Source of the DNA: a virus
Taxonomy: Duplodnaviria > Caudoviricetes
Length of the DNA stretch: 58,749 nucleotides
Virus record (IMG/VR): IMGVR_UViG_3300037487_001109
Span: 1-58,749 of that record
Strand: one strand, 5' to 3'
Of this stretch, positions 1-58,749 are shown piece after piece. A program made the position numbers and the translations under genes. The notes beneath the pieces were generated by a model, which had not been told where the DNA came from, ran no database searches, and saw only the letters and a program-made list of their open reading frames with translations. Every line of letters begins with the position of its first letter. The first letter of the stretch is position 1.

Positions 1-148
1 CATGCGCATACCACAGACCCCACTCCAGCATTACAATCTATTCCTGTAGTGCAGTTAGTAATGGTACAGTTAGTTACGCTGCTATACGTGGATAGGCGCA
101 TCCCGACCGTACATGCTCTAGCTATACAGTTGCTTATAGTAGTACACA
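1..148. repeat. Terminal direct repeat (left copy), circular assembly overlap
   Basis: 1-148 matches 58602-58749 except one substitution (A22 vs C58623). Confidence 0.95.
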
Positions 149-977
149 AACTGTATCCCCTACCACATCCTCTTACTGAACACGCGATAGCTGTGCCGTT
201 TACAATACCATAATTACCTGTACCACCTATAACTTCACACGCTACGGCATAGGACCCGGTACTTAAGCGAATAGCGGCATCCGCTGCAGTGGCTCCTGTA
301 GTAGTAACTTTACAATTAAATATTGTACTGCCATCATTTATAAGTACACCGACTGTAGACGCCGTTGTTACTATAAAATTATGGATACCAGTTACCCCAC
401 CAAAAACAGTCTGATTAGTACCTGCAACAATAGTAGGTCTATCGGTACCTATAGGGTTATCCCCGCGTGTTGTTTTATAACCTTTATGCTGTATGGCACC
501 TGCGCTACTTCCTATACCGCTAGATGTATTTATACTACCTGTTAAGGTATACGTTCCAAATTTATACCAGGCGATATTTCCCGCTTTCCATGTTTCTAAG
601 AATGCATCTGTAGGCTCACTTCTAGCCCCTCCAACTCTACCCGCACCTGCACTTCCTATCCCAGCAGTACAGCACGCTCTATCAAGAGTAACTGTATTTG
701 TATCTGTATACGCAGTTATGAAAAATGGTTGAACTAAAAAGTTAGTTCCGCTTGCAAAGTAAATTGCATTTCCAATCATAGCGGCTGTGAAGCCACCAGT
801 CGCACTGGTTAGAGTTGTATTATTCTGGGCTGCGGCACAATCAGTTAAAACTAATTGTGCAGCATCTTGGAGAGTGTAGTCAGTTCCTGCGTTTACTAAG
901 GCAGCGTCAAAACCCCCACCATTTGTAGTAGTTCCTGTTGCTCTAAACTCCCAAACTGCTGTTGCTCCGATTGTCAT
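1..977 (-). CDS. 5' part of a junction-spanning right-handed beta-helix protein (tail spike/depolymerase-like), about 427 aa in total
   Basis: Translated by hand from ATG 977 (MTIGATAVWEFRATG...); open through position 1 and continues in frame into 58601-58295; Cys/Asn-ladder repeats (TISNCIARAC, SVTNCTITNC); missed by the ORF track. Confidence 0.8.
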   Translation of the reverse strand, partial: MTIGATAVWEFRATGTTTNGGGFDAALVNAGTDYTLQDAAQLVLTDCAAAQNNTTLTSATGGFTAAMIGNAIYFASGTNFLVQPFFITAYTDTNTVTLDRACCTAGIGSAGAGRVGGARSEPTDAFLETWKAGNIAWYKFGTYTLTGSINTSSGIGSSAGAIQHKGYKTTRGDNPIGTDRPTIVAGTNQTVFGGVTGIHNFIVTTASTVGVLINDGSTIFNCKVTTTGATAADAAIRLSTGSYAVACEVIGGTGNYGIVNGTAIACSVRGCGRGYSLCTTISNCIARACTVGMRLSTYSSVTNCTITNCTTGIDCNAGVGSVVCA

Positions 978-999
978 AGCTTACCCTTCTATACGTCTA

Positions 1000-1671
1000 T
1001 TACTTGTATATGATATTGGCGATAACATCCCCTACAGCCAGTGCTGTAGTATCATTATCTGCAAATCCTCCGGTAAGCGTAATACCTATACCAGCTGAAA
1101 ACGCTACTCCAGCACCAAAGCTTACGTTAGCAGAAGCACTGGCAGGAATCATAAAACTAAAAAATACATCGGCACCGGCAGTAGGAGAGATGGCAGAGTT
1201 ATGAAACTTTATATACTTTGCTGACGTAGTTGTATTGCTCAAAAGCCATCCCATCAATGTGCCCGGAGAAGCTTTTATTACTGTAGCGTTAGTAGTAGCT
1301 GCAGATACTAAATGACTTATACTATTGGCAGCTCCGATAGCATCTATAGCAGTATCTATAGTTCCAAGTATTACGTTACCGGCATCTATAGCGGTATCTA
1401 TAGTTCCAAGTATTACGTTACCTGCGTCTACAGCAGTATCAATAGTTCCTAATACTACATTGCCGGCGTCTATAGCCGTATCAATACTTTCCAACAGTAT
1501 ATTCCCGGCCTCTATAGCTAAAAGAATATCCGCGTCTATACCGCTCTCACCGTTTAGAGCACTAAGCATCTGACACAAAGTAGTACGTATGTTTTGCTGA
1601 TACGTCTGCTTAATCTCGTTGCCTGGGATGCAGTTACAAGGCTGGCAAGGTTGAATAATTGGAGGAGCCAT
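1000..1671 (-). CDS. Virion structural protein with a 14-aa tandem-repeat coiled stalk and a C-terminal beta domain
   Basis: IDAGNVILGTIDTA repeats; located in the virion operon. Confidence 0.65.
   Translation of the reverse strand: MAPPIIQPCQPCNCIPGNEIKQTYQQNIRTTLCQMLSALNGESGIDADILLAIEAGNILLESIDTAIDAGNVVLGTIDTAVDAGNVILGTIDTAIDAGNVILGTIDTAIDAIGAANSISHLVSAATTNATVIKASPGTLMGWLLSNTTTSAKYIKFHNSAISPTAGADVFFSFMIPASASANVSFGAGVAFSAGIGITLTGGFADNDTTALAVGDVIANIIYK
1340..1518. repeat. 42-bp tandem repeat, about 4.3 copies
   Basis: Unit gcatctatagcagtatctatagttccaagtattacgttaccg and degenerate copies. Confidence 0.9.
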
Positions 1672-1681
1672 GATTTATTCC

Positions 1682-2863
1682 TTAATACTTAATAATAAAA
1701 TTGGTTGCTAAAAATGGCGGATTAAGAGCAGCATTTGTACCTGTAGCCCCTGTGCCGGCAGCTCCGGTATCCCCGCTCCCACCGTAATTTGTAGTAAGGG
1801 CTGCGACAGACGTTTGCCCGTTTCCAGCTAAATTGGTATCCCCTAATACAAAGGTAGTAAGCGGAATCAACTCTGGTATTCCCGCTATAGTTACTCCAGA
1901 AGCTGTCCACCTGTGACTCGATGTAAACCCACTCTTGCCATCAAATAAAAATCTTATACCAGTGGCTGCGTCATCAAGAGGCCAGCCTACAGCAGCACGC
2001 AATCCGCCTGCATCATGTACGTGTAATGGGCCTGCGTGACTATGAGCATCAATAGTATGATTGTGAAGTGGTCCAGTATGCAGGTGACTTGGACCAGTGT
2101 GTGTATGAGGTAAATCTATTGTACCGCCAGTTCCTCCTGCTACGGAGCCAGTACCGGCAGCAGCTTTTCCTATAGGGAATTTCTGCCGCATGTCTGGCAA
2201 CGTAAGAGTTTTTCCAGCATTAAAATCTACAACACCAGATGCCCCTCTTCCTCCAGAAACAGGAGCTTCTGCATCCGCTAAACTATCCCAAAGGTGTACA
2301 AACAAAGTAGCCTGGTCTGCATTAGCCCTAGCCGTAGCACCAGAAACCGCGTTACCTATAGTCTCCCCTTTTAAAAACAGATATCCAGGAGGCAATATCT
2401 CTCCAAACCTTGCTACTATGGTACCAACCGGCACACCTATTACACCATTAGTAGCCAGAGGGTATGTACAGCCATGCTGAGATACAAAAGTCTGAGAGCC
2501 GTCTTCCTCTACTTTAACGTAGGCCTCTTCACCCATCTCATTAAGGAGATAATCAACCAGACAGTCTTTACAGAATGCTCCTGTAATATCCGCAGGCGCT
2601 AGAGGTGTCATACTATCTGCTAGTATGGCTTCGTCATAGGAGAACGTGTAGTGCCAAGTGATATCACCACAATCTCCACTATTATAGAATTGGCAGATTG
2701 TAGCTTCAGCAAACGCACTTGAATATTCCAGTGCACTTGGAGCAGGGCACCCAGTAGGTAGTAGCAGTGCGGAGGTTTCCAGACACAATATTACAGTCTG
2801 GTCCAAAGCCCCAGAACACGGGAGCTTAACTCTAGAACAATATTCAACGTAAAGATTTGTCAT
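1682..2863 (-). CDS. Tail fibre protein with phage tail-collar domain
   Basis: PVGTIVARFGEILPPGYLFLKGETI...LPDMRQKFPIG collar motif, HxH fibre repeats, C-terminal PPFLATNFIIKY. Confidence 0.85.
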   Translation of the reverse strand: MTNLYVEYCSRVKLPCSGALDQTVILCLETSALLLPTGCPAPSALEYSSAFAEATICQFYNSGDCGDITWHYTFSYDEAILADSMTPLAPADITGAFCKDCLVDYLLNEMGEEAYVKVEEDGSQTFVSQHGCTYPLATNGVIGVPVGTIVARFGEILPPGYLFLKGETIGNAVSGATARANADQATLFVHLWDSLADAEAPVSGGRGASGVVDFNAGKTLTLPDMRQKFPIGKAAAGTGSVAGGTGGTIDLPHTHTGPSHLHTGPLHNHTIDAHSHAGPLHVHDAGGLRAAVGWPLDDAATGIRFLFDGKSGFTSSHRWTASGVTIAGIPELIPLTTFVLGDTNLAGNGQTSVAALTTNYGGSGDTGAAGTGATGTNAALNPPFLATNFIIKY

Positions 2864-3903
2864 GTGATATTATCGTTAAAGTAGTCTTTGCCTTTATTTG
2901 TATTGTTGGCTGTAGCTGTTTTTGTAGCAGAGCCTAGTAGGTATACTCCGGTTAAGTCATACCCCCCACTATTGAGTGTGCCTTGAGACACCTTTACAAC
3001 ATCTATTGTACCAGAAGTAGGTACCCGTAATAACCCAAAAGTATCCACAGATGTATCGTATATAGAAATCGTAGAAGCAGCATCATTAACGTGTATCGTG
3101 GCACCAGAAGACACATGTACATCTGTAAAATACACATCACCAGTATTAGTTCCTGTTATGTATATACCAGACTCACGCCCAGTATACCCAGAAGTACCAG
3201 TGATTGTTGAATTATCAATAGCAACGTCAGCTATACTGCCTCCTGTGTCCATACACACTTCCCCAAATGCTGTAACAGCAGTAGCAAATAGGCTTAAAGA
3301 CCCAGGCACATTATGATACACCCCAGAATACCCCTGTATAAAACAGCCCTCCATGTATAGGTCTGAATCAATATCACTACTTGCATCAACAAACGCGCTG
3401 TCTGATATTGTGCATAGAAATATAAAGTTATATCTGGCATCACTATTTACGTGTATGAAGCCTCCATTAACAGTAACCTCCTCTACATCCATATTCCCAT
3501 TAGAGAAGTCAACCGTTGAGAAGTTACTGATTATAAAATGTGCCAGCCAGCCACCAGTCCAGCCTCTTAGGTCTAGAACGCTACCACCAGTCAACTCCAC
3601 TCTGTCTATACCGCTATATGGTGTAACACCATAATCAATATACCACTTAGCATCGTCTACCAGACAGTTTGTTATATACGGATTGCCCCAGTCAAACTCA
3701 TCTATGGGCAGTCTATGCACACCGTAGTCGTCAGCCGGTGCATGGTACTTACATACGTTTCCCTGGTTATCTGCTAATTCAGTTAGCTTATTAGTAGCTA
3801 CACTATATACACCTCTCCAAGGTTGAGGGTCATAACTAGTGAGCACCGTACATGCAGTAGTTAATTGATTGGTACTGATGGCTGTTAGATAAATTCGGCT
3901 CAT
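2860..3903 (-). CDS. Tail fibre/spike-like beta-helical protein (possibly the C-terminal half of a split gene)
   Basis: Repetitive beta-strand composition; ATGA overlap with 3900..4352. Confidence 0.6.
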   Translation of the reverse strand: MSRIYLTAISTNQLTTACTVLTSYDPQPWRGVYSVATNKLTELADNQGNVCKYHAPADDYGVHRLPIDEFDWGNPYITNCLVDDAKWYIDYGVTPYSGIDRVELTGGSVLDLRGWTGGWLAHFIISNFSTVDFSNGNMDVEEVTVNGGFIHVNSDARYNFIFLCTISDSAFVDASSDIDSDLYMEGCFIQGYSGVYHNVPGSLSLFATAVTAFGEVCMDTGGSIADVAIDNSTITGTSGYTGRESGIYITGTNTGDVYFTDVHVSSGATIHVNDAASTISIYDTSVDTFGLLRVPTSGTIDVVKVSQGTLNSGGYDLTGVYLLGSATKTATANNTNKGKDYFNDNIT

Positions 3904-4352
3904 ATTACGCGGCCCTGTATATGGTCAGTAATTATGTAGGTGCAGCCTACAGTCAGTCCATTTGCTAATACTAAGGCATTCAGTTCGGCAGTAGTGACTT
4001 CTACAACACAGTCTCCACCTCCGCCGCCACCACAATCACAATTACATGCAATCTCATCTTCTACCCAAGTAGTAAGGCAACCCTTACAGAAGATTCCTGT
4101 GACCTCTGCCGCAGTAAGTGCAACCGTAGGGTCTATTAGTAAATTTTCATCGTATGAAACAACGTAGCGCCATGTAGGGCACTCGCAGTCATTACCCGTC
4201 TTGTAAACGCTTGTAAGCACACCATCAATAGTAGTGCGCCCGCAATCAGTATTGATTGCAGCACTATCATCAAGGCAGAGAATTACAGCAGGATTTGATT
4301 GACCAGCGCATGAAATACGGCTGGTAGTAGTGAAGACAACTAGCTTAGACAC
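3900..4352 (-). CDS. Cys-rich virion protein; N-terminal module paralogous to the tail fibre 1682..2863
   Basis: GGAG RBS before GTG; SYDENLLIDPTVALTAAEVTGIFCKGCL resembles SYDEAILADSMTPLAPADITGAFCKDCL. Confidence 0.7.
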   Translation of the reverse strand: MSKLVVFTTTSRISCAGQSNPAVILCLDDSAAINTDCGRTTIDGVLTSVYKTGNDCECPTWRYVVSYDENLLIDPTVALTAAEVTGIFCKGCLTTWVEDEIACNCDCGGGGGGDCVVEVTTAELNALVLANGLTVGCTYIITDHIQGRVI

Positions 4353-4375
4353 TTCTTAACTCCACAAAAGAGTTT

Positions 4376-4401
4376 TGTGAGGGGGTGTTACCCCCCTCAC
4401 A
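4376..4401 (-). terminator. GC-rich hairpin downstream of the major capsid gene (attenuator or stability element)
   Basis: tgtgaggggg...ccccctcaca stem; only a weak U-tract on the minus strand. Confidence 0.55.
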
Positions 4402-4418
4402 TTTATTATACTACTCTA

Positions 4419-6281
4419 CTATGACGAGCACTGAGTGTAGCTTGTTCCAGAACATCCTGGGCAAGTACTATCAGTTGCAGTCGGTACACAGATGCTGATA
4501 ATCGTAGGTACTGAGCAAGAGCCCGGTACGAACGAAGTATTAAATCCATCCAACGTCCACTCAAGTGTTGAGAGGTTTGGAGTACCAAACACTTCAACAT
4601 TTTCAGTTGTGCCATCCGCATAGGTGACAGTAACAACATCGTTGTCAGTGTCTGCCTTAATAGGATTGCTCAATACAACCTTCAATGCCGTAGTTCCGCA
4701 TGCACACTGTGACTGTACTCTTGCAGTACATCCCATATTGTTATCACAGAATAGTGTTGTGAAGTGGTCACACAGTCCAGTATCTGTTCCTGCAGGGAAC
4801 GTAACTTCGACCGAGCTTCCATCTTCTGCAGCATCAACTACTGTTCCCACAATATATCCTCCTGTATCAATACCAAACGAAATAGTGGCCGAAGGTGAAG
4901 GCACAGGGCGCAAAGGTACAGCTAATGTAAGTATAGTGGCTCCGCTAACTGGGTTAAGGAACGCACTAGTAATCAATGAACATGGGCATGCGCTAACAGC
5001 AGGTACCGTATTAGAACACTCTTCAGGTGCTTCAGGGCAAGCAGGCTGCGGAGTTTGTGCAAACATTAATCCTACTTTAGGTCTTTCCACTAGTATACCA
5101 AATATAGCTTCCGAATACTGAGGAGCTAAACCGATGGTGGCACTAGTAAAGAAGTAACCAACACGTCTAGCAGGATCAGAATTTGTAAGCGGGTTAATCC
5201 AGCTCCAGGCATTCATAAACGAGAACTCAGGACCGAACGAGGTGTTCTGACCTAGTGTAGTTTCCGTTGGCTGATAGAATACTTTGAATGGGTATTTACC
5301 ATGAAGAATAACTTCCTCATGCGTAGCATAAGAAGGATCTTCATAGTTAGGATTAAAGCCAGTGAACAGGCCAACTTCCATTGGGATGTCGTTTTCAAAT
5401 GGCAATACCTCTACCCACTCTCCTGTTCTAGAATCTACTTTAAATCTACGTGGGTAGAGTATAGCAGCTGGGATAAACATGCCACGAATTGTTCCCATGA
5501 AGTTGTACTTCAAGAGCAATTCATTGGATAGTCCAGAGAATCTAACATCCTGTCTGAGCTGGGGGTCATCACGATATAGTCTTGCTAACAGTTGTGCAGA
5601 GCACTCTAGAGCAAATACAGATGAACCATTCACAACATCATAAGGAACTGCATCGGGTATTCTGCGCATGAACTCATAGAAATACTCAAGTATTTCGATG
5701 TTAAGAGCAGAAATAGTAGCCGAGCCTTTAGGCCTGTACTGGTAAGGATTCTCAGGATTAGGTTTAGCACCACCAGAGTCTACTACAAACTTCTTAGCAA
5801 GGGATGTCAGGTAGTTGAAACCAATATTCTGCTCTTTGAAGAAATCAATTTGAGCATAAAGGTTCTGAACAATCTGAGCAAACACCTGCTGAAAGTGTGC
5901 AGTACTCTGAATTTCTTTGATGCAATAAGATGGAGATTTGAAATCACGAGACATAAGCTCCATGATTTTTCTTTCCAATCCCATTCCACCAAACTGCGTG
6001 AAATTGTAAGAACAGTCAGGGCCTTCGCAAGGGGCGCAACCGGCATTGTTATTAAGCTTTTTCCACTGGTCAAAGCCTCTTTCAATCTTAGGCATTTGGC
6101 CGCGTGCTATCAGCTGCTGCATCTGGGTGCCGTTTCCTCTTGGGAACTCTTCGAGTTCATAGAGATCACGAATCCAGCGAGGTTGCTTGATAGTGAGGTT
6201 ATAAATAGTTTTAGCAATTAACGGAGGAGCAGCTAAAAATGCTTCCTGCACGGATGCTTCCGTGACTAAACAGTCGCCCAT
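4419..6281 (-). CDS. Major capsid protein with about 200-aa Cys-rich C-terminal extension
   Basis: Position portal-scaffold-MCP, long leader, downstream hairpin; N-terminal ~400 aa resembles MCPs of uncultured podo-like phages (recognition by eye). Confidence 0.75.
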   Translation of the reverse strand: MGDCLVTEASVQEAFLAAPPLIAKTIYNLTIKQPRWIRDLYELEEFPRGNGTQMQQLIARGQMPKIERGFDQWKKLNNNAGCAPCEGPDCSYNFTQFGGMGLERKIMELMSRDFKSPSYCIKEIQSTAHFQQVFAQIVQNLYAQIDFFKEQNIGFNYLTSLAKKFVVDSGGAKPNPENPYQYRPKGSATISALNIEILEYFYEFMRRIPDAVPYDVVNGSSVFALECSAQLLARLYRDDPQLRQDVRFSGLSNELLLKYNFMGTIRGMFIPAAILYPRRFKVDSRTGEWVEVLPFENDIPMEVGLFTGFNPNYEDPSYATHEEVILHGKYPFKVFYQPTETTLGQNTSFGPEFSFMNAWSWINPLTNSDPARRVGYFFTSATIGLAPQYSEAIFGILVERPKVGLMFAQTPQPACPEAPEECSNTVPAVSACPCSLITSAFLNPVSGATILTLAVPLRPVPSPSATISFGIDTGGYIVGTVVDAAEDGSSVEVTFPAGTDTGLCDHFTTLFCDNNMGCTARVQSQCACGTTALKVVLSNPIKADTDNDVVTVTYADGTTENVEVFGTPNLSTLEWTLDGFNTSFVPGSCSVPTIISICVPTATDSTCPGCSGTSYTQCSS

Positions 6282-6458
6282 ATACCACCTTTGGTAGAAA
6301 AAAAGTTAATGCGCAGCAAAATGCTACGTGAATATCTCTATATTTCTACAAGCTGGCTATTAACGGGGCCTACCCCTTATGCCTGTACGCTTCAACTTCG
6401 TGAAACTGCGATTTACTCAAGTGCCGGAGAGTATTGCCGTAATTTAATGATAAACGAT

Positions 6459-7802
6459 TTATCGTTTTTTTAGCAATATGCTATTCACTAGTTCGTCTGC
6501 TGCCATCTGCGGAGTCATTGCCGGCTGTGCAGCTGGAGCAGGTCTCGAACTCGCCACCCCACCACCAACTTGCGGGCGAAACAATTGATTCACTCTGCTT
6601 GCAGAGCTCTCAACCTCTTCAAGCTGCTGCAGTGCAGCATCTCTTGCTTCAAATGCAACACCTTGAGCAGTCGCACGCAGCACCATGTTAGCTAAACCTT
6701 TTGCCAAGTCCTTTGACATGTCTGTCAAGCCCTGTTTAGCCAACTCAGTAACAAGTCTCCCATACTCATTGGCACTATGCTGAAGAATCGGGTCTACAAA
6801 CTTCTGATTAAATGCCGGGTCACTCTCTTTTCTGATTAATTCGGTGATTTTCCCCTCCTGGCGGATGTCTAAGAGGCTCTCTACCCATGAATCCTTAGCT
6901 ACTTCAGTGATTTTGGCCACTCTTTGCACATCTTTGGCCTCTCTTATAGTTCTAGACTCCTCTTGGAGCCTCTCTAATACAGCGTTTGGCTCCTGTTCTG
7001 CGGCTCTTGCCTCATTTTGGGTTGTTTTAATGTTTAAAACAACGTCTTTAGCCTCACTGGCACCGATACTATCGAAGTTTTCAGAGAGAAAGGCGTTTAA
7101 GTCTGCCTTATTTTCAATGCTAAGCGTGTGATTTATAGCAGAATCAAGCTCTTCAGGCGGTACGCCATAATCCTTAAATATCTGTTTAAGTTTCTCGACA
7201 TTGCGAGAAACTGGTTCCACGAACTTTTCTCTGTATTCATCAGAAGCCTTAAGGTTATGCAGTTTTTCATACTTAGTGAGCTCTGCTATGCGGTTCTCTT
7301 TCTCTAATAATAGCTCAGGAACAACTTCTCCGGTACGGTACTTCTCTAGTTCTTCGTCTGCTTTAGCTTTTTGGGCTGTAATTTCTCTGAGCGCTTTAGT
7401 GGTTTCTTTGGCTTTGGTGCGGAGCTTGAGATAGTTTTCTTTAACGGGGTCTTCTGATATTTCGTCAATTTCGTCTTTCTCTTCCTCTAGGAGAATTTCT
7501 TGCGCTTTGGCTTCCTGCTTCTCTCCAAAGGTGGGCATGGGGTCAGCACCAGGGCTGGGAGCAGCGGGCACAGGAGCTGTTGCATTCGTCGGTGCAGGTA
7601 CTGCGGCAGGGGCTGCTCGAGGAACATTCTGAACTGGAGGTGGTACGGTGATTGAGGCATCTGATACATTCTTTAAAATAAAATCTAAAGGAGATTCAGC
7701 GCTGGTATTAAGACTTTTTATTATATCAGCTGCCCGTGGTGCTGAGCTTGTCTGTACTGGTATAGATTGAGTAGTCGGGTTTGGTGTCGCTTCTGATTGC
7801 AT
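6459..7802 (-). CDS. Capsid scaffolding protein
   Basis: Pro/Ala-rich N-terminus and acidic coiled-coil body, immediately upstream of the MCP. Confidence 0.65.
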   Translation of the reverse strand: MQSEATPNPTTQSIPVQTSSAPRAADIIKSLNTSAESPLDFILKNVSDASITVPPPVQNVPRAAPAAVPAPTNATAPVPAAPSPGADPMPTFGEKQEAKAQEILLEEEKDEIDEISEDPVKENYLKLRTKAKETTKALREITAQKAKADEELEKYRTGEVVPELLLEKENRIAELTKYEKLHNLKASDEYREKFVEPVSRNVEKLKQIFKDYGVPPEELDSAINHTLSIENKADLNAFLSENFDSIGASEAKDVVLNIKTTQNEARAAEQEPNAVLERLQEESRTIREAKDVQRVAKITEVAKDSWVESLLDIRQEGKITELIRKESDPAFNQKFVDPILQHSANEYGRLVTELAKQGLTDMSKDLAKGLANMVLRATAQGVAFEARDAALQQLEEVESSASRVNQLFRPQVGGGVASSRPAPAAQPAMTPQMAADELVNSILLKKR

Positions 7803-8145
7803 CTGCTTCCTCTCTGGTTAAATCTCCGCGCTCTACGGCCTTGTCTAGTGAGCCAAAGTCAGAACGCGGCGTGTTTTGGGGCCTATCTTCTATTTCCGGC
7901 CCGTAAATCTGGTCTTTAAACGTAATGATAGTATCAAGGCAATCCTGCCAGCCTTGCACACGCGCGGCATTTAACGACAGTTCTACGGCATCTTTGTACG
8001 GTAATTTAAGTCTGGCCATGCCGGCTGTGCGCATGTAGTCAAGGAGACCTGAAAACGCAAGATTCTCCACTATGGCCAAGTGTTGACTGAGAAATTGAGG
8101 GTTTTTTATTATTACTTCAAGAGCCTTGTCCAACATCATGTTCAT
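7726..8145 (-). CDS. Hypothetical head-module protein
   Basis: 139-aa ORF coupled to the portal (ATGA overlap). Confidence 0.6.
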   Translation of the reverse strand: MNMMLDKALEVIIKNPQFLSQHLAIVENLAFSGLLDYMRTAGMARLKLPYKDAVELSLNAARVQGWQDCLDTIITFKDQIYGPEIEDRPQNTPRSDFGSLDKAVERGDLTREEADAIRSDTKPDYSIYTSTDKLSTTGS

Positions 8146-10682
8146 TCAATATCATAAGGCGCAGGAGTCTGTCCATTGACTTTTGATAAATCTGCACGTA
8201 ATTGTGGTAAAGGGGTAGATTCTAAATTCTGCGCCTGCTGGTCAAGGGTCTGGGCTTGTGCGTCAAGTGCAGCACCGTGGCCAATCTCTGTAGCTTTATT
8301 ACGTGCATCAAGCTGTATTCTAAGTCTATCAGTTTCTGCCTTAGACCTTACACCATCACGCATGATTTCGGCTTTTGTCTGGTTCTGTAAATCAGACCGC
8401 TGCTCTTTAGCCGCCATTGCCGCGTCTTTACGTCTGATATCAGACTGCACCTGAAGATTTTTAAGCTCCTCTTCAGACATAACTTTCTGTTGATTCTCCT
8501 GTGCCTGCTGTTTTCTCTCAATCTCAGCCTGCATCATCTTGGCAGCATTCTTGTGATTTAGTGTTGCATACTGCTCAACCTGCCCCCAAGGACCCTTTGT
8601 CTGCTCAACATAGGACCTAGCAAACATGGAACCTGATAGCACCTTCCAATGCTCTCCCATGTGCGGAATGGCCACTGTAAAAATCTTATCAGCTGTAATT
8701 GGGTCAATCTGCTGCTGCTGAATCCTCTGGATAGTATTTGTACAAAGGGCCAAGTGAGTAGAGAAGTGACCCTTATGCTCGTTATCCGTAGAGAATACAG
8801 GAGATTCGCCTGCACGCATGATAGCGTTTTCAAGCCCAGCCACCGTAGCACCACCACTGGCCTCTGAGCCATCTGTAGATGGGCCAAAGGTATCAATGTA
8901 CTCATTACCCATAGTAGCCAGAACGTATTCACGCTCATAGGCTTTCTGTTGTCTAGGACCAAAGTTAGCAGCAATTGGTTGCAATTCCTGAAGCCCCATT
9001 ATTCTTGCTAATGTAGAACCATCCCCAGCTACTCTAGTGGCTCTGACTTTCAGATGCTCAGGCATTCCCTGAACGTCTAGGTCCCCTACAGCAAATAACT
9101 CTTCAGGTACCCCGTCCTCTATACATCTTCGCTTCCATTCGGCTACATATTCGTAGCCAGGGTAGGTTCTTTTTGACCTTAACATCTTTGAGGTCATGTT
9201 GGTAACCACCCTATCAAGCTGTGAATAGAAGTGGGCAATGTTATTCTTAAGCACCCCAAATTCCCTATAGCTCTGCATACGGGCTTGGGATGGTGCTACT
9301 GAGCCCACACTGGCGTCAGGCGCTCCAGGGTCATCCCCAGAGTTTGTGGTATTGAACTGGATTTTCTGGAGAATGTACTGAGAAGCTTGAATAAGCTGCT
9401 GAATATTGGCCCCGAGCTGATTTTGCACAAACTCGGCAGTCCCTATGTTGGTAGGCACTCCAGGGTAAAAGCGTATGGCCTCAAAGTCCTTAGACCCAGT
9501 TGAGAGTCCTCTGATAATAGGCGTAGCACTCATGCGTGCCATATCGACTATTGAGCAATCAAGCTGCATCATGGCCTGTGAGCCGGAGAAGATTTTATGC
9601 CCTAATCCACGATTTGAGTGAATTGTGAACTCTCCTGGAGAGGCTGTGAAGATGATGATTCCGTCTTCCATACGTTCAAATTGTTTGGATTGCCAAAAGA
9701 GAAAGGACCCGCTGTCGTATCGGGGATGAAACATATAGTGACTGATGCTTCCGTCATACTCCTTATAAAATAAGGTAACGATACGGATTGAGTCAGAGAA
9801 GATTGCGTTAAAGGTGAGGTCTCCATTCTGTACTCTCCTCTGAATATCCATCATGTCATAAAACTGCATATCAGTTTTAGCAAACTGATTAGCTACCCAA
9901 GTCAAAAGGGAGCCTAGTTCCCTTATATTCCAAGGGCACCTGTCATAATCCCAGGGTTTTGTCTTATCTTCCTGAGCCATGTCTTTAAACTGCTCATAGA
10001 TGTCATAGAGGTATTGAGCTGTGTAGACAGTTTCCACAGCAGCTGCCGTCATAAGCGCAATATCAGACTGCGCCTGGTCTTCAATAAAAAAGCGCGGCAG
10101 CTCAATTGTGCGCCATCTCCAGTCCCTTTCATCTGACCATAGAGCAGGCGAGATACCAAACTTCACCAATTGACCGGCAAGGGTATTAAACGCCACAGAA
10201 AATGAAGGCCACGAGCGCACGGTTGTATTCCAATGGGTCGCTAGAGTATTCGCCCATTCAGTCAACTTAGGGTCTTGTTCATTAACTTGTGACTTATTTT
10301 TGGCAACATTTTTGTCAAGCCATTTTCCAGGCCTAATCTGAAATTTTACCAGTGTTTCCGCTTCGTTAAGAAGGTTCCAATAAGCTAAGGCACCACGTTC
10401 GTACAGACTTCTGGCATCTAAATTGTTAAAATTTGAGATGTGGCTGAGTTTATGTTTTGACAACTCTACTGGGCTATAGGGAGGGTTTCCGGCTATTAAG
10501 CCCTCAATCTGGGCGTAGAGGTCAATCCGCCGCAAATGTTCCGTCCTATACTGATAGTAAAGGGATTTTGCACCCTGCACTGTCTGTATAATATTTTCCG
10601 GCGCCTTAAGGACGCCCGGTTTTTCTTGAATAATAGCTCCACGCAGGAAGCCAGGAGTTTCAGGTATTGATTCAATTGCCAT
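8142..10682 (-). CDS. Portal protein
   Basis: 846 aa, helical, Gln-rich C-terminal barrel-like tail, upstream of scaffold and MCP. Confidence 0.75.
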   Translation of the reverse strand: MAIESIPETPGFLRGAIIQEKPGVLKAPENIIQTVQGAKSLYYQYRTEHLRRIDLYAQIEGLIAGNPPYSPVELSKHKLSHISNFNNLDARSLYERGALAYWNLLNEAETLVKFQIRPGKWLDKNVAKNKSQVNEQDPKLTEWANTLATHWNTTVRSWPSFSVAFNTLAGQLVKFGISPALWSDERDWRWRTIELPRFFIEDQAQSDIALMTAAAVETVYTAQYLYDIYEQFKDMAQEDKTKPWDYDRCPWNIRELGSLLTWVANQFAKTDMQFYDMMDIQRRVQNGDLTFNAIFSDSIRIVTLFYKEYDGSISHYMFHPRYDSGSFLFWQSKQFERMEDGIIIFTASPGEFTIHSNRGLGHKIFSGSQAMMQLDCSIVDMARMSATPIIRGLSTGSKDFEAIRFYPGVPTNIGTAEFVQNQLGANIQQLIQASQYILQKIQFNTTNSGDDPGAPDASVGSVAPSQARMQSYREFGVLKNNIAHFYSQLDRVVTNMTSKMLRSKRTYPGYEYVAEWKRRCIEDGVPEELFAVGDLDVQGMPEHLKVRATRVAGDGSTLARIMGLQELQPIAANFGPRQQKAYEREYVLATMGNEYIDTFGPSTDGSEASGGATVAGLENAIMRAGESPVFSTDNEHKGHFSTHLALCTNTIQRIQQQQIDPITADKIFTVAIPHMGEHWKVLSGSMFARSYVEQTKGPWGQVEQYATLNHKNAAKMMQAEIERKQQAQENQQKVMSEEELKNLQVQSDIRRKDAAMAAKEQRSDLQNQTKAEIMRDGVRSKAETDRLRIQLDARNKATEIGHGAALDAQAQTLDQQAQNLESTPLPQLRADLSKVNGQTPAPYDIE

Positions 10683-11259
10683 CTATTGCTTCTTTTTTCT
10701 GCCAACAAAAATCAGGAAAATCTTCTAACTGTTTCTTTGGGAACTTAAACTGCCCAGTATACCACACTTTTGCTCTCATTGGGCATGAGCACACATCACA
10801 GTTACCCAAGGCATCGTGGTACTTGGCTTTTCTGTCCCCTGCCGACATCAGCGCAATTTCGTCTGACCACTGAACAAATTTCCCTTTGTCGGGAAATACA
10901 TTCTTTGGGCACGTAAAACACACGTAAGAGCGTGCATCCGCAGTCTCTTGCGTTACAAATTTAGAATACAGTAGATTTGTAATCAGTGCTATACCACCTT
11001 TTATAGTTGGTATAAGGCCCCGCTTTAAGGGTGGCCGTGGCCGGCAGCTTCCTATGTGCTCAGGGAGGTTACACAGGTAGTGCTCCACTACAGTTTCAAG
11101 ATATGGAATTTCTGGTAGTTCATTCTGGGAACGGTACCCCCGTATCTGTCTATACAGCTCCTCATAGGAGTTTCCTACGTACACTTTATTCTTAACATCC
11201 GGGTCCTTAAACCTGAAAATTTTAGGGGAATTGAACTTATTGAACTGGAGGAATGTCAT
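10672..11259 (-). CDS. Cys-rich (Zn-binding) conserved phage protein
   Basis: CFTCPKN...CDVCSC...KVW...PDFCW pattern; first gene of the head operon. Confidence 0.65.
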   Translation of the reverse strand: MTFLQFNKFNSPKIFRFKDPDVKNKVYVGNSYEELYRQIRGYRSQNELPEIPYLETVVEHYLCNLPEHIGSCRPRPPLKRGLIPTIKGGIALITNLLYSKFVTQETADARSYVCFTCPKNVFPDKGKFVQWSDEIALMSAGDRKAKYHDALGNCDVCSCPMRAKVWYTGQFKFPKKQLEDFPDFCWQKKEAIDGN

Positions 11260-11306
11260 ATTGTTATTGTCCTACAAAATGATTTATTGTGCTACTATAC
11301 GTTTAT

Positions 11307-13217
11307 ATGAATATCGAAGAACTTATCAAGAATGAAAATTGGGTTATCCACTCAGAAAAAGGGGTAAAAACAATTGAAGCATTCGGACAGAGGTTCGGGC
11401 TTACTCACCCAGTCCAGGTATATCTAAAACTCTACCGCACAGAACAAAACCCTGAACTTAAATATCAGTACATGAAGGCTGCCCATGACATGCTATGGCC
11501 AAAGACTCTATGGCACTACTGGACTGAAGACAGGTTTCGGGAACACTGTAATGGGTGGAACTACCTTTCATGGGCAGGCGGAGCGTCTACGGCCAAGTCC
11601 TATGACGCTGCAAAGATTGCTTTATTATTCTGGCTAGCGAATCCAAAGAAACGTGCCGTTGTAATTGCATCTACTACATTAGAATCCCTTGGCGCTCGTG
11701 TATGGGGTTATTGCACGGGACTCCTAAGCGAAATGGCCGTAAAGCTTCCATTTCAATATCTTGGCGGGCAGTCTCCAAAGGTCCTCTACCCTCCTAACAA
11801 ATTTGATAAAACAGCCATTCGAGATAGTCGGCACGCAATGTTTGCCATAGCTGCAAAGTCAGGAGATGACGATAAGGCAATTTCAAGCACAATCGGCCGG
11901 CACCCAGATGACGCCCTTATGGTGGTGCTTGATGAATGTACAGACTTAAACACAGCCATTGCAAGAGCCTTTCCCAATCTAGATTCAGGCGAGAAGCCCT
12001 TCCAGTTGATAGGCATTGGTAACTCAAATTCAATGTTTGACCTCCACGGTGCCCTTTCAACACCTCTTAACGGCTGGCCATCGGTTGACCCCCTGGTCGA
12101 TTGTAAATGGCCGACTGTACAGAAAAAAGGTTTGTGCATGTTTTTCAGCTGCTACAACTCACCTGCAGTACATGAAATTGACCCTGTGCGTAAAAAGAAG
12201 CTGGCACAGTTTCTTATTACCCAGGGGCAGATAGATGAGAAAGAAAAGCTGCTCGGGAAAGACTCTGACCTTTTCTACCGGTTCGTACTTGGTTTTTGGA
12301 AAAGCACATCAACAGATAAAACTGTAATGAGTAAACAGTTTCTGGATGGCTTTGACATTAAACAGAAAGCAGAGTGGCTAGGGGTCTCCCCACTTCACAC
12401 TGTTGCAGGCCTTGACCCGGCTTTCAGCACAGGTGGGGATAAGTGTATATTGAGACTAGGCGTACTTGGGCAAACAACAGATGGCGGAGTGGTGCTTGAT
12501 TTTAGAGGTAATGATTTACTTTTCGACATCCGAATCAAAGCGTCACATGGGAGAAGCGGGAAAAGCGCAGAACTTCAGATTGCAGAAAGCGTGTGCGACA
12601 TTTTACAGAAATATAACGTAAGCCTTAAAGACCTTGCAATTGATTCAAACGGGCAAGGTAGAGCGTTAGGCGGCACCATATACTTAGAAATGGCGAGACG
12701 TGTTGGCCAGATGCACGAGCCTCTGAAAATCTACAGCACAAGAGGTGGTAGTAATGTAGTCAACAGTTTTGGCATGATTATCAAAACATCTCTGGACCTG
12801 TGGAATGATTTAAGAAAATACCTTGAACATAATCAGTTAAAGGGGATTGACGAAATTGCAGCTGCACAGTTATCCCACAGGTGGATTATTCAGGATAAAA
12901 TAAGTCTCAGGCAGCGGCTAGAAACAAAGACTGAGTTTAAAAAGAGAATGGGTGCAGTCCTGCCCTCAATGGCACACAGTCCAGATGAAGCAGACTCAGC
13001 GGCACTGTGCCTCCAGTCTGCAATACATAATTACGGGTTTGCTCTGGGGCAAAGAAAGGATTTACCTGTAATAGAGACATTTGCACACGAGAAGATGCTT
13101 GCGTATCAGGGGCAAAGACATATTGCTATGGTGCAGGAACAGTCTAGTGCACCACATCTAGTGGCAGACTTTTCAGGAACCGTCGAAGATTATGCGGCAA
13201 AACGGTCATCTTTTTAA
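11307..13217 (+). CDS. terL: Terminase large subunit
   Basis: Walker A GGASTAKS, Walker B VVLDE, coupling motif GIGN, RNase H-like GLDPAFSTGGD and SPDEADS; ATG 11307 chosen over upstream GTG 11289. Confidence 0.9.
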   Translation: MNIEELIKNENWVIHSEKGVKTIEAFGQRFGLTHPVQVYLKLYRTEQNPELKYQYMKAAHDMLWPKTLWHYWTEDRFREHCNGWNYLSWAGGASTAKSYDAAKIALLFWLANPKKRAVVIASTTLESLGARVWGYCTGLLSEMAVKLPFQYLGGQSPKVLYPPNKFDKTAIRDSRHAMFAIAAKSGDDDKAISSTIGRHPDDALMVVLDECTDLNTAIARAFPNLDSGEKPFQLIGIGNSNSMFDLHGALSTPLNGWPSVDPLVDCKWPTVQKKGLCMFFSCYNSPAVHEIDPVRKKKLAQFLITQGQIDEKEKLLGKDSDLFYRFVLGFWKSTSTDKTVMSKQFLDGFDIKQKAEWLGVSPLHTVAGLDPAFSTGGDKCILRLGVLGQTTDGGVVLDFRGNDLLFDIRIKASHGRSGKSAELQIAESVCDILQKYNVSLKDLAIDSNGQGRALGGTIYLEMARRVGQMHEPLKIYSTRGGSNVVNSFGMIIKTSLDLWNDLRKYLEHNQLKGIDEIAAAQLSHRWIIQDKISLRQRLETKTEFKKRMGAVLPSMAHSPDEADSAALCLQSAIHNYGFALGQRKDLPVIETFAHEKMLAYQGQRHIAMVQEQSSAPHLVADFSGTVEDYAAKRSSF

Positions 13218-13461
13218 GATATCGCTGTCCGCGTTTCCCGATTTCTATGAAGCACCCGTCAGGGTGCAGTACTATAGAGTCATCCGGCATTATTACCCCA
13301 TGCAGTATATTAGAGTCAGAAGCATAGTGCAGAAGTTCTACTACATCCATACCCAGATACGGGGCTATACGCTCTGCACGCTCAAATCTCTTAAGGGCTA
13401 CTTTACGCAGGCGCTTTTTATTTCTTTTCCCAGCGCACTCATAAAAGAAGTTCTCAATCAT
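13144..13461 (-). CDS. Hypothetical protein
   Basis: ATG 13461 coupled to the stop of the upstream gene; 3' end overlaps the terL 3' end by 74 bp. Confidence 0.45.
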   Translation of the reverse strand: MIENFFYECAGKRNKKRLRKVALKRFERAERIAPYLGMDVVELLHYASDSNILHGVIMPDDSIVLHPDGCFIEIGKRGQRYLKKMTVLPHNLRRFLKSLPLDVVH

Positions 13462-13765
13462 CAAGAGGTGGGAAGACAATATCTTTCCGTGTAGATTCGC
13501 CTTTATAACCATATGGTAAACATAACAGGTCTCGTTGGTGTTTTACAGCCTTAATACTGGCGTCTACCAGGCGAGTTACACCGGCAATAGATTTTACCTG
13601 TGGCCACATCTGATAGATTACGTTTATTTCCAGATTACTCATCTGCAGGTGCAGTCTATTTATCTCTGCATCTGACATCTGCTCACCCACTGCTGGCAGT
13701 GGGGGAACTGATATAGTTGGTAATTGTACATCTGGGAGTTCATCGTTATTGTTGTTATCGGACAT
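13454..13765 (-). CDS. Hypothetical protein (candidate terminase small subunit by position only)
   Basis: 103-aa ORF next to terL and HNH. Confidence 0.5.
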   Translation of the reverse strand: MSDNNNNDELPDVQLPTISVPPLPAVGEQMSDAEINRLHLQMSNLEINVIYQMWPQVKSIAGVTRLVDASIKAVKHQRDLLCLPYGYKGESTRKDIVFPPLDD

Positions 13766-13770
13766 AGTGA

Positions 13771-14379
13771 TTATTTTTTAGTGTTCTCTATAAAATTATC
13801 CAGTAGCTTCTCTACTTTGGCAAGGGTGGATTCACGTTTCAGGGTATCTGTCGCAGTATATAGCACAGTACGTAGTTTAAGTTGAATGCCGTGACCCATT
13901 TTTAGATGTTCACTTTTATCAGAATATAAAATCAGGTTGTCTATATGATTATGCAGAGTGTTACCGTCTCGGTGATGCACAACCTCTACTTTTGTGAGAT
14001 AGCGCTGCAAGTGTCTCTCCATTACCAATTGATGATGAGGCACCTGCCCAGAGCTATTTGAGTTCGGGTGCTGCGGATAGTGCACTTCCCTATATCCTTT
14101 AGCTGTAACGTGAGATGTGAAGTTTGAATCTACACTTCCAGGCAATTCAAAATGTGGAGTACCTATATTATGGCACTTATCAAAGTGCAGTTTATGCGGA
14201 TGCCTGAATCCTGCTTTCTTAAGATTTTGTATATCTGTCTCCAGATACAGGTACTGCGGTATCTTATACTTTTTTCCGGTGTCTTTCTTCTCAATAGTGT
14301 GACGGTCTGCAAGCTGCATGAAGAACTTGCGGGATACTCTTAATATTTTGCGGGCTTCTGTTGCTGTTATATACGTCAT
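13771..14379 (-). CDS. HTH + HNH endonuclease
   Basis: N-terminal excisionase-like HTH (ITATEARKILRVSR); HQLVMERHL...VVHHRDGNTLHNHIDNL HNH motif. Confidence 0.85.
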   Translation of the reverse strand: MTYITATEARKILRVSRKFFMQLADRHTIEKKDTGKKYKIPQYLYLETDIQNLKKAGFRHPHKLHFDKCHNIGTPHFELPGSVDSNFTSHVTAKGYREVHYPQHPNSNSSGQVPHHQLVMERHLQRYLTKVEVVHHRDGNTLHNHIDNLILYSDKSEHLKMGHGIQLKLRTVLYTATDTLKRESTLAKVEKLLDNFIENTKK

Positions 14380-14385
14380 GTCCGC

Positions 14386-14414
14386 AGTCTACAGGTAGTT
14401 AGGTACACAGTCAA
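14386..14414 (-). promoter_or_regulatory. Sigma70-like promoter, leaderless start of the HNH gene
   Basis: TTGACT-17-TAGACT, 6 nt before ATG 14379. Confidence 0.65.
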
Positions 14415-14416
14415 TG

Positions 14417-14542
14417 ACTGACTATATAACTTTTTGTTTGATAATGTGAAATAATTGGGTGGGGTATGTATGGTCAAGTACTGATTATATAACTTTTTGT
14501 TTGATAATGTGAAATAATTGGGCGGGGTATGTATGGTCAGGT
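14417..14542. repeat. 63-bp tandem duplication (2 copies) in the non-coding putative genome-end region
   Basis: actga[c/t]tatataactttttgtttgataatgtgaaataattggg[t/c]ggggtatgtatggtca[a/g]gt x2. Confidence 0.9.
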
Positions 14543-14755
14543 CAACTGGAAGGCCCGCCCCCCCTTCCTATATACTACTTTTATCTAATACAATTTCACT
14601 ATATATAAATATACCTACCCCGGGGGTTTCCTGGATCTCTCTCCGTGCCGTGTTTTGAAATTAAAAGATACCTGCCACTTTCAGATTATTCGCTCTACCG
14701 CACGAGTTCAAACTAATAACCTAAACGAGAACATGAAAACTAATCACTAACGGCT

Positions 14756-14787
14756 CGTGCGCGTGCGCATACGTGTGTGTGTGTGTG
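14756..14787. other. 32-bp perfect purine-pyrimidine alternation including a (GT)n tract
   Basis: cgtgcgcgtgcgcatacgtgtgtgtgtgtgtg. Confidence 0.85.
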
Positions 14788-14823
14788 ATGTGTCTTGGCG
14801 CGTGGAAGATTAGAACTTTTTGT

Positions 14824-14853
14824 TTGACATGCTTTGATTAATTATGCTAACGT
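14824..14853 (+). promoter_or_regulatory. Early sigma70-like promoter
   Basis: TTGACA-18-TAACGT with extended -10 TG, upstream of the early operon. Confidence 0.6.
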
Positions 14854-14896
14854 GGAAAGTACTGGAATAATCCAGCAAAAATTGGAGAATAATAAA

Positions 14897-15187
14897 ATGA
14901 ATAATATAAATAAAACCGAAGTCGGCCCCGAGATGCGCGAGAATATACTGGAAAGAATGCGTGATATCTTTTATTCAAATGAAAGGTATTATGATGGGTG
15001 TAACGCAGAAGTACTGCGTGATATCCAAGATAACGCGACAGTAAACCAACTGCTCTCTATTTTATTTACCATGCAAGCTGGAAGATTCTTTAAACTTACT
15101 GCACGCGATTATCTAACCCACACTGTATTCCTAAACCAATCGGGAATGGTAATAGGAATAGAGACCGATGGTTATACGCACTCTTAA
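14897..15187 (+). CDS. Early hypothetical protein
   Basis: AAAATTGGAG RBS then ATG 14897. Confidence 0.7.
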   Translation: MNNINKTEVGPEMRENILERMRDIFYSNERYYDGCNAEVLRDIQDNATVNQLLSILFTMQAGRFFKLTARDYLTHTVFLNQSGMVIGIETDGYTHS

Positions 15188-15199
15188 ACTAATGCATTA

Positions 15200-15220
15200 G
15201 ATATCAGCTCTGCTGATATC
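15200..15220 (+). promoter_or_regulatory. Intergenic hairpin (RNase III-like processing site candidate)
   Basis: gatatcagc-tct-gctgatatc, extendable by a lower stem, no U-tract. Confidence 0.55.
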
Positions 15221-15222
15221 GC

Positions 15223-15241
15223 TGGATTAATTTAAAATTGG
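15223..15241. repeat. 19-bp direct repeat, copy 1 (copy 2 at 15673-15691), flanking radC
   Basis: tggattaatttaaaattgg in both places. Confidence 0.9.
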
Positions 15242-15250
15242 GGTAAACAA

Positions 15251-15685
15251 ATGGATACAAATAAATTACGAGAAGTAGTCGTGTCTTTTAAAAAAACAAA
15301 TAAAACTTACTCAAGCATCAGGCGTGCTAGTGATGTCGCTGCAGTAGTACGTAAATGCTTAATAACAAATGCTAAAGAGAACTTTATAGCGCTATACCTA
15401 GATGGAGCGCACGCAGTTATAGCCTATTCAGTAGTCAGTGTAGGCCTACAGAATGCAACACAAGTACACCCAAGAGAGGTGTTCCAAGCTGCTATACTCT
15501 GCGGGGCACGCGCATTAGTAGTGGCGCATAATCATCCAAGTGGCTGCCTTGAACCAAGTAACGCAGACAAAGAAGTAACAAAAAATTTAAAATCAGCCGG
15601 AGATTTGCTAGGTATAAAACTATTAGATCACGTGATAGTTACTGAAACGTCAGAATACAGTTTTATGGAGAGTGGATTAATTTAA
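15251..15685 (+). CDS. radC: RadC-family JAB/MPN domain protein
   Basis: E...HPREVF...AHNHPSGCLEPSNAD...LLDHVIV. Confidence 0.92.
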   Translation: MDTNKLREVVVSFKKTNKTYSSIRRASDVAAVVRKCLITNAKENFIALYLDGAHAVIAYSVVSVGLQNATQVHPREVFQAAILCGARALVVAHNHPSGCLEPSNADKEVTKNLKSAGDLLGIKLLDHVIVTETSEYSFMESGLI

Positions 15686-15701
15686 AATTGGAGAAAACAT
15701 T

Positions 15702-15956
15702 ATGACAATTGAGAAGACTGAGAGCGAATTAATACAAGAAGCATGGGAAGTACAGAATGCGTGTAACCTATCCGGAGTGGTGCATAGTTTTAGCGCTGCA
15801 ATATCTAGGCTGTGGACTATATACCAGACCGAAAATAAAAAATTCAGCACTACGGATATAGCCGAGCATATAGTCAGTAAATTATATGCGAGCAAAATCA
15901 TGTCATTATCCGGAGACCTGCCAATTGATCTATCAAGCTATGGTATTAAATATTGA
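15702..15956 (+). CDS. Early hypothetical protein
   Basis: AAAATTGGAG RBS. Confidence 0.7.
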   Translation: MTIEKTESELIQEAWEVQNACNLSGVVHSFSAAISRLWTIYQTENKKFSTTDIAEHIVSKLYASKIMSLSGDLPIDLSSYGIKY

Positions 15957-15958
15957 TT

Positions 15959-15997
15959 TGATTTAGTCAGAGACCTGACAGGTCTCTGATTAAATTA
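15959..15997 (+). promoter_or_regulatory. Long intergenic hairpin (RNase III-like site candidate)
   Basis: tgatttagtcagagacctg-a-caggtctctgattaaatta. Confidence 0.6.
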
Positions 15998-16034
15998 GTT
16001 CAATTATGGGCTAATTAAATTGGATAACAAAAAC

Positions 16035-16553
16035 ATGGAATTATTAATTAATCACACTAGCGAATCAAATGCTTATGAAGTTGCTGACTATCCATATGGG
16101 TACACGGCGAGATGTAAGATTAGATACTGGATTGAAACAACTAAGCACAAGCAAAGATCCTGCAGGCAGACCACCAATCCAAAAACCGGCCGATGGAATA
16201 AGCCGCAAAAATCGACCTACAGTGATTTAGTGGTATTATTTATTGAAGATGATACAGGGCACGTAAAACGCACTAGTTATAATATTCAATATGGTGAATA
16301 TCCTACATGGAAAACTTTTTTAGAGAAGTATCAATCTGTACTAGTATCACCTTATGAAATAGCACGGATAAAATACGGTAACGCGATATTTAGGGCACGT
16401 GAAATCCTGTATATTAAATCATTGGAACACTGCGCTTCCGGTAATATCTATGATGTACCGCAGAATTTTCGCGGTAAAATATCAACGGAAGCACTGTTAT
16501 TGGCCGCGAAAGAATCGGGATATGGCTTTAAATCAAGTTTAATGGAGGCATAA
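16035..16553 (+). CDS. Conserved early phage protein
   Basis: DYPYGYTARCKIRYWIET...TTNPKTGRWNKPQKSTYS; AAATTGGAT RBS. Confidence 0.7.
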   Translation: MELLINHTSESNAYEVADYPYGYTARCKIRYWIETTKHKQRSCRQTTNPKTGRWNKPQKSTYSDLVVLFIEDDTGHVKRTSYNIQYGEYPTWKTFLEKYQSVLVSPYEIARIKYGNAIFRAREILYIKSLEHCASGNIYDVPQNFRGKISTEALLLAAKESGYGFKSSLMEA

Positions 16554-16774
16554 TGGAACCGATTAAAACATTGCAAGAGAGGTTATTAGCTGCAGGAGTT
16601 GGAATAGATCATCATTGTAGTGATTTATACTTCCCAGTCAGTGAAATCAGTAATAAGATACTGAGAGAGTATACGCTTGAATCTGCTATCAAGCCGAGTG
16701 TAGGCGCCTTTATCTGTAATATATCCAAAGCGCCTTGGTATGAGGTGCCTTTTCATTACAGTAAGACAGAATAG
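16553..16774 (+). CDS. Small conserved phage protein
   Basis: IDHHCSDLYFP...WYEVPF; GGAGG RBS, coupled start. Confidence 0.7.
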   Translation: MEPIKTLQERLLAAGVGIDHHCSDLYFPVSEISNKILREYTLESAIKPSVGAFICNISKAPWYEVPFHYSKTE

Positions 16775-16816
16775 TTAATATGATAGCAGGCTTTAAAACC
16801 TGCTATCGCTTAACTA
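16772..16816 (+). promoter_or_regulatory. Stem-internal loop-stem hairpin (RNase III-like site candidate)
   Basis: tagttaa/tat/gatagcagg...cctgctatc/gc/ttaacta. Confidence 0.6.
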
Positions 16817-16849
16817 GTCAATCACGGCTAGTAAATTGGAGTAAATTAC

Positions 16850-17080
16850 ATGAAAGCAGGCAAAGCACTGACGGAGATACCAAGATTTAACATAGTTAAA
16901 ATAATAACTAATGTGATTAATAACGCACTAAGCATTGAGCACGAGATACTTAAAACTGACATTATTCAATCTGAGATTAGAATCAGCTATTTGAATGCAT
17001 GCAAAATCCATGGTGCTGATACTATCCGCGTAGAATTAGCACGGTTGTACACACTGGAAGAATTGTTAATAGATGCATAA
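16850..17080 (+). CDS. Early hypothetical protein
   Basis: AAATTGGAGTAA RBS. Confidence 0.65.
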   Translation: MKAGKALTEIPRFNIVKIITNVINNALSIEHEILKTDIIQSEIRISYLNACKIHGADTIRVELARLYTLEELLIDA

Positions 17081-17111
17081 TTTAAATTTAATAAAATTGG
17101 AGATTACTAAT

Positions 17112-17801
17112 ATGGAGCGTTTTAGAGACTTTCATCCCTCATCATGGGATTCAAAAGCTAACTATGTAGGCCAGTCAGATCACAATCATTGGTATGTTTT
17201 TAATATAATGAAGACAAGGGACGCGGATTTACTAACAGAGTCCAATTGGGATTATATCTGTAAAGAGCTTGAACCGGATGAAATAGCAGGCTGCGAGGTG
17301 CATACGTTCGGTCATTGGGCATGTGGTCATTATGATTTGATACTTATTCATCCTTGGCATAAAAAACTATTGGAAAAGGCACGAGACTTGGAAAAGCAGT
17401 TAGCTAGTTATCCTGTTTTAAACGAAGCTGATTATAACGCTAGATGTGAAATCGAGATTGATCGGCAATGGGATGACTTCGCACGTGACGATTTTATATC
17501 AGAATTATCAAAGTATACCGAGCTGGATTTAACAGAGTACAGCTCCGAGCAAATAGATGCTCTCTATTATTTCCTGCAAGAGATATCTGGCACCTATAGA
17601 GGTAGTTTTACTGAAGAGCCCAACTTTCATATAGAAGAGATTTGTCGTATCTACGGCACCACAATAACTAAAGAAGTCTATATGCCATGTATATTTGAGC
17701 GCAAAGTCAAAAACTTTCCAATTTCAGATAGCATGCTAGACCGTGTAATGAATCCAAAAAAGTATCACGAGCCCATTAATCAGATTAAATTATTTGAATA
17801 G
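17112..17801 (+). CDS. Conserved early phage protein
   Basis: RDADLLTESNW...FGHWACG...YPVLNE; AAAATTGGAG RBS places the start at 17112. Confidence 0.7.
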   Translation: MERFRDFHPSSWDSKANYVGQSDHNHWYVFNIMKTRDADLLTESNWDYICKELEPDEIAGCEVHTFGHWACGHYDLILIHPWHKKLLEKARDLEKQLASYPVLNEADYNARCEIEIDRQWDDFARDDFISELSKYTELDLTEYSSEQIDALYYFLQEISGTYRGSFTEEPNFHIEEICRIYGTTITKEVYMPCIFERKVKNFPISDSMLDRVMNPKKYHEPINQIKLFE

Positions 17802-17857
17802 TTAGGTTTGGCTTCCAGTTGATCTCTACCTTTCACCTGGAAGTCACTAGTTAGCTA
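17799..17857 (+). promoter_or_regulatory. Interrupted hairpin after the last early gene (RNase III-like site candidate)
   Basis: tagttag...tggcttccag...ctggaagtca...ttagcta. Confidence 0.5.
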
Positions 17858-18012
17858 ATATCAACTAACCAAATTGGATATTTTAAAATAAAAATTACCT
17901 GTTCAAAATATGAACAGTTAAAAATTGGACGCTATCTCCCTAGATAAACAGCCATAATTACGCTGACTTATGAAAAAGACCCTTCCAAATGTCCTGTTTT
18001 GTCCCTTAATCT

Positions 18013-18088
18013 AAACTAGGTTACTCCAATTTCCTAGTTTGCCCCTCTTCCAGTTTAGACTTATGAATTAAACTGGAAGAGGTTTTTT
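18013..18088 (+). ncRNA. Candidate small RNA: stem-loop exposing anti-RBS TTACTCCAATTT, followed by a terminator
   Basis: aaactagg-[ttactccaattt]-cctagttt; the loop is the exact reverse complement of 16833-16844. Confidence 0.45.
18044..18088 (+). terminator. Intrinsic terminator of the early operon
   Basis: 14-bp stem cctcttccagttta/taaactggaagagg followed by T6. Confidence 0.85.
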
Positions 18089-18101
18089 CTTGTGTCAGCC
18101 T

Positions 18102-18599
18102 ATGAATATTCTACCACTAGCCCTATCCGCCTGCCTGCTCTGCTATGCAATACCGATAGCCCCAAGCACACATAACAATACAAACAGCCTGACTAGTTCT
18201 ATCCATACACCCACAAGCATTCACCAGCTAATAGCAAAGCACGCCAAATCTAAAGCCATACCGATAGCCCTAGTCACAAGAATTGTTAAGCAGGAATCAA
18301 GTTTTAACCCAAAAGCCAAACGCTACGAACCAAGCCTCAGAGCTCATAGCCTTGGACTTATGCAAATAATGGATAACTACTGGGTAAACTCTAAGACCTG
18401 TCCCTTCATAAAAGCCCCGGCTGACCTCCTGGACGCCGATTTAAACCTCAAATGTGGTACTTCCATACTTAGATCCCTTCTGTCTAAATATCCTAGCACC
18501 AAGGATGCTCTCATAGCCTACAACGGGGGAGAAAACTGTTTTCTTTCTCCAAAATGCCTGACTCAGAGCTCTCTCTACGCAGAAAAAATTCTTAGCTAA
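18102..18599 (+). CDS. Soluble lytic transglycosylase (SLT) with N-terminal signal/SAR-like segment
   Basis: QESSFNPKA, GLMQIM, AYNGG motifs; hydrophobic N-terminus. Confidence 0.88.
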   Translation: MNILPLALSACLLCYAIPIAPSTHNNTNSLTSSIHTPTSIHQLIAKHAKSKAIPIALVTRIVKQESSFNPKAKRYEPSLRAHSLGLMQIMDNYWVNSKTCPFIKAPADLLDADLNLKCGTSILRSLLSKYPSTKDALIAYNGGENCFLSPKCLTQSSLYAEKILS

Positions 18600-18639
18600 A
18601 TATTTCATAAAAAGACAAAACTGCACTTTCCAAATACAG

Positions 18640-19024
18640 GTCGGCACACTTTTGTATTTTTTAGAAAAAGCTGAAAGTGCCTTATATTCGATTTGGCCAA
18701 AAAGTGTGCCGACCTACCTGTTTGTGTGCCGACCTAAAACAGGGTCGGCACACCCCTGTAGCCCATTGAAATCATTAACGAATCCAGGAATAAAACAACT
18801 TCGTGTGCCGAGTGCCGACCTATTTCCAAACTTTTCCTTATATATAGTAATAAATAATACTATTGTTCCAGTAGTATATCTTATATATATATCTTCATAT
18901 ATGTTATTTATTAAAGAATAGTCGGCACACCGGCACAGACACACTTTTTCCTTGGGCATATCAACCGCTTACCCCCTGTGCCGACCCCTGTGCCGACCCC
19001 ATTTTAGGTCGGCACAGTCGGCAC
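18640..19024. other. Putative replication origin: GTCGGCAC/GTGCCGAC iterons around an AT-rich core
   Basis: 10 exact copies in both orientations plus 2 variants; AT-rich 18830-18920; adjacent to the primase-helicase 3' end. Confidence 0.75.
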
Positions 19025-19037
19025 AGAACAAATTGTT

Positions 19038-21527
19038 CTATTGTAGTGCCTCTAGACCCACTGCTCCGGTGCCTCCAGCCGAGCTTTTACTAAACTTTAT
19101 TTTGTAACTTCTGGTCTGTACCCCCTTTACCCTTACTCTTCTACACTCGCACCTGAAATTTCCCTTCAGCATAGCCCCAAGAGCCGCCGCATTTAGTCGT
19201 TTATCACTCATACCGTGCCTTTCTAGTGCCTCATTCACATACGCGAGTATCTCTGGCATGGTATGCCAGTCATTATCCTCTCCTGGTGCCTCTGGTGCCA
19301 CCTCAAATAGCCCCTGAATAAAGCTCTCACCTGTAAAATGCTCTGACTTGTAATCTTCCAGACTCATCACCACCTCCAACGGCACCACCATGTGCCCTCT
19401 CTCCCTCATCCGCCTATAGCCCTCCAGTGCCCAGTTCATAATCCCAGACAACTCCTCTTTAAGCATCTGCTGCAATTCCAACTCTTTTGCGCCACTTGGA
19501 ATAAACTGCCTTACATATGGAATGATGCACAATCGGCGCAGGATGCCATAGTTCTCACTCTGTGGTATGGGTCTATCGTTGCACCCAAGATGGAATTTTG
19601 CCCTGTTAGGCACATCTCTCTCCTCAGCATATAGCTTGCGTGCCAGTATTGTAGGGCCTGTGAGGTTCTTTACGAGCCCCTCATTCCACTGGGTCTTAGT
19701 ATCCATGTCATCCACAATTACCACCCTCTTGCCCTCAATTTTGGCTCCTACGCGCTCTAATTCCTTCTGGAAGGCAGTAGGGGACTTGGCGAACGTGGTG
19801 CCGGACATCAACGTAGCGTAACCACCCATAAGCATTGACAGTGCCTGGAGTACTTTACTCTTCCCGTTGCTGCCACCTCCATAGTGGATATAAATCTTCT
19901 GCTCACTTATGTACCCAGTTAAGCTGTAGCCAAATAGCTCCTGCATGAACCCTACCATACCTTCCGGGTCATCATTATCCGCAAACACTTCAGCCATAAA
20001 CGTTTCCCACCTTGGGCACGTGGCTTTTGGGTCATAGTAAACATTACTCCTGTGCAACAGGTAATCCTCTGCCTTAGCCTCTCTTAGCGTGCTGTTTGTC
20101 ATGCTAAATACCCCGTTTAAACAGTATGAAAAATCAGGATTAGCATCAAAAAACGTAGCCTCCACTTTTCTGATATACTTAGAGCTCAATACTCTGGTAA
20201 TAACCGAGCTTATAAACTGCCCTGACTGGTATTTGTCTAGTGCTACTTTTGCCTTGTCACCTGGAAAAGCCGTCAAAAACCCCGGATCACAGAATATATC
20301 CCTGCAGCACACATCTACAAAATGAGATATAATCTCGTTGCGTGCCCTCTGATTGGCCCATATCAATATATCCTCATTAAAGGCATATAGGTCGTTATCG
20401 ATGCACACAAGCATCTTCCCATAACGCTGCAGAACTCTCTGCATAGTAGCCATACAGGAAAATCTATTAACAAACAGCGGGCCTTCATCGTACACATAAG
20501 AGTAAATCCCTTTAAAGCCGTTTGTAGGCGCCTGTGCAATCTCTTCCAGTTTAACCAGTAGAGCCTTATCGACTTTAGACTTCTTCTCCATATTCTCAGA
20601 GGCTACTCTAAGCGCAGATTCAAATGTCTTAATGGCTTCTGCGTGCTCAAGCGGTCCTCCACATTCCTCTGAAAATGCTTGATTAATCGTATCGGTATAT
20701 ACTTCCAGGTGCTCAGTATCAATTACACCATCTTTCCCGCACTCAAGAGCCTCTTTATACACTTGATGCCAGAGCGCTGTGTTACGGCCGGACTTTGTTA
20801 CATCAATGGTGCCGCCCCTCTTCTCAAACCGTTTAAATTCAGCTTTCAGGCGTTTTGATTCTTCTTTTTTGGCCTCAAGAGCCAGCTTGTAATACTCATC
20901 GTGCCAAGGAAAGAGCTTGTGCAAATCAACTACACCTATAGGGGCAGCCTCTCTTTCCCCTATAATCTTAGGCATAAACTCTTTGCCATCCTTACAAATC
21001 CTTGGCACTCCCGGAACTCTTATTGTCTTTGTAGTAGTGTCTAGAGTTTTATCCCCATTAAAATACTGAGCCAAAGCCAATTGATAGTGCTGCCATGCCT
21101 CGATTGGCACATTCTCAATCTTCCAGTATAAATGGTACTTCCCGCCTGCTTCTGGTAGTAAGCTTGATAGCGAACTACAAACTGCCAGATGCGGAGAAAA
21201 CTCTTCCCAGATACTTGCAACCTTGTCAGCGTGAATTGGTTCATCTATATCAACACACAGTACTCTTGTGTTTAAGACGCCCTCTTTCCGCCTGCCTTTG
21301 GCATCCATAGCGTTAAGAGTAACGTGCAGTGTAGGAGATACCTCTGAGAGCACTTCCAGTGTAGACAGAATAACCGGAACTGTCTCAAACATAGTTCCAT
21401 AACCTTTTAACTGGTGCTTGGAAGCAAAGTCCAGCAGGCAGACTGTAAAATAAGATGCGTCAGGGTCGAGGAATTTAAAGAATAATTCAATATCCTCTTT
21501 ATTAATCTGCATATGCCTTCCACCCAA
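19038..21527 (-). CDS. Primase-helicase (RepB-like/AEP primase, D5_N, P4-family SF3 helicase)
   Basis: LCVDID, KYHLYW, TIRVPG; GRNTAL; Walker A YGGGSNGKS; RRLCIIPY. Confidence 0.88.
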   Translation of the reverse strand: MGGRHMQINKEDIELFFKFLDPDASYFTVCLLDFASKHQLKGYGTMFETVPVILSTLEVLSEVSPTLHVTLNAMDAKGRRKEGVLNTRVLCVDIDEPIHADKVASIWEEFSPHLAVCSSLSSLLPEAGGKYHLYWKIENVPIEAWQHYQLALAQYFNGDKTLDTTTKTIRVPGVPRICKDGKEFMPKIIGEREAAPIGVVDLHKLFPWHDEYYKLALEAKKEESKRLKAEFKRFEKRGGTIDVTKSGRNTALWHQVYKEALECGKDGVIDTEHLEVYTDTINQAFSEECGGPLEHAEAIKTFESALRVASENMEKKSKVDKALLVKLEEIAQAPTNGFKGIYSYVYDEGPLFVNRFSCMATMQRVLQRYGKMLVCIDNDLYAFNEDILIWANQRARNEIISHFVDVCCRDIFCDPGFLTAFPGDKAKVALDKYQSGQFISSVITRVLSSKYIRKVEATFFDANPDFSYCLNGVFSMTNSTLREAKAEDYLLHRSNVYYDPKATCPRWETFMAEVFADNDDPEGMVGFMQELFGYSLTGYISEQKIYIHYGGGSNGKSKVLQALSMLMGGYATLMSGTTFAKSPTAFQKELERVGAKIEGKRVVIVDDMDTKTQWNEGLVKNLTGPTILARKLYAEERDVPNRAKFHLGCNDRPIPQSENYGILRRLCIIPYVRQFIPSGAKELELQQMLKEELSGIMNWALEGYRRMRERGHMVVPLEVVMSLEDYKSEHFTGESFIQGLFEVAPEAPGEDNDWHTMPEILAYVNEALERHGMSDKRLNAAALGAMLKGNFRCECRRVRVKGVQTRSYKIKFSKSSAGGTGAVGLEALQ

Positions 21528-21728
21528 TTAAAGTTTTCCCAATTTTGCTAGCTTGAATAAGAACATCCCATCATCTGAACTACTTATAGCTTCCTTCATT
21601 GCTACCCTTACAAGTGCTCTGATAGTCATAGCCTTTGTGGTGCCTGTCAGTTTAATGAGACGTTTAAGTTCTTTAGTTTCTCTTGGGGTAAACTCAGTAA
21701 CAAATATTACTCTTTTTTTGATTGTCAT
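21528..21728 (-). CDS. Small ribbon-helix-helix-like DNA-binding protein
   Basis: Beta strand RVIFVTEF then two helices (TKAMTIRALV). Confidence 0.5.
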   Translation of the reverse strand: MTIKKRVIFVTEFTPRETKELKRLIKLTGTTKAMTIRALVRVAMKEAISSSDDGMFLFKLAKLGKL

Positions 21729-21855
21729 ATATTTTATCTTGCAGTAGAGTTTGAATCGTGCCTAATATGCTTGCATAGCTTACAGGTGGTCTAATTACAT
21801 TAGCCAAGAGCAGGCTTGTTAGCAAGTACCTAAATTTTAATTGGAGAAAATATTT

Positions 21856-22074
21856 ATGAACAACGAACGCACACTTGACAGCATCACCCTTTATCAGGAT
21901 GAACTTGAATCACTCCTGGTAACCGCCTATAGACTCTGTGAGTCCAGACTGCGGATGCTGGCAGAGCCGGTGTTTTCCCAAAAAGAGATTACCGAAGATA
22001 TAAAACACCTTGTTGCCAGTGCCAGAGTGTTCTCAGATGATAGTGAAATGATGGATGTACTTGTATGCGATTAG
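21856..22074 (+). CDS. Hypothetical protein
   Basis: AATTGGAG RBS before ATG 21856. Confidence 0.6.
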   Translation: MNNERTLDSITLYQDELESLLVTAYRLCESRLRMLAEPVFSQKEITEDIKHLVASARVFSDDSEMMDVLVCD

Positions 22075-22862
22075 GAATAACTGCAATTGTAAAAGACGAA
22101 GGGCTCTACCTTAAAGAATGGCTGATATTTCATAGCCTTCAGACGGTAGACGCCTTTTTTATTTATGATAACGGAAGCACCGACAACACGCGGGAGATAG
22201 TTGAGCAGTTTAAGCTAGATTACCCATATTTACAGGTGAATCTGATTGACTGGCAGGGACGCTGCCAGCAATTGCCTGCGTATAATCATTCAGTCAAGAA
22301 CAATAAAGACGTTGACTGGATGGCCTTTCTTGATGCAGATGAGTTTTTATACTCTCCAAAAGGCTACTCCATTAAAGAGTACATAGAGACTATCACACAC
22401 GTTAATTATAAGATTGCGGGCGTAGTGGCCAAGTGGAAACTGTTTGGTAGTGCTGGTGCAGACAGGCACGAGAAGGGCCTAGTGATTGAGAGATTCACTA
22501 AGTGTGCTGACAGAGTAGACCAGCATTGTAAATCTATTATGCGTATGGACCAGCTTATATCGGCAGGTAGAAATACCCACACATTCAGGTCAACTGGTAT
22601 TATTGTTGACGAAGATATGCACACTCTTCCATATGAATATGCCACATTAAGCAAAGCAGGCGCATCAACTATATGCATTAACCACTACCACACAAAATCA
22701 AAAGAAGAGTATCGCCTGCGCTGTCAGAAAGGATGTGCCGACAGTGAAGGGCAGAGAGAATTTGAGATATCCTTTTCATGCCACGATAGAAATGAGGCAG
22801 AGGATACGTATCTGAGGGATGCATATACACCTTTGATACGGGATAAAATATATGAAGAGTAA
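22065..22862 (+). CDS. Glycosyltransferase (GT-A fold, GT92/GT2-like)
   Basis: AIVKDEGLYLKEW..FH, IYDNGSTD, WMAFLDADEF, INHYHTKS. Confidence 0.88.
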   Translation: MRLGITAIVKDEGLYLKEWLIFHSLQTVDAFFIYDNGSTDNTREIVEQFKLDYPYLQVNLIDWQGRCQQLPAYNHSVKNNKDVDWMAFLDADEFLYSPKGYSIKEYIETITHVNYKIAGVVAKWKLFGSAGADRHEKGLVIERFTKCADRVDQHCKSIMRMDQLISAGRNTHTFRSTGIIVDEDMHTLPYEYATLSKAGASTICINHYHTKSKEEYRLRCQKGCADSEGQREFEISFSCHDRNEAEDTYLRDAYTPLIRDKIYEE

Positions 22863-22910
22863 TATAAATAGCGAGGTGAAAGTGACAACTAAACAGCCAG
22901 ACCTTTTTAA

Positions 22911-23021
22911 CGTGTGGTTGATGGGCTACCCAATAGGTCACACAGAATTAAAGGATTGGGCAACAGCGTGGTTCCGGCCTGTGCGAGAGAAGCGTTTATA
23001 GAATTGATAGGATTAATATGA
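22911..23021 (+). pseudogene. C-terminal remnant of a C5-cytosine DNA methyltransferase
   Basis: RVVDGLPNRSHRIKGLGNSVVPACAREAF (motif X, GNSV) directly after an in-frame TAA; overlapping frame reads WLMGYPIGHT. Confidence 0.65.
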
Positions 23022-23362
23022 GTGAATTAGGCCAGAAAGCCGAGGCGTATGCCTATAAACAAGTCCAGCAGCTAGTTAAGGATGGGCACACTGAAGTTCA
23101 AATGGAGCTTAGAGACTTTGATGAAACTATCCGAGAGATTTACACCGCAGGATACACCGAGGCCATGAAAGGGCAGAGGTGGATACCTGTTAGCGAGAGG
23201 TTGCCGGGAATAGACGAGGATGTACTTATCTACCCTGAGTCTGCTCGCAGTAAGATATTTTATTTTAATGGAAATGGTTGGGAGTATGAAGGATTTAAGC
23301 ACGACTTAAATCGCTTTACCCACTGGCAACCACTACCACAACCACCGCAGGGGGGAAGATGA
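23018..23362 (+). CDS. DUF551-domain protein
   Basis: WIPVSERLP...THWQPLPQPP. Confidence 0.8.
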   Translation: MSELGQKAEAYAYKQVQQLVKDGHTEVQMELRDFDETIREIYTAGYTEAMKGQRWIPVSERLPGIDEDVLIYPESARSKIFYFNGNGWEYEGFKHDLNRFTHWQPLPQPPQGGR

Positions 23363-23634
23363 TACCTTGCTATAAAAAAGTCTGGAAAGACGAAAGCTGC
23401 AGGGTGGATATAGAGATAAGTATTAGCCCTGGTTTTAGTGAGGATACGCGCAAAATAGAACTAACCGAAGGTCACTTCCTCGCCCCTGCCGAGCTTGAGC
23501 AGGTGGCGCGAAGTGCTTTTGAGGCGGGGAGGGCTGTTTACTCCAGCACCGACAACGTGCATGTCTGGAATGATTTTAACCACTGGCAAACACAAAACAA
23601 GAATTTAACAATTAAAACAATTAAGGAGAAATAG
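23359..23634 (+). CDS. Hypothetical protein
   Basis: Coupled start; ends in the repeat-encoded TQNKNLTIK. Confidence 0.55.
   Translation: MIPCYKKVWKDESCRVDIEISISPGFSEDTRKIELTEGHFLAPAELEQVARSAFEAGRAVYSSTDNVHVWNDFNHWQTQNKNLTIKTIKEK
23588..23633 (+). repeat. Direct repeat carrying an AAGGAG RBS (other copies 24049-24085 and partial 24764-24778)
   Basis: aaacacaaaacaagaatttaacaattaa...ggagaaata. Confidence 0.88.
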
Positions 23635-23636
23635 AG

Positions 23637-23855
23637 GTGGAAGAAGGAAAGTTAATATTTGCATACGAGTCAAAGCCTATCACGCCTGAGAAGGTTGATT
23701 TGATTAAAAACCTAAGACAAGACTTCTCGAATATTCACGAGAATATTTTAGTGCATTGTCCTAAAAGTAGAGAGCAATCAATCGCACTTACTCACCTAGA
23801 AACCGCAGCTATGTTTGCTATCAAAGCGATAACGCATGAAGTGGTAAAAGACTAA
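23637..23855 (+). CDS. Acb2/Tad1-like hairpin protein (candidate immune-signal sponge)
   Basis: FAY...LRQDF...CPKSREQSIALTHLETAAMFAIKAI. Confidence 0.7.
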   Translation: MEEGKLIFAYESKPITPEKVDLIKNLRQDFSNIHENILVHCPKSREQSIALTHLETAAMFAIKAITHEVVKD

Positions 23856-23867
23856 GGGGAGGGCAGA

Positions 23868-24086
23868 ATGAATAAGAGCGATGGAAAGACACATTATATA
23901 ATTACATGCAAAGACGGAGAAACCGACTTAATATATGGTAATTATCTTTTTCATTCTGCCCAAGCTGCAAAGGCAAAGGTTGGGGATTGGGATGTTTTTC
24001 AAAAGACTTCTTGCTGGAGACTTCAAGCAATCAAGTTTGAATTTATAAAAACACAAAACAAGAATTTAACAATTAAGGAGAAATAA
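23868..24086 (+). CDS. Hypothetical protein
   Basis: GGGGAGG RBS; ends TQNKNLTIKEK. Confidence 0.55.
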   Translation: MNKSDGKTHYIITCKDGETDLIYGNYLFHSAQAAKAKVGDWDVFQKTSCWRLQAIKFEFIKTQNKNLTIKEK

Positions 24087-24088
24087 AG

Positions 24089-24460
24089 ATGGAACAAGAC
24101 ATAAGCGAAATTGAAATCAACGGCGTGAAGTACGTCAAGAAAGGAAGTGAGCAAGTTAATGCGGTTAATAGCGACGGCTTGGAGTACGTAATAATCCGAG
24201 CTGATAGAGCCGGAGCCTTTGCTGGCTACCTTGTAGAAAAAGAAGGGACGGAAGTTACTCTAATAAATGCAAGGCGGTTATGGTATTGGTCTGGCGCTGC
24301 GTCATTGTCCGAGCTTGCGATTAATGGAGTTAAGAAACCTAATGACTGTAAATTTCCTGCACCTAATTCCAAGATTACAGTTTTAGGCGTGATTGAAATA
24401 ATACCAGCAACGGAAACAGCTCGTAAAATTATAGAGGGAGTAAAAATATGGCAAGCGTAG
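24089..24460 (+). CDS. DUF6948-like phage protein
   Basis: YVIIRADRAGAFAGYL...ARRLWYWSGAASLSELAINGV. Confidence 0.75.
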   Translation: MEQDISEIEINGVKYVKKGSEQVNAVNSDGLEYVIIRADRAGAFAGYLVEKEGTEVTLINARRLWYWSGAASLSELAINGVKKPNDCKFPAPNSKITVLGVIEIIPATETARKIIEGVKIWQA

Positions 24461-24765
24461 GCTCTGGCTATGTCGATGGCTCTGGCGATGGCGATGGCTC
24501 TGGCTATGGCGATGGCGATGGCTCTGGCTATGGCTCTGGCGATGGCTATGGCTCTGGCTATGGCGATGGCGATGGCTCTGGCGATGGCTCTGGCGATGGC
24601 TCTGGCGATGGCTCTGGCTATGGCTCTGGCTATGGCTCTGGCGATGGCTCTGGCTATGGCTCTGGCGATGGCTATGGCGATGGCTCTGGCGATGGCTATG
24701 GCTATGGCTCTGGCTCTGGCGATGGCTATGGCGATGGCTATGGCGTGAAAGTATTAATCGACTAA
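24448..24765 (+). CDS. Gly-X (X=S/D/Y) repeat protein
   Basis: GDGSGYG mosaic built from 6-bp GGC-NNN units; follows the DUF6948-like gene. Confidence 0.65.
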   Translation: MASVGSGYVDGSGDGDGSGYGDGDGSGYGSGDGYGSGYGDGDGSGDGSGDGSGDGSGYGSGYGSGDGSGYGSGDGYGDGSGDGYGYGSGSGDGYGDGYGVKVLID

Positions 24766-24889
24766 CACAAAACAAGAAGGGGGCGTAGGTGACGTACTAT
24801 AGAATAATCGGCGATAAGATTTATGTTTGCTACACTGTTCAGACTATAAATGGGCCGTATACATGGTGGCGAGTACAGGAACTAGCAAA

Positions 24890-25102
24890 ATGACAACCAA
24901 GCAGATCGAGGAATTGGATGGACCATCGGCTAATGAAGCCTACGACAACGGCTTCGAGTACGGCTCTCTGGCTAGCTACGACAGGGCGTTGAGTGATGTT
25001 ATCGAAACGCTTGAAGCTGACACAGACCCTAATTCATGGGGCGCTTTTGCCTTGCCTAAAGTCAGGGAAGTTATAGCAAAACTCAGGGCCGAGAATAAAT
25101 GA
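24890..25102 (+). CDS. Hypothetical protein
   Basis: AGGA before ATG 24890. Confidence 0.5.
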   Translation: MTTKQIEELDGPSANEAYDNGFEYGSLASYDRALSDVIETLEADTDPNSWGAFALPKVREVIAKLRAENK

Positions 25103-25305
25103 CCAATATCCAAGTACCCGATTCCCGTGCTAAATTTATATCTGAAAAGCTTGAAAGGAGACTTCAGAATGCCGCATCAGCATCGTCAGCACCATCACAG
25201 ACTAGACAAAAGCCAACTACCGCCCCGACTGGAAGAACAGATTCCAGAACTGCCGTTGACAAGTGGACCGAGGCCCTCCGTTATTGTTATGGGTCAGGAG
25301 ACTGA
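25099..25305 (+). CDS. Hypothetical protein
   Basis: ATGA-coupled start; overlaps 25169..25366. Confidence 0.35.
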   Translation: MTNIQVPDSRAKFISEKLERRLQNAASASSAPSQTRQKPTTAPTGRTDSRTAVDKWTEALRYCYGSGD

Positions 25306-25366
25306 GGTGACTTTGGCACAAGGACGGCAGATTAAAAAAGACCTTAAGCAGCTTACTCCTGTCTAG
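25169..25366 (+). CDS. Hypothetical His-rich N-terminus protein
   Basis: Strong AAGGAG RBS before ATG 25169 (MPHQHRQHHHRL...). Confidence 0.4.
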   Translation: MPHQHRQHHHRLDKSQLPPRLEEQIPELPLTSGPRPSVIVMGQETEVTLAQGRQIKKDLKQLTPV

Positions 25367-25398
25367 CGCAGTGCCCAATAATCAAATATAATATACGT

Positions 25399-25491
25399 AT
25401 GGCATGTAGATGTTTCGGCGTATGTACTTGTGGTGTGGCTTTAGGGCCTGCTACACCGTGCTGTGCTCCTCACTGGAGTGAAGATATTTAA
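25399..25491 (+). CDS. 30-aa Cys-rich micropeptide
   Basis: MACRCFGVCTCGVALGPATPCCAPHWSEDI; TATAAT 6 nt upstream; stop overlaps the next ATG. Confidence 0.5.
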   Translation: MACRCFGVCTCGVALGPATPCCAPHWSEDI

Positions 25492-25763
25492 TGAGCGACT
25501 CAGAGCCGATACGCTGTGGAATTTGCCCCATAACATTTGGTGGCTGGGCACTAGATGCCTGTGCCTGGCACGATGCGGCCTATACACGGGGCTCATGGGC
25601 ACAGAAAAACCTTACAAGAGAAGCTACCGACCTGCACTTCTATAATATGCTATTAGAGCTCTCCAAACGTGGCCGCTGTAGGGCCGGGAAACGTGTGCAG
25701 GCGTGGTTGATGTACCAGACTGTACGCGCTCTGGGTGCCCCTTTCTGGGAAGGCAAAGAATAA
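25491..25763 (+). CDS. Phospholipase A2-like / DUF1353-like protein
   Basis: CG...ACAWHDAAY...REATDLHF...MYQTVRALG. Confidence 0.65.
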   Translation: MSDSEPIRCGICPITFGGWALDACAWHDAAYTRGSWAQKNLTREATDLHFYNMLLELSKRGRCRAGKRVQAWLMYQTVRALGAPFWEGKE

Positions 25764-25775
25764 TAAACAAATAGT

Positions 25776-25816
25776 TTGACATTCATAATGTTTCATTCTA
25801 ATCTTTTAGAATGAAA
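25776..25816 (+). promoter_or_regulatory. Sigma70 promoter overlapped by an 11-bp inverted repeat (operator-like)
   Basis: TTGACA-17-TAATCT; tttcattctaa-tctt-ttagaatgaaa. Confidence 0.7.
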
Positions 25817-25978
25817 AAATTAATAATACTTCCAATCCTTCTTTTTATTAACACCAATGCTTATGCATGGGGCAATTGCGCAGGCGTAATGAAGCCTCTT
25901 TGCATGTGGCCTATGGAAGCTTATTGCGTAGGGGCAGGGCCAGTGCAGCAAGATTATTATATTTGTATGGAGAGGTAA
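25811..25978 (+). CDS. 55-aa secreted Cys-rich peptide
   Basis: MKKLIILPILLFINTNAYA/WGNCAGVMKPLCMWPMEAYCVGAGPVQQDYYICMER; Sec signal with A-x-A site, 4 Cys. Confidence 0.65.
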   Translation: MKKLIILPILLFINTNAYAWGNCAGVMKPLCMWPMEAYCVGAGPVQQDYYICMER

Positions 25979-25979
25979 G

Positions 25980-26291
25980 ATGACGGACATTAAGGATACC
26001 CTTAAAGAGAGGGGCAAATCGTATGCTGAGTTTGAGTTTCAAGCCACCATATCCCAGCAACTAAAGAATGTACTACGTGCCTAAGAGAAGTGGGAGCACC
26101 TTGCAGATGACCAGAAAGAAGCACTTGAAATGGTTGTCCACAAGATTGCCAGAATCCTTAACGGAGACGTTAACTTCAGGGACAGTTGGTATGATCAACT
26201 TGGCTACCTGCAGTTAGTGGTAAACCGAATGGATAGAGATGCTGATCTTCTAAAAGAAGATATAAAGATTACAGACGACATACCCTTCTAA
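25980..26291 (+). pseudogene. DUF6378-like gene interrupted by one in-frame TAA (26082-26084)
   Basis: TLKERGKSY...RA*EKW...EALEMVVHKIARILNGD...DSWYDQLGY; GAGG RBS; stop coupled to the helicase ATG. Confidence 0.75.
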
Positions 26292-28495
26292 TGGAAAAGC
26301 TAATCTACCCACAAGACTGCACCCTCCTGCCCTTTCAAGCAGACTGCATACACAAGATGTTAGCATTCTTGCGGAATGGCGGAGGGTGCTACAATGCCTG
26401 TGAAATGGGGCTCGGGAAGAGTGTGCAGGCTATTGTGGCTATGAATACTATTCTCAGGTACGAGCTCTTACCTAAAATATTGATAGTATGCCCGGCAGTA
26501 ATGAGGCTGGTGTGGAGAGCAGAGTTACAAAAATGGCTTACGTCTCTACATCCAAGCGTACAAGTTCTAACATCTAGTAAACAGCTTAAACAAAAATCAA
26601 TGTGGCATGCTGTAACTATTATCTCATATGACTTAGCTGCAACTGATGAGTTTAAAAAATGGGCTGAACCATCATATGATATGCTTATCATGGATGAAGC
26701 GCATTACTGCGTTGCGGAAGACACACTAATAAACACTCCAGCAGGATTGGTGCCTATAAAAAGTCTAGTAGAGGGGGATATAGTTACAACAATTTCAGAT
26801 AATGGGGCTGACACTGGGCGCATTATACGCAAAATTAAAGGTAATGAAAAAGAGCCCAAAAGAAAAATTACCCTCAGTAACGGCTATACGCTTGAAGGGC
26901 TTGACTGGCACCTTGTTAGAACGCCTTTACAGTGGACCGAACTTGGAAAACTACAAGTATCCGATCCAGTGTCCGTGGTGCAAAAAGGTTTGGGACGCAC
27001 GCTACCCATCATGGGTAATGTGGAGAACTTTCTGCAGCGGCAGATGTGCAAAGCTAAACCATTGTCACAACGGTGGGTGGTCAGATCATATGCGAAAAAA
27101 GAACCCTATGAAGATTCCTGCGGCAAGAATGAAGATGCGGGCCACACTGAAACGTATAGGACACAAACCTCCACTACAGGGCGGGAACGGCAAGAAAGCA
27201 CCATTGGCACAGGTAAAATTAAAGCAATTATGCAAATTGGTATTTCCGCAGTATCAGGTAGTGTTAGAGTATGCAGTTGGGCTAGGATGCAAGCAGCCCG
27301 GATTTCCTACAGCGTACAAACTAGATGTGGGTATACCAGAATTAAAACTAGGGGTAGAGGCAGACGGGTATTCTCATCAAAGCCTAGTCAGGAAACAACA
27401 AGATTTGAAGAAAGACAAGAAATTGAAACAGCTAGGGTGGAGAATATTGAGATTTACGAACACGGAGATACTGGAGAAGCCGGCAAATGTTATTACGACC
27501 TTGAGCTCGATAGACACCACAACTATATAGCTAACGGTATTATAGTACATAATTGTAAGTCCCCCAAAGCTAAGCGTACCAAAGCTATCCTAAAACACAT
27601 CTGGCCTAGAGCAGTATTTAAAATCTGCCTCTCCGGCACACCCTTCACTAATAACGTCATAGATGGTTACACATTATTTAATAAACTCGCCCCATATGAC
27701 TTTCCTGATTTCTGGTCATTTGCTAACACCTATTCACATAGAAAGAACAACGGGTTTGGTATTACGTGGGAAGGGTTAAAGAATGCTGATAAACTACGTG
27801 CTATAATTAATAATAATTTCTTTTTACGTAAGACAAAAGCACAGGTGCTCCCAGAACTCCCGCCCAAAGTCTACCAGAAAATAACGCTTGATGAGTCCTA
27901 TGCACACAAACTCACTAAAGAGCAGGAAGCTGAATACGAGAGATACTACCAGGACCTGAAACGCCTGCTTGCCGGTAAAGAAACTACACGCATCCCGCCT
28001 CCTCCAGTATCCATTATGACAGTGCGTAGGGAGCAGGGGTTAAAAAAAGTTAAGCCTATTATCGAATTTGTTAAAAATATGCTTGAACAAAATGTCCCTG
28101 TTGTGCTATTTGGAATTTTCAGGGATGTGCTTACTGAATTTGAAGAGACTTTTAAATCCTATAAACCAGCAGTTATTCACGGCGACGTATCAGCAAAAAA
28201 AAGGCAAGAAGAAATTGAAAGATTTCAAGCCGGAGACACTGATTTATTTATTGGACAGCTTACAGCCGCAGGAGTTGGAATTACTCTCACTAGAGCTTCG
28301 GATGTTGTACTGGCGGAATTGTCCTATAGCCCTGCGGAGATATCACAAGCCGTGGACAGAACGCATAGAATATCTCAGAAAAACTCTGTCACCGTCCACT
28401 ACTTCGCGGTCGAAAACTCGGTTGACGAAAAAATAATTGATATTGTTATGGATAAAGCAAAGATATTTTCAGAGATTTTAAAAGAGGAGAAGTGA
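26291..28495 (+). CDS. SNF2-family helicase containing an intein
   Basis: EMGLGKS, DEAH, LSGTP, GVGITLT, QAVDRTHRI. Confidence 0.92.
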   Translation: MEKLIYPQDCTLLPFQADCIHKMLAFLRNGGGCYNACEMGLGKSVQAIVAMNTILRYELLPKILIVCPAVMRLVWRAELQKWLTSLHPSVQVLTSSKQLKQKSMWHAVTIISYDLAATDEFKKWAEPSYDMLIMDEAHYCVAEDTLINTPAGLVPIKSLVEGDIVTTISDNGADTGRIIRKIKGNEKEPKRKITLSNGYTLEGLDWHLVRTPLQWTELGKLQVSDPVSVVQKGLGRTLPIMGNVENFLQRQMCKAKPLSQRWVVRSYAKKEPYEDSCGKNEDAGHTETYRTQTSTTGRERQESTIGTGKIKAIMQIGISAVSGSVRVCSWARMQAARISYSVQTRCGYTRIKTRGRGRRVFSSKPSQETTRFEERQEIETARVENIEIYEHGDTGEAGKCYYDLELDRHHNYIANGIIVHNCKSPKAKRTKAILKHIWPRAVFKICLSGTPFTNNVIDGYTLFNKLAPYDFPDFWSFANTYSHRKNNGFGITWEGLKNADKLRAIINNNFFLRKTKAQVLPELPPKVYQKITLDESYAHKLTKEQEAEYERYYQDLKRLLAGKETTRIPPPPVSIMTVRREQGLKKVKPIIEFVKNMLEQNVPVVLFGIFRDVLTEFEETFKSYKPAVIHGDVSAKKRQEEIERFQAGDTDLFIGQLTAAGVGITLTRASDVVLAELSYSPAEISQAVDRTHRISQKNSVTVHYFAVENSVDEKIIDIVMDKAKIFSEILKEEK
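26708..27553 (+). mobile_element. Intein (282 aa) in helicase motif II
   Basis: DEAHY|CVAEDTLINTP...YYDLELDRHHNYIANGIIVHN|CKSPKAKRT. Confidence 0.92.
26802..27530 (+). CDS. DUF559/Vsr-like PD-(D/E)xK endonuclease with Zn finger, nested in the +1 frame of the intein
   Basis: CPWC...FCSGRC; NPMK; YKLDVGIPELKLGVEADGYSH...QQDLKKDKKLKQLGWRILRFTN; true start uncertain. Confidence 0.82.
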   Translation: MGLTLGALYAKLKVMKKSPKEKLPSVTAIRLKGLTGTLLERLYSGPNLENYKYPIQCPWCKKVWDARYPSWVMWRTFCSGRCAKLNHCHNGGWSDHMRKKNPMKIPAARMKMRATLKRIGHKPPLQGGNGKKAPLAQVKLKQLCKLVFPQYQVVLEYAVGLGCKQPGFPTAYKLDVGIPELKLGVEADGYSHQSLVRKQQDLKKDKKLKQLGWRILRFTNTEILEKPANVITTLSSIDTTTI

Positions 28496-28725
28496 CTATG
28501 GGCACCGCATGCAACGTCTCAGAATGTGCTAGGCTCTTTGAGAAGAAACTTAAAGATCGGTTAAATGTTTTAGCTAAAGACGCAACTGATGTCTTTGTAG
28601 AAGAGTTAAAAGAGATGTTGATGGGTAACGCTATGGAGTTTGCTAGCGGTATTACATTTGAATATGAATCACAGATAACTCATAGCGATGTACATTTAGT
28701 TTTAAGGTTTCCAAATGACAAATAA
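28492..28725 (+). CDS. Hypothetical protein
   Basis: Coupled to the helicase, GAGGAG RBS. Confidence 0.55.
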   Translation: MTMGTACNVSECARLFEKKLKDRLNVLAKDATDVFVEELKEMLMGNAMEFASGITFEYESQITHSDVHLVLRFPNDK

Positions 28726-29938
28726 TAAAGAATTGAATCACAAAGAAAGAGCCCACGCCCCATTTGGTGGCTCAGTAGCAGCACGCAGGATTAACTGTAC
28801 CGGCAGTTACTTCCTGGAGTCCCAGCTCCCCCCACAGCCAGCTTCCGCTGCAGCTGACGAAGGCACTGAAGCACATGAATGTGTGGAGTGGGCACTTGCA
28901 GATTTCCTCTATCGCAAAATCGAAGGTGAGGGTATAGATTTAGTAAAGCCAGTACACTTTAACAAGTACGCGCAGTTCGCGGAGGATTATGTCGACACCG
29001 TATGGACAAAGGCACTTCATAGCTCTATTACAGGAAAGTCGTATGCTATCGAGACGATTGTTACTATTAATGAGTCTCTGGGTATGTACGGGCCTTGTGA
29101 TTTTGCTTGCGTTTACTCAGACGAGCGAGGCCGTAGTTGTGCTATTGTTATCGACTATAAACATGGCTACAACTTTGTTCCTGTTGAAAAAAACGACCAG
29201 CTTGCACATTATGCTTGCGGATTACGCGAAGATGTACGCAGAGCTGGCAAAGACCTCGAGTACATACGAGCTGCAATTTACCAACCTCGCGCAGGTGGTG
29301 AAACATATAGAGAGGTTACTTTCACCGCAAAGTTTCTGGACAGCTGGAAAAAGCGTGCAATCAAAGCCGCCGAACAAATTTTCGTTAGTAAAAAAGCGAA
29401 GTTCAAGTGCGGAGAATGGTGTAAATTCTGCAGAGCCAAGCCAGTCTGTAAAGCGTATGCTAAGCAACGAACGATAGAGACCCAGCTTAACCTCGTTGAC
29501 CACGCTACAATTGAACTGCCAAAAGTTGATATGCTCTCCCCAGAGCACATAGTTAAACTGGTGCTGCATGGGGATAAGCTTATAGACCTTGTTGAAACTG
29601 CAAAGAAGATAGCCTTTGATGGCTGTGCGGCCAACGGCGAGTTTCACGGTTTAAAACTCGTTGAGGGTCGTGGTAAACGTGGCTGGGATAAGGGCCAAGA
29701 TGAAGACGAGATTGCCACCCAGATGAAGCAGCACGGTATCAAGACCCCCTATAAAGAATCTCTCCGTGGTATTACGGAAATTGAAAAGGAGCTTAAAAAG
29801 TTAAAGCCTGAAGCACAGGCCAAAGAGCTCATGGACTGCTGGACTACAAAGTCAGTCCCCAAAATTCTAGTTGATTCGACTGACCCGAGACCGGCTGTTG
29901 CCTGTGCTAAGGATATGCTTGAAGCAATTGGAGATTAA
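28715..29938 (+). CDS. Cas4-like PD-(D/E)xK nuclease (DUF2800 family)
   Basis: HAPFGGS..RRINC, EGTEAHE, GPCDF, IDYKHG, QLAHYA, WCKFCRAKPVC. Confidence 0.85.
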   Translation: MTNNKELNHKERAHAPFGGSVAARRINCTGSYFLESQLPPQPASAAADEGTEAHECVEWALADFLYRKIEGEGIDLVKPVHFNKYAQFAEDYVDTVWTKALHSSITGKSYAIETIVTINESLGMYGPCDFACVYSDERGRSCAIVIDYKHGYNFVPVEKNDQLAHYACGLREDVRRAGKDLEYIRAAIYQPRAGGETYREVTFTAKFLDSWKKRAIKAAEQIFVSKKAKFKCGEWCKFCRAKPVCKAYAKQRTIETQLNLVDHATIELPKVDMLSPEHIVKLVLHGDKLIDLVETAKKIAFDGCAANGEFHGLKLVEGRGKRGWDKGQDEDEIATQMKQHGIKTPYKESLRGITEIEKELKKLKPEAQAKELMDCWTTKSVPKILVDSTDPRPAVACAKDMLEAIGD

Positions 29939-29964
29939 AAACATTAAATAAAAAGTAAAATAAA

Positions 29965-30657
29965 ATGGCTGAAAAGATAAGCAAACATAAAACATACGGA
30001 TTCGTGTACGGAATTTCCAACAAAACCCCGCTGGGCAGACTGGCATGGGTTAATCTGGTTACTCCAAAAGAATCTACTTTCCCAGTTAAAGAGGGCGATA
30101 AGGTTCCGGCACCACGCTATGAACTTACCCTGCTACTTAAGAAGAGTGACCCAAAGGTAAAGGCCTTTGTTGCAGAACTCGAGCTACAGAAAAAAGAAAT
30201 GGTTGAGCTCTTTAATGAAGGCAAGAAAACAAAGATTGGTATAGACGAAGTTATTAAGGATGGGGATGAGATGGATACAGACTCCTATCCTTTCTATGCT
30301 GGTAACTACTACATGGTGCCAAAGAAAGAACAGCGCCCTCCTATCTATGACTCAAATGTAGAGCCAATAGAACCCGGAGCTGTCATAGGCGGTATGCCTG
30401 GACTTTGTGTAGTTCGTCCAATCTGCACCTCTCATGGTATCAGCTACCAGCTGCTTACTGTGCAGCTTGGGAAAGATGATGGCGTGAGATTTGGCGGAGG
30501 AAAGTCTGACGCTAAAGCACTATTAACCGCATTAGGAGATGAAGATGATGCACCATTTGATGAATCTGCTGAAGAGACTCCTGTTAAAACTAAAGATGTT
30601 GTAGCCGGAAAAGCTAAAGCACAAAAAGGTCAGCTTAATTTAGATAAGTTGGCATAA
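29965..30657 (+). CDS. Single-stranded DNA-binding protein (DUF2815/T7 gp2.5-like)
   Basis: GRLAWVNL, IKDGD, VQLGKDDGVRFGGG, acidic tail; between the DUF2800 nuclease and PolA. Confidence 0.78.
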   Translation: MAEKISKHKTYGFVYGISNKTPLGRLAWVNLVTPKESTFPVKEGDKVPAPRYELTLLLKKSDPKVKAFVAELELQKKEMVELFNEGKKTKIGIDEVIKDGDEMDTDSYPFYAGNYYMVPKKEQRPPIYDSNVEPIEPGAVIGGMPGLCVVRPICTSHGISYQLLTVQLGKDDGVRFGGGKSDAKALLTALGDEDDAPFDESAEETPVKTKDVVAGKAKAQKGQLNLDKLA

Positions 30658-30664
30658 ACAAGTT

Positions 30665-30746
30665 TTCGTATTTTCACTCCAATTTTAATACGAGCGTCTT
30701 ACTAGGACGTTAAAACGGTTGGCTTAGCGGTAAAAGTAACCGCCCT
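30665..30746 (+). ncRNA. Structured intergenic RNA; first loop is anti-RBS TTCACTCCAATTTT
   Basis: ttcgtatt-[ttcactccaatttt]-aatacgag, then cgtctt/aggacg and gcggt/accgc hairpins. Confidence 0.4.
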
Positions 30747-30759
30747 TTTATCCCTCTTT

Positions 30760-33531
30760 ATGCAGCAAAAATCTTTCAACATAGATTTCCAAGCCACCCC
30801 CTTTACCGTCCACTATATTCAAGAACCATCCATGGCGAAAATCGCCATAGACCACTTGATGAAAAAGGATGTACTGTTTGCAATCGATATAGAAACAATG
30901 GCGTTGCCGCAATTCCGCACTATCAATAAGGCAGGCCTGTCCCCGCACCTATCTAAAGTAAGGTTGTTACAGGTTTTTGATGGCACCAACATTTGCGTCT
31001 TTGATTTGAACTGGTTTCCAGAAGCATCACTTCAGATGTTTGTGCCATTCTTATCTAGTAAACGCTTCGTAGCGCACTATGCTCTGTTTGAACTTCAAAG
31101 GTTTATGCAGTGGGGAGTAGTCGATATGAACATCCACTGCACCTTGTTACTGGCAAAGCTTATGTATCATGCGGTGGTGCCAGATGACGCAGGTATCTCA
31201 GTAAGCCTTGATTCTCTGGCTAAAGAACTTCTAAGTATTGACCTTCCAAAAGCCTGCCAAGTCTCAGACTGGGGTGTGGAGGATTTAACATATGAACAGA
31301 TTGAATATGCAGCTCTTGATACTGTTGTCTGTCTAAAGCTTGCTGAGAAACTTGTTAAAGGGTTAGACAAGTATGGGCTACACAGAATCTATAAGCTCAC
31401 AAAAGATGCCCAGCACCCAATTGCCGTAATGCAATTAAATGGGTTTAAGCTTGACGTTGAGGCCCATAGAGAGCTTATCCCACAGTGGATTGAAGATCTC
31501 GTGCCTGCCAAAAGAAAGGTACAAAAGATTACAGGTATTCAAAGTTTAACAGCGCCTAAGTTAGGTTTATGGTTAGAACAAAACCTTGACCCGGCTACAC
31601 TTGCCATGTGGCCGCGCACCGATAGTGGAAAGATGTCTACGTCTGCTGACACCTTTGCAGACTTCTCGTACCACGAGATAGTTAAACCGTTTTTAGAATA
31701 CCAAAAGCGTGCGACTCTTTGTTCAACGTTTGGGCAGACTTTAATTAATCAGGTTAATCCTATGACGCGTAGGTTACACCCTACATTTAAACTGTTAGGT
31801 GCTAGGACAGGCAGGCTTAGCTCCTCTGAACCTAATTGTTTTGACGCGGATACTGAGATTCTGACAGATACTGGTTGGATTAAATTTCCAGAAATTACAC
31901 CTGCATCTAGGGTGGCCCAGTGGGATGATGGTATAATAACATTTACCTATCCTCTTAACGTAATTAAACAAGCGTATACTGGGGATTTAGTAGTACTTAA
32001 AAATCAGCACATAGATATGGTATGTACTGCTGAACACAGGTGCTTGTTACAGAATAGACGTAGTAAAAAATACTCTGTTGTAAAGGCTATAGACTATCTA
32101 CTGGATGCTAAGCAATTACATGCTGGAGTTTACGGTGATATGCCTAAACTAGACACCAGCTTCCTCACAACTGCACAGATACAGTTACTTGTAGCTACGC
32201 AAGCTGACGCCCATTTTCGGGATGGTGGTATAGAGTTTAGATTTAGAAAGAAAAGAAAGAGCGATAGACTACTGCGGATACTTAAAGCTTTGAACGCTAA
32301 GTATACAACTGGAAAACGTGCAGATAAGGCCTACTCTTATAGGATATATAAATCAGACTTAGTTACATGGATTCGTAGTATACTAACTGATAAAAAGATA
32401 TTCGGTAAGTGGGTTCTGGATTTTAGCTATGAGCAATTACGTATATTCTGTAATGAGTTATTTTACTGGGATGGGCTGGTAGTAAGGCGTTCTAATTACG
32501 CATCCTCTATAGAGACAAACGCAGATTGGGCACAGATTGCATTAACTTTATGCGGGTATAGAGCTAAAAAGAGAATCTATAAATACGGCCCAGACAAGAC
32601 CAGTAATAGCTATCAACTTGATATTACACATAGAGATTATTCAGGAACAGCAAACGTAAGTAAGTCTATAATACCAGTTAAAAATCAGGAGGTTTATTGT
32701 GTCGAAGTACCGTCATCATACATTGTTATCCGTAGGAATGGTTGTACAGCTATTACCGGTAACTGTCAGAATATGCCTAGAAACAATGAAATTCGTAATA
32801 ATTTCATTGCTGAAGAAGGATGCGTATTCTTGTGCGCTGACTATTCGCAGATTGAGCTTCGTATTGCAGCTGAAATTAGCGGTGATAAACAAATGCTTAG
32901 CGCCTATAGAGAAGGCACAGACCTCCACGCCCTCACAGCAAGCAGAGTTCTTAACAAAGCAATCAAAGATGTTACAAAAAAAGAGCGACAAATCGGGAAA
33001 GCTCTCGGACTTGGGCTACTATACGGACTTGGGGCTAGGAAGTTCAGCCACTATGTCAAAAAAGGCTATGCTAGAGATGGGGTTAGTGTATCCGAATCAG
33101 AAGCCTTCGACTACATTGAGAGATACCGCGAAACCTATCATGGACTCAGAGACTGGCAAATCAACCAAGCCGAACGTTGTAAAACTAGTCTCCGCGCAAC
33201 TACTCCATGCGGTAAAATTAGAAAACTTAATGAGCTCAACTACTACGGTGGAGGGCTTAATGTCCCTATCCAAGGGGCGGCTGCTGAAGTAATGCTGTAT
33301 GCTCTGGTAAAGCTTGAAAAGGCTTTCCGGGGCATCGGTAAGCTAGTAAATTGCGTACACGATGAAGTGCTGATTGAGGTAAAACCATCTTCAAAGGATT
33401 TAGATTTACTAAACTGTAGGCTTATGATGCAGGACTGTATGACTGAAGCCTACCTAGAGGTATTCCCAAAGGGGATTACTAAGAATTTAGTAGAGGCCTC
33501 AGAAGGCAAAACATGGGCTACGGCAAAATAG
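30760..33531 (+). CDS. polA: Family A DNA polymerase with 3'-5' exonuclease and intein
   Basis: AIDIET, YAALD, TGRLSSSEPN, ADYSQIELR, K..L.L.YG, VHDE. Confidence 0.95.
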   Translation: MQQKSFNIDFQATPFTVHYIQEPSMAKIAIDHLMKKDVLFAIDIETMALPQFRTINKAGLSPHLSKVRLLQVFDGTNICVFDLNWFPEASLQMFVPFLSSKRFVAHYALFELQRFMQWGVVDMNIHCTLLLAKLMYHAVVPDDAGISVSLDSLAKELLSIDLPKACQVSDWGVEDLTYEQIEYAALDTVVCLKLAEKLVKGLDKYGLHRIYKLTKDAQHPIAVMQLNGFKLDVEAHRELIPQWIEDLVPAKRKVQKITGIQSLTAPKLGLWLEQNLDPATLAMWPRTDSGKMSTSADTFADFSYHEIVKPFLEYQKRATLCSTFGQTLINQVNPMTRRLHPTFKLLGARTGRLSSSEPNCFDADTEILTDTGWIKFPEITPASRVAQWDDGIITFTYPLNVIKQAYTGDLVVLKNQHIDMVCTAEHRCLLQNRRSKKYSVVKAIDYLLDAKQLHAGVYGDMPKLDTSFLTTAQIQLLVATQADAHFRDGGIEFRFRKKRKSDRLLRILKALNAKYTTGKRADKAYSYRIYKSDLVTWIRSILTDKKIFGKWVLDFSYEQLRIFCNELFYWDGLVVRRSNYASSIETNADWAQIALTLCGYRAKKRIYKYGPDKTSNSYQLDITHRDYSGTANVSKSIIPVKNQEVYCVEVPSSYIVIRRNGCTAITGNCQNMPRNNEIRNNFIAEEGCVFLCADYSQIELRIAAEISGDKQMLSAYREGTDLHALTASRVLNKAIKDVTKKERQIGKALGLGLLYGLGARKFSHYVKKGYARDGVSVSESEAFDYIERYRETYHGLRDWQINQAERCKTSLRATTPCGKIRKLNELNYYGGGLNVPIQGAAAEVMLYALVKLEKAFRGIGKLVNCVHDEVLIEVKPSSKDLDLLNCRLMMQDCMTEAYLEVFPKGITKNLVEASEGKTWATAK
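31837..32763 (+). mobile_element. Intein (309 aa) with LAGLIDADG-type endonuclease
   Basis: SEPN|CFDADTEILT...VYCVEVPSSYIVIRRNG..AITGN|CQNMPR; LLVATQADA and ELFYWDG blocks. Confidence 0.92.
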
Positions 33532-33535
33532 ACTA

Positions 33536-33563
33536 TTGACCTTCTCGAACATATTGTTATTAT
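33536..33563 (+). promoter_or_regulatory. Sigma70-like promoter, leaderless-type
   Basis: TTGACC-16-TATTAT with extended TG, 7 nt before ATG 33571. Confidence 0.55.
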
Positions 33564-33570
33564 GGCGAAT

Positions 33571-33909
33571 ATGAAATTACACCAAGGCCCCAGACTACAG
33601 AAGTTACCTACTGGGCAGCATGTATTGCTGAATGAATTGTGGAAGAAATTTGGAGGTATGCGCCCAGCATCCAAACGGATTGGCGTGCCTGAATATCTTC
33701 TTAATATGTGGAGAAAAAGAGGAGCTGTGCCCCTGACTAAATGCAGGGTTGTTTCTGAAGCCCTGGATGTTCCACTATATGCACTTAACTTTAGAGATAT
33801 GACTGACCTTACTGGTGACTACCCTGGAGGGTGGGCTTATGCAGTAGAAAGCTGTGGTTTTTCTAAAGAGATAGTAACTAAAATTTTAAAGGCAAAAGAG
33901 CCAAAATAA
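33571..33909 (+). CDS. Cro-like HTH DNA-binding protein
   Basis: KKFGGMRPASKRIGVPEYLLNMWRKRGAVP; start may instead be 33562. Confidence 0.6.
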   Translation: MKLHQGPRLQKLPTGQHVLLNELWKKFGGMRPASKRIGVPEYLLNMWRKRGAVPLTKCRVVSEALDVPLYALNFRDMTDLTGDYPGGWAYAVESCGFSKEIVTKILKAKEPK

Positions 33910-33917
33910 GGAAATAT

Positions 33918-34292
33918 ATGACAGAAGAAACAACTACAGAATGTGAAGGCGCAAAAGATGGATGCTGTGCATCCACCACTACTAATGAAGAGTGTGATAA
34001 GATGAAGTCACTTATAGCTGGCGCTGTTGCCGGCATGGTATCACCCGTTGACCCTCTGGCGCTTATTGCCCAGCTGGCAATAACCGTATCCCAGATGCAA
34101 AAAGATATGGCTAATATGGAAAAAGCAATCGGACAGAATATGTCTGAGATTATTAACTATATGAACAGTATTGCTCAGCGTATTCAACCTAGCCCTCTGG
34201 CTGGTGCAGCTGCAGGAGCTAAGCAAAATAATGTAACGCCAATCAAGCCGCCTACAGATGGTGGCAGAGATTCACCACTTTCAGCTGCATAA
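33918..34292 (+). CDS. Hypothetical coiled-coil protein
   Basis: AAGGA RBS. Confidence 0.6.
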   Translation: MTEETTTECEGAKDGCCASTTTNEECDKMKSLIAGAVAGMVSPVDPLALIAQLAITVSQMQKDMANMEKAIGQNMSEIINYMNSIAQRIQPSPLAGAAAGAKQNNVTPIKPPTDGGRDSPLSAA

Positions 34293-34323
34293 GTTTTATA
34301 GGCTAGTCATAGGGTAGGTAGGT

Positions 34324-35547
34324 ATGATCTCACTAAGTAACCACACCAAGTATTTATTTATTCTATGGCTAGTTTTTTTAACAAGCTGCGCGTCCATACC
34401 GGTCCCCCCTCCTGTAGAACCGCCGGCCACGGTTGCTACTAGGGCAGCAGTAGTAGTAGAGCCCAGTAGATGGGGCTATGATGTACTGGCACTTGCCAAG
34501 TACTGTAACACGTATCTAAAAGCACCAAGACTTCCAAAAGTCTCAACACTTCTACGCACTTTCGGTGACCCTCTGCCCTGCATAGACCAGGCGCTCTCTC
34601 GTGGTGGGCTTACGAGCGTTCAGTATAACCTAAGAGATGCCACCTGTTGGCGTAATCGTGTATGCCCTCCGGGTACTCCAAGTCTGACAGACTGGAATGA
34701 CATGAAGAAACTTGCTCTACAGGTTAATCGGCGTGCTGTGGAGCATCCAGAGGTTGAGCACTGGATTAGCCCTTATCTTGAACATGATTTTAAAGACGCC
34801 AATGTTATTAAAAAAGCCTGTACCGTTTCACTTTCAGCTTGCCCGACATGCAGGTGCATCAATGAGCCTATGTCAGGAACAAGAAATACTCCGTACCCTC
34901 TTGAACTCCACGGAACTACTAATTCAGCATGGAGTATATCTGGTGATGGGTCTTCATGTTTTGATGGGGACAATATCAAAAACGATGGTAACAATTTCCA
35001 GCATAGATTAGCTGGCAGTGATGCTACGTATGCATGGTTTAATGAAATGAATGGGCGCGTTACTGGGGATAAGGTTTTTACACCTATAAATAAAAGAACC
35101 TGCTGGCCTACTTCAGATTTGATGTCGCAGGCCCAAAAGATAATGGTATCAGAGGAAGCCACTATTCCTAATGCTCCACCACAATGTAAACAGACTGTGC
35201 GTATCAATAAGAAAGCCGGAGAAATAAATAAGACAAATGCTGAGATGTACGCACCTTGTCCAAATCCTGATAAGCGTGGCAATAAGCAGTTATTTATACT
35301 ACGTAAAGCGGGCACTAGAGGTAGTAAATTAAAGATTAGAAATTCAAGCGGTAAGGAAGTAGGCTGCGCCGCTTACTATGGACCGTATAGTTCTGCGGGT
35401 CTGCATAGATGGTATGTTGGCTCGTGTTCTGGGCAGACACCTTGGGGACTTTACAAAGCACTTGGAAACGAGTGGGGCTTTGCAGAATTGGGAGGAGGCA
35501 GGTGCCTACTGTTCAGCTCTATACGCAGGGAAGGTGTGTATAGATGA
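34324..35547 (+). CDS. Large Cys-rich lipoprotein
   Basis: Hydrophobic signal plus lipobox LTSC, Pro-rich linker. Confidence 0.7.
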   Translation: MISLSNHTKYLFILWLVFLTSCASIPVPPPVEPPATVATRAAVVVEPSRWGYDVLALAKYCNTYLKAPRLPKVSTLLRTFGDPLPCIDQALSRGGLTSVQYNLRDATCWRNRVCPPGTPSLTDWNDMKKLALQVNRRAVEHPEVEHWISPYLEHDFKDANVIKKACTVSLSACPTCRCINEPMSGTRNTPYPLELHGTTNSAWSISGDGSSCFDGDNIKNDGNNFQHRLAGSDATYAWFNEMNGRVTGDKVFTPINKRTCWPTSDLMSQAQKIMVSEEATIPNAPPQCKQTVRINKKAGEINKTNAEMYAPCPNPDKRGNKQLFILRKAGTRGSKLKIRNSSGKEVGCAAYYGPYSSAGLHRWYVGSCSGQTPWGLYKALGNEWGFAELGGGRCLLFSSIRREGVYR

Positions 35548-36011
35548 AAAGAAATTCAGGAAAGCACGGCTTAGCTGATACTGCACTATATAGTATATGG
35601 CGAAATATGATTAGCAGATGCTATAAAACTACTGCTAAAGATTATCATAACTACGGCGGTAGAGGTATAAGGGTCTGTGAAGCATGGCGTAGTGTTACTA
35701 ACTTTTATACCGATAATCTACATACGTATACTGCCGGGTTGACGCTGGACAGAGTAGATAACGACCGTGAGTACAGCCCAGCTAACTGTATATGGGCTAA
35801 TAGAAAGGCACAAGCGCAAAAACGCAGGTCTAATATTACTGTATATTTATGGGGGTCTACTTATAATTTAAAGCAGGCACTTCGTATCTTGAGTATCAGT
35901 TATGATTTCTTTAAGTACTACAGGAAAAAGCACAAAATAATAAATCACGATACTGCAATAATAGCCTGTATTGAAAAACAAAATAGAGAAAGACTTGGGA
36001 GTTATCGCTAA
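35544..36011 (+). CDS. HNH homing endonuclease
   Basis: WRNMISRC...YGGRGIRVC..W...TLDRVDNDREYSPANCIWA. Confidence 0.88.
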   Translation: MKRNSGKHGLADTALYSIWRNMISRCYKTTAKDYHNYGGRGIRVCEAWRSVTNFYTDNLHTYTAGLTLDRVDNDREYSPANCIWANRKAQAQKRRSNITVYLWGSTYNLKQALRILSISYDFFKYYRKKHKIINHDTAIIACIEKQNRERLGSYR

Positions 36012-36883
36012 TGGCACTTGTATCAATCATCACATGCACCGGCTTCAGGTCACAGGCTCTGGCTCTATGCCAAAGGTATATTGAAAGACAGACTTTCCGT
36101 GGCACCCTACAGTGGATTGTTGTTAAAGATGATGCCACTCCTGACACTCTTACAACTACCAAGCGGGGCCTTACAATTGAGCAGTATCAAGGTCCCAGAG
36201 TCTGGACCCCTGACTACAATACGCATAGGGGCAACATGGAACTTGCTCTTACTAAGGTAAAAGGGGATTACCTCTTTATACTGGAAGACGATGACTACTA
36301 CGCCCCAAAGTACATACAGTCATATGTAGACGTAATGGGTAGCGTAGACGTTGTGGGTCTGGCGTCTGCCAAGTACTTCCATGTTAAATGTGGCGGATGG
36401 AAGGTGCTGGGTAATGATAAGCATGCATCCCTTGCCTCTACTGCTGTAAAGAAGTCAGCTATTCCGCTTATGTCTAAGGCCGTAGACTCGGGCGAACTGT
36501 ATGCCGATAGGGTTTTTTGGGCGGATATTCATAAAAACAACCGCTCCCATGCCTTATTAGGAGGGGTATCAACGTCTGTAGGTATCAAGGGTATGCCTGG
36601 ACGTGGGGGCATCACCCCTTCCCACCGCGAAATGCGGGACTATCTCATTGACTCAGATTGTAGTGTTATCAAAAGCTGGATTAATGAGGATTACGCTTTA
36701 TATTCACCATATTGTACAAGGATAAAAAATGAAATCAAAACTAGAGAAGAAAACAATTTCAAGCAAAAAATCAAAGATGCCGGTGTCCCCCTCACAGCCC
36801 CAGCGTACTTCCCAGACTCCGGAGCAATCGCCTCGGCCATCAAAGCTCTCGAAAAAGCCACCTCAAAAACCAGCTTCAAATAA
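36011..36883 (+). CDS. Family 2 glycosyltransferase
   Basis: VSIITCT, WIVVKDD, FILEDDDYY. Confidence 0.82.
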   Translation: MALVSIITCTGFRSQALALCQRYIERQTFRGTLQWIVVKDDATPDTLTTTKRGLTIEQYQGPRVWTPDYNTHRGNMELALTKVKGDYLFILEDDDYYAPKYIQSYVDVMGSVDVVGLASAKYFHVKCGGWKVLGNDKHASLASTAVKKSAIPLMSKAVDSGELYADRVFWADIHKNNRSHALLGGVSTSVGIKGMPGRGGITPSHREMRDYLIDSDCSVIKSWINEDYALYSPYCTRIKNEIKTREENNFKQKIKDAGVPLTAPAYFPDSGAIASAIKALEKATSKTSFK

Positions 36884-36934
36884 AGCCACTATCAGGGCTC
36901 CTAAGCAATAAGGTATACTTATAAGGAGGGATAT

Positions 36935-37093
36935 ATGCCACTCACCAGTAAGGGGACCAAGATTCTATCTAACATGGCCAAGACGTATGGGGCCAAAAAA
37001 GCGAAGACTGTGCTCTACGCTATGATTGAGGAAGGTAAGATTACAGGAGCAGAGAAGCCGGCAAAGCCCTCTAAACGTAAACCTAAAAAATAA
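36935..37093 (+). CDS. 52-aa basic conserved phage protein
   Basis: MPLTSKGTKILSNMAKTYGAKKAKTVLYA...; TAAGGAGG RBS; TATACT upstream; below the ORF-track cutoff. Confidence 0.7.
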   Translation: MPLTSKGTKILSNMAKTYGAKKAKTVLYAMIEEGKITGAEKPAKPSKRKPKK

Positions 37094-37101
37094 GGAGCTG
37101 T

Positions 37102-37452
37102 ATGGCGTCTTTTGTATTACGATTACTTAAGTCTAATGGCATTAAACGTAGGATAGCAGCATTGCTGCAGACTGTGGCGGCTATAGCTAGTGGTTCCCCT
37201 ATATTAGCACCATACACAAGCATCCTGGCCAGTATAGCAACGTATCTGGGTATAGGTGGTGTAGTTCAGGCAGGAGCCAGCAAAAGTTTAGGGCTATCCC
37301 CGCTAAGCACGCTGGCTTCCTTTTTTGGTGCGCTATTATTAGCCACCCAAAACGTGCCTGCACTTATGCCTTACGAGCCCCTTATACACAGTATAGTGGT
37401 CATACTGTCCTTATTTGCTACAGGCTCTATGGTCAGTGGCGGTAAAGGCTGA
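37102..37452 (+). CDS. Membrane protein, holin candidate
   Basis: Several hydrophobic helices, internal duplication (P.L.PY), basic N-terminus. Confidence 0.5.
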   Translation: MASFVLRLLKSNGIKRRIAALLQTVAAIASGSPILAPYTSILASIATYLGIGGVVQAGASKSLGLSPLSTLASFFGALLLATQNVPALMPYEPLIHSIVVILSLFATGSMVSGGKG

Positions 37453-37470
37453 TTAGCTTGTTACCTGTCT

Positions 37471-37848
37471 ATGACAACACGTAAACCCATCAGTACACTG
37501 TCGGTGACTGAAACTGCAGAACTATGTCCTATGATTTGTGCATCTGATACTGCCCGCCCTAAATGTGCCGTTGACTTTGAACACACCAGAGCCCCAGAGT
37601 GTGCCCTATTGGCAGCAATATTGGATAGAGCTGTCAGGGATTTGGGGCCAGAGGTAGACCATATGGAGCGCTCTAGCGCAATCAATTGGTTTACGGGGGT
37701 TAGCAATAAGTCTTTAGAGGATGCGTGTTTTAGCTTTGAAGATATCACCCTATTTCTTGACTTAGGAAAACTAGAGATTGATAAACTTAGAGATATGGTG
37801 CGCTACGCTATACAGCAAGGGGCACGCAGGCCTAAAGGTGATACATGA
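37471..37848 (+). CDS. Conserved phage protein
   Basis: PECALLAAILDRAVRD...AINWF...FSFEDI. Confidence 0.6.
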   Translation: MTTRKPISTLSVTETAELCPMICASDTARPKCAVDFEHTRAPECALLAAILDRAVRDLGPEVDHMERSSAINWFTGVSNKSLEDACFSFEDITLFLDLGKLEIDKLRDMVRYAIQQGARRPKGDT

Positions 37849-38312
37849 AACAGTGTAGATGTTGTAAGCAGTATCTACCCTTAGTAGCGTTTAGCGCTAA
37901 CAGTACGCACCCATATTGTAGACCGTGTGTTAAGATTAAAAATAAAAAATATAGAACTAATAATCGAGAGAAGCTTAAGCTATATGAGGATAAGCGGTAC
38001 CCCAAAAGAGCAACCGACCCAGAATACTTGCGTAAATCTAAACTACAACAACGTAAATGGGTGGAGAACAATAGAGATAAGCATACCGCTAGAAAGCTAC
38101 GCTGGAAGAACGCCAATAGGCTAAAAACTAAAGCCCACACAGCCGTAAAGGATGCGATTAGACGCGGTAAGTTAATAAGATTGCCGTGCGTACAGTGCCA
38201 ATCTATTATAAATTTAGAAGCGCACCACGAAGACTACACTAAACCTTTAGACGTAATATGGCTATGTAGGTTATGCCATGTAAAATTTCATACTAAACGT
38301 GAGCAGCTATGA
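37845..38312 (+). CDS. Zn-finger/HNH-like endonuclease
   Basis: CRCC..CRPC; AHTAV..AIRRGKL...CVQC...EAHHEDYTKPLDVIWLCRLCH. Confidence 0.8.
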   Translation: MKQCRCCKQYLPLVAFSANSTHPYCRPCVKIKNKKYRTNNREKLKLYEDKRYPKRATDPEYLRKSKLQQRKWVENNRDKHTARKLRWKNANRLKTKAHTAVKDAIRRGKLIRLPCVQCQSIINLEAHHEDYTKPLDVIWLCRLCHVKFHTKREQL

Positions 38313-38815
38313 GCTATATATTGGGGATTGATTGTGGCCAAGAGGGTGCGTTTGCGTTGCTTGAACGTGACGGCACTATATTACAGTGTAAAAAGATTCC
38401 TACTATAAAGGTAAAATCCAAAGGCAAGGTAAAGGTTCACTACGATACTTTAGGTATAATCACTTACTTCCATATCAACAGTAAATTCTATCCCGGAACA
38501 AAGGTATTCATAGAGGAAATACACGCTGCCCCAGGGCAGGGTGTGACTTCTATGTTTTCAATGGGTTACGGATTTGGTTTGATTATAGGCATACTTAGCG
38601 CTATGAAGCTGCCGCACGTAAGAGTTGCCCCGCAGGAATGGAAAGGTAAGCTCCTTAAAGGTATGCCCAGAGAGAAGATGGCCTCGGTTGTAGTGGCAAG
38701 CAGGCTCTTCCCAGATTGTCTGCCGTATCTTAAGCTTCCTAAAGGTGGCATGGACCACAATGTGGCAGACGCGCTGTTGATTGCTGAGTGGGGCCGTCAA
38801 TCTTCTTTAAGCTGA
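38309..38815 (+). CDS. RuvC-like Holliday junction resolvase
   Basis: ILGIDCG, VFIEE, QGVTSMFSMG, VAPQEWK, ADALLIA. Confidence 0.85.
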   Translation: MSYILGIDCGQEGAFALLERDGTILQCKKIPTIKVKSKGKVKVHYDTLGIITYFHINSKFYPGTKVFIEEIHAAPGQGVTSMFSMGYGFGLIIGILSAMKLPHVRVAPQEWKGKLLKGMPREKMASVVVASRLFPDCLPYLKLPKGGMDHNVADALLIAEWGRQSSLS

Positions 38816-41800
38816 CCAGCAAGGTACTTAACAGTAGACGCAGACAGCAGTTTGTTTACATACGTTCTGAGTTTTGTTTGCGTCTTATCTGAACGTGCAG
38901 AGTACCCTTCTGCGTTTCTAAACTGCGCTACAATATTACGTATACCAGGCCCAGCGTCTTTAAGTATAGCTCGTTTAGCAGGGTACTCTAGCTCTGTAAG
39001 AGTAGCCCCGGCTATGGCCTTTTCTTTTTTTGAATCAAGTTTTATATCATCAATTGATGGGATACTGTAATTTCTATCTACTAGCCATCTTATATCTAAA
39101 TCTTGAGCACGTGTACTGTAGACCCGGTGCATACCATTAGACAGGTCTCTAGCATCTAGGTCTTCTCCAAATATATTAAGTGCTGATTTACCGACAGCAC
39201 TTTGCACAAAGGGTATACCCTCTACTATAGCTGATTTTACATCACGCCATGCGTCTACCGGGTTATCCATATACTTTGAAACAGTACGCATAGCCCCTAT
39301 CCCTGGTATTACAGCAGGCTTAACAAGGTTTAGAAGTATACGCCCAATAGCCTCTTTTGACTTCTCAGGTCGTAGGTGTGCTTTTTGTATATTATCGTAC
39401 AGGTCGGCCAGCCCTCTTACCATACTGACACGAGATAGTGAGTAGCCTGCGTCTGTAATGCTAGACCATATTAAAGCTCCAGTAAGCCCAGCGTCTGGCT
39501 CTTTTGCGCTTCTTAACCTGTCTCCGTAGCTCCCTATTATACCTAACATCAATCCGTATACAGTCTCTGGGAAAGGTATATATGTATCACCTATACGTAT
39601 AGAACTGGTAAGCCCGCCACTATCCTTGTACGCTTTCCGTGCGTCTGGGTCAGTGTGGTAGTCTGGGCCTATAATATCAAATACTCTTTCGTCTTCTGGC
39701 TTCTCACGTTCTGTACGCAGTGCAGCTATCAACGCACCTCCTATAGTGGTGCCTACGATAGAGGACGCTAAAGCCAAGTCCCGTTCAAACGGAGTACGAT
39801 TAAGAGACTTTTTAGTTTGAAATTTTACAGCAGCACCGAAAGGGGTAAACTCCAATTGCTGTCCAGCCATCTGCCCTACCGAGTTTGCAAACGCAACCAG
39901 AAATTTACCAGTTGCAAACGGCTGCCCAGCCCCTTCTAAAATTCTTACTCCATTTTTAATAATCTCTACTACTACACCCATAGCCCCCTGTGCCGGTGTA
40001 TTTAAGTTTATCTGACCAACTTGCTTTATGGCGTCCCTTCCATGATGCATACGGGAGGGCAGACTTTGAAATATCTCCTCTTCTAGTACCCTCTGTTGAT
40101 GCTTAGTGTACTTTACTCCCGCTTCTCGCAGTCTATCAGCCTGTGTCTTAGCGGCTGCTTCTGCTTTGATACGGTTGGCTTTTGAATCGTATATGAACTC
40201 CTGTAATGCCAAGGCAGTAGTGGGCAACATCTTCCCATCTGGGCCTAGCAGCTCATTTTTTATTTTTGCAGCATCAACGGTCTTATTGTAGTAATAGGCA
40301 GCTGCTGCTCCATGAAATGCTGCTGTTAGAGGTACTGAGTTTATAGCCTCTATAACAGAAATCATTCTTGTCAGCATTCCTGATACCCATGTTATAGGTG
40401 TCTTATGAAGTGCTAAAAATGCGTTACGCCCTGCGGCGCCCATCTTAGATTTGAATGTCTTATTTTTAGATACGTCCTCGTAGGTAAGTTCTCCAATCAG
40501 TTTTAACAGGTCCATCTCTCTAATAGTCTGGAGGTCATTCATCAAGTCTGTAGTATCCAGACTTGAGTGTATGAGGCCAGTCTGTATTGCTATCTCAGAA
40601 TCCTCAAATGGTATACCTACTCTATTCCCCTGTAATACTGCGTTTGCTAAACCTTTAGTTTTACTTAAATTATACTTATTAAAAATCTCTGCTAAAAAAG
40701 GAGTAAGTGTACTGCGATAGTCTATGCCTGTACCGAATTTTTTAACGAAATAATAGGCGTCCATTAGCCCTAAACTGACAGCTTTTCCAGGTATGATTAA
40801 CCCAAAATTTGCTCCAGCAGTAACAAGGTTGGTAGCGTTTCCTATTAGTCCTGTAATCCATACTGCCTCTATTAGCCGCTTCATTGGGATACTGGTACCC
40901 TTAGAGCCTGCCAGTTTAAGGTCCAGTGTGCTTTGTAGCTTTCGCCTCTGCCCACCCTCTACCATAGAATCTATGGCTGTCCTTAGTTTAGTTATGGCTG
41001 CCTGATTTTCTGCTTCCACTTTAGCAGCTGCAATAGCTTTATCTTTAACACGCTTATTGGCAGCTTCTGCTTTGGCCTTTTTGTGTTCAAGCTCCGCTAT
41101 CTTTTTTTGGCGCTCAGTACGGTCTGGTAGAGGAGGTCTGCTATCACGTTTCTCTTTAAGTGCCTTGATACTTGATTTGTACTTTTCAAGCTTAACTTTA
41201 GTTTTAGGGTCCAGTACACTATCTTTAGTAGCGGCTGGACGTTTAACTAAGTCCTGTAAAAGTTTTTTATTTGCGTCTATAGCTTTACGTTCAGCTGCTG
41301 TACCCGGCCGTACACCTTGGGCTTTAGCTACTAAAGCTTTATTGTCATTAATTTGTTTTTCTACGAATTGGATTAGTGCGTTAGAGGACTCCTTAACTTT
41401 ACCTCCAAGGGATACTGCTTTAGCCAGGTTATTTACTACTTTATTTAAGCCCAGCAAAGCATCCAGAGCACCGCCTTCTGACTTAGAGAACAGTTTACTA
41501 AGCTCTAGCCCAGATTTAGTTTTAACTGTAATTACGCGCTTCCCTTTAACCGGCACCTGACTAACTACAATACCCTCTTCCAGTTGAGTTAGTATCTCCT
41601 CTACGTGTGCAGCTATTGCAGGAACAGCTTCGGCCTGCTGTACTGCAGCCTCTGCCGCTACTGCTCTGGACTGTATAGCAAGGCTGTGCTGCATGTGTTT
41701 GTCGATACGAGCGTCTGTAGCTAACTGCTTAGACTCATCTGTTGTGGACCGTTTAATTTTTAAATTAGCTACGGCTATGGCAGCTTCTTTCTTAACTTTA

Positions 41801-44577
41801 TCCGCTGCGGCACGAGCTGTTGCGGCTCTATTGCGGAGGATAGCCAGCTCTGATTGCTTGGCTTGCTCTTTAGTTTTACGCTCATTCTTGACGATAGCGT
41901 CTACTTCTTTCTTAGCTGCGTCTACTGCTATGTCCAGTCTAGCGGTAGCGTCTTTTTCTATTTTTTTAATCTCTTCTGAAGTCAGGTCTTTAGTTTCTTG
42001 GGCATTGGCAGTTACATTTAATAACTTCTCGTAAAGCTTGCCAGTTTCCTTTTCTACCTTTTCAATAGCTTTGCGCTTCTCTCTTGTAACTTTCTTTTCT
42101 TGGGCCTGTACAAGTTCAGTAACTTTAGTAATTTCTGTATCCATTGCAGCGTTAAACGCTTCTGCCATTCGCACACCTTCTGCCTCTATGGCAGCGACCT
42201 CTTCCTCATAGGTCTGCTGGTCCTGCGCGTCTGGACCATCCCGTGCAACCTCGGCGTCAACTAGGGCTTTTTTCTCTGCCTCTATTTTTGCAGTAATAAG
42301 CTCTGGATTTCTAATCTCATCTACATGAATTTTTTCTGCAGTAGCTTCCTCGTATACTGCTTCAGTCTTAGCAGTTTCATAGGCGGTTATTCGCGCTAGA
42401 CCTCCTACTAAATCTTTTCCTCTTGTATAGTAAGTTGCCTGTCCTGCTACCGCTTCTTTTTGTGCTATGTGCTCAAACAGCGGCTTAGCTATAGTAGCCA
42501 GCTGTTCAATAGCTGCACCATCACCACTTGCAATTGCTTCATTCTCTAGGTTAGCAAATTGATTTAACAGTACTACCCCGGCACGAGACTCTATACCAGA
42601 TGTTGTAGTAGACGGCGTAGACATGAGCCAATCTGCTAACCCAAAGAAACTCCCATACTGCCGCAATTCTGCGTTAGCTTCATCATGGGAAAGTGTGTCG
42701 TAGTATAGCCCTTTACTGGCTAAGCCCTGTAATGTAGGGGACAACATCTCTGGGCGCTCGGTCAATGTATTATGTAAACGTGTTCCAAATGAGGATAGCT
42801 TTTGCTCTACTTCAACACTACCGGCAGCACCTATACTTCTATCAATATTAATTTTACGTATACGTGCAGGTATTGGGTGAATCTGTGTAGTTATCTCTTG
42901 CTTATTGGGGCTGACTGCGTTTGATACTCCCACCCTATACATGCCTACAGCAGGCGCAGGAGAGGACGGTATTTTCTCTAGTTTACCACTACCGTCTGTG
43001 CTTATCAGATACGCATTCTCGTCTCCTGCGTTACCATTCACCAGATGCGCTCTACCGGATGCAGTCTCATTTACAATCTTGGCAGCAGTGGACTCGTCTA
43101 CGTATATGTTATTATCAAAAGCACCCTCTACTGTTCCGTTAGAAAGTGTACGTACTATCTGACCAGATGCATTTCTAGCGTCAACAGACCCATCTTCCAT
43201 CTCGTAAAGAGGTGTCAGGTTTTCTACATCTGGTTTAGTTACAACGCGCACGTCCCCTTCTGGGGTAGTCACTACTTCAGTAATTGGTTCTACTTTTGTA
43301 TCTGCAGGTTTTACGGATACTGGGCCTATATTCTGTTTTATAACAGGCGTAATAGGTACCCCAAACTCATCTACCTCATCAGCTCTTTGGGCAGAATCCT
43401 GCTTGCCTGGGATTACTACTCTATTATCTTTTCTTCCAGATAGTTTAGCGTCTCCATAGGCTACGCCCCCTACAACACCTGCAGATATTGCACCGATTGC
43501 TCCAGCCTTAAACGCACTTTCCCAGTCTGCCGGCTTATCTGGGTTGCCTTCCTGTATACCTTGTGCTTTACCAGATATAAGTTGACCAGAGCCTTCTGAT
43601 ACAAACTCACCGGCCATGCCCCTTACAAGCTCTTTGCCTGCCGTAGCGCTTAGTCCATGTTTTAGAACTTTCCCAGCAGCACCGAACGCTAACTTTTCCC
43701 CTACTAACTGGACTGCTTGTGACCCAGCTTCTAAAGTTGCGGCAGTCTTGGCGTCCTCTCTGCTACCTGTAAGTCTTTTAGTTTCTGTATATCTGTTTAC
43801 TACTTCACCCAAAGCTCCTGGACCCTGATACGCTACAAAGCCTGCTGGCCCTGTGGTAGCTGTGACTAGCGCAGTAGCTGCACCCTGGGCAATTCCTGCC
43901 TCTATATTTCCAGTCCAGGATTGCGCAAACTCTGGGTCTATCACCTCTGTAGAAAATCTGTTTAAATCAAAATTATTAGTAACTGTTTTATTGGCTAGCC
44001 AGTTTATTACCGGAGCAGCCGGTCTAGCTACAGCTAATGCTGCATTTGCACCTTGCTCTGCCAGGTTATATCCAAACTGTGCAGCTAAGCCTAAGCCTTC
44101 GTGTGACTTCTTATACGTCTCTTGTCTTTTCTGACTGGCAAACTGTTTAATACTCTCCTCGTATCCTTGCTTATTTATTAAAATCGCAGGGTCACTTGAG
44201 TCTTTAATAGCAGCTAGATTGGCCTCTTCCCATTTAGTATAGAGGTCTAGGTCTCCACTGATATTAACCTTATCAGTTTCCGCACCAGTAGTGGGGTCTT
44301 TCTCTTTTATAGTATTGGAAGCAATAACTTCTTGGAAACTAACAGGAGCATTCTGCCCTATGTCACTAAATATGGTCTGGTCACGGTATAGATGCCCAGC
44401 ATCTGTGGCATATCCTTCTAAAGATTTTTTAACAGCTGCATCATCTGACCACTGGTACGTATTATAGGCGGAGATAAGCCCTGTTCTAGCCTCTTCGGCG
44501 CTGGAGGCTGCGCTAAACACCCCCTCTGCCATGGCGTCAAATTCAAGAGGGTCCATTACTTGAGGTGTATCCACCAT
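38797..44577 (-). CDS. Large internal virion / DNA-ejection protein (1926 aa)
   Basis: Size, helical Ala/Lys-rich body, last gene of the tail operon. Confidence 0.7.
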   Translation of the reverse strand: MVDTPQVMDPLEFDAMAEGVFSAASSAEEARTGLISAYNTYQWSDDAAVKKSLEGYATDAGHLYRDQTIFSDIGQNAPVSFQEVIASNTIKEKDPTTGAETDKVNISGDLDLYTKWEEANLAAIKDSSDPAILINKQGYEESIKQFASQKRQETYKKSHEGLGLAAQFGYNLAEQGANAALAVARPAAPVINWLANKTVTNNFDLNRFSTEVIDPEFAQSWTGNIEAGIAQGAATALVTATTGPAGFVAYQGPGALGEVVNRYTETKRLTGSREDAKTAATLEAGSQAVQLVGEKLAFGAAGKVLKHGLSATAGKELVRGMAGEFVSEGSGQLISGKAQGIQEGNPDKPADWESAFKAGAIGAISAGVVGGVAYGDAKLSGRKDNRVVIPGKQDSAQRADEVDEFGVPITPVIKQNIGPVSVKPADTKVEPITEVVTTPEGDVRVVTKPDVENLTPLYEMEDGSVDARNASGQIVRTLSNGTVEGAFDNNIYVDESTAAKIVNETASGRAHLVNGNAGDENAYLISTDGSGKLEKIPSSPAPAVGMYRVGVSNAVSPNKQEITTQIHPIPARIRKINIDRSIGAAGSVEVEQKLSSFGTRLHNTLTERPEMLSPTLQGLASKGLYYDTLSHDEANAELRQYGSFFGLADWLMSTPSTTTSGIESRAGVVLLNQFANLENEAIASGDGAAIEQLATIAKPLFEHIAQKEAVAGQATYYTRGKDLVGGLARITAYETAKTEAVYEEATAEKIHVDEIRNPELITAKIEAEKKALVDAEVARDGPDAQDQQTYEEEVAAIEAEGVRMAEAFNAAMDTEITKVTELVQAQEKKVTREKRKAIEKVEKETGKLYEKLLNVTANAQETKDLTSEEIKKIEKDATARLDIAVDAAKKEVDAIVKNERKTKEQAKQSELAILRNRAATARAAADKVKKEAAIAVANLKIKRSTTDESKQLATDARIDKHMQHSLAIQSRAVAAEAAVQQAEAVPAIAAHVEEILTQLEEGIVVSQVPVKGKRVITVKTKSGLELSKLFSKSEGGALDALLGLNKVVNNLAKAVSLGGKVKESSNALIQFVEKQINDNKALVAKAQGVRPGTAAERKAIDANKKLLQDLVKRPAATKDSVLDPKTKVKLEKYKSSIKALKEKRDSRPPLPDRTERQKKIAELEHKKAKAEAANKRVKDKAIAAAKVEAENQAAITKLRTAIDSMVEGGQRRKLQSTLDLKLAGSKGTSIPMKRLIEAVWITGLIGNATNLVTAGANFGLIIPGKAVSLGLMDAYYFVKKFGTGIDYRSTLTPFLAEIFNKYNLSKTKGLANAVLQGNRVGIPFEDSEIAIQTGLIHSSLDTTDLMNDLQTIREMDLLKLIGELTYEDVSKNKTFKSKMGAAGRNAFLALHKTPITWVSGMLTRMISVIEAINSVPLTAAFHGAAAAYYYNKTVDAAKIKNELLGPDGKMLPTTALALQEFIYDSKANRIKAEAAAKTQADRLREAGVKYTKHQQRVLEEEIFQSLPSRMHHGRDAIKQVGQINLNTPAQGAMGVVVEIIKNGVRILEGAGQPFATGKFLVAFANSVGQMAGQQLEFTPFGAAVKFQTKKSLNRTPFERDLALASSIVGTTIGGALIAALRTEREKPEDERVFDIIGPDYHTDPDARKAYKDSGGLTSSIRIGDTYIPFPETVYGLMLGIIGSYGDRLRSAKEPDAGLTGALIWSSITDAGYSLSRVSMVRGLADLYDNIQKAHLRPEKSKEAIGRILLNLVKPAVIPGIGAMRTVSKYMDNPVDAWRDVKSAIVEGIPFVQSAVGKSALNIFGEDLDARDLSNGMHRVYSTRAQDLDIRWLVDRNYSIPSIDDIKLDSKKEKAIAGATLTELEYPAKRAILKDAGPGIRNIVAQFRNAEGYSARSDKTQTKLRTYVNKLLSASTVKYLAGQLKED

Positions 44578-44582
44578 ATGCT

Positions 44583-46736
44583 TTATGCCTCTACCATACC
44601 GTGTACGAGCATGTGCTTCATCACACTGTCATCTCCCTCATTACCGCCTTCCATGAATGCAACAGCAGCAGCCAATACCTTATCAGGATACTCTACATTC
44701 TGTTTATAGTTTGCTGCACTTTTTACAGACCTTAAATACGGCTTTAGCTCTTCCCACGTAGTAAAGCCTTTAGATATCCCATTAAGAACATCGGTGAGTC
44801 CACCGTTATACGCCGCCAATCCAAATCGTATATCTAATTCAATTGGAAAACCTGTCTTATCCGTCTGCGCCTGCAGTGCTTTATTGATACGTTCCATCTG
44901 CTTATTCAGATACGTAGCTCCTGCCTCTACATTTTTATCTGCGTCAAATACATCTTTACCATATACCCCTAACTCTCTAGCGGTACCAGGCATAAGCTGC
45001 ATCAAGCCGCGTGCTCTCTCGCCTTTCTTATTGGTAGCAGGCCCTACAGCATTAGGATTACCTGCTGACTCTACTGCTACCATTCCTTTAATAATAGGAT
45101 TATAGCCCTTAAGAGCTGGGATACTATTTATTTTTTGTATAGTTTCAAACGGCAAAGCAGTAGACCTGAAGCTTATTTTAGTAGGCGCACCTAATAGTGC
45201 AGATGTTTTATTTTGCACATACGCTGTGTTCCTGGCTCCTGCCTCCTTATCTGTCAGTACAAAAGACTTTCTAGCCCCCTCGCTATAGCGTGCTACTTCT
45301 CGTGATTCCGGGGTAGAAAACATGCTATCTAGTTTTTCCTGCTCACCGGCTGGTCTATTATTTAGTACAAAATCATTTCTGGCTGCAGCTTCATCAGGAA
45401 TAACTACATCCGGCCTAGACCCATTAAACATACTGTCTAGTTCTGCTTTTTTCTCAGCAGACATAGGTCGTGTGATTGCCACCTGATTAACTGGTGTAGG
45501 TGTACTCTGTGTACTTGTTGTAGGGGATGGTGCAGGTCTAGTTGGCATGAGTGCCTGTCCACGTGCAACATGTCTGTCATATATCTTTGTCTGCCCAGTA
45601 GCGACAGCCAGCTGTTTAGATGCTTCAAACTTTTTAGATATACGTGCCTGTATTTCTGCATTTGTACCTGTAGCGTTTGGTGTAGAGGTAGACCCAGCGG
45701 TCTGTCCAGCTGCTGTACTTTGAGCTTGGAATGTAGGAACACTACTACCAGCCTGCCCGCCCTTAGCTGCGGAGTCTTCTGCAGGAGCTGGTCTACCATT
45801 AGGCCAGTAGTACTGCTCACGTAAGGCGCCTTTAGCTTTATAGGAATTCTGGTAATCAAGATACTTTGCAGCTGCAGTACTTTCTATATACGCTACGTTT
45901 CTACCATCTGCACCCTGTAGTGGGTATCTACCAGAATTAATAGGGTCTGTTTCTGCTATTCTGGGTCCTACACTATACTTCTCGGCTATGTCTTTCGGGT
46001 CTGCGTTCGGTCCAAATATAGCGTTTAATTCTGGCTGAGACCTGGCCTCATTAAACGCTTTATCTACAGACTCCGCAGACTTCTCTATAAGCTTACGGTT
46101 GTCATCCCGTTCTCTAGCCTGCATCTCCATGGCCTTGTCGAAGTTATTTTTCTTCCACAAGTCTTGCTGTTCTTCAGGTGTAAAGTGAGGAGCAATCTGC
46201 CCCAGTACGTGTTCGGCCTCATTGGGGTTACGTAGCATCCAATCATTAAATTGTGGATTGGTGGCTATTCCACGTATAGCGTTAGGGTCATTGCTATTGA
46301 TAGTTTTGGCGATTCGCTTCTGTATAGCTATGTCAGTAGTAGCTTGCGCTAGTTTAGCATTATCTGCTTTTAGTTTAGCCCTAGTATTCTCAAGCTTTAA
46401 GGCATTGGTAGCTTTTTCATTTTCCAGTGCTAGCGTGTTGTTCTCAATAGTCAGTTCTTTTAGTCTGAGGTCTGCGTCCTGCTCGGCGTTCTGTTCTGGA
46501 ATCCTATCAATCTGATTCTGCCTAATCTCCGCATTCTGGTCATTAGCAGTTATGGCTTGCTGATTTTGAACAATCTGCTGACCTTGCCCAATGCCCTGTA
46601 CTAGTCCGTTCACTCCTGCAGTAAAATTGCTTGGTAAATTTTTTCCGGCAGTTATCCCCGCATTTGCACTATTAGCAAATAGGTAGGTATCAATCTTTGG
46701 GCCTTCCAGTTGTGAGAATATATTATATTGTGCCAC
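44583..46736 (-). CDS. Internal virion protein with C-terminal lytic transglycosylase
   Basis: VESAGNPNA, GLMQLMPGTA, NVEAGATYL, AAYNGG. Confidence 0.85.
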   Translation of the reverse strand: MAQYNIFSQLEGPKIDTYLFANSANAGITAGKNLPSNFTAGVNGLVQGIGQGQQIVQNQQAITANDQNAEIRQNQIDRIPEQNAEQDADLRLKELTIENNTLALENEKATNALKLENTRAKLKADNAKLAQATTDIAIQKRIAKTINSNDPNAIRGIATNPQFNDWMLRNPNEAEHVLGQIAPHFTPEEQQDLWKKNNFDKAMEMQARERDDNRKLIEKSAESVDKAFNEARSQPELNAIFGPNADPKDIAEKYSVGPRIAETDPINSGRYPLQGADGRNVAYIESTAAAKYLDYQNSYKAKGALREQYYWPNGRPAPAEDSAAKGGQAGSSVPTFQAQSTAAGQTAGSTSTPNATGTNAEIQARISKKFEASKQLAVATGQTKIYDRHVARGQALMPTRPAPSPTTSTQSTPTPVNQVAITRPMSAEKKAELDSMFNGSRPDVVIPDEAAARNDFVLNNRPAGEQEKLDSMFSTPESREVARYSEGARKSFVLTDKEAGARNTAYVQNKTSALLGAPTKISFRSTALPFETIQKINSIPALKGYNPIIKGMVAVESAGNPNAVGPATNKKGERARGLMQLMPGTARELGVYGKDVFDADKNVEAGATYLNKQMERINKALQAQTDKTGFPIELDIRFGLAAYNGGLTDVLNGISKGFTTWEELKPYLRSVKSAANYKQNVEYPDKVLAAAVAFMEGGNEGDDSVMKHMLVHGMVEA

Positions 46737-46737
46737 T

Positions 46738-49700
46738 TTACCTCATCCATGAATACGTAGGTTTTTTGGCGGGCTGCACAGGAGCTGCTGTCATCGGTAC
46801 ACCTCTAGTAGTAAACTTTGAAGGTTTAATGCCAGCAGGCATTCCTTTAATCTGTAATGGTGTTCTCTGTGAGGTATCCCCAGGTGTAACTGGACGAGAA
46901 GGTGTAAAGCCTGGACTAGATTGCGAGTACCCCGGGTCTATATCCTTAGCAGGCGCCTTGCCTGACACTGCGGCTATCCCGGCGTTTCTTCCGCCCATTA
47001 ACTTTTGTGCTTGCCCGTAGCTACCATTATCGAAAACCATATTTAGAGATTGGTGAGACTGCACCAGCTCTAACTCTGATATCCTACCCTCCGCATAAGC
47101 CTGATTAGCCAGCTGATAGCCATCTGCTTTTGACTTAATACCAGATTGTGCATACATAGCTCTCTGGTTTTTCATTGTCTTGCTGTAGTTCTCCTCAGTC
47201 ATAGCCTGATTAAATCCTACATTTTTCAATGATGCGTTACCAAGCTGCCCGCCTATCTGGTCTACATGCGTACCCCCGCCACCTGCAAGTAGTCTACTTA
47301 AGGTCCTGCCACCCATGCCGGCAGCAAAATCTAAATCATTTGTGTAGTCTGTGTCATAGGCAGACATGCCTTTACGCCCATTACCATCTGTCAGCTGGTC
47401 AGGATTAGTAGCAGAGTGCTGCCCGCCTTTACCATCCATACCAATATCAGCTTTAGTGCCGTCTGCTAAGGTAATCTGAAACGTATCATCCGCCAAACCT
47501 GACTTCTGTAGGTGTTTACGCATGGCATCTCTGCCTTGCTGTGCGGCGTTTTTTCCACCAGGTATAGCGCCTAGAGCTGTAGACATTATTTTATCGCTTA
47601 TAATAGATGAGGGATTATACTTGTCTAGCTTATCCCGAAGCTTCTCCCCTTTACCCCCAAATAACTTTGCATCTGCAAATTGTGCGAGACTTGATATTCC
47701 GGCAGTAAAGTAAGCAGCCACACCATTTTCTACAGCCTGTCTAGCTTCCGTAGCTTTCTGCTTACTGGACATATTAGAATTAAGCGCACTGTAGATCCCA
47801 ATACCGGTACTTACTCCAGCAGCTACACCGCCCATTGCCCCGCCAGCCCCGCCTGCTCCATTGGCTATTCCATCATAGGCAGCATACCCGGCAGCGCCTG
47901 CTGTGCCTACCCCAAGGGCAGTAGACGCCGGACCTTTCCCCATACCCCCGCCTACGGTACTTGCAACCAGTATAGTACCTAGAAGATACGGATTTTCCTG
48001 TCCTAATGTGGACAGCCCACCTACTAAAGCTGACCCGCCGGCTGCACCGTTAAGTGCGCCTTGAGTGCCCTTACTTCCCCAGTTGTTATAGACACTGTAG
48101 CCACCTAAGAGTGTAGTAGCACCACCTAATACCAGGTTTGTAGTGCTCGGGCCTGTGGTATTGGCATTTGGGGTCGGGACGGCCACCACTGAGCCATCCG
48201 CTGTTTTTACACCTGTGTAGCCATTTGGTAAGGTTGTTCCAGCTGGGAGCTGTATAGCCCCTACTCCATATTGTGGCACGTCTATAGCGCCTATTTTTGA
48301 TAGGCCCTCAGCTGTAATTCCCGGTACAGCAGACCCATCTACCCCATAACCTAAAAGCCCCATGTTTTTAGCACTAGAGGCCAAGGACGTTACATTGCCA
48401 GTAACCCCTACAATTTTCTGTATTGTGTTATACTGATCCCAATTCTTAGCTAAGGAGTACATATTGTACCCGCTATTAAGAAGGTCTAGGCCTTGGCCTA
48501 CAGTAAGTCCAGGTGTAGATAGCTTACCATTTGAGTCATACGTAGGGGCTATAACTTCAGTAGCTCCTAAGTTCTGCCCTGTAGCAGTCTGAAAACCCTT
48601 AATACCGAGAGCTGCAATACCCAGAGTTTTCTGTGCGGAGCTCATGCCATCCCAGTTATTATAGAGCTGAGTGGCTGCATATATGGCGTTTACACCGCCT
48701 ACCCCTCTACTCTTATTTGTAGGGTCTTCAAACTGTTTAGCGATCTTGTCTACTGCATCCTGTTTGGTGGCTGATAGCATGGTGTTTATAAAAGCCTTAG
48801 AGTCCTTTCTTTGCACAGCGTCTGTAAGTGACGCTAGGATATTAATATCAGATGCTGCACTAGCTATACTATCTAGCTTAGCGTTATCTTCAGCATTTAG
48901 TGCATAAAATGGGGATACCACCTCTTTTATGCCGGATACAAACTTGGCTCCTGCTGCCACGTTACTACTAGTGATAAGTGACCTATCTGCGTATACCGTG
49001 TTTCCTCTTGTATCCACACCTGCGGGGACTGTATTGGGCTGGGGTTTACTATATATTCCAGCAGTGTTCAACACACTCTCTGCCGCGTGGTCTAGGTCAG
49101 CTGCCAATGGTGCTGTAGCTGTAGACCTTAATGTCAGACCAGACGCTTTCTGGGTCTCCGCCATTTGTGGCGATAGCGTAGAGGCCATTGTTCTAGGAGT
49201 AGTAGCAGAACGTGTTAAGCTGTAGTCACTGTCTCCAGTATCTAAACTAAAATCTGGAGTACCACTACCAGTAGGGGTGTCTAGCCCTGTACCGCCCTCC
49301 ACTCCGCCACCAATGCTAGAAGAGGTATCAGTAGTGTCTAGATTAAAACTATCAGGCGTAGAGACCCCAGATATAGACGTATCCACCCCAGTACCTCCAG
49401 TGGTGCCACCATCTGGTACCCCGAGATCACTATTACCACTACTAGTACTGCTTCCACTATTTTTAAAACCCCCTAAGATATTGGATATAGTAGTTGCACT
49501 TAATCCTATGCCTTGAAGTATGCTAGCTACAGTTCCAGCATCCTGCGCCTTATTGAGCATATCTTTAAATGTTTCTTCTGACTTATTCTGCTGGTCTATC
49601 GCCATACCAGTATTTAGGTTTGTCTGTGCGGCGCCTGCGTATGCTCCGGCTAAGCCAACCTGATAGTTAAACTTATCCATTGCAAACTGATTCTTATTGG

Positions 49701-50859
49701 TAGTATTGAACTGGTCGTTTTGAAGAGTATTACTGGCATTAAAAGTTCTAGTTTGCTGCTCCTGACCTGTAACAAATTGATTCTGCTGCACCTGCCCACT
49801 AAACGCAGTGGAAACTGGCATAGTGTTATTTTGTGTGAAGTTTGCAAGGTTCTGCTGCCCCAATTGAGAGAAGCTAACAGATGGCATTACCTGTACCTGC
49901 TGTCCTGCATTTGAGTACTCAGTAGGCGCCATCTCAGTGTTTACTCTCTGAGTAACATTTTGCCCGAGTAACTGGTCTCCATATTGAGATAGCTTTAGTC
50001 TCTCGCCTGCTGACATTAAATCAGATGCTTTTCTTGCTACAGAACTTCTGGCACCAAAGCCTCCTGCATTGGCAATGTCTGCGGCTCCAGACCTGACACC
50101 AACTTCATACGCCCTATCTTGTACGGCGTCTGGTAATCTGCCGCTGGCATAAGTTTCTGCACGCTGCCCTTGACTGGCCAGCTGTTGTCTTACGCCTGGC
50201 AGAGCAGTATCGAGCTGCTGAGTCCTCTGCTGTTGATTAAACACGTTATCAACAGAAGTTTCTTGCCTCTTCAGAGCTGATGCAGCCGGGACGTATCCCT
50301 TTAGACTCTGGAGCTCTGTGCTCATGGTGTCTAGAGCTAGCTCTTTAGAAAGGCCGTAGTTTTTTACAGTCTCTCCCCTATTAAACTCCCCATATTTCTG
50401 AGCAAACTTTTTAACGTCTGTAAATTTATACGGTGCAGACTTTATAGGCTGATAGTTAGATGTGAAAGGAGATGGGAACTGCCCAAGCATATTGGCAGGA
50501 CCAAAAGCATATGGACCTACAGGGACTGCACCATATGCTCCACCGCCTGAGCTACCATACATGGCTTTATTTGGAGCCTGCTTTATGGAGCCCACATCTC
50601 CGGCTTCAGTTCTGTACTCAGTTTGACCACCTGCAAAATCTAGAGGAGATGAAGTTTTACCTTCGTAATTAACTGTCATGCCCGTAGCTTCCTGCGGGCC
50701 TATGCCTAATTTAAACTGGTGTAACCCATTTTCGGAATTTAAATACTGACCAGTTATAGTCTGACCATTAGCAAGCGTAACTGTAGGAGGAGGGCTTTTT
50801 GTATTCCCTAAAATTACTACACCTTTAGTAGTGGTAGGCCGTATTACTATTTTTCCCAT
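46738..50859 (-). CDS. Gly/Ala/Gln-rich DNA-ejection (pilot-like) protein
   Basis: 1373 aa, Gly-zipper hydrophobic segments, first of three large genes. Confidence 0.65.
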   Translation of the reverse strand: MGKIVIRPTTTKGVVILGNTKSPPPTVTLANGQTITGQYLNSENGLHQFKLGIGPQEATGMTVNYEGKTSSPLDFAGGQTEYRTEAGDVGSIKQAPNKAMYGSSGGGAYGAVPVGPYAFGPANMLGQFPSPFTSNYQPIKSAPYKFTDVKKFAQKYGEFNRGETVKNYGLSKELALDTMSTELQSLKGYVPAASALKRQETSVDNVFNQQQRTQQLDTALPGVRQQLASQGQRAETYASGRLPDAVQDRAYEVGVRSGAADIANAGGFGARSSVARKASDLMSAGERLKLSQYGDQLLGQNVTQRVNTEMAPTEYSNAGQQVQVMPSVSFSQLGQQNLANFTQNNTMPVSTAFSGQVQQNQFVTGQEQQTRTFNASNTLQNDQFNTTNKNQFAMDKFNYQVGLAGAYAGAAQTNLNTGMAIDQQNKSEETFKDMLNKAQDAGTVASILQGIGLSATTISNILGGFKNSGSSTSSGNSDLGVPDGGTTGGTGVDTSISGVSTPDSFNLDTTDTSSSIGGGVEGGTGLDTPTGSGTPDFSLDTGDSDYSLTRSATTPRTMASTLSPQMAETQKASGLTLRSTATAPLAADLDHAAESVLNTAGIYSKPQPNTVPAGVDTRGNTVYADRSLITSSNVAAGAKFVSGIKEVVSPFYALNAEDNAKLDSIASAASDINILASLTDAVQRKDSKAFINTMLSATKQDAVDKIAKQFEDPTNKSRGVGGVNAIYAATQLYNNWDGMSSAQKTLGIAALGIKGFQTATGQNLGATEVIAPTYDSNGKLSTPGLTVGQGLDLLNSGYNMYSLAKNWDQYNTIQKIVGVTGNVTSLASSAKNMGLLGYGVDGSAVPGITAEGLSKIGAIDVPQYGVGAIQLPAGTTLPNGYTGVKTADGSVVAVPTPNANTTGPSTTNLVLGGATTLLGGYSVYNNWGSKGTQGALNGAAGGSALVGGLSTLGQENPYLLGTILVASTVGGGMGKGPASTALGVGTAGAAGYAAYDGIANGAGGAGGAMGGVAAGVSTGIGIYSALNSNMSSKQKATEARQAVENGVAAYFTAGISSLAQFADAKLFGGKGEKLRDKLDKYNPSSIISDKIMSTALGAIPGGKNAAQQGRDAMRKHLQKSGLADDTFQITLADGTKADIGMDGKGGQHSATNPDQLTDGNGRKGMSAYDTDYTNDLDFAAGMGGRTLSRLLAGGGGTHVDQIGGQLGNASLKNVGFNQAMTEENYSKTMKNQRAMYAQSGIKSKADGYQLANQAYAEGRISELELVQSHQSLNMVFDNGSYGQAQKLMGGRNAGIAAVSGKAPAKDIDPGYSQSSPGFTPSRPVTPGDTSQRTPLQIKGMPAGIKPSKFTTRGVPMTAAPVQPAKKPTYSWMR

Positions 50860-50866
50860 ATTACTC

Positions 50867-51256
50867 TTAAGGATTCGCTAAAGTCCTAATCCACCCAAAA
50901 TGTTCACCCATTAAAAGAAACCCTATGACTGCCAGCAGTAAAACTATAACACCTGCCAATATCTTTGTATTAGTACCAACGTCTTTTCTAGTCTGTGCAA
51001 ATAGTTCCTTTACAATCTCTAGTGGTATCTGGTGTCTACCTGTAGCTGCGTCCAGTAACGTATCTTTTACCTCAACTAGCGTACCGGCAATGGCATCTAG
51101 TTTTGATAGATGGTGCATATGCGTAACCATCTGATCTACATTATCGTGGGTATCCTGTAATTTGAGTGCTACGTTCATAAGCTCTTTCTTAGCCTCCACC
51201 CATGCGCCATTCAGCAATTTACAGTTTGAGCATACTCTCTCCAACTCTTCACTCAT
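50867..51256 (-). CDS. Coiled-coil protein with C-terminal transmembrane helix (lysis-associated candidate)
   Basis: ILAGVIVLLLAVIGFLLMG. Confidence 0.55.
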   Translation of the reverse strand: MSEELERVCSNCKLLNGAWVEAKKELMNVALKLQDTHDNVDQMVTHMHHLSKLDAIAGTLVEVKDTLLDAATGRHQIPLEIVKELFAQTRKDVGTNTKILAGVIVLLLAVIGFLLMGEHFGWIRTLANP

Positions 51257-52224
51257 ATTATATTCTTTATAGCGCCACCAGATAAAGGTACAAATACCTC
51301 CATAGGTTGACCGTTTTGTACACGTTTATACTCGTTTTCTAAATCAATGTTATTTACCAGTTGTTTGTTGGCGGCTATAGCCAAATCAGGAGCGCGGTTG
51401 TAGTTTGCGTTTATCTCTTGGCCTGCGAGGTTAAGGACATACACGTTATCAAACGGTATGTAGTCATTGTCTGTGTAAGCAGCCCTTAATCGTATTCTCC
51501 CTAAAATAGAAACCTTCACGGTTTCCGTGCACCAGGGAGCTGTAAGCCTAAATCGTCTGTATGATGGAGCAGTCTCAAGCGGAGAGTAGTCTGCTAGAAA
51601 ACCTTTCAAATTGTTACTGGGGCTCACCCAGAATAACTGGACGTATCCATTTGTAGGAGTCTTAACAATTCCGGTAAGCTGCGCAAATGAATTAGCAGTA
51701 TACTTTAACTGCCCTTTAGTAAGCCGTAGGTACTCTCCTACAATTTGCTCACCTTTATAGTTTGTAGTTATAATTTCTCGTCCAGTAGCATCTAGTCCCT
51801 GCACAATAATGTATGAATCTGCGTCTTCCTGACATGTAGCCAAGGCACCAATCCTGGCACCAGCAGCAAAAGGAATATCATAAACTGTAGGATAATAATT
51901 TGGGTCTTCTACTATAGCCTTGTCAGCAGGCATACAGCCATACATATCTTTAGAGCTGTGGTAATCAAACCACTTATCCCAGACAGTTCCTACCCTATCC
52001 CCTATTCGTATTTTTATAGGGACTTCTAGTTCGTATGGAATTGTTATGCAGCCCTTTTGGGCGCAAAAAGAGAATGTTCTTAAATTGCCATGTTGACCGG
52101 AGAATAACATGTGCTGCATTACTTGCTGCACAAAGCCAGGCACTGTCGGTGCGTCTACGCACGAACCTCCGCGACCATCATACTTGGCTAGAATCTCTTT
52201 GGCTTGACGAAATATTAGAGGCAC
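51253..52224 (-). CDS. Tail adaptor / tail tubular protein A-like
   Basis: Size, position and helix-beta-helix layout. Confidence 0.55.
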   Translation of the reverse strand: MPLIFRQAKEILAKYDGRGGSCVDAPTVPGFVQQVMQHMLFSGQHGNLRTFSFCAQKGCITIPYELEVPIKIRIGDRVGTVWDKWFDYHSSKDMYGCMPADKAIVEDPNYYPTVYDIPFAAGARIGALATCQEDADSYIIVQGLDATGREIITTNYKGEQIVGEYLRLTKGQLKYTANSFAQLTGIVKTPTNGYVQLFWVSPSNNLKGFLADYSPLETAPSYRRFRLTAPWCTETVKVSILGRIRLRAAYTDNDYIPFDNVYVLNLAGQEINANYNRAPDLAIAANKQLVNNIDLENEYKRVQNGQPMEVFVPLSGGAIKNII

Positions 52225-52544
52225 TACTCATTAGCCTCCTTACTACATACAGCTACAGGAGCTAACGTAGTGTCCCCCAGAGTACCGCTGTCTGATACGC
52301 CTGTTTTGATGACTGATATTTCCTGCCCAGTAGCTGGGTCAAGATTGGGGTTATATACTGGAGCCAACACACCCTGAAGTGGTTGAGGCTGGATTATACC
52401 AGATGCTGGTGATGTGTCCGGGTCGCTGTTGGCCATGAGTTTCCTTCTTTGTAAAATACGCTGTTGTCTTTCCGCAATACGAGCACTAGATGGAGCTGCA
52501 GGCTGGGCTGCACGATACCGCTGCCCACAAGAACTGCAGCCCAT
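52224..52544 (-). CDS. Hypothetical protein with MGCSSCG N-terminus
   Basis: Coupled in the virion operon. Confidence 0.55.
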   Translation of the reverse strand: MGCSSCGQRYRAAQPAAPSSARIAERQQRILQRRKLMANSDPDTSPASGIIQPQPLQGVLAPVYNPNLDPATGQEISVIKTGVSDSGTLGDTTLAPVAVCSKEANE

Positions 52545-52553
52545 CTTATTCCC

Positions 52554-52808
52554 TTACTGATTCAGGCAAACGCCAGCAGCTTTAACAAAGGTACTGGCCT
52601 GATTAGTTCCTCTGCTTACCAGACCGGATGCTTGTGGAACTTCACTATTAGCAAACGTGTACTGTTGGCCAGAAGCAAACCAATAACCGTACTGATAGAA
52701 AGGCAGAAGCAATCTCGCGTATGCTCCAGTCAATCCATCTCTAATAGCTAGTTTAGGGGTACTACAAAGGGGCAATAGCTGAACAGATGACATATTATTC
52801 TCCGACAA
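52554..52808 (-). CDS. Hypothetical virion-operon protein
   Basis: Co-oriented 84-aa ORF; start uncertain. Confidence 0.5.
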   Translation of the reverse strand: MSENNMSSVQLLPLCSTPKLAIRDGLTGAYARLLLPFYQYGYWFASGQQYTFANSEVPQASGLVSRGTNQASTFVKAAGVCLNQ

Positions 52809-52820
52809 ATTAAAACTAAA

Positions 52821-53027
52821 TTATTTCCTGCTAACCCAAGGGTCAGTAGGAGTAGGCTCTTCAGTCTTACTACGCTGAAGCTTGGCCTCTACTTCTGCTG
52901 GGTACCCTTGACCACTTATGTCCATTGCTGGAGCTAAGTTAGGATTCTTGAAAAAGGGTGTACCCTTCCAACCAGCACCAATACGGGCTAAATTTTTTGC
53001 TTCGTCGTATACTTCAAGTTCTGCCAT
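52821..53027 (-). CDS. Hypothetical protein
   Basis: AAGGA RBS. Confidence 0.55.
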   Translation of the reverse strand: MAELEVYDEAKNLARIGAGWKGTPFFKNPNLAPAMDISGQGYPAEVEAKLQRSKTEEPTPTDPWVSRK

Positions 53028-53092
53028 ATAATTCCTTTTAAAGGTTCTACTGTTATTCTAACTAAGTTTAATGATAATGAAAATAGTCTATA

Positions 53093-53572
53093 TTAGAAGC
53101 CGCTAAAATATGCTGAAAACTTCTGCACAATAAGACCATTAGTGTAATCATCTGCCACTATATCCGCTACTAAAGCAGCCGGCAGCAGCGCATTCCCAGT
53201 CTTTATCTTAGTCCATCCTATAGGCACTGTACCATCTAAAGAAACAAACTGCTGAATCTGGAACTGATTGCCGTCATTAATTGGGTATATGTTGTGCCAG
53301 GCACCCTGACTAAACACATAAATACCCATAAAGGAGCCAGCATTACTGAGCCTAAACCACACATTTGTAGTCTGGCTGGAACTCGGCTGTACGTTCCCTA
53401 CTATTACGTTAGTAACACTGGCTGGAATCTGTACGCCAAGATAGGTAGGCAGCGCTTTTATCAGGTCTATAAAGGTTGTAAAGCAGGCGTTCTCGGGGAC
53501 CCCCTGTACTACTAAAGTGCCTGCTACTAAGTTTTCTGGGTTAAACATGATGTAAATGCTCCTATACGCCAA
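53093..53572 (-). CDS. Tail-associated structural protein
   Basis: Beta-rich, follows the nozzle-like gene; start uncertain. Confidence 0.5.
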   Translation of the reverse strand: MAYRSIYIMFNPENLVAGTLVVQGVPENACFTTFIDLIKALPTYLGVQIPASVTNVIVGNVQPSSSQTTNVWFRLSNAGSFMGIYVFSQGAWHNIYPINDGNQFQIQQFVSLDGTVPIGWTKIKTGNALLPAALVADIVADDYTNGLIVQKFSAYFSGF

Positions 53573-55383
53573 TCATTATTACACTGCCCACATAGCTCAA
53601 TTTCCTTGTAATCATTACAAGATGTAACTTGCTGCCCTTGTGGCATAGGGATAGCTTTAAGTAAGTACTCATGCATCTCCCAGTACTTGCCTTCTATTGT
53701 AAACCGTAATTGTACTTTTCTAAAGCTATCATATTGAAGGCTAGACACCGGATCACAGCCGGGGTCTAGAGGGCTACCAAGCGTAAGGTCCCTGAAATTG
53801 TGGGCTGCCAGCCCATTTACGCTACAGTTGTCTGGCCACCCGCAGGAGCGCCACGGAGCAGCGTGCTCAAAGGACCCCCACTGTATGAACCTGTTGCCAT
53901 GCGAAGGCTTATACTCTACGGACAGCTTAAAGTCCCCCTGCACATTCCTAAGCCCTAAATCCATAGAGTGGAGATTCTTATTAACAAACGGAGACTGAAA
54001 GTCATACTCTTTTGTGTATATGTAGGCCTTGGCATAGCGCACAGAATCTCCGTCTGTGTCGTAAGTAGTACTCGGGTTAAACTCATACAGCGCGTTTACT
54101 GATAGCTCATCTTTGGACATGACAAAGCACCTGCCATTGACAGTTACCATGTCCATAGGGCTTACCCCTGTCCATAGCCCAGGCCATATCGGAGCAGTGT
54201 CTTTGCCAAGAGTTGCAAGGTTATCAAGCTCAAGCACGGCAAACCCGGCATTTGCAACGTCAAACGTGGGTACTCTGGCTCTTGAATAGCTTGTAACTCT
54301 GTGCGGGTTTACCGTAGTAAATACCTTATTTCTAAAAGTACCCATAACGCTAAAAGGTATAAGGGCATCATCTGAATACTTGAGCCAATTCATCACCTCT
54401 CTAGACAGTGGAACCTGTGCCCACTTTTTCTGCTCCTGTCTGGACATTGATATTGTGCGTACTTGCCCGTCATTGCCCAGATAGAATAAATCAGAATTTA
54501 TATGAGTAAGTGAACGCGGCCCTGCTATGCCACCCGTGGCTACAAGGCATGAACCAAACGGTGTGGTCTCCCATGTAGTTCTAGGATTCTGTGAATTGTA
54601 AGAAAATATCTGCCTGTCAGTACCTATTATGAGTGGGCCAATGCCAGTAGATGTATCTGTAAACTCTAAGAACGTCATAGCCGTTATCTGGCTATTAAAC
54701 GTATTTGTAGTGAGTTGAAAAATCTGTCCAAAGAAAGAGCCGGCCGGAGCAATTACTTCCTCAAACGATATAGGAGCATTAGGTGTAGCTAAGGACCCCG
54801 TAGGGTCGCCGGCTGTAAACTCCCCGCCTGCATTAGCTATAAAAGAACGGTTCTGATTGTAGGCACTAAGAACAGATACTGGCATCTCGTAGGCTGTAGG
54901 ATTGGTACGCCTTACAGCTATGCCTTCTAGAATCACAGGGTAGTTTGGGTAATCGTGCACCACTATAAAGCGGTCGGCATTTGACCAGTTGAGACGTGGG
55001 GTATTCTCGTTAAGGGTATCTCCGTTTGGGAGCGATAGTATTGTGGTTACATACGTATCAATATTAACCAGATACATTATCCCGGCTATTATTATTATAA
55101 CGTAATTGTCTGGGCCTATTGCGTAGGGAATAAGAGCTTGAAATCTACCTGTTCCAAATATCTCAGTGTAGGGAACAATGACATTGTTTCCTATATCAAT
55201 ACCAGCATCAGGAATCTGTAAAGTTCTTTTGTCCAGTCCCCAGCGCGGAGTAGGTACACCATTTTGAATTGATATATTTATACCGGCATAAAAAGAATTT
55301 GCAGGTACGAGCGAGGGAAATTTTGAAGCGTCCTGCCCCCCTAGAAATGTATTAGTGCCATCCGTAACAATTGAGTCTGCCAC
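53527..55383 (-). CDS. Tail nozzle / tail tubular protein B-like (beta-propeller)
   Basis: 618 aa, beta-rich; FLGGQD, GGIAGPRS, DLFYL, YTKEYDF pattern typical of podovirus nozzles. Confidence 0.65.
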   Translation of the reverse strand: MADSIVTDGTNTFLGGQDASKFPSLVPANSFYAGINISIQNGVPTPRWGLDKRTLQIPDAGIDIGNNVIVPYTEIFGTGRFQALIPYAIGPDNYVIIIIAGIMYLVNIDTYVTTILSLPNGDTLNENTPRLNWSNADRFIVVHDYPNYPVILEGIAVRRTNPTAYEMPVSVLSAYNQNRSFIANAGGEFTAGDPTGSLATPNAPISFEEVIAPAGSFFGQIFQLTTNTFNSQITAMTFLEFTDTSTGIGPLIIGTDRQIFSYNSQNPRTTWETTPFGSCLVATGGIAGPRSLTHINSDLFYLGNDGQVRTISMSRQEQKKWAQVPLSREVMNWLKYSDDALIPFSVMGTFRNKVFTTVNPHRVTSYSRARVPTFDVANAGFAVLELDNLATLGKDTAPIWPGLWTGVSPMDMVTVNGRCFVMSKDELSVNALYEFNPSTTYDTDGDSVRYAKAYIYTKEYDFQSPFVNKNLHSMDLGLRNVQGDFKLSVEYKPSHGNRFIQWGSFEHAAPWRSCGWPDNCSVNGLAAHNFRDLTLGSPLDPGCDPVSSLQYDSFRKVQLRFTIEGKYWEMHEYLLKAIPMPQGQQVTSCNDYKEIELCGQCNNDWRIGAFTSCLTQKT

Positions 55384-55386
55384 ATT

Positions 55387-55746
55387 CTATTTTTCAAAAG
55401 GAGTTAGAGTTTCATCTTTCACATACAATACAGGAACTGCAGTAGACTCTTCCTCTGGTTGCTTGCCTACACGAAAGTTCTTTTTACCAAGTCTAAGTCT
55501 GCGTGCTATGTGGCCAATGGGTCCACGTAATATTTGAGCAGTAGCAGGAGCCGCAGCATCCAGAGCATTAAACTCTTCCTCAGTAATCTCTGTCACATTG
55601 TCACCTGCTGGGATGTTGCTTGTTACTTTTGTAGAAGACCCGGAGTCCTTATCCCCGACAACTCTTGTATACACATGCCCAATACCAACCTGCACTTCTC
55701 CGGTTGAGATGTTGGAAAATTTATAAAACTTGATATCTACTGTCAT
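55387..55746 (-). CDS. Hypothetical protein, paralog of 55743..56177
   Basis: MTVDIKFYKFSN...GIGHVYT...EITEEEF. Confidence 0.6.
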   Translation of the reverse strand: MTVDIKFYKFSNISTGEVQVGIGHVYTRVVGDKDSGSSTKVTSNIPAGDNVTEITEEEFNALDAAAPATAQILRGPIGHIARRLRLGKKNFRVGKQPEEESTAVPVLYVKDETLTPFEK

Positions 55747-56177
55747 AGCGGTACCTCAGTACTCTTATTTGGTTTATCCTTAACAGCTACTGTACTAATT
55801 GTTGCCTTGTACATCTTACCTGCCTGCTTTGCGTTACGCATGGCCACCCTCTCTGCTGGGGTAGCTTCCCTATCTTGTAGGTGTTTAATATGCTCAGCAA
55901 CGCGTAGCTCTTCTTTTTCCCGCTTTTTAGTCTGTGCAGCTGTCTCTACTAGCGTGATACCACCGTACTCTGTTTTATCTATCTCTACTGAGCTTTCAAC
56001 ATTTGGTTTAATCTCTATAGTCTTCTCTACAGCTTCATCACTTATAACAGTTTTGTAGCCGTGGAGTATGGATGCTTTAGTTTTATGTAATATACACGTG
56101 TATATAAACCCCATCCCTTTAGACTCTTTGGAAGTATTAGGATCTGTGAATTTATAATATTTAATCTCTATTGGCAT
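55743..56177 (-). CDS. Hypothetical protein, paralog of 55387..55746
   Basis: MPIEIKYYKFTD...GMGFIYT...EIDKTEY. Confidence 0.6.
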   Translation of the reverse strand: MPIEIKYYKFTDPNTSKESKGMGFIYTCILHKTKASILHGYKTVISDEAVEKTIEIKPNVESSVEIDKTEYGGITLVETAAQTKKREKEELRVAEHIKHLQDREATPAERVAMRNAKQAGKMYKATISTVAVKDKPNKSTEVPL

Positions 56178-56183
56178 ATTGTG

Positions 56184-57950
56184 CTACCCATTTATTCTAT
56201 AGATATCTACCCATCCACTAATCAGAAAGCTGGTCTGTGTAAAAACCGTCATACCCTCATTCTCGTAATCCCCTACTATAGTTCTATATGATAAACCTAA
56301 AGTAGTAGCAGTAGTACCAGGAGGAAGTATAGCCAACGCCTCTATAGTACCTTGATGGTAGTTTAATGGAAAATTAGGAGCCAAAGCAGGTAAGTATGAA
56401 AAAGTTGCTTCCGGTACTACAGGGAACCCGCTTATTACTTTACTATCGCCCAGTACATCCGTGTACACTATTTTACCACCTGTCCTGGTATTGACGTTAC
56501 CTACACTCCATGACGCCTCTATTTCGTGGTATACAGTACCTATTTCTGACGTACTAGCAGGTGACATACCAAAATCAGCGTTACTGGCTACGCTTAGCGT
56601 AGCTTTTGCGGCATAGTATCCAGATAAACAATCAGCACCAGATATATCTACAGGAATTACATCTGCGTCTATAACGGCTTCAAAATAGTAATAGGATTCA
56701 TCTACTGTAACAGGCACATTGTATACGTAGGACCCTATATTTAATCTGAATAGAGGAGGCTCACATAGGCTAGCCTGCACCACGGCATCAAGAGCCGAAA
56801 CCCTATCGTCTACTAACTCACAGCACCCAATCCTACAAACTTGAGTACCAGTCGGCATTGTAACATTAGCACCAGGAACTGGAGAGATAGTACCTGTGAG
56901 ACTTGTGCCTGTAGGAGTGCCTGTTACTGTAAGTCTGGTTTTTGGGAGTCCTGTAATCGCTGGATACCCTGCAATTATCAATACATCATTTGTAGTATAC
57001 CCAGTTGAGTCATTTACATATAGGGTATAAGACGCATTACCGTTTGTGATAGCTAATGGCGCTGTTAGCCTTGTACAAAACGGCTCAAGTCCTAGCGGTA
57101 TGGTACCTACAGCGTTAGTACCTTGAGGAGACGTACCTTCAGGTATCCAGCCATCTTGAGGTATTATAAGCGTAGAGGGCTGACCAGTAGAGTTACATAC
57201 GATAATAGGACCATTAGTAACTGCGTCTCTATCACACGGACTTACTGATATAATAGTAAGGCAGTACTGGTACTCTCCAATAGAGGTAAGTGCTATTACA
57301 GATGTTCCAGGAGTAATACCTTCACCATCGTTACAGATGGTAATAATATCATTTGGCTTAACGTCATCTACTCTATAGAAACCTGTACCAATCTGCACAG
57401 TATCCCCAGCAGACACCCCGCTGGTAGTAGTAAGTGTTATATCTATGCAATTGCCATTGGCAGGAGCTGTAAAGTCAATCTTTACGCAAGCCGTATTTGA
57501 ATCAACTTCAGGAGCAGGCGGAGCTGTATTTATAAATTCTGAACAAGCAGGGACAGCAGTACCGACAGCAGCATTGCCTGTATTGCAGTGATTAAGGATA
57601 GTGACTTGTTGGAGCCCAGAATCAAATGCCGTAACCTCGAAGTACCCATACGATTCACTCCATAGATATGAACCAATTGTAATGCTTACAAGTCCTGGAA
57701 TACTAAGTGTTGCGCTGAACCCACACGCTGGGATGTTCCACGAGTTTGCAACTTTGAGCGCTTGGGCAAACTGATTAATTATAATCTTCTGGGTATTTGA
57801 TTCCTGACATGCCGGTACACATGCATAGAAAGGAAGAGGGCTACTTGGTACGGAATTGCCTTGACAGCCACCACCGGGTGAACCACCACAGGGGTCCATA
57901 GACGCTATACAGCCACAATTAGAATTTGACCCACAGGTTGTGCAACTCAT
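56184..57950 (-). CDS. Cys-rich multidomain tail/structural protein
   Basis: 8 Cys in the first 48 aa; repeated beta modules; GGAG RBS. Confidence 0.6.
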   Translation of the reverse strand: MSCTTCGSNSNCGCIASMDPCGGSPGGGCQGNSVPSSPLPFYACVPACQESNTQKIIINQFAQALKVANSWNIPACGFSATLSIPGLVSITIGSYLWSESYGYFEVTAFDSGLQQVTILNHCNTGNAAVGTAVPACSEFINTAPPAPEVDSNTACVKIDFTAPANGNCIDITLTTTSGVSAGDTVQIGTGFYRVDDVKPNDIITICNDGEGITPGTSVIALTSIGEYQYCLTIISVSPCDRDAVTNGPIIVCNSTGQPSTLIIPQDGWIPEGTSPQGTNAVGTIPLGLEPFCTRLTAPLAITNGNASYTLYVNDSTGYTTNDVLIIAGYPAITGLPKTRLTVTGTPTGTSLTGTISPVPGANVTMPTGTQVCRIGCCELVDDRVSALDAVVQASLCEPPLFRLNIGSYVYNVPVTVDESYYYFEAVIDADVIPVDISGADCLSGYYAAKATLSVASNADFGMSPASTSEIGTVYHEIEASWSVGNVNTRTGGKIVYTDVLGDSKVISGFPVVPEATFSYLPALAPNFPLNYHQGTIEALAILPPGTTATTLGLSYRTIVGDYENEGMTVFTQTSFLISGWVDIYRING

Positions 57951-57970
57951 TAGTTAGTCTCCATAGCTCT

Positions 57971-58291
57971 CTATCTTACCTGATATTCAAGATGCAGATG
58001 CTCATTATCGGTGCCTTCCGCTTCCAGTATAAAATCAAAATCCTCTCCCAGTGCAACTCTGCAGTCGTTTATTGCCCCACCCTTAAAGGACGGAATTATA
58101 TGCTTACTTCTAATGTCTACCGCTAAGCCACTATAATGAAGAGACCCATTCATATGCGCACCTCCGGTCCCTTCTGTTACCACTAATTCTACATTATACT
58201 TAGTAAAAACACTATTGACTATAATCAGCCCAAGCAGGATTTCGGGCCTTATCCTTGCTATCTCTGCCCCTGATTTAATAGATACGGTCAT
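57971..58291 (-). CDS. Peptidase M15-like endolysin
   Basis: SLHYSGLAVDIR...EHLHLEY Zn-binding motifs. Confidence 0.82.
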   Translation of the reverse strand: MTVSIKSGAEIARIRPEILLGLIIVNSVFTKYNVELVVTEGTGGAHMNGSLHYSGLAVDIRSKHIIPSFKGGAINDCRVALGEDFDFILEAEGTDNEHLHLEYQVR

Positions 58292-58294
58292 TTA

Positions 58295-58749
58295 CTAGCC
58301 AGCTCCAAGTAGTGCTAATAGTGAACTTCCTGCGCTATGGTCTCCCTGGTCAAAGCCTATATTCCATCTATAGTCATATATTAAACCTGAAGGCACATAC
58401 TGCATATCTAATGCTGGGGAGCCAGCAGAAACTCTCAAGTCTCCGTTTGCTGGGTCTACTAATAAAGGGTTTGCTATAACATCACTATTACCCAGTACTG
58501 CGTTAGTAGCATTTGTAGTATTATTCCAAATGTTGCTTGCGAAGCTCATCGGCCTTGAAATATTATCACTAGTTACACCTGTAGTGCACCCGTTTATTAT
58601 ACATGCGCATACCACAGACCCCCCTCCAGCATTACAATCTATTCCTGTAGTGCAGTTAGTAATGGTACAGTTAGTTACGCTGCTATACGTGGATAGGCGC
58701 ATCCCGACCGTACATGCTCTAGCTATACAGTTGCTTATAGTAGTACACA
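58295..58749 (-). CDS. 3' part of the junction-spanning beta-helix protein
   Basis: In frame with 977->1; C-terminal cap NPLLVDPANGDLRVSAGSPALD typical of beta-helix proteins. Confidence 0.8.
   Translation of the reverse strand, partial: CTTISNCIARACTVGMRLSTYSSVTNCTITNCTTGIDCNAGGGSVVCACIINGCTTGVTSDNISRPMSFASNIWNNTTNATNAVLGNSDVIANPLLVDPANGDLRVSAGSPALDMQYVPSGLIYDYRWNIGFDQGDHSAGSSLLALLGAG
58602..58749. repeat. Terminal direct repeat (right copy)
   Basis: Matches 1-148 with one mismatch. Confidence 0.95.

What the first reader, a model, noticed from the sequence alone, without database searches (positions are those of the whole stretch)
18013..18088. Stem-loop RNA whose loop is the exact antisense of the early-gene ribosome-binding motif
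Seen: an 8-bp stem presents the 12-nt loop UUACUCCAAUUU, a perfect complement of AAATTGGAGTAA (16833-16844) and of the AAATTGGAG core at 14878, 15684 and 17093. It is followed directly by a strong intrinsic terminator, and no minus-strand start codon follows that would explain it as an antisense RBS. Inference: a 3'-UTR-derived sRNA, possibly released by cleavage at the 17799-17857 hairpin, that blocks translation of all early genes at once (built-in negative feedback) or of host mRNAs with GGAG SD sequences.
Basis: partly seen in the sequence, partly recalled or inferred. Interest (0 to 1): 0.8.

Follow-up and report, generated by a model that had tools for sequence, protein, structure and literature searches.

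The report
Phage RNA hairpins mirroring early ribosome sites
An uncultured sediment phage carries two RNA hairpins whose open loops are the exact mirror image of the ribosome-binding motif of its own presumed early genes, so they probably damp translation of those genes by RNA pairing, but no transcript or effect has been seen.

Summary
A hairpin at 18012-18041 shows the loop UUACUCCAAUUU, followed 3 nt later by a strong intrinsic terminator (18044-18088). The loop is the perfect antisense of AAATTGGAGTAA at 16833, and its AAATTGGAG core matches sites at 14879, 15685 and 17094. All four sites are ribosome-binding sites 8-9 nt before ATG codons.

New here:
- A second hairpin (30666-30693) has an unrelated stem but the same loop core ACUCCAAUUU. 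It lies 8 nt after the SSB gene's stop codon.
- An unrelated IMG/VR phage (L027) ends a small operon with a hairpin whose 15-nt loop contains a 12-nt antisense match to that phage's own, different RBS motif.
- In a control set of 1582 hairpins, only these two phages reach a loop-RBS match of 11 nt or more; controls gave none.

Earlier reports of this scan describe the same architecture on other phage DNA.

Most likely the loop pairs with the extended RBS of the presumed early genes. It would act either in cis, as the operon's 3'UTR, or in trans, as a terminated or processed 3' fragment.

Not shown: expression, processing, pairing in vivo, or conservation. No close relative could be fetched. 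No general enrichment of such loops was seen.

Closest known: P1/P7 c4 RNA and the icaR 3'UTR. It matches no Rfam family.

The parts
18012..18041 (+). Hairpin H1: 8 Watson-Crick pairs plus one G-U pair, 12-nt loop
   Evidence: -8.9 kcal/mol, z -4.1; kept in the MFE and centroid of the whole 300-nt spacer
18021..18032 (+). H1 loop TTACTCCAATTT, antisense of the early-gene RBS motif
18044..18088 (+). Intrinsic terminator: 15-pair stem, 9-nt loop, T6. Its 3' arm holds GGAAGAGG, 7 nt before the TTG at 18090
30666..30693 (+). Hairpin H2: 7-bp stem TCGTATT/AATACGA (an eighth G-U pair on the + strand), 14-nt loop TTCACTCCAATTTT. Begins 8 nt after the SSB gene stop codon, upstream of the DNA polymerase gene
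   Evidence: -5.1 kcal/mol, z -4.9; gene names
14879..14887 (+). RBS motif AAATTGGAG, ATG at 14897
15235..15246 (+). RBS motif AAATTGGGGTAA of the RadC-like gene (ATG 15251); pairs with the H1 loop over 12 positions through one G-U
   Evidence: -13.2 kcal/mol
15685..15696 (+). RBS motif AAATTGGAGAAA, ATG at 15702
16017..16025 (+). Weaker motif copy AAATTGGAT, ATG at 16035
16833..16844 (+). RBS motif AAATTGGAGTAA, ATG at 16850. Perfect 12-nt partner of the H1 loop; with the flank, 16 of 17 positions match
   Evidence: -14.0 kcal/mol, best of 65
17094..17102 (+). RBS motif AAATTGGAG, ATG at 17112 (gene of the GHWACG-motif family)
21839..21846 (+). AATTGGAG RBS of a small gene, ATG at 21856
17871..17879 (+). 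Orphan sense copy AAATTGGAT with no start codon after it. In a relative about 90% identical, the same place is a full RBS followed by ATG
   Evidence: X3 record 22 and its loose end
17922..17930 (+). Second orphan sense copy AAATTGGAC with no start codon
17799..17857 (+). Long hairpin directly after the stop codon of the 17112-17801 gene.
   Evidence: structure only; cleavage not testable

Best explanation
H1, and its paralogue H2, are RNA hairpins made as part of + strand phage transcripts. Their open loops base-pair with the extended ribosome-binding motif AAAUUGG(A/G)G(UAA) of the small genes at 14.9-17.1 kb, and of the gene at 21.86 kb. Pairing covers the Shine-Dalgarno sequence, so it would block 30S binding and perhaps create a double-stranded RNase target.

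H1 lies at the very 3' end of that operon, just before its terminator. It can therefore act in cis, folding back on RBSs of the same polycistronic mRNA as the icaR 3'UTR does. It could also act in trans, as the terminated or processed 3' fragment, as the P1 c4 RNA does. H2, placed in the replication-gene transcript, would add the same activity when those genes are on, which would give a switch from early to middle expression.

Shown: the hairpins, the terminator, the complementarity, its specificity for those RBSs, and the recurrence of the design.

Inferred: transcription, pairing in the cell, repression, and the timing classes of the genes.
For: 1. All 4 exact AAATTGGAG sites on the + strand are RBSs, and both exact antisense copies sit in hairpin loops in + strand intergenic spacers.

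2. H1 and H2 share the loop core ACUCCAAUUU but have unrelated stems. The loop sequence is conserved and the stems are free to vary, which is the opposite of a repeated mobile palindrome.

3. Both fold better as + strand RNA (z -4.1 and -4.9) than as - strand RNA (z -1.8 and -2.0). Each gains a G-U pair that is possible only on the + strand. For H2, the - strand minimum-energy structure is not even the same hairpin.

4. Loop-target duplex energies over 65 initiation regions, against a median of -5.4 kcal/mol:
- -14.0 for the 16850 gene and -13.2 for 15251
- -10.5 each for 14897, 15702 and 17112
- -9.8 for 21856

5. The H1 loop is predicted unpaired (P 0.61). Five of the six targets lie above the transcript median of 0.03, at 0.10-0.30.

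6. Control 1, over 163 sequences: about 22 antisense same-strand copies of recurrent RBS 8-mers were found. Only 3 have flanking perfect stems of 7 bp or more: H1 (8), H2 (7) and L020/L027 (11). All the others have 5 or fewer.

7. Control 2, over 118 non-redundant sequences, 1582 hairpins and 2111 SD-bearing initiation regions: a loop-RBS complementarity of 11 nt or more was found in 2 hairpins, H1 and L027 (12 nt each). Both control sets, reversed loops and complement-only loops, gave 0.

8. The analogue in L027 is independent of this phage.
- The loop TTATCGTTTCTCCTT carries a 12-nt antisense match to the RBS AAGGAGAAACGA.
- That RBS serves 3 small genes within about 900 nt upstream.
- The hairpin starts 15 nt after the last stop codon and lies between two strong promoter-like sites.
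- The 10-mer occurs nowhere else exactly in the 42.5-kb record.
- The record is unrelated to this window apart from one shared gene family.

9. Such pairing has been shown to work elsewhere:
- the icaR 3'UTR pairs with its own SD (PMC3868564, abstract)
- aSD-like 8-mers hundreds of nt downstream pair with the RBS in cis (PMC12697547, abstract)
- c4 RNA loops pair around an RBS (PMC12197685, passages)
Against: - No transcript data: no RNA run holds the sequence.
- No conservation test was possible. The only independent contig over H1 (X2) is identical, and the contig of the ~90% relative (X3) does not align over the 255 nt upstream of 18231 at 80% likeness or more. H1 may therefore be absent or diverged there.
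- Anti-RBS loops are not generally enriched. Loop-RBS match lengths up to 10 nt are the same as in the controls. At the 10-mer level, 33 of 275 antisense hits lie in loops, against 35 of 293 and 21 of 197 in the controls.
- H2's spacer as a whole is not unusually structured (z -0.55).
- A closed 12-nt loop cannot form all 12 pairs without strain or stem opening (established RNA knowledge, not tested here).
- Alignments to relatives break exactly at the motif (16018, 17872), and the spacer holds orphan copies. The motif may therefore be kept or spread by recombination rather than for pairing.
- CTCC depletion in the operon is not significant: 1 observed against 3.8 expected.
Confidence: 0.45

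Rival explanations
1. Recombination relic without a regulatory role. The AAATTGG(A/G)G motif is a module-junction sequence at which gene cassettes are exchanged, as proposed for PeSL motifs in T4-type phages. The loop copies are inverted duplicates of such junctions that happen to lie in structural or terminator-associated hairpins.
For: - Homology with a ~90% relative ends exactly at the motif at 17872. There the relative carries a full RBS plus ATG, where this phage has an orphan copy. A second break lies at 16018.
- Two orphan sense copies lie in the same spacer.
- An 18-nt repeat, GGATTAATTTAAAATTGG, occurs at two gene borders.
- H1 and the 16833 RBS share 16 of 17 nt, as expected of an inverted duplication.
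- PeSL papers exist (PMC2839356 and PMC4122927; search listing only).
Against: - An inverted relic does not explain why both antisense copies are framed exactly by perfect stems of different sequence.
- It does not explain why an unrelated phage shows the same design with another motif.
- No promoter-like site accompanies H1, as a PeSL would require.
Confidence: 0.22
2. The hairpin loop is a binding site for a protein, or a DNA-level site. Examples would be a phage RNA-binding regulator or nuclease that recognises the ACUCCAAUUU loop, or a DNA motif read in both orientations. On this view the complementarity to the RBS is secondary.
For: - The same 10-nt loop on two different stems fits a loop-specific RNA-binding protein as well as it fits antisense pairing.
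- The motif is longer than an SD sequence needs to be.
Against: - The sense copies sit at a fixed 7-9 nt from start codons, as RBSs do, not near promoter-like sites.
- The L027 analogue has a quite different loop, but again it is the antisense of the local RBS. That points to complementarity rather than to one protein's site.
- No candidate protein was identified.
Confidence: 0.1
3. The released hairpin RNA targets host mRNAs with GGAG Shine-Dalgarno sequences, causing host shut-off, rather than the phage's own genes.
For: The loop contains ACUCC, which would pair with any GGAGU.
Against: - Seven of the 12 loop bases match the phage-specific AAAUU and UAA flanks.
- Many of the phage's own later genes use GGAG or AGGAG sites and would be hit as well.
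- The host is unknown, so no target search was possible.
Confidence: 0.06
4. A minus-strand RBS of an unrecognised small gene, or pure chance.
For: On the minus strand the loop reads as a perfect RBS motif. In L027, a 41-codon minus-strand ORF begins 30 nt after the GGAG.
Against: - No ATG, GTG or TTG lies within 5-13 nt after either motif copy in the window. The nearest frames have 6-8 codons (reading).
- Chance is excluded.
Confidence: 0.04

Closest known systems
c4 antisense repressor RNA of phages P1 and P7 (Rfam RF01695; review PMC12197685, passages read)
   Same: - Phage-encoded.
- About 76 nt if H1 and the terminator are taken together.
- Complementary sequences are displayed in hairpin loops.
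- The target includes an RBS on an RNA read from the same strand.
- Co-transcription with its target is recalled knowledge for c4.
   Different: - No sequence or structure match to the Rfam model.
- c4 lies upstream of its target in an immunity operon with icd/ant and is cut out by RNase P (recalled).
- Here the element lies at the 3' end, next to a terminator, and has six or more RBS targets.
icaR mRNA of Staphylococcus aureus: the 3'UTR motif UCCCCUG pairs with the SD of its own 5'UTR (PMC3868564, abstract read)
   Same: - An anti-SD motif in a long 3'UTR.
- It pairs with the RBS of the same transcript.
- It blocks initiation and offers an RNase III substrate.
   Different: - icaR is a bacterial, monocistronic mRNA with one target.
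- Here the transcript would be a phage polycistronic operon with several RBSs that share an extended motif, and a second copy sits in another operon.
CI RNA of satellite phage P4 (passage in PMC4825925)
   Same: A small RNA processed from the same untranslated transcript, which pairs with repeated complementary sequences (seqA, seqC) upstream and downstream of itself.
   Different: - CI causes premature transcription termination, not RBS occlusion.
- No Rfam match was found here.
Cuckoo RNAs (CcsR, alpha-r14/NfeR) of Alphaproteobacteria (PMC4615179, abstract read)
   Same: The same loop motif on hairpins whose stems vary freely, with a pyrimidine-rich anti-SD-like loop.
   Different: - Their loop is CCUCCUCCC, on 2-4 adjacent hairpins of one bacterial sRNA.
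- Here the loop is UUACUCCAAUUU, tuned to a phage-specific RBS, and the two hairpins lie 12.6 kb apart in mRNAs.
3'UTR-derived sRNAs that share the terminator of the upstream mRNA, such as CpxQ and SroC (recalled, no call)
   Same: The seed-bearing region lies directly upstream of the operon's own intrinsic terminator, and no promoter-like site of its own was found.
   Different: Processing, Hfq dependence and stability are unknown here, and the host is unknown.
PeSL promoter-terminator cassettes of T4-type phages (PMC2839356 and PMC4122927, search listing only)
   Same: Short conserved regulatory motifs repeated at early-gene borders, where relatives differ by cassette exchange.
   Different: A PeSL is a stem-loop plus an early promoter. 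Here the repeated unit is an RBS, and the hairpin loop is its antisense.

Membership tests
Intrinsic (Rho-independent) terminator | G+C-rich stem-loop followed directly by a run of U on the transcribed strand | tested here: met
   15-pair stem 18044-18082 followed by T6 at 18083-18088 on the + strand. The minus strand has no T run after the stem.
c4 antisense RNA (Rfam RF01695) | Match to the family covariance model | tested here: not met
   No Rfam family reached its gathering score in the window. RF01695 is not among the matches at E up to 10 in 17780-18110 or 30640-30780.
c4 antisense RNA (Rfam RF01695) | Loop sequences complementary to an RBS-containing target on a same-strand transcript | tested here: met
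   The 12-nt loop is the perfect antisense of the RBS at 16833, with 9-12 nt matches to five further RBSs on the + strand.
c4 antisense RNA (Rfam RF01695) | Cut out of the operon transcript (RNase P); sits in an immunity operon with an antirepressor | not testable with these tools
   No RNA data. No antirepressor was sought or seen among the 20 proteins scanned.
icaR-type 3'UTR to 5'UTR pairing in cis | Anti-SD motif and target SD lie on one transcript | tested here: inconclusive
   All genes from 14897 to 17801 are on the + strand, and the first strong terminator is at 18044. Weak terminator-like sites are listed at 16730 and 17547. No transcript map exists.
3'UTR-derived sRNA | A stable small RNA species that ends at the mRNA's terminator | not testable with these tools
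   No RNA holder is listed.
Cuckoo RNA | 2-4 adjacent hairpins, each with the loop motif CCUCCUCCC | tested here: not met
   The loops are UUACUCCAAUUU and UUCACUCCAAUUUU, on single hairpins 12.6 kb apart. The motif definition is from PMC4615179.
PeSL cassette | Stem-loop joined to an early promoter | tested here: not met
   No + strand promoter-like site between 17800 and 18100.
ToxI antitoxin RNA (RF02519) | Score at or above the gathering threshold; tandem 36-nt repeats next to toxN | tested here: not met
   21.3 bits against a threshold of 50, on the minus strand, in a single copy.

The most novel reading that the evidence does not exclude
Tailed phages of many lineages carry an uncatalogued class of operon-terminal hairpin RNAs. 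In each, the loop is written in the phage's own 'address code', the extended RBS shared by its early genes. One 30-nt element per operon would then time the shut-off of a whole gene class. H1 would act as self-limiting feedback on the early mRNA. H2, in the replication operon, would act as the trans signal that closes early translation when middle genes come on. Loop and RBS motif would have to evolve together, which would also explain why early-gene RBSs in such phages are conserved far beyond the Shine-Dalgarno core.
Probability: 0.3. Interest if true: 0.8.

Novelty: new variant of a known kind. Interest (0 to 1): 0.6.

Why it matters
If the pairing is real, a phage can switch off a whole set of early genes with a 30-nt RNA hairpin and no protein. 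It would do so using an RBS 'address' that its own genes share and host genes lack.

- That would explain why early-gene RBSs in some phages are conserved well beyond the Shine-Dalgarno core.
- It would add a class of phage regulatory RNA that is missing from Rfam. My literature searches did not turn it up.
- It would give a compact, orthogonal translational off-switch for synthetic biology.

Tried and rejected
**Close relatives: none obtainable**
- blastn of 16500-19500 against the phage collection gave no match.
- tblastn of the exonuclease gave a best identity of about 30%.
- The search for related loci in viral contigs with single proteins found nothing.
- With the alignment A1 it found only relatives at 45% identity or less: viral contigs, metagenome contigs, genome contigs.
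- blastn of the window against all loci fetched by then gave only one 74-nt coding match.
- An exact 18-mer scan of viral contigs gave 2 hits, neither of which matched the window.
- The 90%-identical protein P0001 sits on a contig that the tools did not return.

**RNA evidence**
- No RNA holder is listed.
- Contigs of X2 are identical over 17830-18677. X3 and X4 do not cover H1.

**Rfam**
- Nothing at gathering score. Only chance-level matches at E up to 10.

**General enrichment of anti-RBS loops: not found**
- My first versions of the scan were too lax and were dropped.
- timed out and was rewritten.

**Other negative or corrected points**
- CTCC depletion in the operon is not significant.
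- I recalled that the PAK_P3 sRNAs are anti-RBS. Passages of PMC4933390 do not describe them as anti-RBS.
- A separate promoter for an sRNA gene was not found (and a reading of 17960-18012).
- A minus-strand small gene was rejected by reading the sequence.
- A 14-codon + strand ORF (17970-18014) that ends at the foot of H1 has no SD sequence and was not pursued.
- The host could not be identified.
- Earlier findings by place and by sequence gave nothing.
- Supplementary files of papers were not consulted.

Full report
**What the window is**

The window is a complete or nearly complete IMG/VR virus record: 58,749 bp, CheckV completeness 95%, G+C 0.438. It comes from a sediment metagenome. It encodes the following recognisable proteins:
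- a D5-type primase
- a helicase
- a PD-(D/E)XK-type exonuclease
- a Gp2.5-like SSB
- a family A DNA polymerase
- a weak large-terminase match

No cultured phage comes closer than about 30% protein identity.

The finding lies in the 300-nt spacer 17802-18101.
- Upstream is a 229-aa gene (17112-17801). Its family carries a GHWACG motif, and its start was fixed by alignment.
- Downstream is a secreted SLT-type transglycosylase gene (18102-18599).

**The observation**

The hairpin is as described.
- Stem: 18013-18020 pairs with 18033-18040, plus a U-G pair at 18012/18041.
- Loop: TTACTCCAATTT at 18021-18032.
- Two unpaired bases later, a 15-pair stem (18044-18082) is followed by T6.
- The hairpin alone folds at -8.9 kcal/mol, z -4.1. 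It survives in the minimum-energy and centroid structures of the whole spacer.

AAATTGGAG occurs six times against 0.62 expected. The four + strand copies (14879, 15685, 16833, 17094) each lie 8-9 nt before an ATG. The two minus-strand copies are this loop and a site at 30677.

Weaker copies of the same RBS motif serve four more genes:
- 15251 (AAATTGGGGTAA)
- 16035 (AAATTGGAT)
- 21856 (AATTGGAG)
- the primase gene on the minus strand, loosely

The motif is therefore an extended RBS, AAATTGG(A/G)G, of one gene set. I call these genes 'early' only by inference: they are small ORFs beside a divergent promoter-like region.

**A second copy**

The site at 30677 is also a hairpin loop. The stem TCGTATT/AATACGA (30666-30672 / 30687-30693) encloses TTCACTCCAATTTT. 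The hairpin begins 8 nt after the stop codon of the SSB gene and lies upstream of the DNA polymerase gene, again on the coding strand.

The two hairpins share the loop core ACTCCAATTT, but their stems have nothing in common. Both fold better as + strand RNA (z -4.1 and -4.9) than as minus-strand RNA (z -1.8 and -2.0). Each gains a G-U pair that only the + strand allows. This points to a + strand RNA element in which the loop sequence is what matters.

**Targets**

I computed duplex energies of the two loops against 65 translation-initiation regions. The median was -5.4 kcal/mol.

| Gene start | H1 loop duplex energy (kcal/mol) |
|---|---|
| 16850 | -14.0 |
| 15251 | -13.2 |
| 14897, 15702, 17112 | -10.5 each |
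| 21856 | -9.8 |

- H2's variant loop also matches the RBS of the gene at 25491 over 9 nt. That match could be chance.
- The H1 loop is predicted unpaired (P 0.61; the transcript's 90th percentile is 0.22). The targets are moderately open, at 0.03-0.30.
- With its flank, the 16833 site matches H1 at 16 of 17 positions. This fits either extended pairing or an origin by inverted duplication.

**Controls and an independent case**

I used the loci fetched through the GHWACG-family protein as an unselected phage sample.

- Control 1 covered 163 sequences. About 22 antisense same-strand copies of recurrent RBS 8-mers were found. Only three have flanking perfect stems of 7 bp or more: H1, H2 and one hairpin in L020/L027. 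All the others have 5 bp or fewer.
- Control 2 covered 118 non-redundant sequences (45 of 163 were dropped as duplicates), 0.92 Mb, 1582 hairpins and 2111 SD-bearing initiation regions. The longest loop-RBS complementarity is distributed like the two controls up to 10 nt. At 11 nt or more there are two real cases, H1 and L027 (12 nt each), and none in either control.
- A laxer 10-mer scan shows no general enrichment: 33 of 275 antisense hits lie in loops, against 35 of 293 and 21 of 197 in the controls.

The design is therefore rare in this sample, not a general property.

The L027 case is instructive.
- Three small genes have the RBS AGGAGAAACG.
- A 17-pair hairpin (-32 kcal/mol) follows, starting 15 nt after the last stop codon.
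- Its loop, TTATCGTTTCTCCTT, carries a 12-nt antisense match to that RBS.
- It lies between two strong promoter-like sites.
- The 10-mer occurs nowhere else exactly in the 42.5-kb record.
- The record shares only one gene family with this window.

Two unrelated phages thus show the same architecture with different motifs.

Earlier reports of this scan describe the same architecture on other phage genomes. I did not check them, and they are not independent evidence.

**What argues for caution**

- No RNA run holds the sequence.
- The only other contig that covers H1 (X2) is identical to the window.
- A relative about 90% identical (X3) aligns up to 17872 and then continues into a full RBS plus ATG, where this phage has an orphan AAATTGGAT. 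Upstream of 18231 its contig does not align at all.
- The spacer therefore holds relics of lost genes, and the motif coincides with recombination breakpoints. That gives the main rival reading: a junction sequence in the manner of the T4 PeSL cassettes.
- That reading does not explain why both inverted copies are framed exactly by stems, or why L027 repeats the design.
- No promoter-like site for a separate sRNA gene was found, so the RNA would be made as the operon's 3'UTR.

**Mechanism and comparison**

I commit to RNA pairing between the loop and the extended RBS, at 0.45. Whether it acts in cis or in trans is left open.

Precedents read here:
- c4 RNA of P1/P7, whose loops pair around an RBS (PMC12197685, passages)
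- P4 CI RNA (passage in PMC4825925)
- the icaR 3'UTR, which pairs with its own SD (PMC3868564, abstract)
- long-range aSD-like sequences acting in cis (PMC12697547, abstract)
- Cuckoo RNAs, with the same loop on variable stems (PMC4615179, abstract)

The element matches no Rfam family. My searches found no paper describing phage operon-terminal hairpins with loops antisense to the phage's own RBS motif. PAK_P3's sRNAs, which I had recalled as such, are not described as anti-RBS in the passages I read.

I rate it a new variant of a known kind.

Noticed in passing
window 18638-19028: A dense array of about a dozen copies of GTGCCGACC, in both orientations, some forming perfect 11-16-nt inverted repeats. 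It lies in the spacer between the transglycosylase gene and the end of the primase gene. It looks like iterons, so it is a candidate replication origin or regulator-binding array.
   Followed up: partly
window 14410-14535 and 14811-14827: A 63-nt tandem duplication (94% identical) in the divergent region between the HTH-HNH gene and the small-gene operon. Its 17-nt core, TATAACTTTTTGTTTGA, recurs a third time just upstream of the operon. Strong minus-strand promoter-like sites lie within the repeats.
   Followed up: partly
window 18068-18104: The transglycosylase gene starts (TTG 18090 or ATG 18102) directly after the terminator's T run. The only SD-like sequence, GGAAGAGG, is the 3' arm of the terminator stem. 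Its expression would therefore need read-through, and its RBS would be masked by the same hairpin.
   Followed up: no
window 17812-17820 and 18048-18056: The long hairpin after the 17801 stop codon and the terminator share the 9-mer CTTCCAGTT in their 5' arms, and the arms opposite them share its partial complement CTGGAAG (17841-17847, 18074-18080). This could reflect a duplication or an alternative long-range pairing (reading).
   Followed up: no
window 29926-29933 and 30673-30686: The SSB cistron is bracketed by a sense AATTGGAG, 31 nt before its ATG and too far away to serve as its SD, and by the antisense loop of H2 just after its stop codon. That geometry would allow 5'-3' pairing of that mRNA.
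   Followed up: no
window 30760-33531: The 923-aa DNA polymerase has its polymerase matches split: an N-terminal exonuclease part and residues 668-920. The middle, residues 326-670, matches PHROG families labelled PhoH-like, ribonucleotide reductase and thymidylate synthase. Such a pattern often means an intein or another insert.
   Followed up: no
window 14755-14788: A GC/GT-rich simple repeat (…GCGCGTGCGC…GTGTGTGTGTGTG) lies just before the small-gene operon. The read-laying tool skipped it as a repeat.
   Followed up: no
window 17970-18014: A 14-codon + strand ORF (ATG 17970, TAA 18012-18014) ends at the foot of H1. It has no SD sequence. If it were translated, a terminating ribosome would open the H1 stem (reading).
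   Followed up: no
L027 7925-8020: Downstream of the L027 hairpin there are two direct repeats of about 40 nt, ahead of the next promoter-like site.
   Followed up: no

Follow-up and report, generated by a model that had tools for sequence, protein, structure and literature searches.

The SNF2 helicase gene on the + strand of a 58.7-kb phage contig (the window, that is, the whole stretch of 58,749 nucleotides analysed here) very probably carries a mobile class-1 intein on which a homing endonuclease is overprinted in the +1 frame, the endonuclease most likely being initiated independently of the helicase. The original prediction of about 730 bp of dual-coding DNA was borne out by the conserved nesting of the two frames in relatives, by a switch of the wobble position within the intein, by the avoidance of stop codons and by opposite fold predictions for the two frames.

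The helicase gene and its intein

The helicase ORF matched SNF2-rel_dom (E 5.7e-25) and Helicase_C (E 2e-15) as well as Intein_splicing and Hint_2, and 275 homologues of the helicase were found at E<=1e-30; no match was obtained when GenBank phages were searched with the helicase gene by blastn. The gene was divided as follows.

26291-28495, + strand: SNF2-family helicase ORF, a precursor of 734 aa (452 aa once spliced)
26291-26707, + strand: N-extein, ending in motif II (...MDEAHY)
26708-27553, + strand: class-1 intein of 282 aa, from C1 (CVAEDT...) to ...IVHN, exactly the insert absent from the 452-aa protein P0152
26708-26983, + strand: Hint N-terminal lobe, intein aa 1-92, with the block B His at aa 68
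26984-27421, + strand: intein linker in the helicase frame, aa 93-238, open and unconserved as protein, with the nuclease overwritten in the +1 frame
27422-27553, + strand: Hint C-terminal lobe with blocks F/G, ...YYDLELDRHHNYIANGIIVHN, of which the first ~106 nt double as the nuclease C-terminus
27554-28495, + strand: C-extein, opening with the +1 nucleophile Cys (TGT, 27554-27556)

Both intein junctions (MDEAHY/CVAEDT and IVHN/CKS) were read from the sequence. Searched alone, the intein (26708-27553) scored 38.9 bits with Intein_splicing (PF14890, cut-off 35.8) and 28.7 bits with Hint_2 (PF13403, cut-off 28.4), while its C-terminal splicing end scored 33.7 bits with TIGR01443 intein_Cterm (cut-off 15.6). 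The C1 nucleophile (TGC, 26708-26710) was invariant in all 47 aligned inteins, as was His68 of block B, and the C-terminal His-Asn followed by Cys at +1 was present (IVHN/C). ORF, motifs and the Intein_splicing and Hint_2 scores agreed with the earlier claim of an intein frame open for 282 aa with its splicing blocks, and by these features the element in the helicase is a class-1 intein with a Hint domain. Because the Thr of the block B TxxH motif is replaced by Leu (LDWH), both in the window and in the related locus L086, we can only infer splicing competence; given the otherwise intact motifs and a helicase that is a conserved phage gene, the intein probably splices itself out. A split intein or fractured gene was ruled out for the window by the helicase frame being continuous from 26291 to 28495, and an in-frame endonuclease fusion and +2 nesting were ruled out by the ORF layout and the relatives.

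A predicted zinc-ribbon nuclease in the +1 frame

The overlapping ORF was resolved into the following parts.

26802-27530, + strand: nuclease ORF (+1 frame) of 242 aa counted from its first ATG, ending in TAG at 27528-27530
26970-27047, + strand: predicted zinc ribbon of the nuclease (C57, C60, C78, C82)
27102-27191, + strand: conserved helical middle region of the nuclease (NPM ... GHKPxxxGGNG), with G128 and G130 invariant and pLDDT at least 95 except in a loop
27312-27506, + strand: DUF559/Vsr-like core, aa 171-235 (YKxD, ExDGxSH, D201, K204, GWxxxRFxN)

In a profile search of both frames, the check proposed with the original prediction, the +1 ORF matched DUF559 (PF04480) over aa 172-233 with E 1.2e-10 and 41.7 bits against a cut-off of 20.6; the zinc ligands, NPMK segment and DUF559/Vsr-like core described there were all present (CPWC, CSGRC, NPMK, EADGYSH and GWRILRF). 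The corresponding DUF559 scores of the relatives L086 and Vibrio phage CP-T1 were 44 and 45 bits, respectively. The cysteines of the zinc ribbon were invariant in six of six sequences and at least 90% conserved in 80, and the ribbon itself gave weak matches to the MYM zinc finger (E 0.044) and to YacG; against NCBIfam, the DUF559, Vsr and YacG matches of the nuclease were all below threshold. A profile of the nuclease family matched 3hrl, a DUF559 protein and the nearest solved relative, with E 3e-8, and its match to 3r3p (I-Bth0305I) was not significant (E = 1). No HTH or NUMOD domain was found in the nuclease by profile search, the N-terminal module being a CxxC...CxxxC zinc ribbon.

The residues invariant across the 80-sequence alignment (G128, G130, E186, G189, H192, D201, L208, G212 and N220) were all kept in the window, and D175, E186, D188, H192 and D201 were either invariant or at least 90% conserved. 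The active-site residues of Vsr are given as D51, H69 and D97 (Taylor et al. 2011, PMC3239194), and the acidic and His residues of the nuclease probably map onto these. Altogether, 2173 database proteins were related to the nuclease at E<=1e-3. Judged by profiles and model together, the +1 ORF is a predicted nuclease of the DUF559/Vsr-like superfamily with a zinc ribbon.

Predicted folds of the two frames

Structure models predicted the middle of the intein to be unstructured in the helicase frame and to fold confidently in the +1 frame. The nuclease-frame model had a mean pLDDT of 82, with aa 50-242 mostly at 94-98 and aa 1-45, predicted to be disordered, below 50. In the helicase frame, the intein middle reached a pLDDT of 42-55 and contained no strands, and the beta-rich Hint lobes flanking it reached 93-98 (93-98 for the N-terminal and at least 95 for the C-terminal lobe). 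A Pfam profile search of the helicase frame likewise found no nuclease family, so that the intein middle is devoid of a recognisable nuclease in this frame, as first supposed. When the nuclease model was compared with the PDB by Foldseek, there was no match at E<=1e-3; the best rows were Vsr-fold proteins with modest E-values of 3.6e-3 to 3.8e-2, namely 3hrl (TM 0.70) and 3r3p (I-Bth0305I, TM 0.71), followed by 1vsr and 1cw0.

Conservation of the nesting in relatives

Relatives in IMG/VR (301) were found with an alignment as query; a single nuclease protein used as query against viral contigs produced 16 pattern matches, none of which was confirmed. The +1 nesting was present in all five annotated GenBank phages (Vibrio CP-T1, K391, 159E43-1b, Pseudomonas MR14 and Corynebacterium phi673), in 78 of the best 80 of the 301 IMG/VR loci (none at +2), in seven of seven long matches within bacterial genome contigs, including Ktedonobacter racemifer DSM 44963, and in L086, the one locus recovered by a metagenome scan. 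Among the relatives examined the nuclease was never at +2 and never in frame, and no helicase-length protein occurred among the best 150 of the 2173 nuclease relatives. The nuclease ORFs of loci L021 and L067 were intact (205 and 184 aa, respectively), and locus L071 was the only broken (fractured) member among the 80 relatives. In the five GenBank phages inspected, the helicase CDS was the only annotation over the match. By these counts, +1 nesting is common in phages. An antisense open frame over the match was also seen in 6 of the 80 loci.

Selection on the two frames

Across the overlapped stretch the helicase frame was free of stops and the third frame had 31, so the openness of the nuclease frame does not come free. 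When the codons of the window nuclease were permuted synonymously (n = 2000), 8.3 helicase-frame stops arose on average and not one of the 2000 permutations was stop-free; over 77 loci, a set selected for an open helicase frame, the mean number of expected helicase-frame stops was 9.0. In the nuclease-frame alignment (65 unique ORFs), nucleotide entropies at codon positions 1, 2 and 3 were 1.20, 1.08 and 1.60, and the amino-acid entropy of the same ORFs was lowest in the nuclease frame (1.95; helicase frame 2.67, third frame 2.65). Loci L013, L043, L049, L021 and L067 (5 of 79 rows) were left out of this alignment, their C-terminal junction having been misplaced or missed by the pattern.

A helicase-frame alignment of 47 inteins was also analysed, a choice of frame that biases against the dual-coding claim. 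In the N-lobe, helicase position 3 was the most variable (entropies 1.33, 1.12 and 1.83 for positions 1 to 3); in the intein middle it was helicase position 1, which is nuclease position 3 (1.66); and after the nuclease stop it was again helicase position 3. The doubly coding C-lobe stretch showed the lowest variability, with entropies of 1.36, 0.97 and 0.96. Judged by codon-position variability, selection shifts from the helicase frame to the nuclease frame within the intein and back again past the nuclease stop, and the entropies point to purifying selection on the nuclease frame and relaxed selection on the overlapped helicase frame. Neither stop avoidance nor the frame switch would be intelligible if one of the two frames went untranslated; double coding is, at the level of sequence comparison, confirmed as real and kept by selection.

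An intein-free allele and the signature of homing

The protein P0152 (452 aa = 734 - 282) lacks the intein, and its N-extein and C-extein parts are 95.7% and 93.3% identical to those of the window. Its intein-free site reads DEAHY/LKS, which corrects the DEAHY/CKS given in the original prediction; the position of the +1 nucleophile Cys is Leu in this allele. Within sequencing run X4, one metagenome contig joins 26685 to 27556 with the intein absent and another crosses the extein-intein junction in a form identical to the window. An intein at the same site was present in 4 of 119 other helicase homologues among the matches listed. Compared with the window, L086 was 30% and 25% identical in the exteins, 63% in the Hint lobes and 55% in the nuclease. 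A sporadic intein, an empty allele and an intein closer than its exteins, the last a sign of horizontal transfer, make up the pattern expected of homing, and for both activity and target we infer from the sequences that the +1 nuclease is a homing endonuclease for intein-free helicase alleles.

Translation of the nuclease and alternative explanations

Candidate start codons in the window were the following.

26802-26804, + strand: earliest start codon of the +1 ORF, a candidate ATG that L086 shares within an 18-nt identical block; no Shine-Dalgarno motif upstream
26844-26846, + strand: second candidate ATG (codon 15), also in L086, with AAGG just 2 nt upstream
26943-26945, + strand: candidate TTG, marking the onset of the confidently folded part; it lies 9 codons upstream of the zinc ribbon and has GGA 6 nt ahead of it

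No well-spaced Shine-Dalgarno (SD) motif was found before the ATG at 26802 or that at 26844. In the family, an ATG lay upstream of the first CxxC in 59 of 68 unique ORFs, at most 13 codons away in 49, and several relatives had GAGG or AGGAG at SD distance, within the Hint 'D(D/E)EVL' codons. Relatives, L086 among them, have an ATG 2 codons upstream of the zinc ribbon, where the window has ATC. Over the first 45 nuclease residues the helicase frame was the better conserved (~63% vs ~45%, the latter read off the alignment with L086). A promoter and terminator scan of 25800-28800 yielded 12 promoter-like sites against 6.8 +/- 3.0 expected, none of them persuasive. The start codons of relatives with their SD-like motifs suggest internal initiation as the likeliest route of nuclease translation.

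In the explanation judged very probable, a mobile class-1 intein would have invaded the SNF2 helicase at ATPase motif II (DEAHY/LKS). The helicase would be translated straight through the intein, whose Hint lobes (aa 1-92 and 239-282) would fold around an unstructured linker of ~145 aa and splice out to leave DEAHY-C-KS. Shifted by one base, the same DNA would be a separate gene for a homing endonuclease of ~195-242 aa, with an N-terminal zinc ribbon, a helical middle and a C-terminal DUF559/Vsr-like core, most likely initiated independently inside the helicase mRNA, so that nuclease dosage would be uncoupled from helicase dosage. The nuclease would cut the helicase gene of co-infecting relatives that lack the intein, and intein and nuclease would be copied in together during repair.

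Were the nuclease made by programmed ribosomal frameshifting from the helicase frame, the product would consist of the N-extein, the Hint N-lobe and the nuclease, ending at the TAG at 27528. This would fit the window ATGs, which lack a convincing Shine-Dalgarno motif, and the +1 ORF, which is open from 26784, well within the N-lobe; the database protein P0080 (496 aa) is moreover exactly such a fusion in one frame. Frameshifting is nevertheless unlikely, since many relatives have a +1 frame that begins just 3-12 codons upstream of the zinc ribbon and carries an ATG and an SD-like motif of its own at that point, leaving hardly any room for a shift site, since P0080 is a single case among the best 150 of the 2173 relatives, and since L071 shows that broken forms occur as mutants or fractured genes. 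It is less probable still that the nuclease ORF is a relic within a fixed intein, remaining open as a result of its youth or of helicase-frame constraint. Decay after fixation is what the homing-cycle model predicts, as set out in bioRxiv 10.64898/2026.09.14.751524, and the window nuclease is without the proximal ATG of its relatives, but the ORF is intact across 242 codons, retains every invariant residue of the 80-sequence alignment and lies in DNA whose third frame is riddled with its 31 stops. Samples of the same kind also harbour an intein-free target allele, so that a substrate for homing persists.

The possibility that two compensating indels from assembly or sequencing mask an ordinary in-frame endonuclease, raised at the outset as what would overturn the dual-coding claim, now has a probability close to nil. 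Nothing speaks for it beyond the prior assumption that an intein carries its endonuclease in frame; X1, a perfect match, may be the window's own source. Contigs of X2, which comes from a different study, span 26506-27128 and 27154-27583 and differ from the window there by a single substitution, with indels absent, the contig cover by X2, X3 and X4 having holes. The same +1 offset recurred in the isolate phages (5/5), viral contigs (78/80), bacterial contigs (7/7) and L086, a helicase-length fusion was absent from the best 150 of the 2173 relatives, and stop avoidance and the frame switch likewise argue against an artefact, which is refuted for practical purposes in favour of genuine +1 overprinting.

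Implications

Tentatively, and as a single joint proposition, the 301 viral-contig relatives and 2173 database proteins may represent one old, very large lineage whose Hint intein and zinc-ribbon/Vsr-like endonuclease are locked together for good through +1 overprinting. The ribosome-binding site of the nuclease would lie in conserved Hint codons, and its C-terminus would share ~100 nt with blocks F/G; as part of the same proposition, this could be the dominant helicase intein form in phages, one that gene callers overlook and that has yet to appear in print in this form. If so, the interlock would keep intein and endonuclease from separating or decaying independently, and nuclease initiation could be tied inversely to ribosome traffic on the helicase message.

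Fully nested same-strand genes are not reported by gene callers, which leaves the endonuclease of the whole intein family unannotated and, as a result, makes the inteins resemble endonuclease-less mini-inteins with a long meaningless middle; such apparent mini-inteins bias tests of the homing-cycle model. The family also constitutes a large natural data set of same-strand overprinting over ~600-730 nt, in which selection passes cleanly from one frame to the other, and it lends itself to work on how a single sequence can serve two proteins. The nuclease would be a compact zinc-ribbon and Vsr-fold enzyme predicted to act on a conserved ATPase motif, and the intein, according to the models, a natural example tolerating a disordered insert of ~145 residues. 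The +1 nesting supports the idea of free-standing endonucleases invading splicing elements.

Comparison with known systems

The general layout, an intein endonuclease out of frame, is already in print (from 1998 and from 2025-26), in keeping with the similar architectures mentioned in the original prediction. With a complete endonuclease ORF inside it in another frame and an open host frame, the window's intein belongs among these non-canonical inteins. The same-strand, +1, Vsr-like form in a helicase intein was not found in print, although it may be listed in preprint supplementary tables. The out-of-frame endonuclease of dnaX was reportedly first proposed by Gorbalenya in 1998. Phage APSE-1 has a DNA polymerase, P45, which may carry an intein. 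In its GenBank record, P46 ('HNH endonuclease') is nested in P45 on the same strand at an offset of +1, and in a Pfam search at E<=0.01 no intein was found in P45 and no HNH domain in P46.

The cyanobacterial dnaX intein with its out-of-frame LAGLIDADG endonuclease (Phillips, DeSimone & Gogarten, bioRxiv 10.64898/2026.09.14.751524) resembles the present case, as described there, in its same-strand overlapping ORF, in a host-frame middle of low confidence, and in purifying selection on the endonuclease frame with relaxed constraint on the host frame. It differs in being LAGLIDADG, in the +2 frame and in a cellular gene, whereas here a zinc-ribbon and DUF559/Vsr-like nuclease lies at +1 in phage helicases.

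Fractured genes with split inteins (Dassa 2009, PMC2677866) and the I-Bth0305I 'EDxHD' family (Taylor et al. 2011, PMC3239194) share with it, in the accounts given there, a Vsr-fold homing nuclease tied to phage inteins, an N-terminal DNA-binding part with a C-terminal nuclease, and an endonuclease 3' end that overlaps the C-terminal intein coding region. In the fractured genes described, however, the host is in two ORFs and the overlap is 6-69 bp, whereas the helicase frame here is unbroken and overprinting extends over the entire nuclease; the N-terminus of the I-Bth0305I family is described as NUMOD/HTH, and here it is a zinc ribbon. Membership in the 'EDxHD' family was rejected for want of significant similarity (E = 1) and of a NUMOD/HTH domain. 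The ShiLan-type 'hidden' HNH endonuclease insertions in phage methylases (Arsenault et al. 2025, PMC11855218) are similar in carrying an out-of-frame endonuclease written over an inserted stretch that remains open in the host frame; as reported there they are HNH enzymes with no splicing domain, whereas canonical Hint lobes flank the overprint here.

The non-canonical inteins of actinobacteriophages (Gosselin, Arsenault & Gogarten, bioRxiv 10.1101/2025.01.02.630785) are described as having the splicing domain in the host frame, the endonuclease as a separate ORF over the intein middle, and a host-frame middle without recognisable structure, with a Vsr-like nuclease among their types; the same preprint proposes an origin through invasion by a free-standing endonuclease. 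The Vsr-like endonucleases it describes are antisense, and its same-strand example, in frame 3, is endonuclease VII-like, whereas the present nuclease is Vsr-like, on the same strand and at +1. The hosts listed there are DNA polymerase, minor capsid, terminase and thymidylate synthase; here the insertion is in helicase motif II, and the +1 Vsr-like helicase form spans phages of Vibrio, Pseudomonas and Corynebacterium together with many uncultured ones.

Gene layout in the window

The window, sole contig of its assembly (58,749 bp, GC 43.8%), has the gene content of a phage. It carries an SNF2-family helicase gene interrupted by an intein, on which a second open frame on the same strand is overprinted:

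26291-28495, + strand: SNF2-family helicase ORF, 734 aa (SNF2-rel_dom, E 5.7e-25; Helicase_C, E 2e-15)
26708-27553, + strand: intein, 282 residues inserted directly after motif II (MDEAHY)
26802-27530, + strand: nuclease ORF, 242 aa, one base downstream in phase of the helicase frame (+1)

The intein begins with Cys and ends with His-Asn, followed by Cys. Searched alone, it matched the Pfam families Intein_splicing (38.9 bits, cut-off 35.8) and Hint_2 (28.7 bits, cut-off 28.4) and the NCBIfam family intein_Cterm (33.7, cut-off 15.6), and the family search of its helicase frame gave no nuclease family. The +1 ORF matched Pfam DUF559 (41.7 bits, cut-off 20.6; E 1.2e-10). This HMM search of both frames had been proposed with the original prediction, whose description of the ORFs, the intein and the +1 nuclease was right in all particulars. 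Upstream, the helicase ATG overlaps the stop codon of a preceding 53-codon ORF (26130-26294; TAATG) and has no Shine-Dalgarno motif, which suggests that the helicase is translationally coupled to that ORF.

When synonymous codons were permuted within the nuclease ORF (2,000 permutations), the helicase frame acquired a mean of 8.3 stop codons and was never stop-free (0/2,000); the real sequence has 31 stops in the third frame and none in that of the helicase. Two compensating assembly indels, hiding a nuclease that is really in frame, had been named as a scenario that would overturn the prediction. Contigs from four public sequencing runs (X1 to X4) were compared with 26200-28600: X1, possibly the source sample, was identical throughout, and X2, from another study, covered 26506-27128 and 27154-27583 with one substitution (26964 A>G, changing a residue in both frames) and no inserted or deleted letters. 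As the X1 and X2 contigs are free of indels, the scenario is not borne out.

Conservation of the +1 nesting

A tblastn search with the +1 protein matched 40 GenBank phage records, in at least 39 of which the match lay under a gene annotated as helicase or otherwise named. In all five phages inspected (Vibrio CP-T1, K391 and 159E43-1b, Pseudomonas MR14 and Corynebacterium phi673) the match was offset +1 from the annotated helicase start, in an open frame of 215-263 codons inside a helicase intein (DE↓CF..., ...VHN↓CHH; arrows mark splice junctions). A six-sequence nuclease alignment had 38 invariant columns, including the motifs CxxC...CSxxC, NPM, GHxPxxxGGNG, YKxD, ExDGxSH and D..(K/R)(D/E)..L...GW...RFxN. 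Used as a query of IMG/VR, it retrieved 301 relatives, and among the best 80 of these the nuclease lay at +1 under a long same-strand frame (489-1773 codons) in 78, with no case of +2 or in-frame nesting; the two exceptions were a free-standing gene (locus L065) and a fractured helicase (L071). Of 79 rows, 74 showed a recognisable canonical (H/S)N↓C/S junction, usually 4-18 codons past the nuclease stop, so that splicing blocks F/G share their DNA with the 3' end of the nuclease gene. Six of the 80 loci (L006, L007, L026, L066, L069 and L078) additionally have an open antisense frame, 245-392 codons long, spanning the nuclease region.

The nuclease had matches at 35 loci in genome contigs of bacteria and archaea. 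All seven that matched most of it, including the isolate Ktedonobacter racemifer DSM 44963, were nested at +1 in ...VHN↓CH(H/M) helicase inteins, and five short-core matches that were checked proved to be ordinary DUF559 genes with no long ORF around them as host. Scanned in full with HMMER, 1.84 billion representatives gave 2,173 nuclease relatives (E<=1e-3); the best 150 of these span 129-496 aa, with no helicase-length protein among them.

Predicted structures

The AlphaFold2 model of the +1 protein (80-sequence alignment; mean pLDDT 82, below 50 for residues 1-45 and mostly 94-98 for residues 50-242) comprises a small beta zinc-ribbon, helices and an alpha/beta core. Its top Foldseek match was the DUF559 protein 3hrl (TM 0.70), followed by 3r3p, the catalytic domain of the homing endonuclease I-Bth0305I (TM 0.71), and further by Vsr (1vsr, 1cw0) and TnsA, with modest E-values (3.6e-3 and worse); the sequence profile matched 3hrl at E 3e-8 but reached no better than E = 1 for 3r3p. 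The helicase-frame intein, folded with 47 relatives, was modelled as two confident beta-rich lobes (aa 1-92, pLDDT 93-98; aa 239-282, at least 95) separated by about 145 residues with pLDDT 42-55 and no strands.

Selection on the two frames

In 65 unique nuclease ORFs, aligned by protein with codons threaded, nucleotide entropy at nuclease codon positions 1, 2 and 3 was 1.20, 1.08 and 1.60. For amino acids, entropy was lowest in the nuclease frame (1.95) and higher in the helicase (2.67) and unused (2.65) frames. Because this alignment favours the nuclease frame, the count was redone on 47 inteins aligned by their helicase-frame protein.

Nucleotide entropy at helicase codon positions 1/2/3 in 47 inteins
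Hint N-lobe: 1.33/1.12/1.83; position 3 most variable
Intein middle: 1.66/1.21/1.15; position 1 (nuclease position 3) most variable
Stretch shared by nuclease C-terminus and Hint C-lobe: 1.36/0.97/0.96; position 1 most variable, all positions least variable
Eight codons past the nuclease stop: 0.64/0.46/1.66; position 3 most variable

The frame under selection thus changes exactly at both ends of the nuclease gene. At E<1e-3, similarity among relatives was found in 21/78 for the helicase-frame middle, as against 76/78 for the nuclease frame; the former is an expected by-product of conserved nucleotides. The conserved +1 nesting, the frame-switching selection and the avoidance of stops support the interpretation of about 730 bp as dual-coding DNA, and the +1 ORF probably encodes a homing endonuclease that is under selection and expressed separately, within an intein that is itself functional.

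Probable expression of the nuclease

An ATG precedes the first CxxC in 59 of 68 unique family ORFs, at most 13 codons away in 49 of these 59. As a raw observation, GAGG stands at Shine-Dalgarno distance in several of them (CP-T1/L011, L018, L031, L036, L080 and L006), spelled by the sequence that encodes the conserved Hint motif D(D/E)EVL and often just past a +1-frame stop. The start codon used in the window is uncertain, with three candidates:

26802, + strand: ATG, earliest possible start in the ORF, within 18 nt that match metagenome locus L086 exactly; no Shine-Dalgarno motif
26844, + strand: ATG, AAGG only 2 nt upstream
26943, + strand: TTG, GGA 6 nt upstream, at the position where the confident fold begins

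A missing Shine-Dalgarno motif before the nuclease is weak evidence, since many genes of this phage also lack one. Programmed frameshifting out of the helicase frame is a minor alternative for making the nuclease; the family ATGs and the GAGG at Shine-Dalgarno distance favour independent initiation.

Intein-free alleles and probable mobility

Of 275 helicase homologues, the best 120 were listed, among them the helicase of the window itself. The closest of those listed, P0152, has no intein, and its length of 452 aa equals 734 minus 282 exactly; identity to the window is 95.7% in the N-extein and 93.3% in the C-extein, and the insertion site reads DEAHY↓LKS as against DEAHY↓intein↓CKS. The next relatives listed (C-extein identity 82%, 74% and 63%) are also intein-free, and only four of the 119 other listed homologues (P0177, P0235, P0247 and P0258; exteins 40-49% identical) have an intein at this site. 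In L086, with an intein at the same position, the helicase is 30% (N) and 25% (C) identical to that of the window, the Hint lobes 63% and the +1 nuclease 55%. One contig of run X4 joins 26685 to 27556, skipping the intein, its 24 replaced letters translating to ICDEAHY, followed by the opening two bases of a Leu codon, and its flank differing from the window at 46/425 positions; a second X4 contig is identical to the window across the extein-intein junction (26626-26776). Empty and occupied alleles circulating together, and an intein more similar than its host gene, are the signature of a homing element, and by these comparisons the intein would move by homing.

The 22 extein bases upstream of the insertion (26686-26707) differ at many positions from the intein-free X4 contig, for which reason they were scored as a replacement in the alignment, though the encoded residues hardly change (IMDEAHY versus ICDEAHY); they may be a co-conversion tract, or may protect the flank of the occupied allele from its own nuclease. 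Some contigs from X2, X3 and X4 match the window only at 27150-27190 (41 bases, 6 differences; GHKP...GGNG motif) and continue into unrelated sequence on both sides; these sediment metagenomes seem to contain a further member of the nuclease family.

Variant arrangements

In P0080 (496 aa) a single frame runs from the helicase N-extein through the Hint N-lobe into the nuclease and ends there; this is either a variant with a one-base frameshift or a fusion of N-fragment and nuclease that occurs naturally. In L071 (194-2452) the helicase frame stops past the Hint N-lobe (814) and reopens at 1334 ahead of the C-lobe, the gap being bridged by the nuclease ORF (699-1469); the locus is either a pseudogene or a naturally split intein like those of Dassa et al. 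The homologue in L065 (3297-3977; 227 aa), just upstream of a 608-codon ORF and without an overlapping host ORF, may represent a free-standing ancestor state. In the SNF2 helicase homologue P0246 a different intein occupies the Walker A motif (EMG↓C...VVHN↓CGKS), and the middle of this intein reads like an in-frame HNH domain (HHHDHN...N...H); the same helicase family thus hosts canonical in-frame and overprinted intein endonucleases, at two ATPase motifs. In Thermus MN1, Ralstonia RpY1, Rhodothermus RM378 and MT836465, tblastn matches to the window helicase start at query residues 392-411, inside the intein C-terminal lobe, so these phages may carry inteins at the same motif-II site.

Comparison with known systems

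An intein with its endonuclease in a separate overlapping ORF was reportedly described by Gorbalenya in 1998. A full-text literature search, confined to main articles, did not find helicase motif-II inteins with a zinc-ribbon/DUF559 endonuclease nested on the same strand at +1. The general layout is already in print, as the original prediction had noted for phage inteins: a 2025 actinobacteriophage survey describes antisense endonucleases of LAGLIDADG and Vsr-like types and endonuclease VII-like ones in frame 3, their host genes being those for polymerase, capsid, terminase and thymidylate synthase (bioRxiv 10.1101/2025.01.02.630785). Vsr-like homing endonucleases adjoining split inteins are described by Dassa et al. 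2009 (PMC2677866), and one of them, I-Bth0305I, was characterised by Taylor et al. 2011 (PMC3239194). A 2026 preprint on dnaX places a +2 LAGLIDADG endonuclease in an intein with the same selection pattern as that found here (bioRxiv 10.64898/2026.09.14.751524). The intein and nuclease of the window are a clear, well-populated example of this recently recognised architecture, not a new principle.
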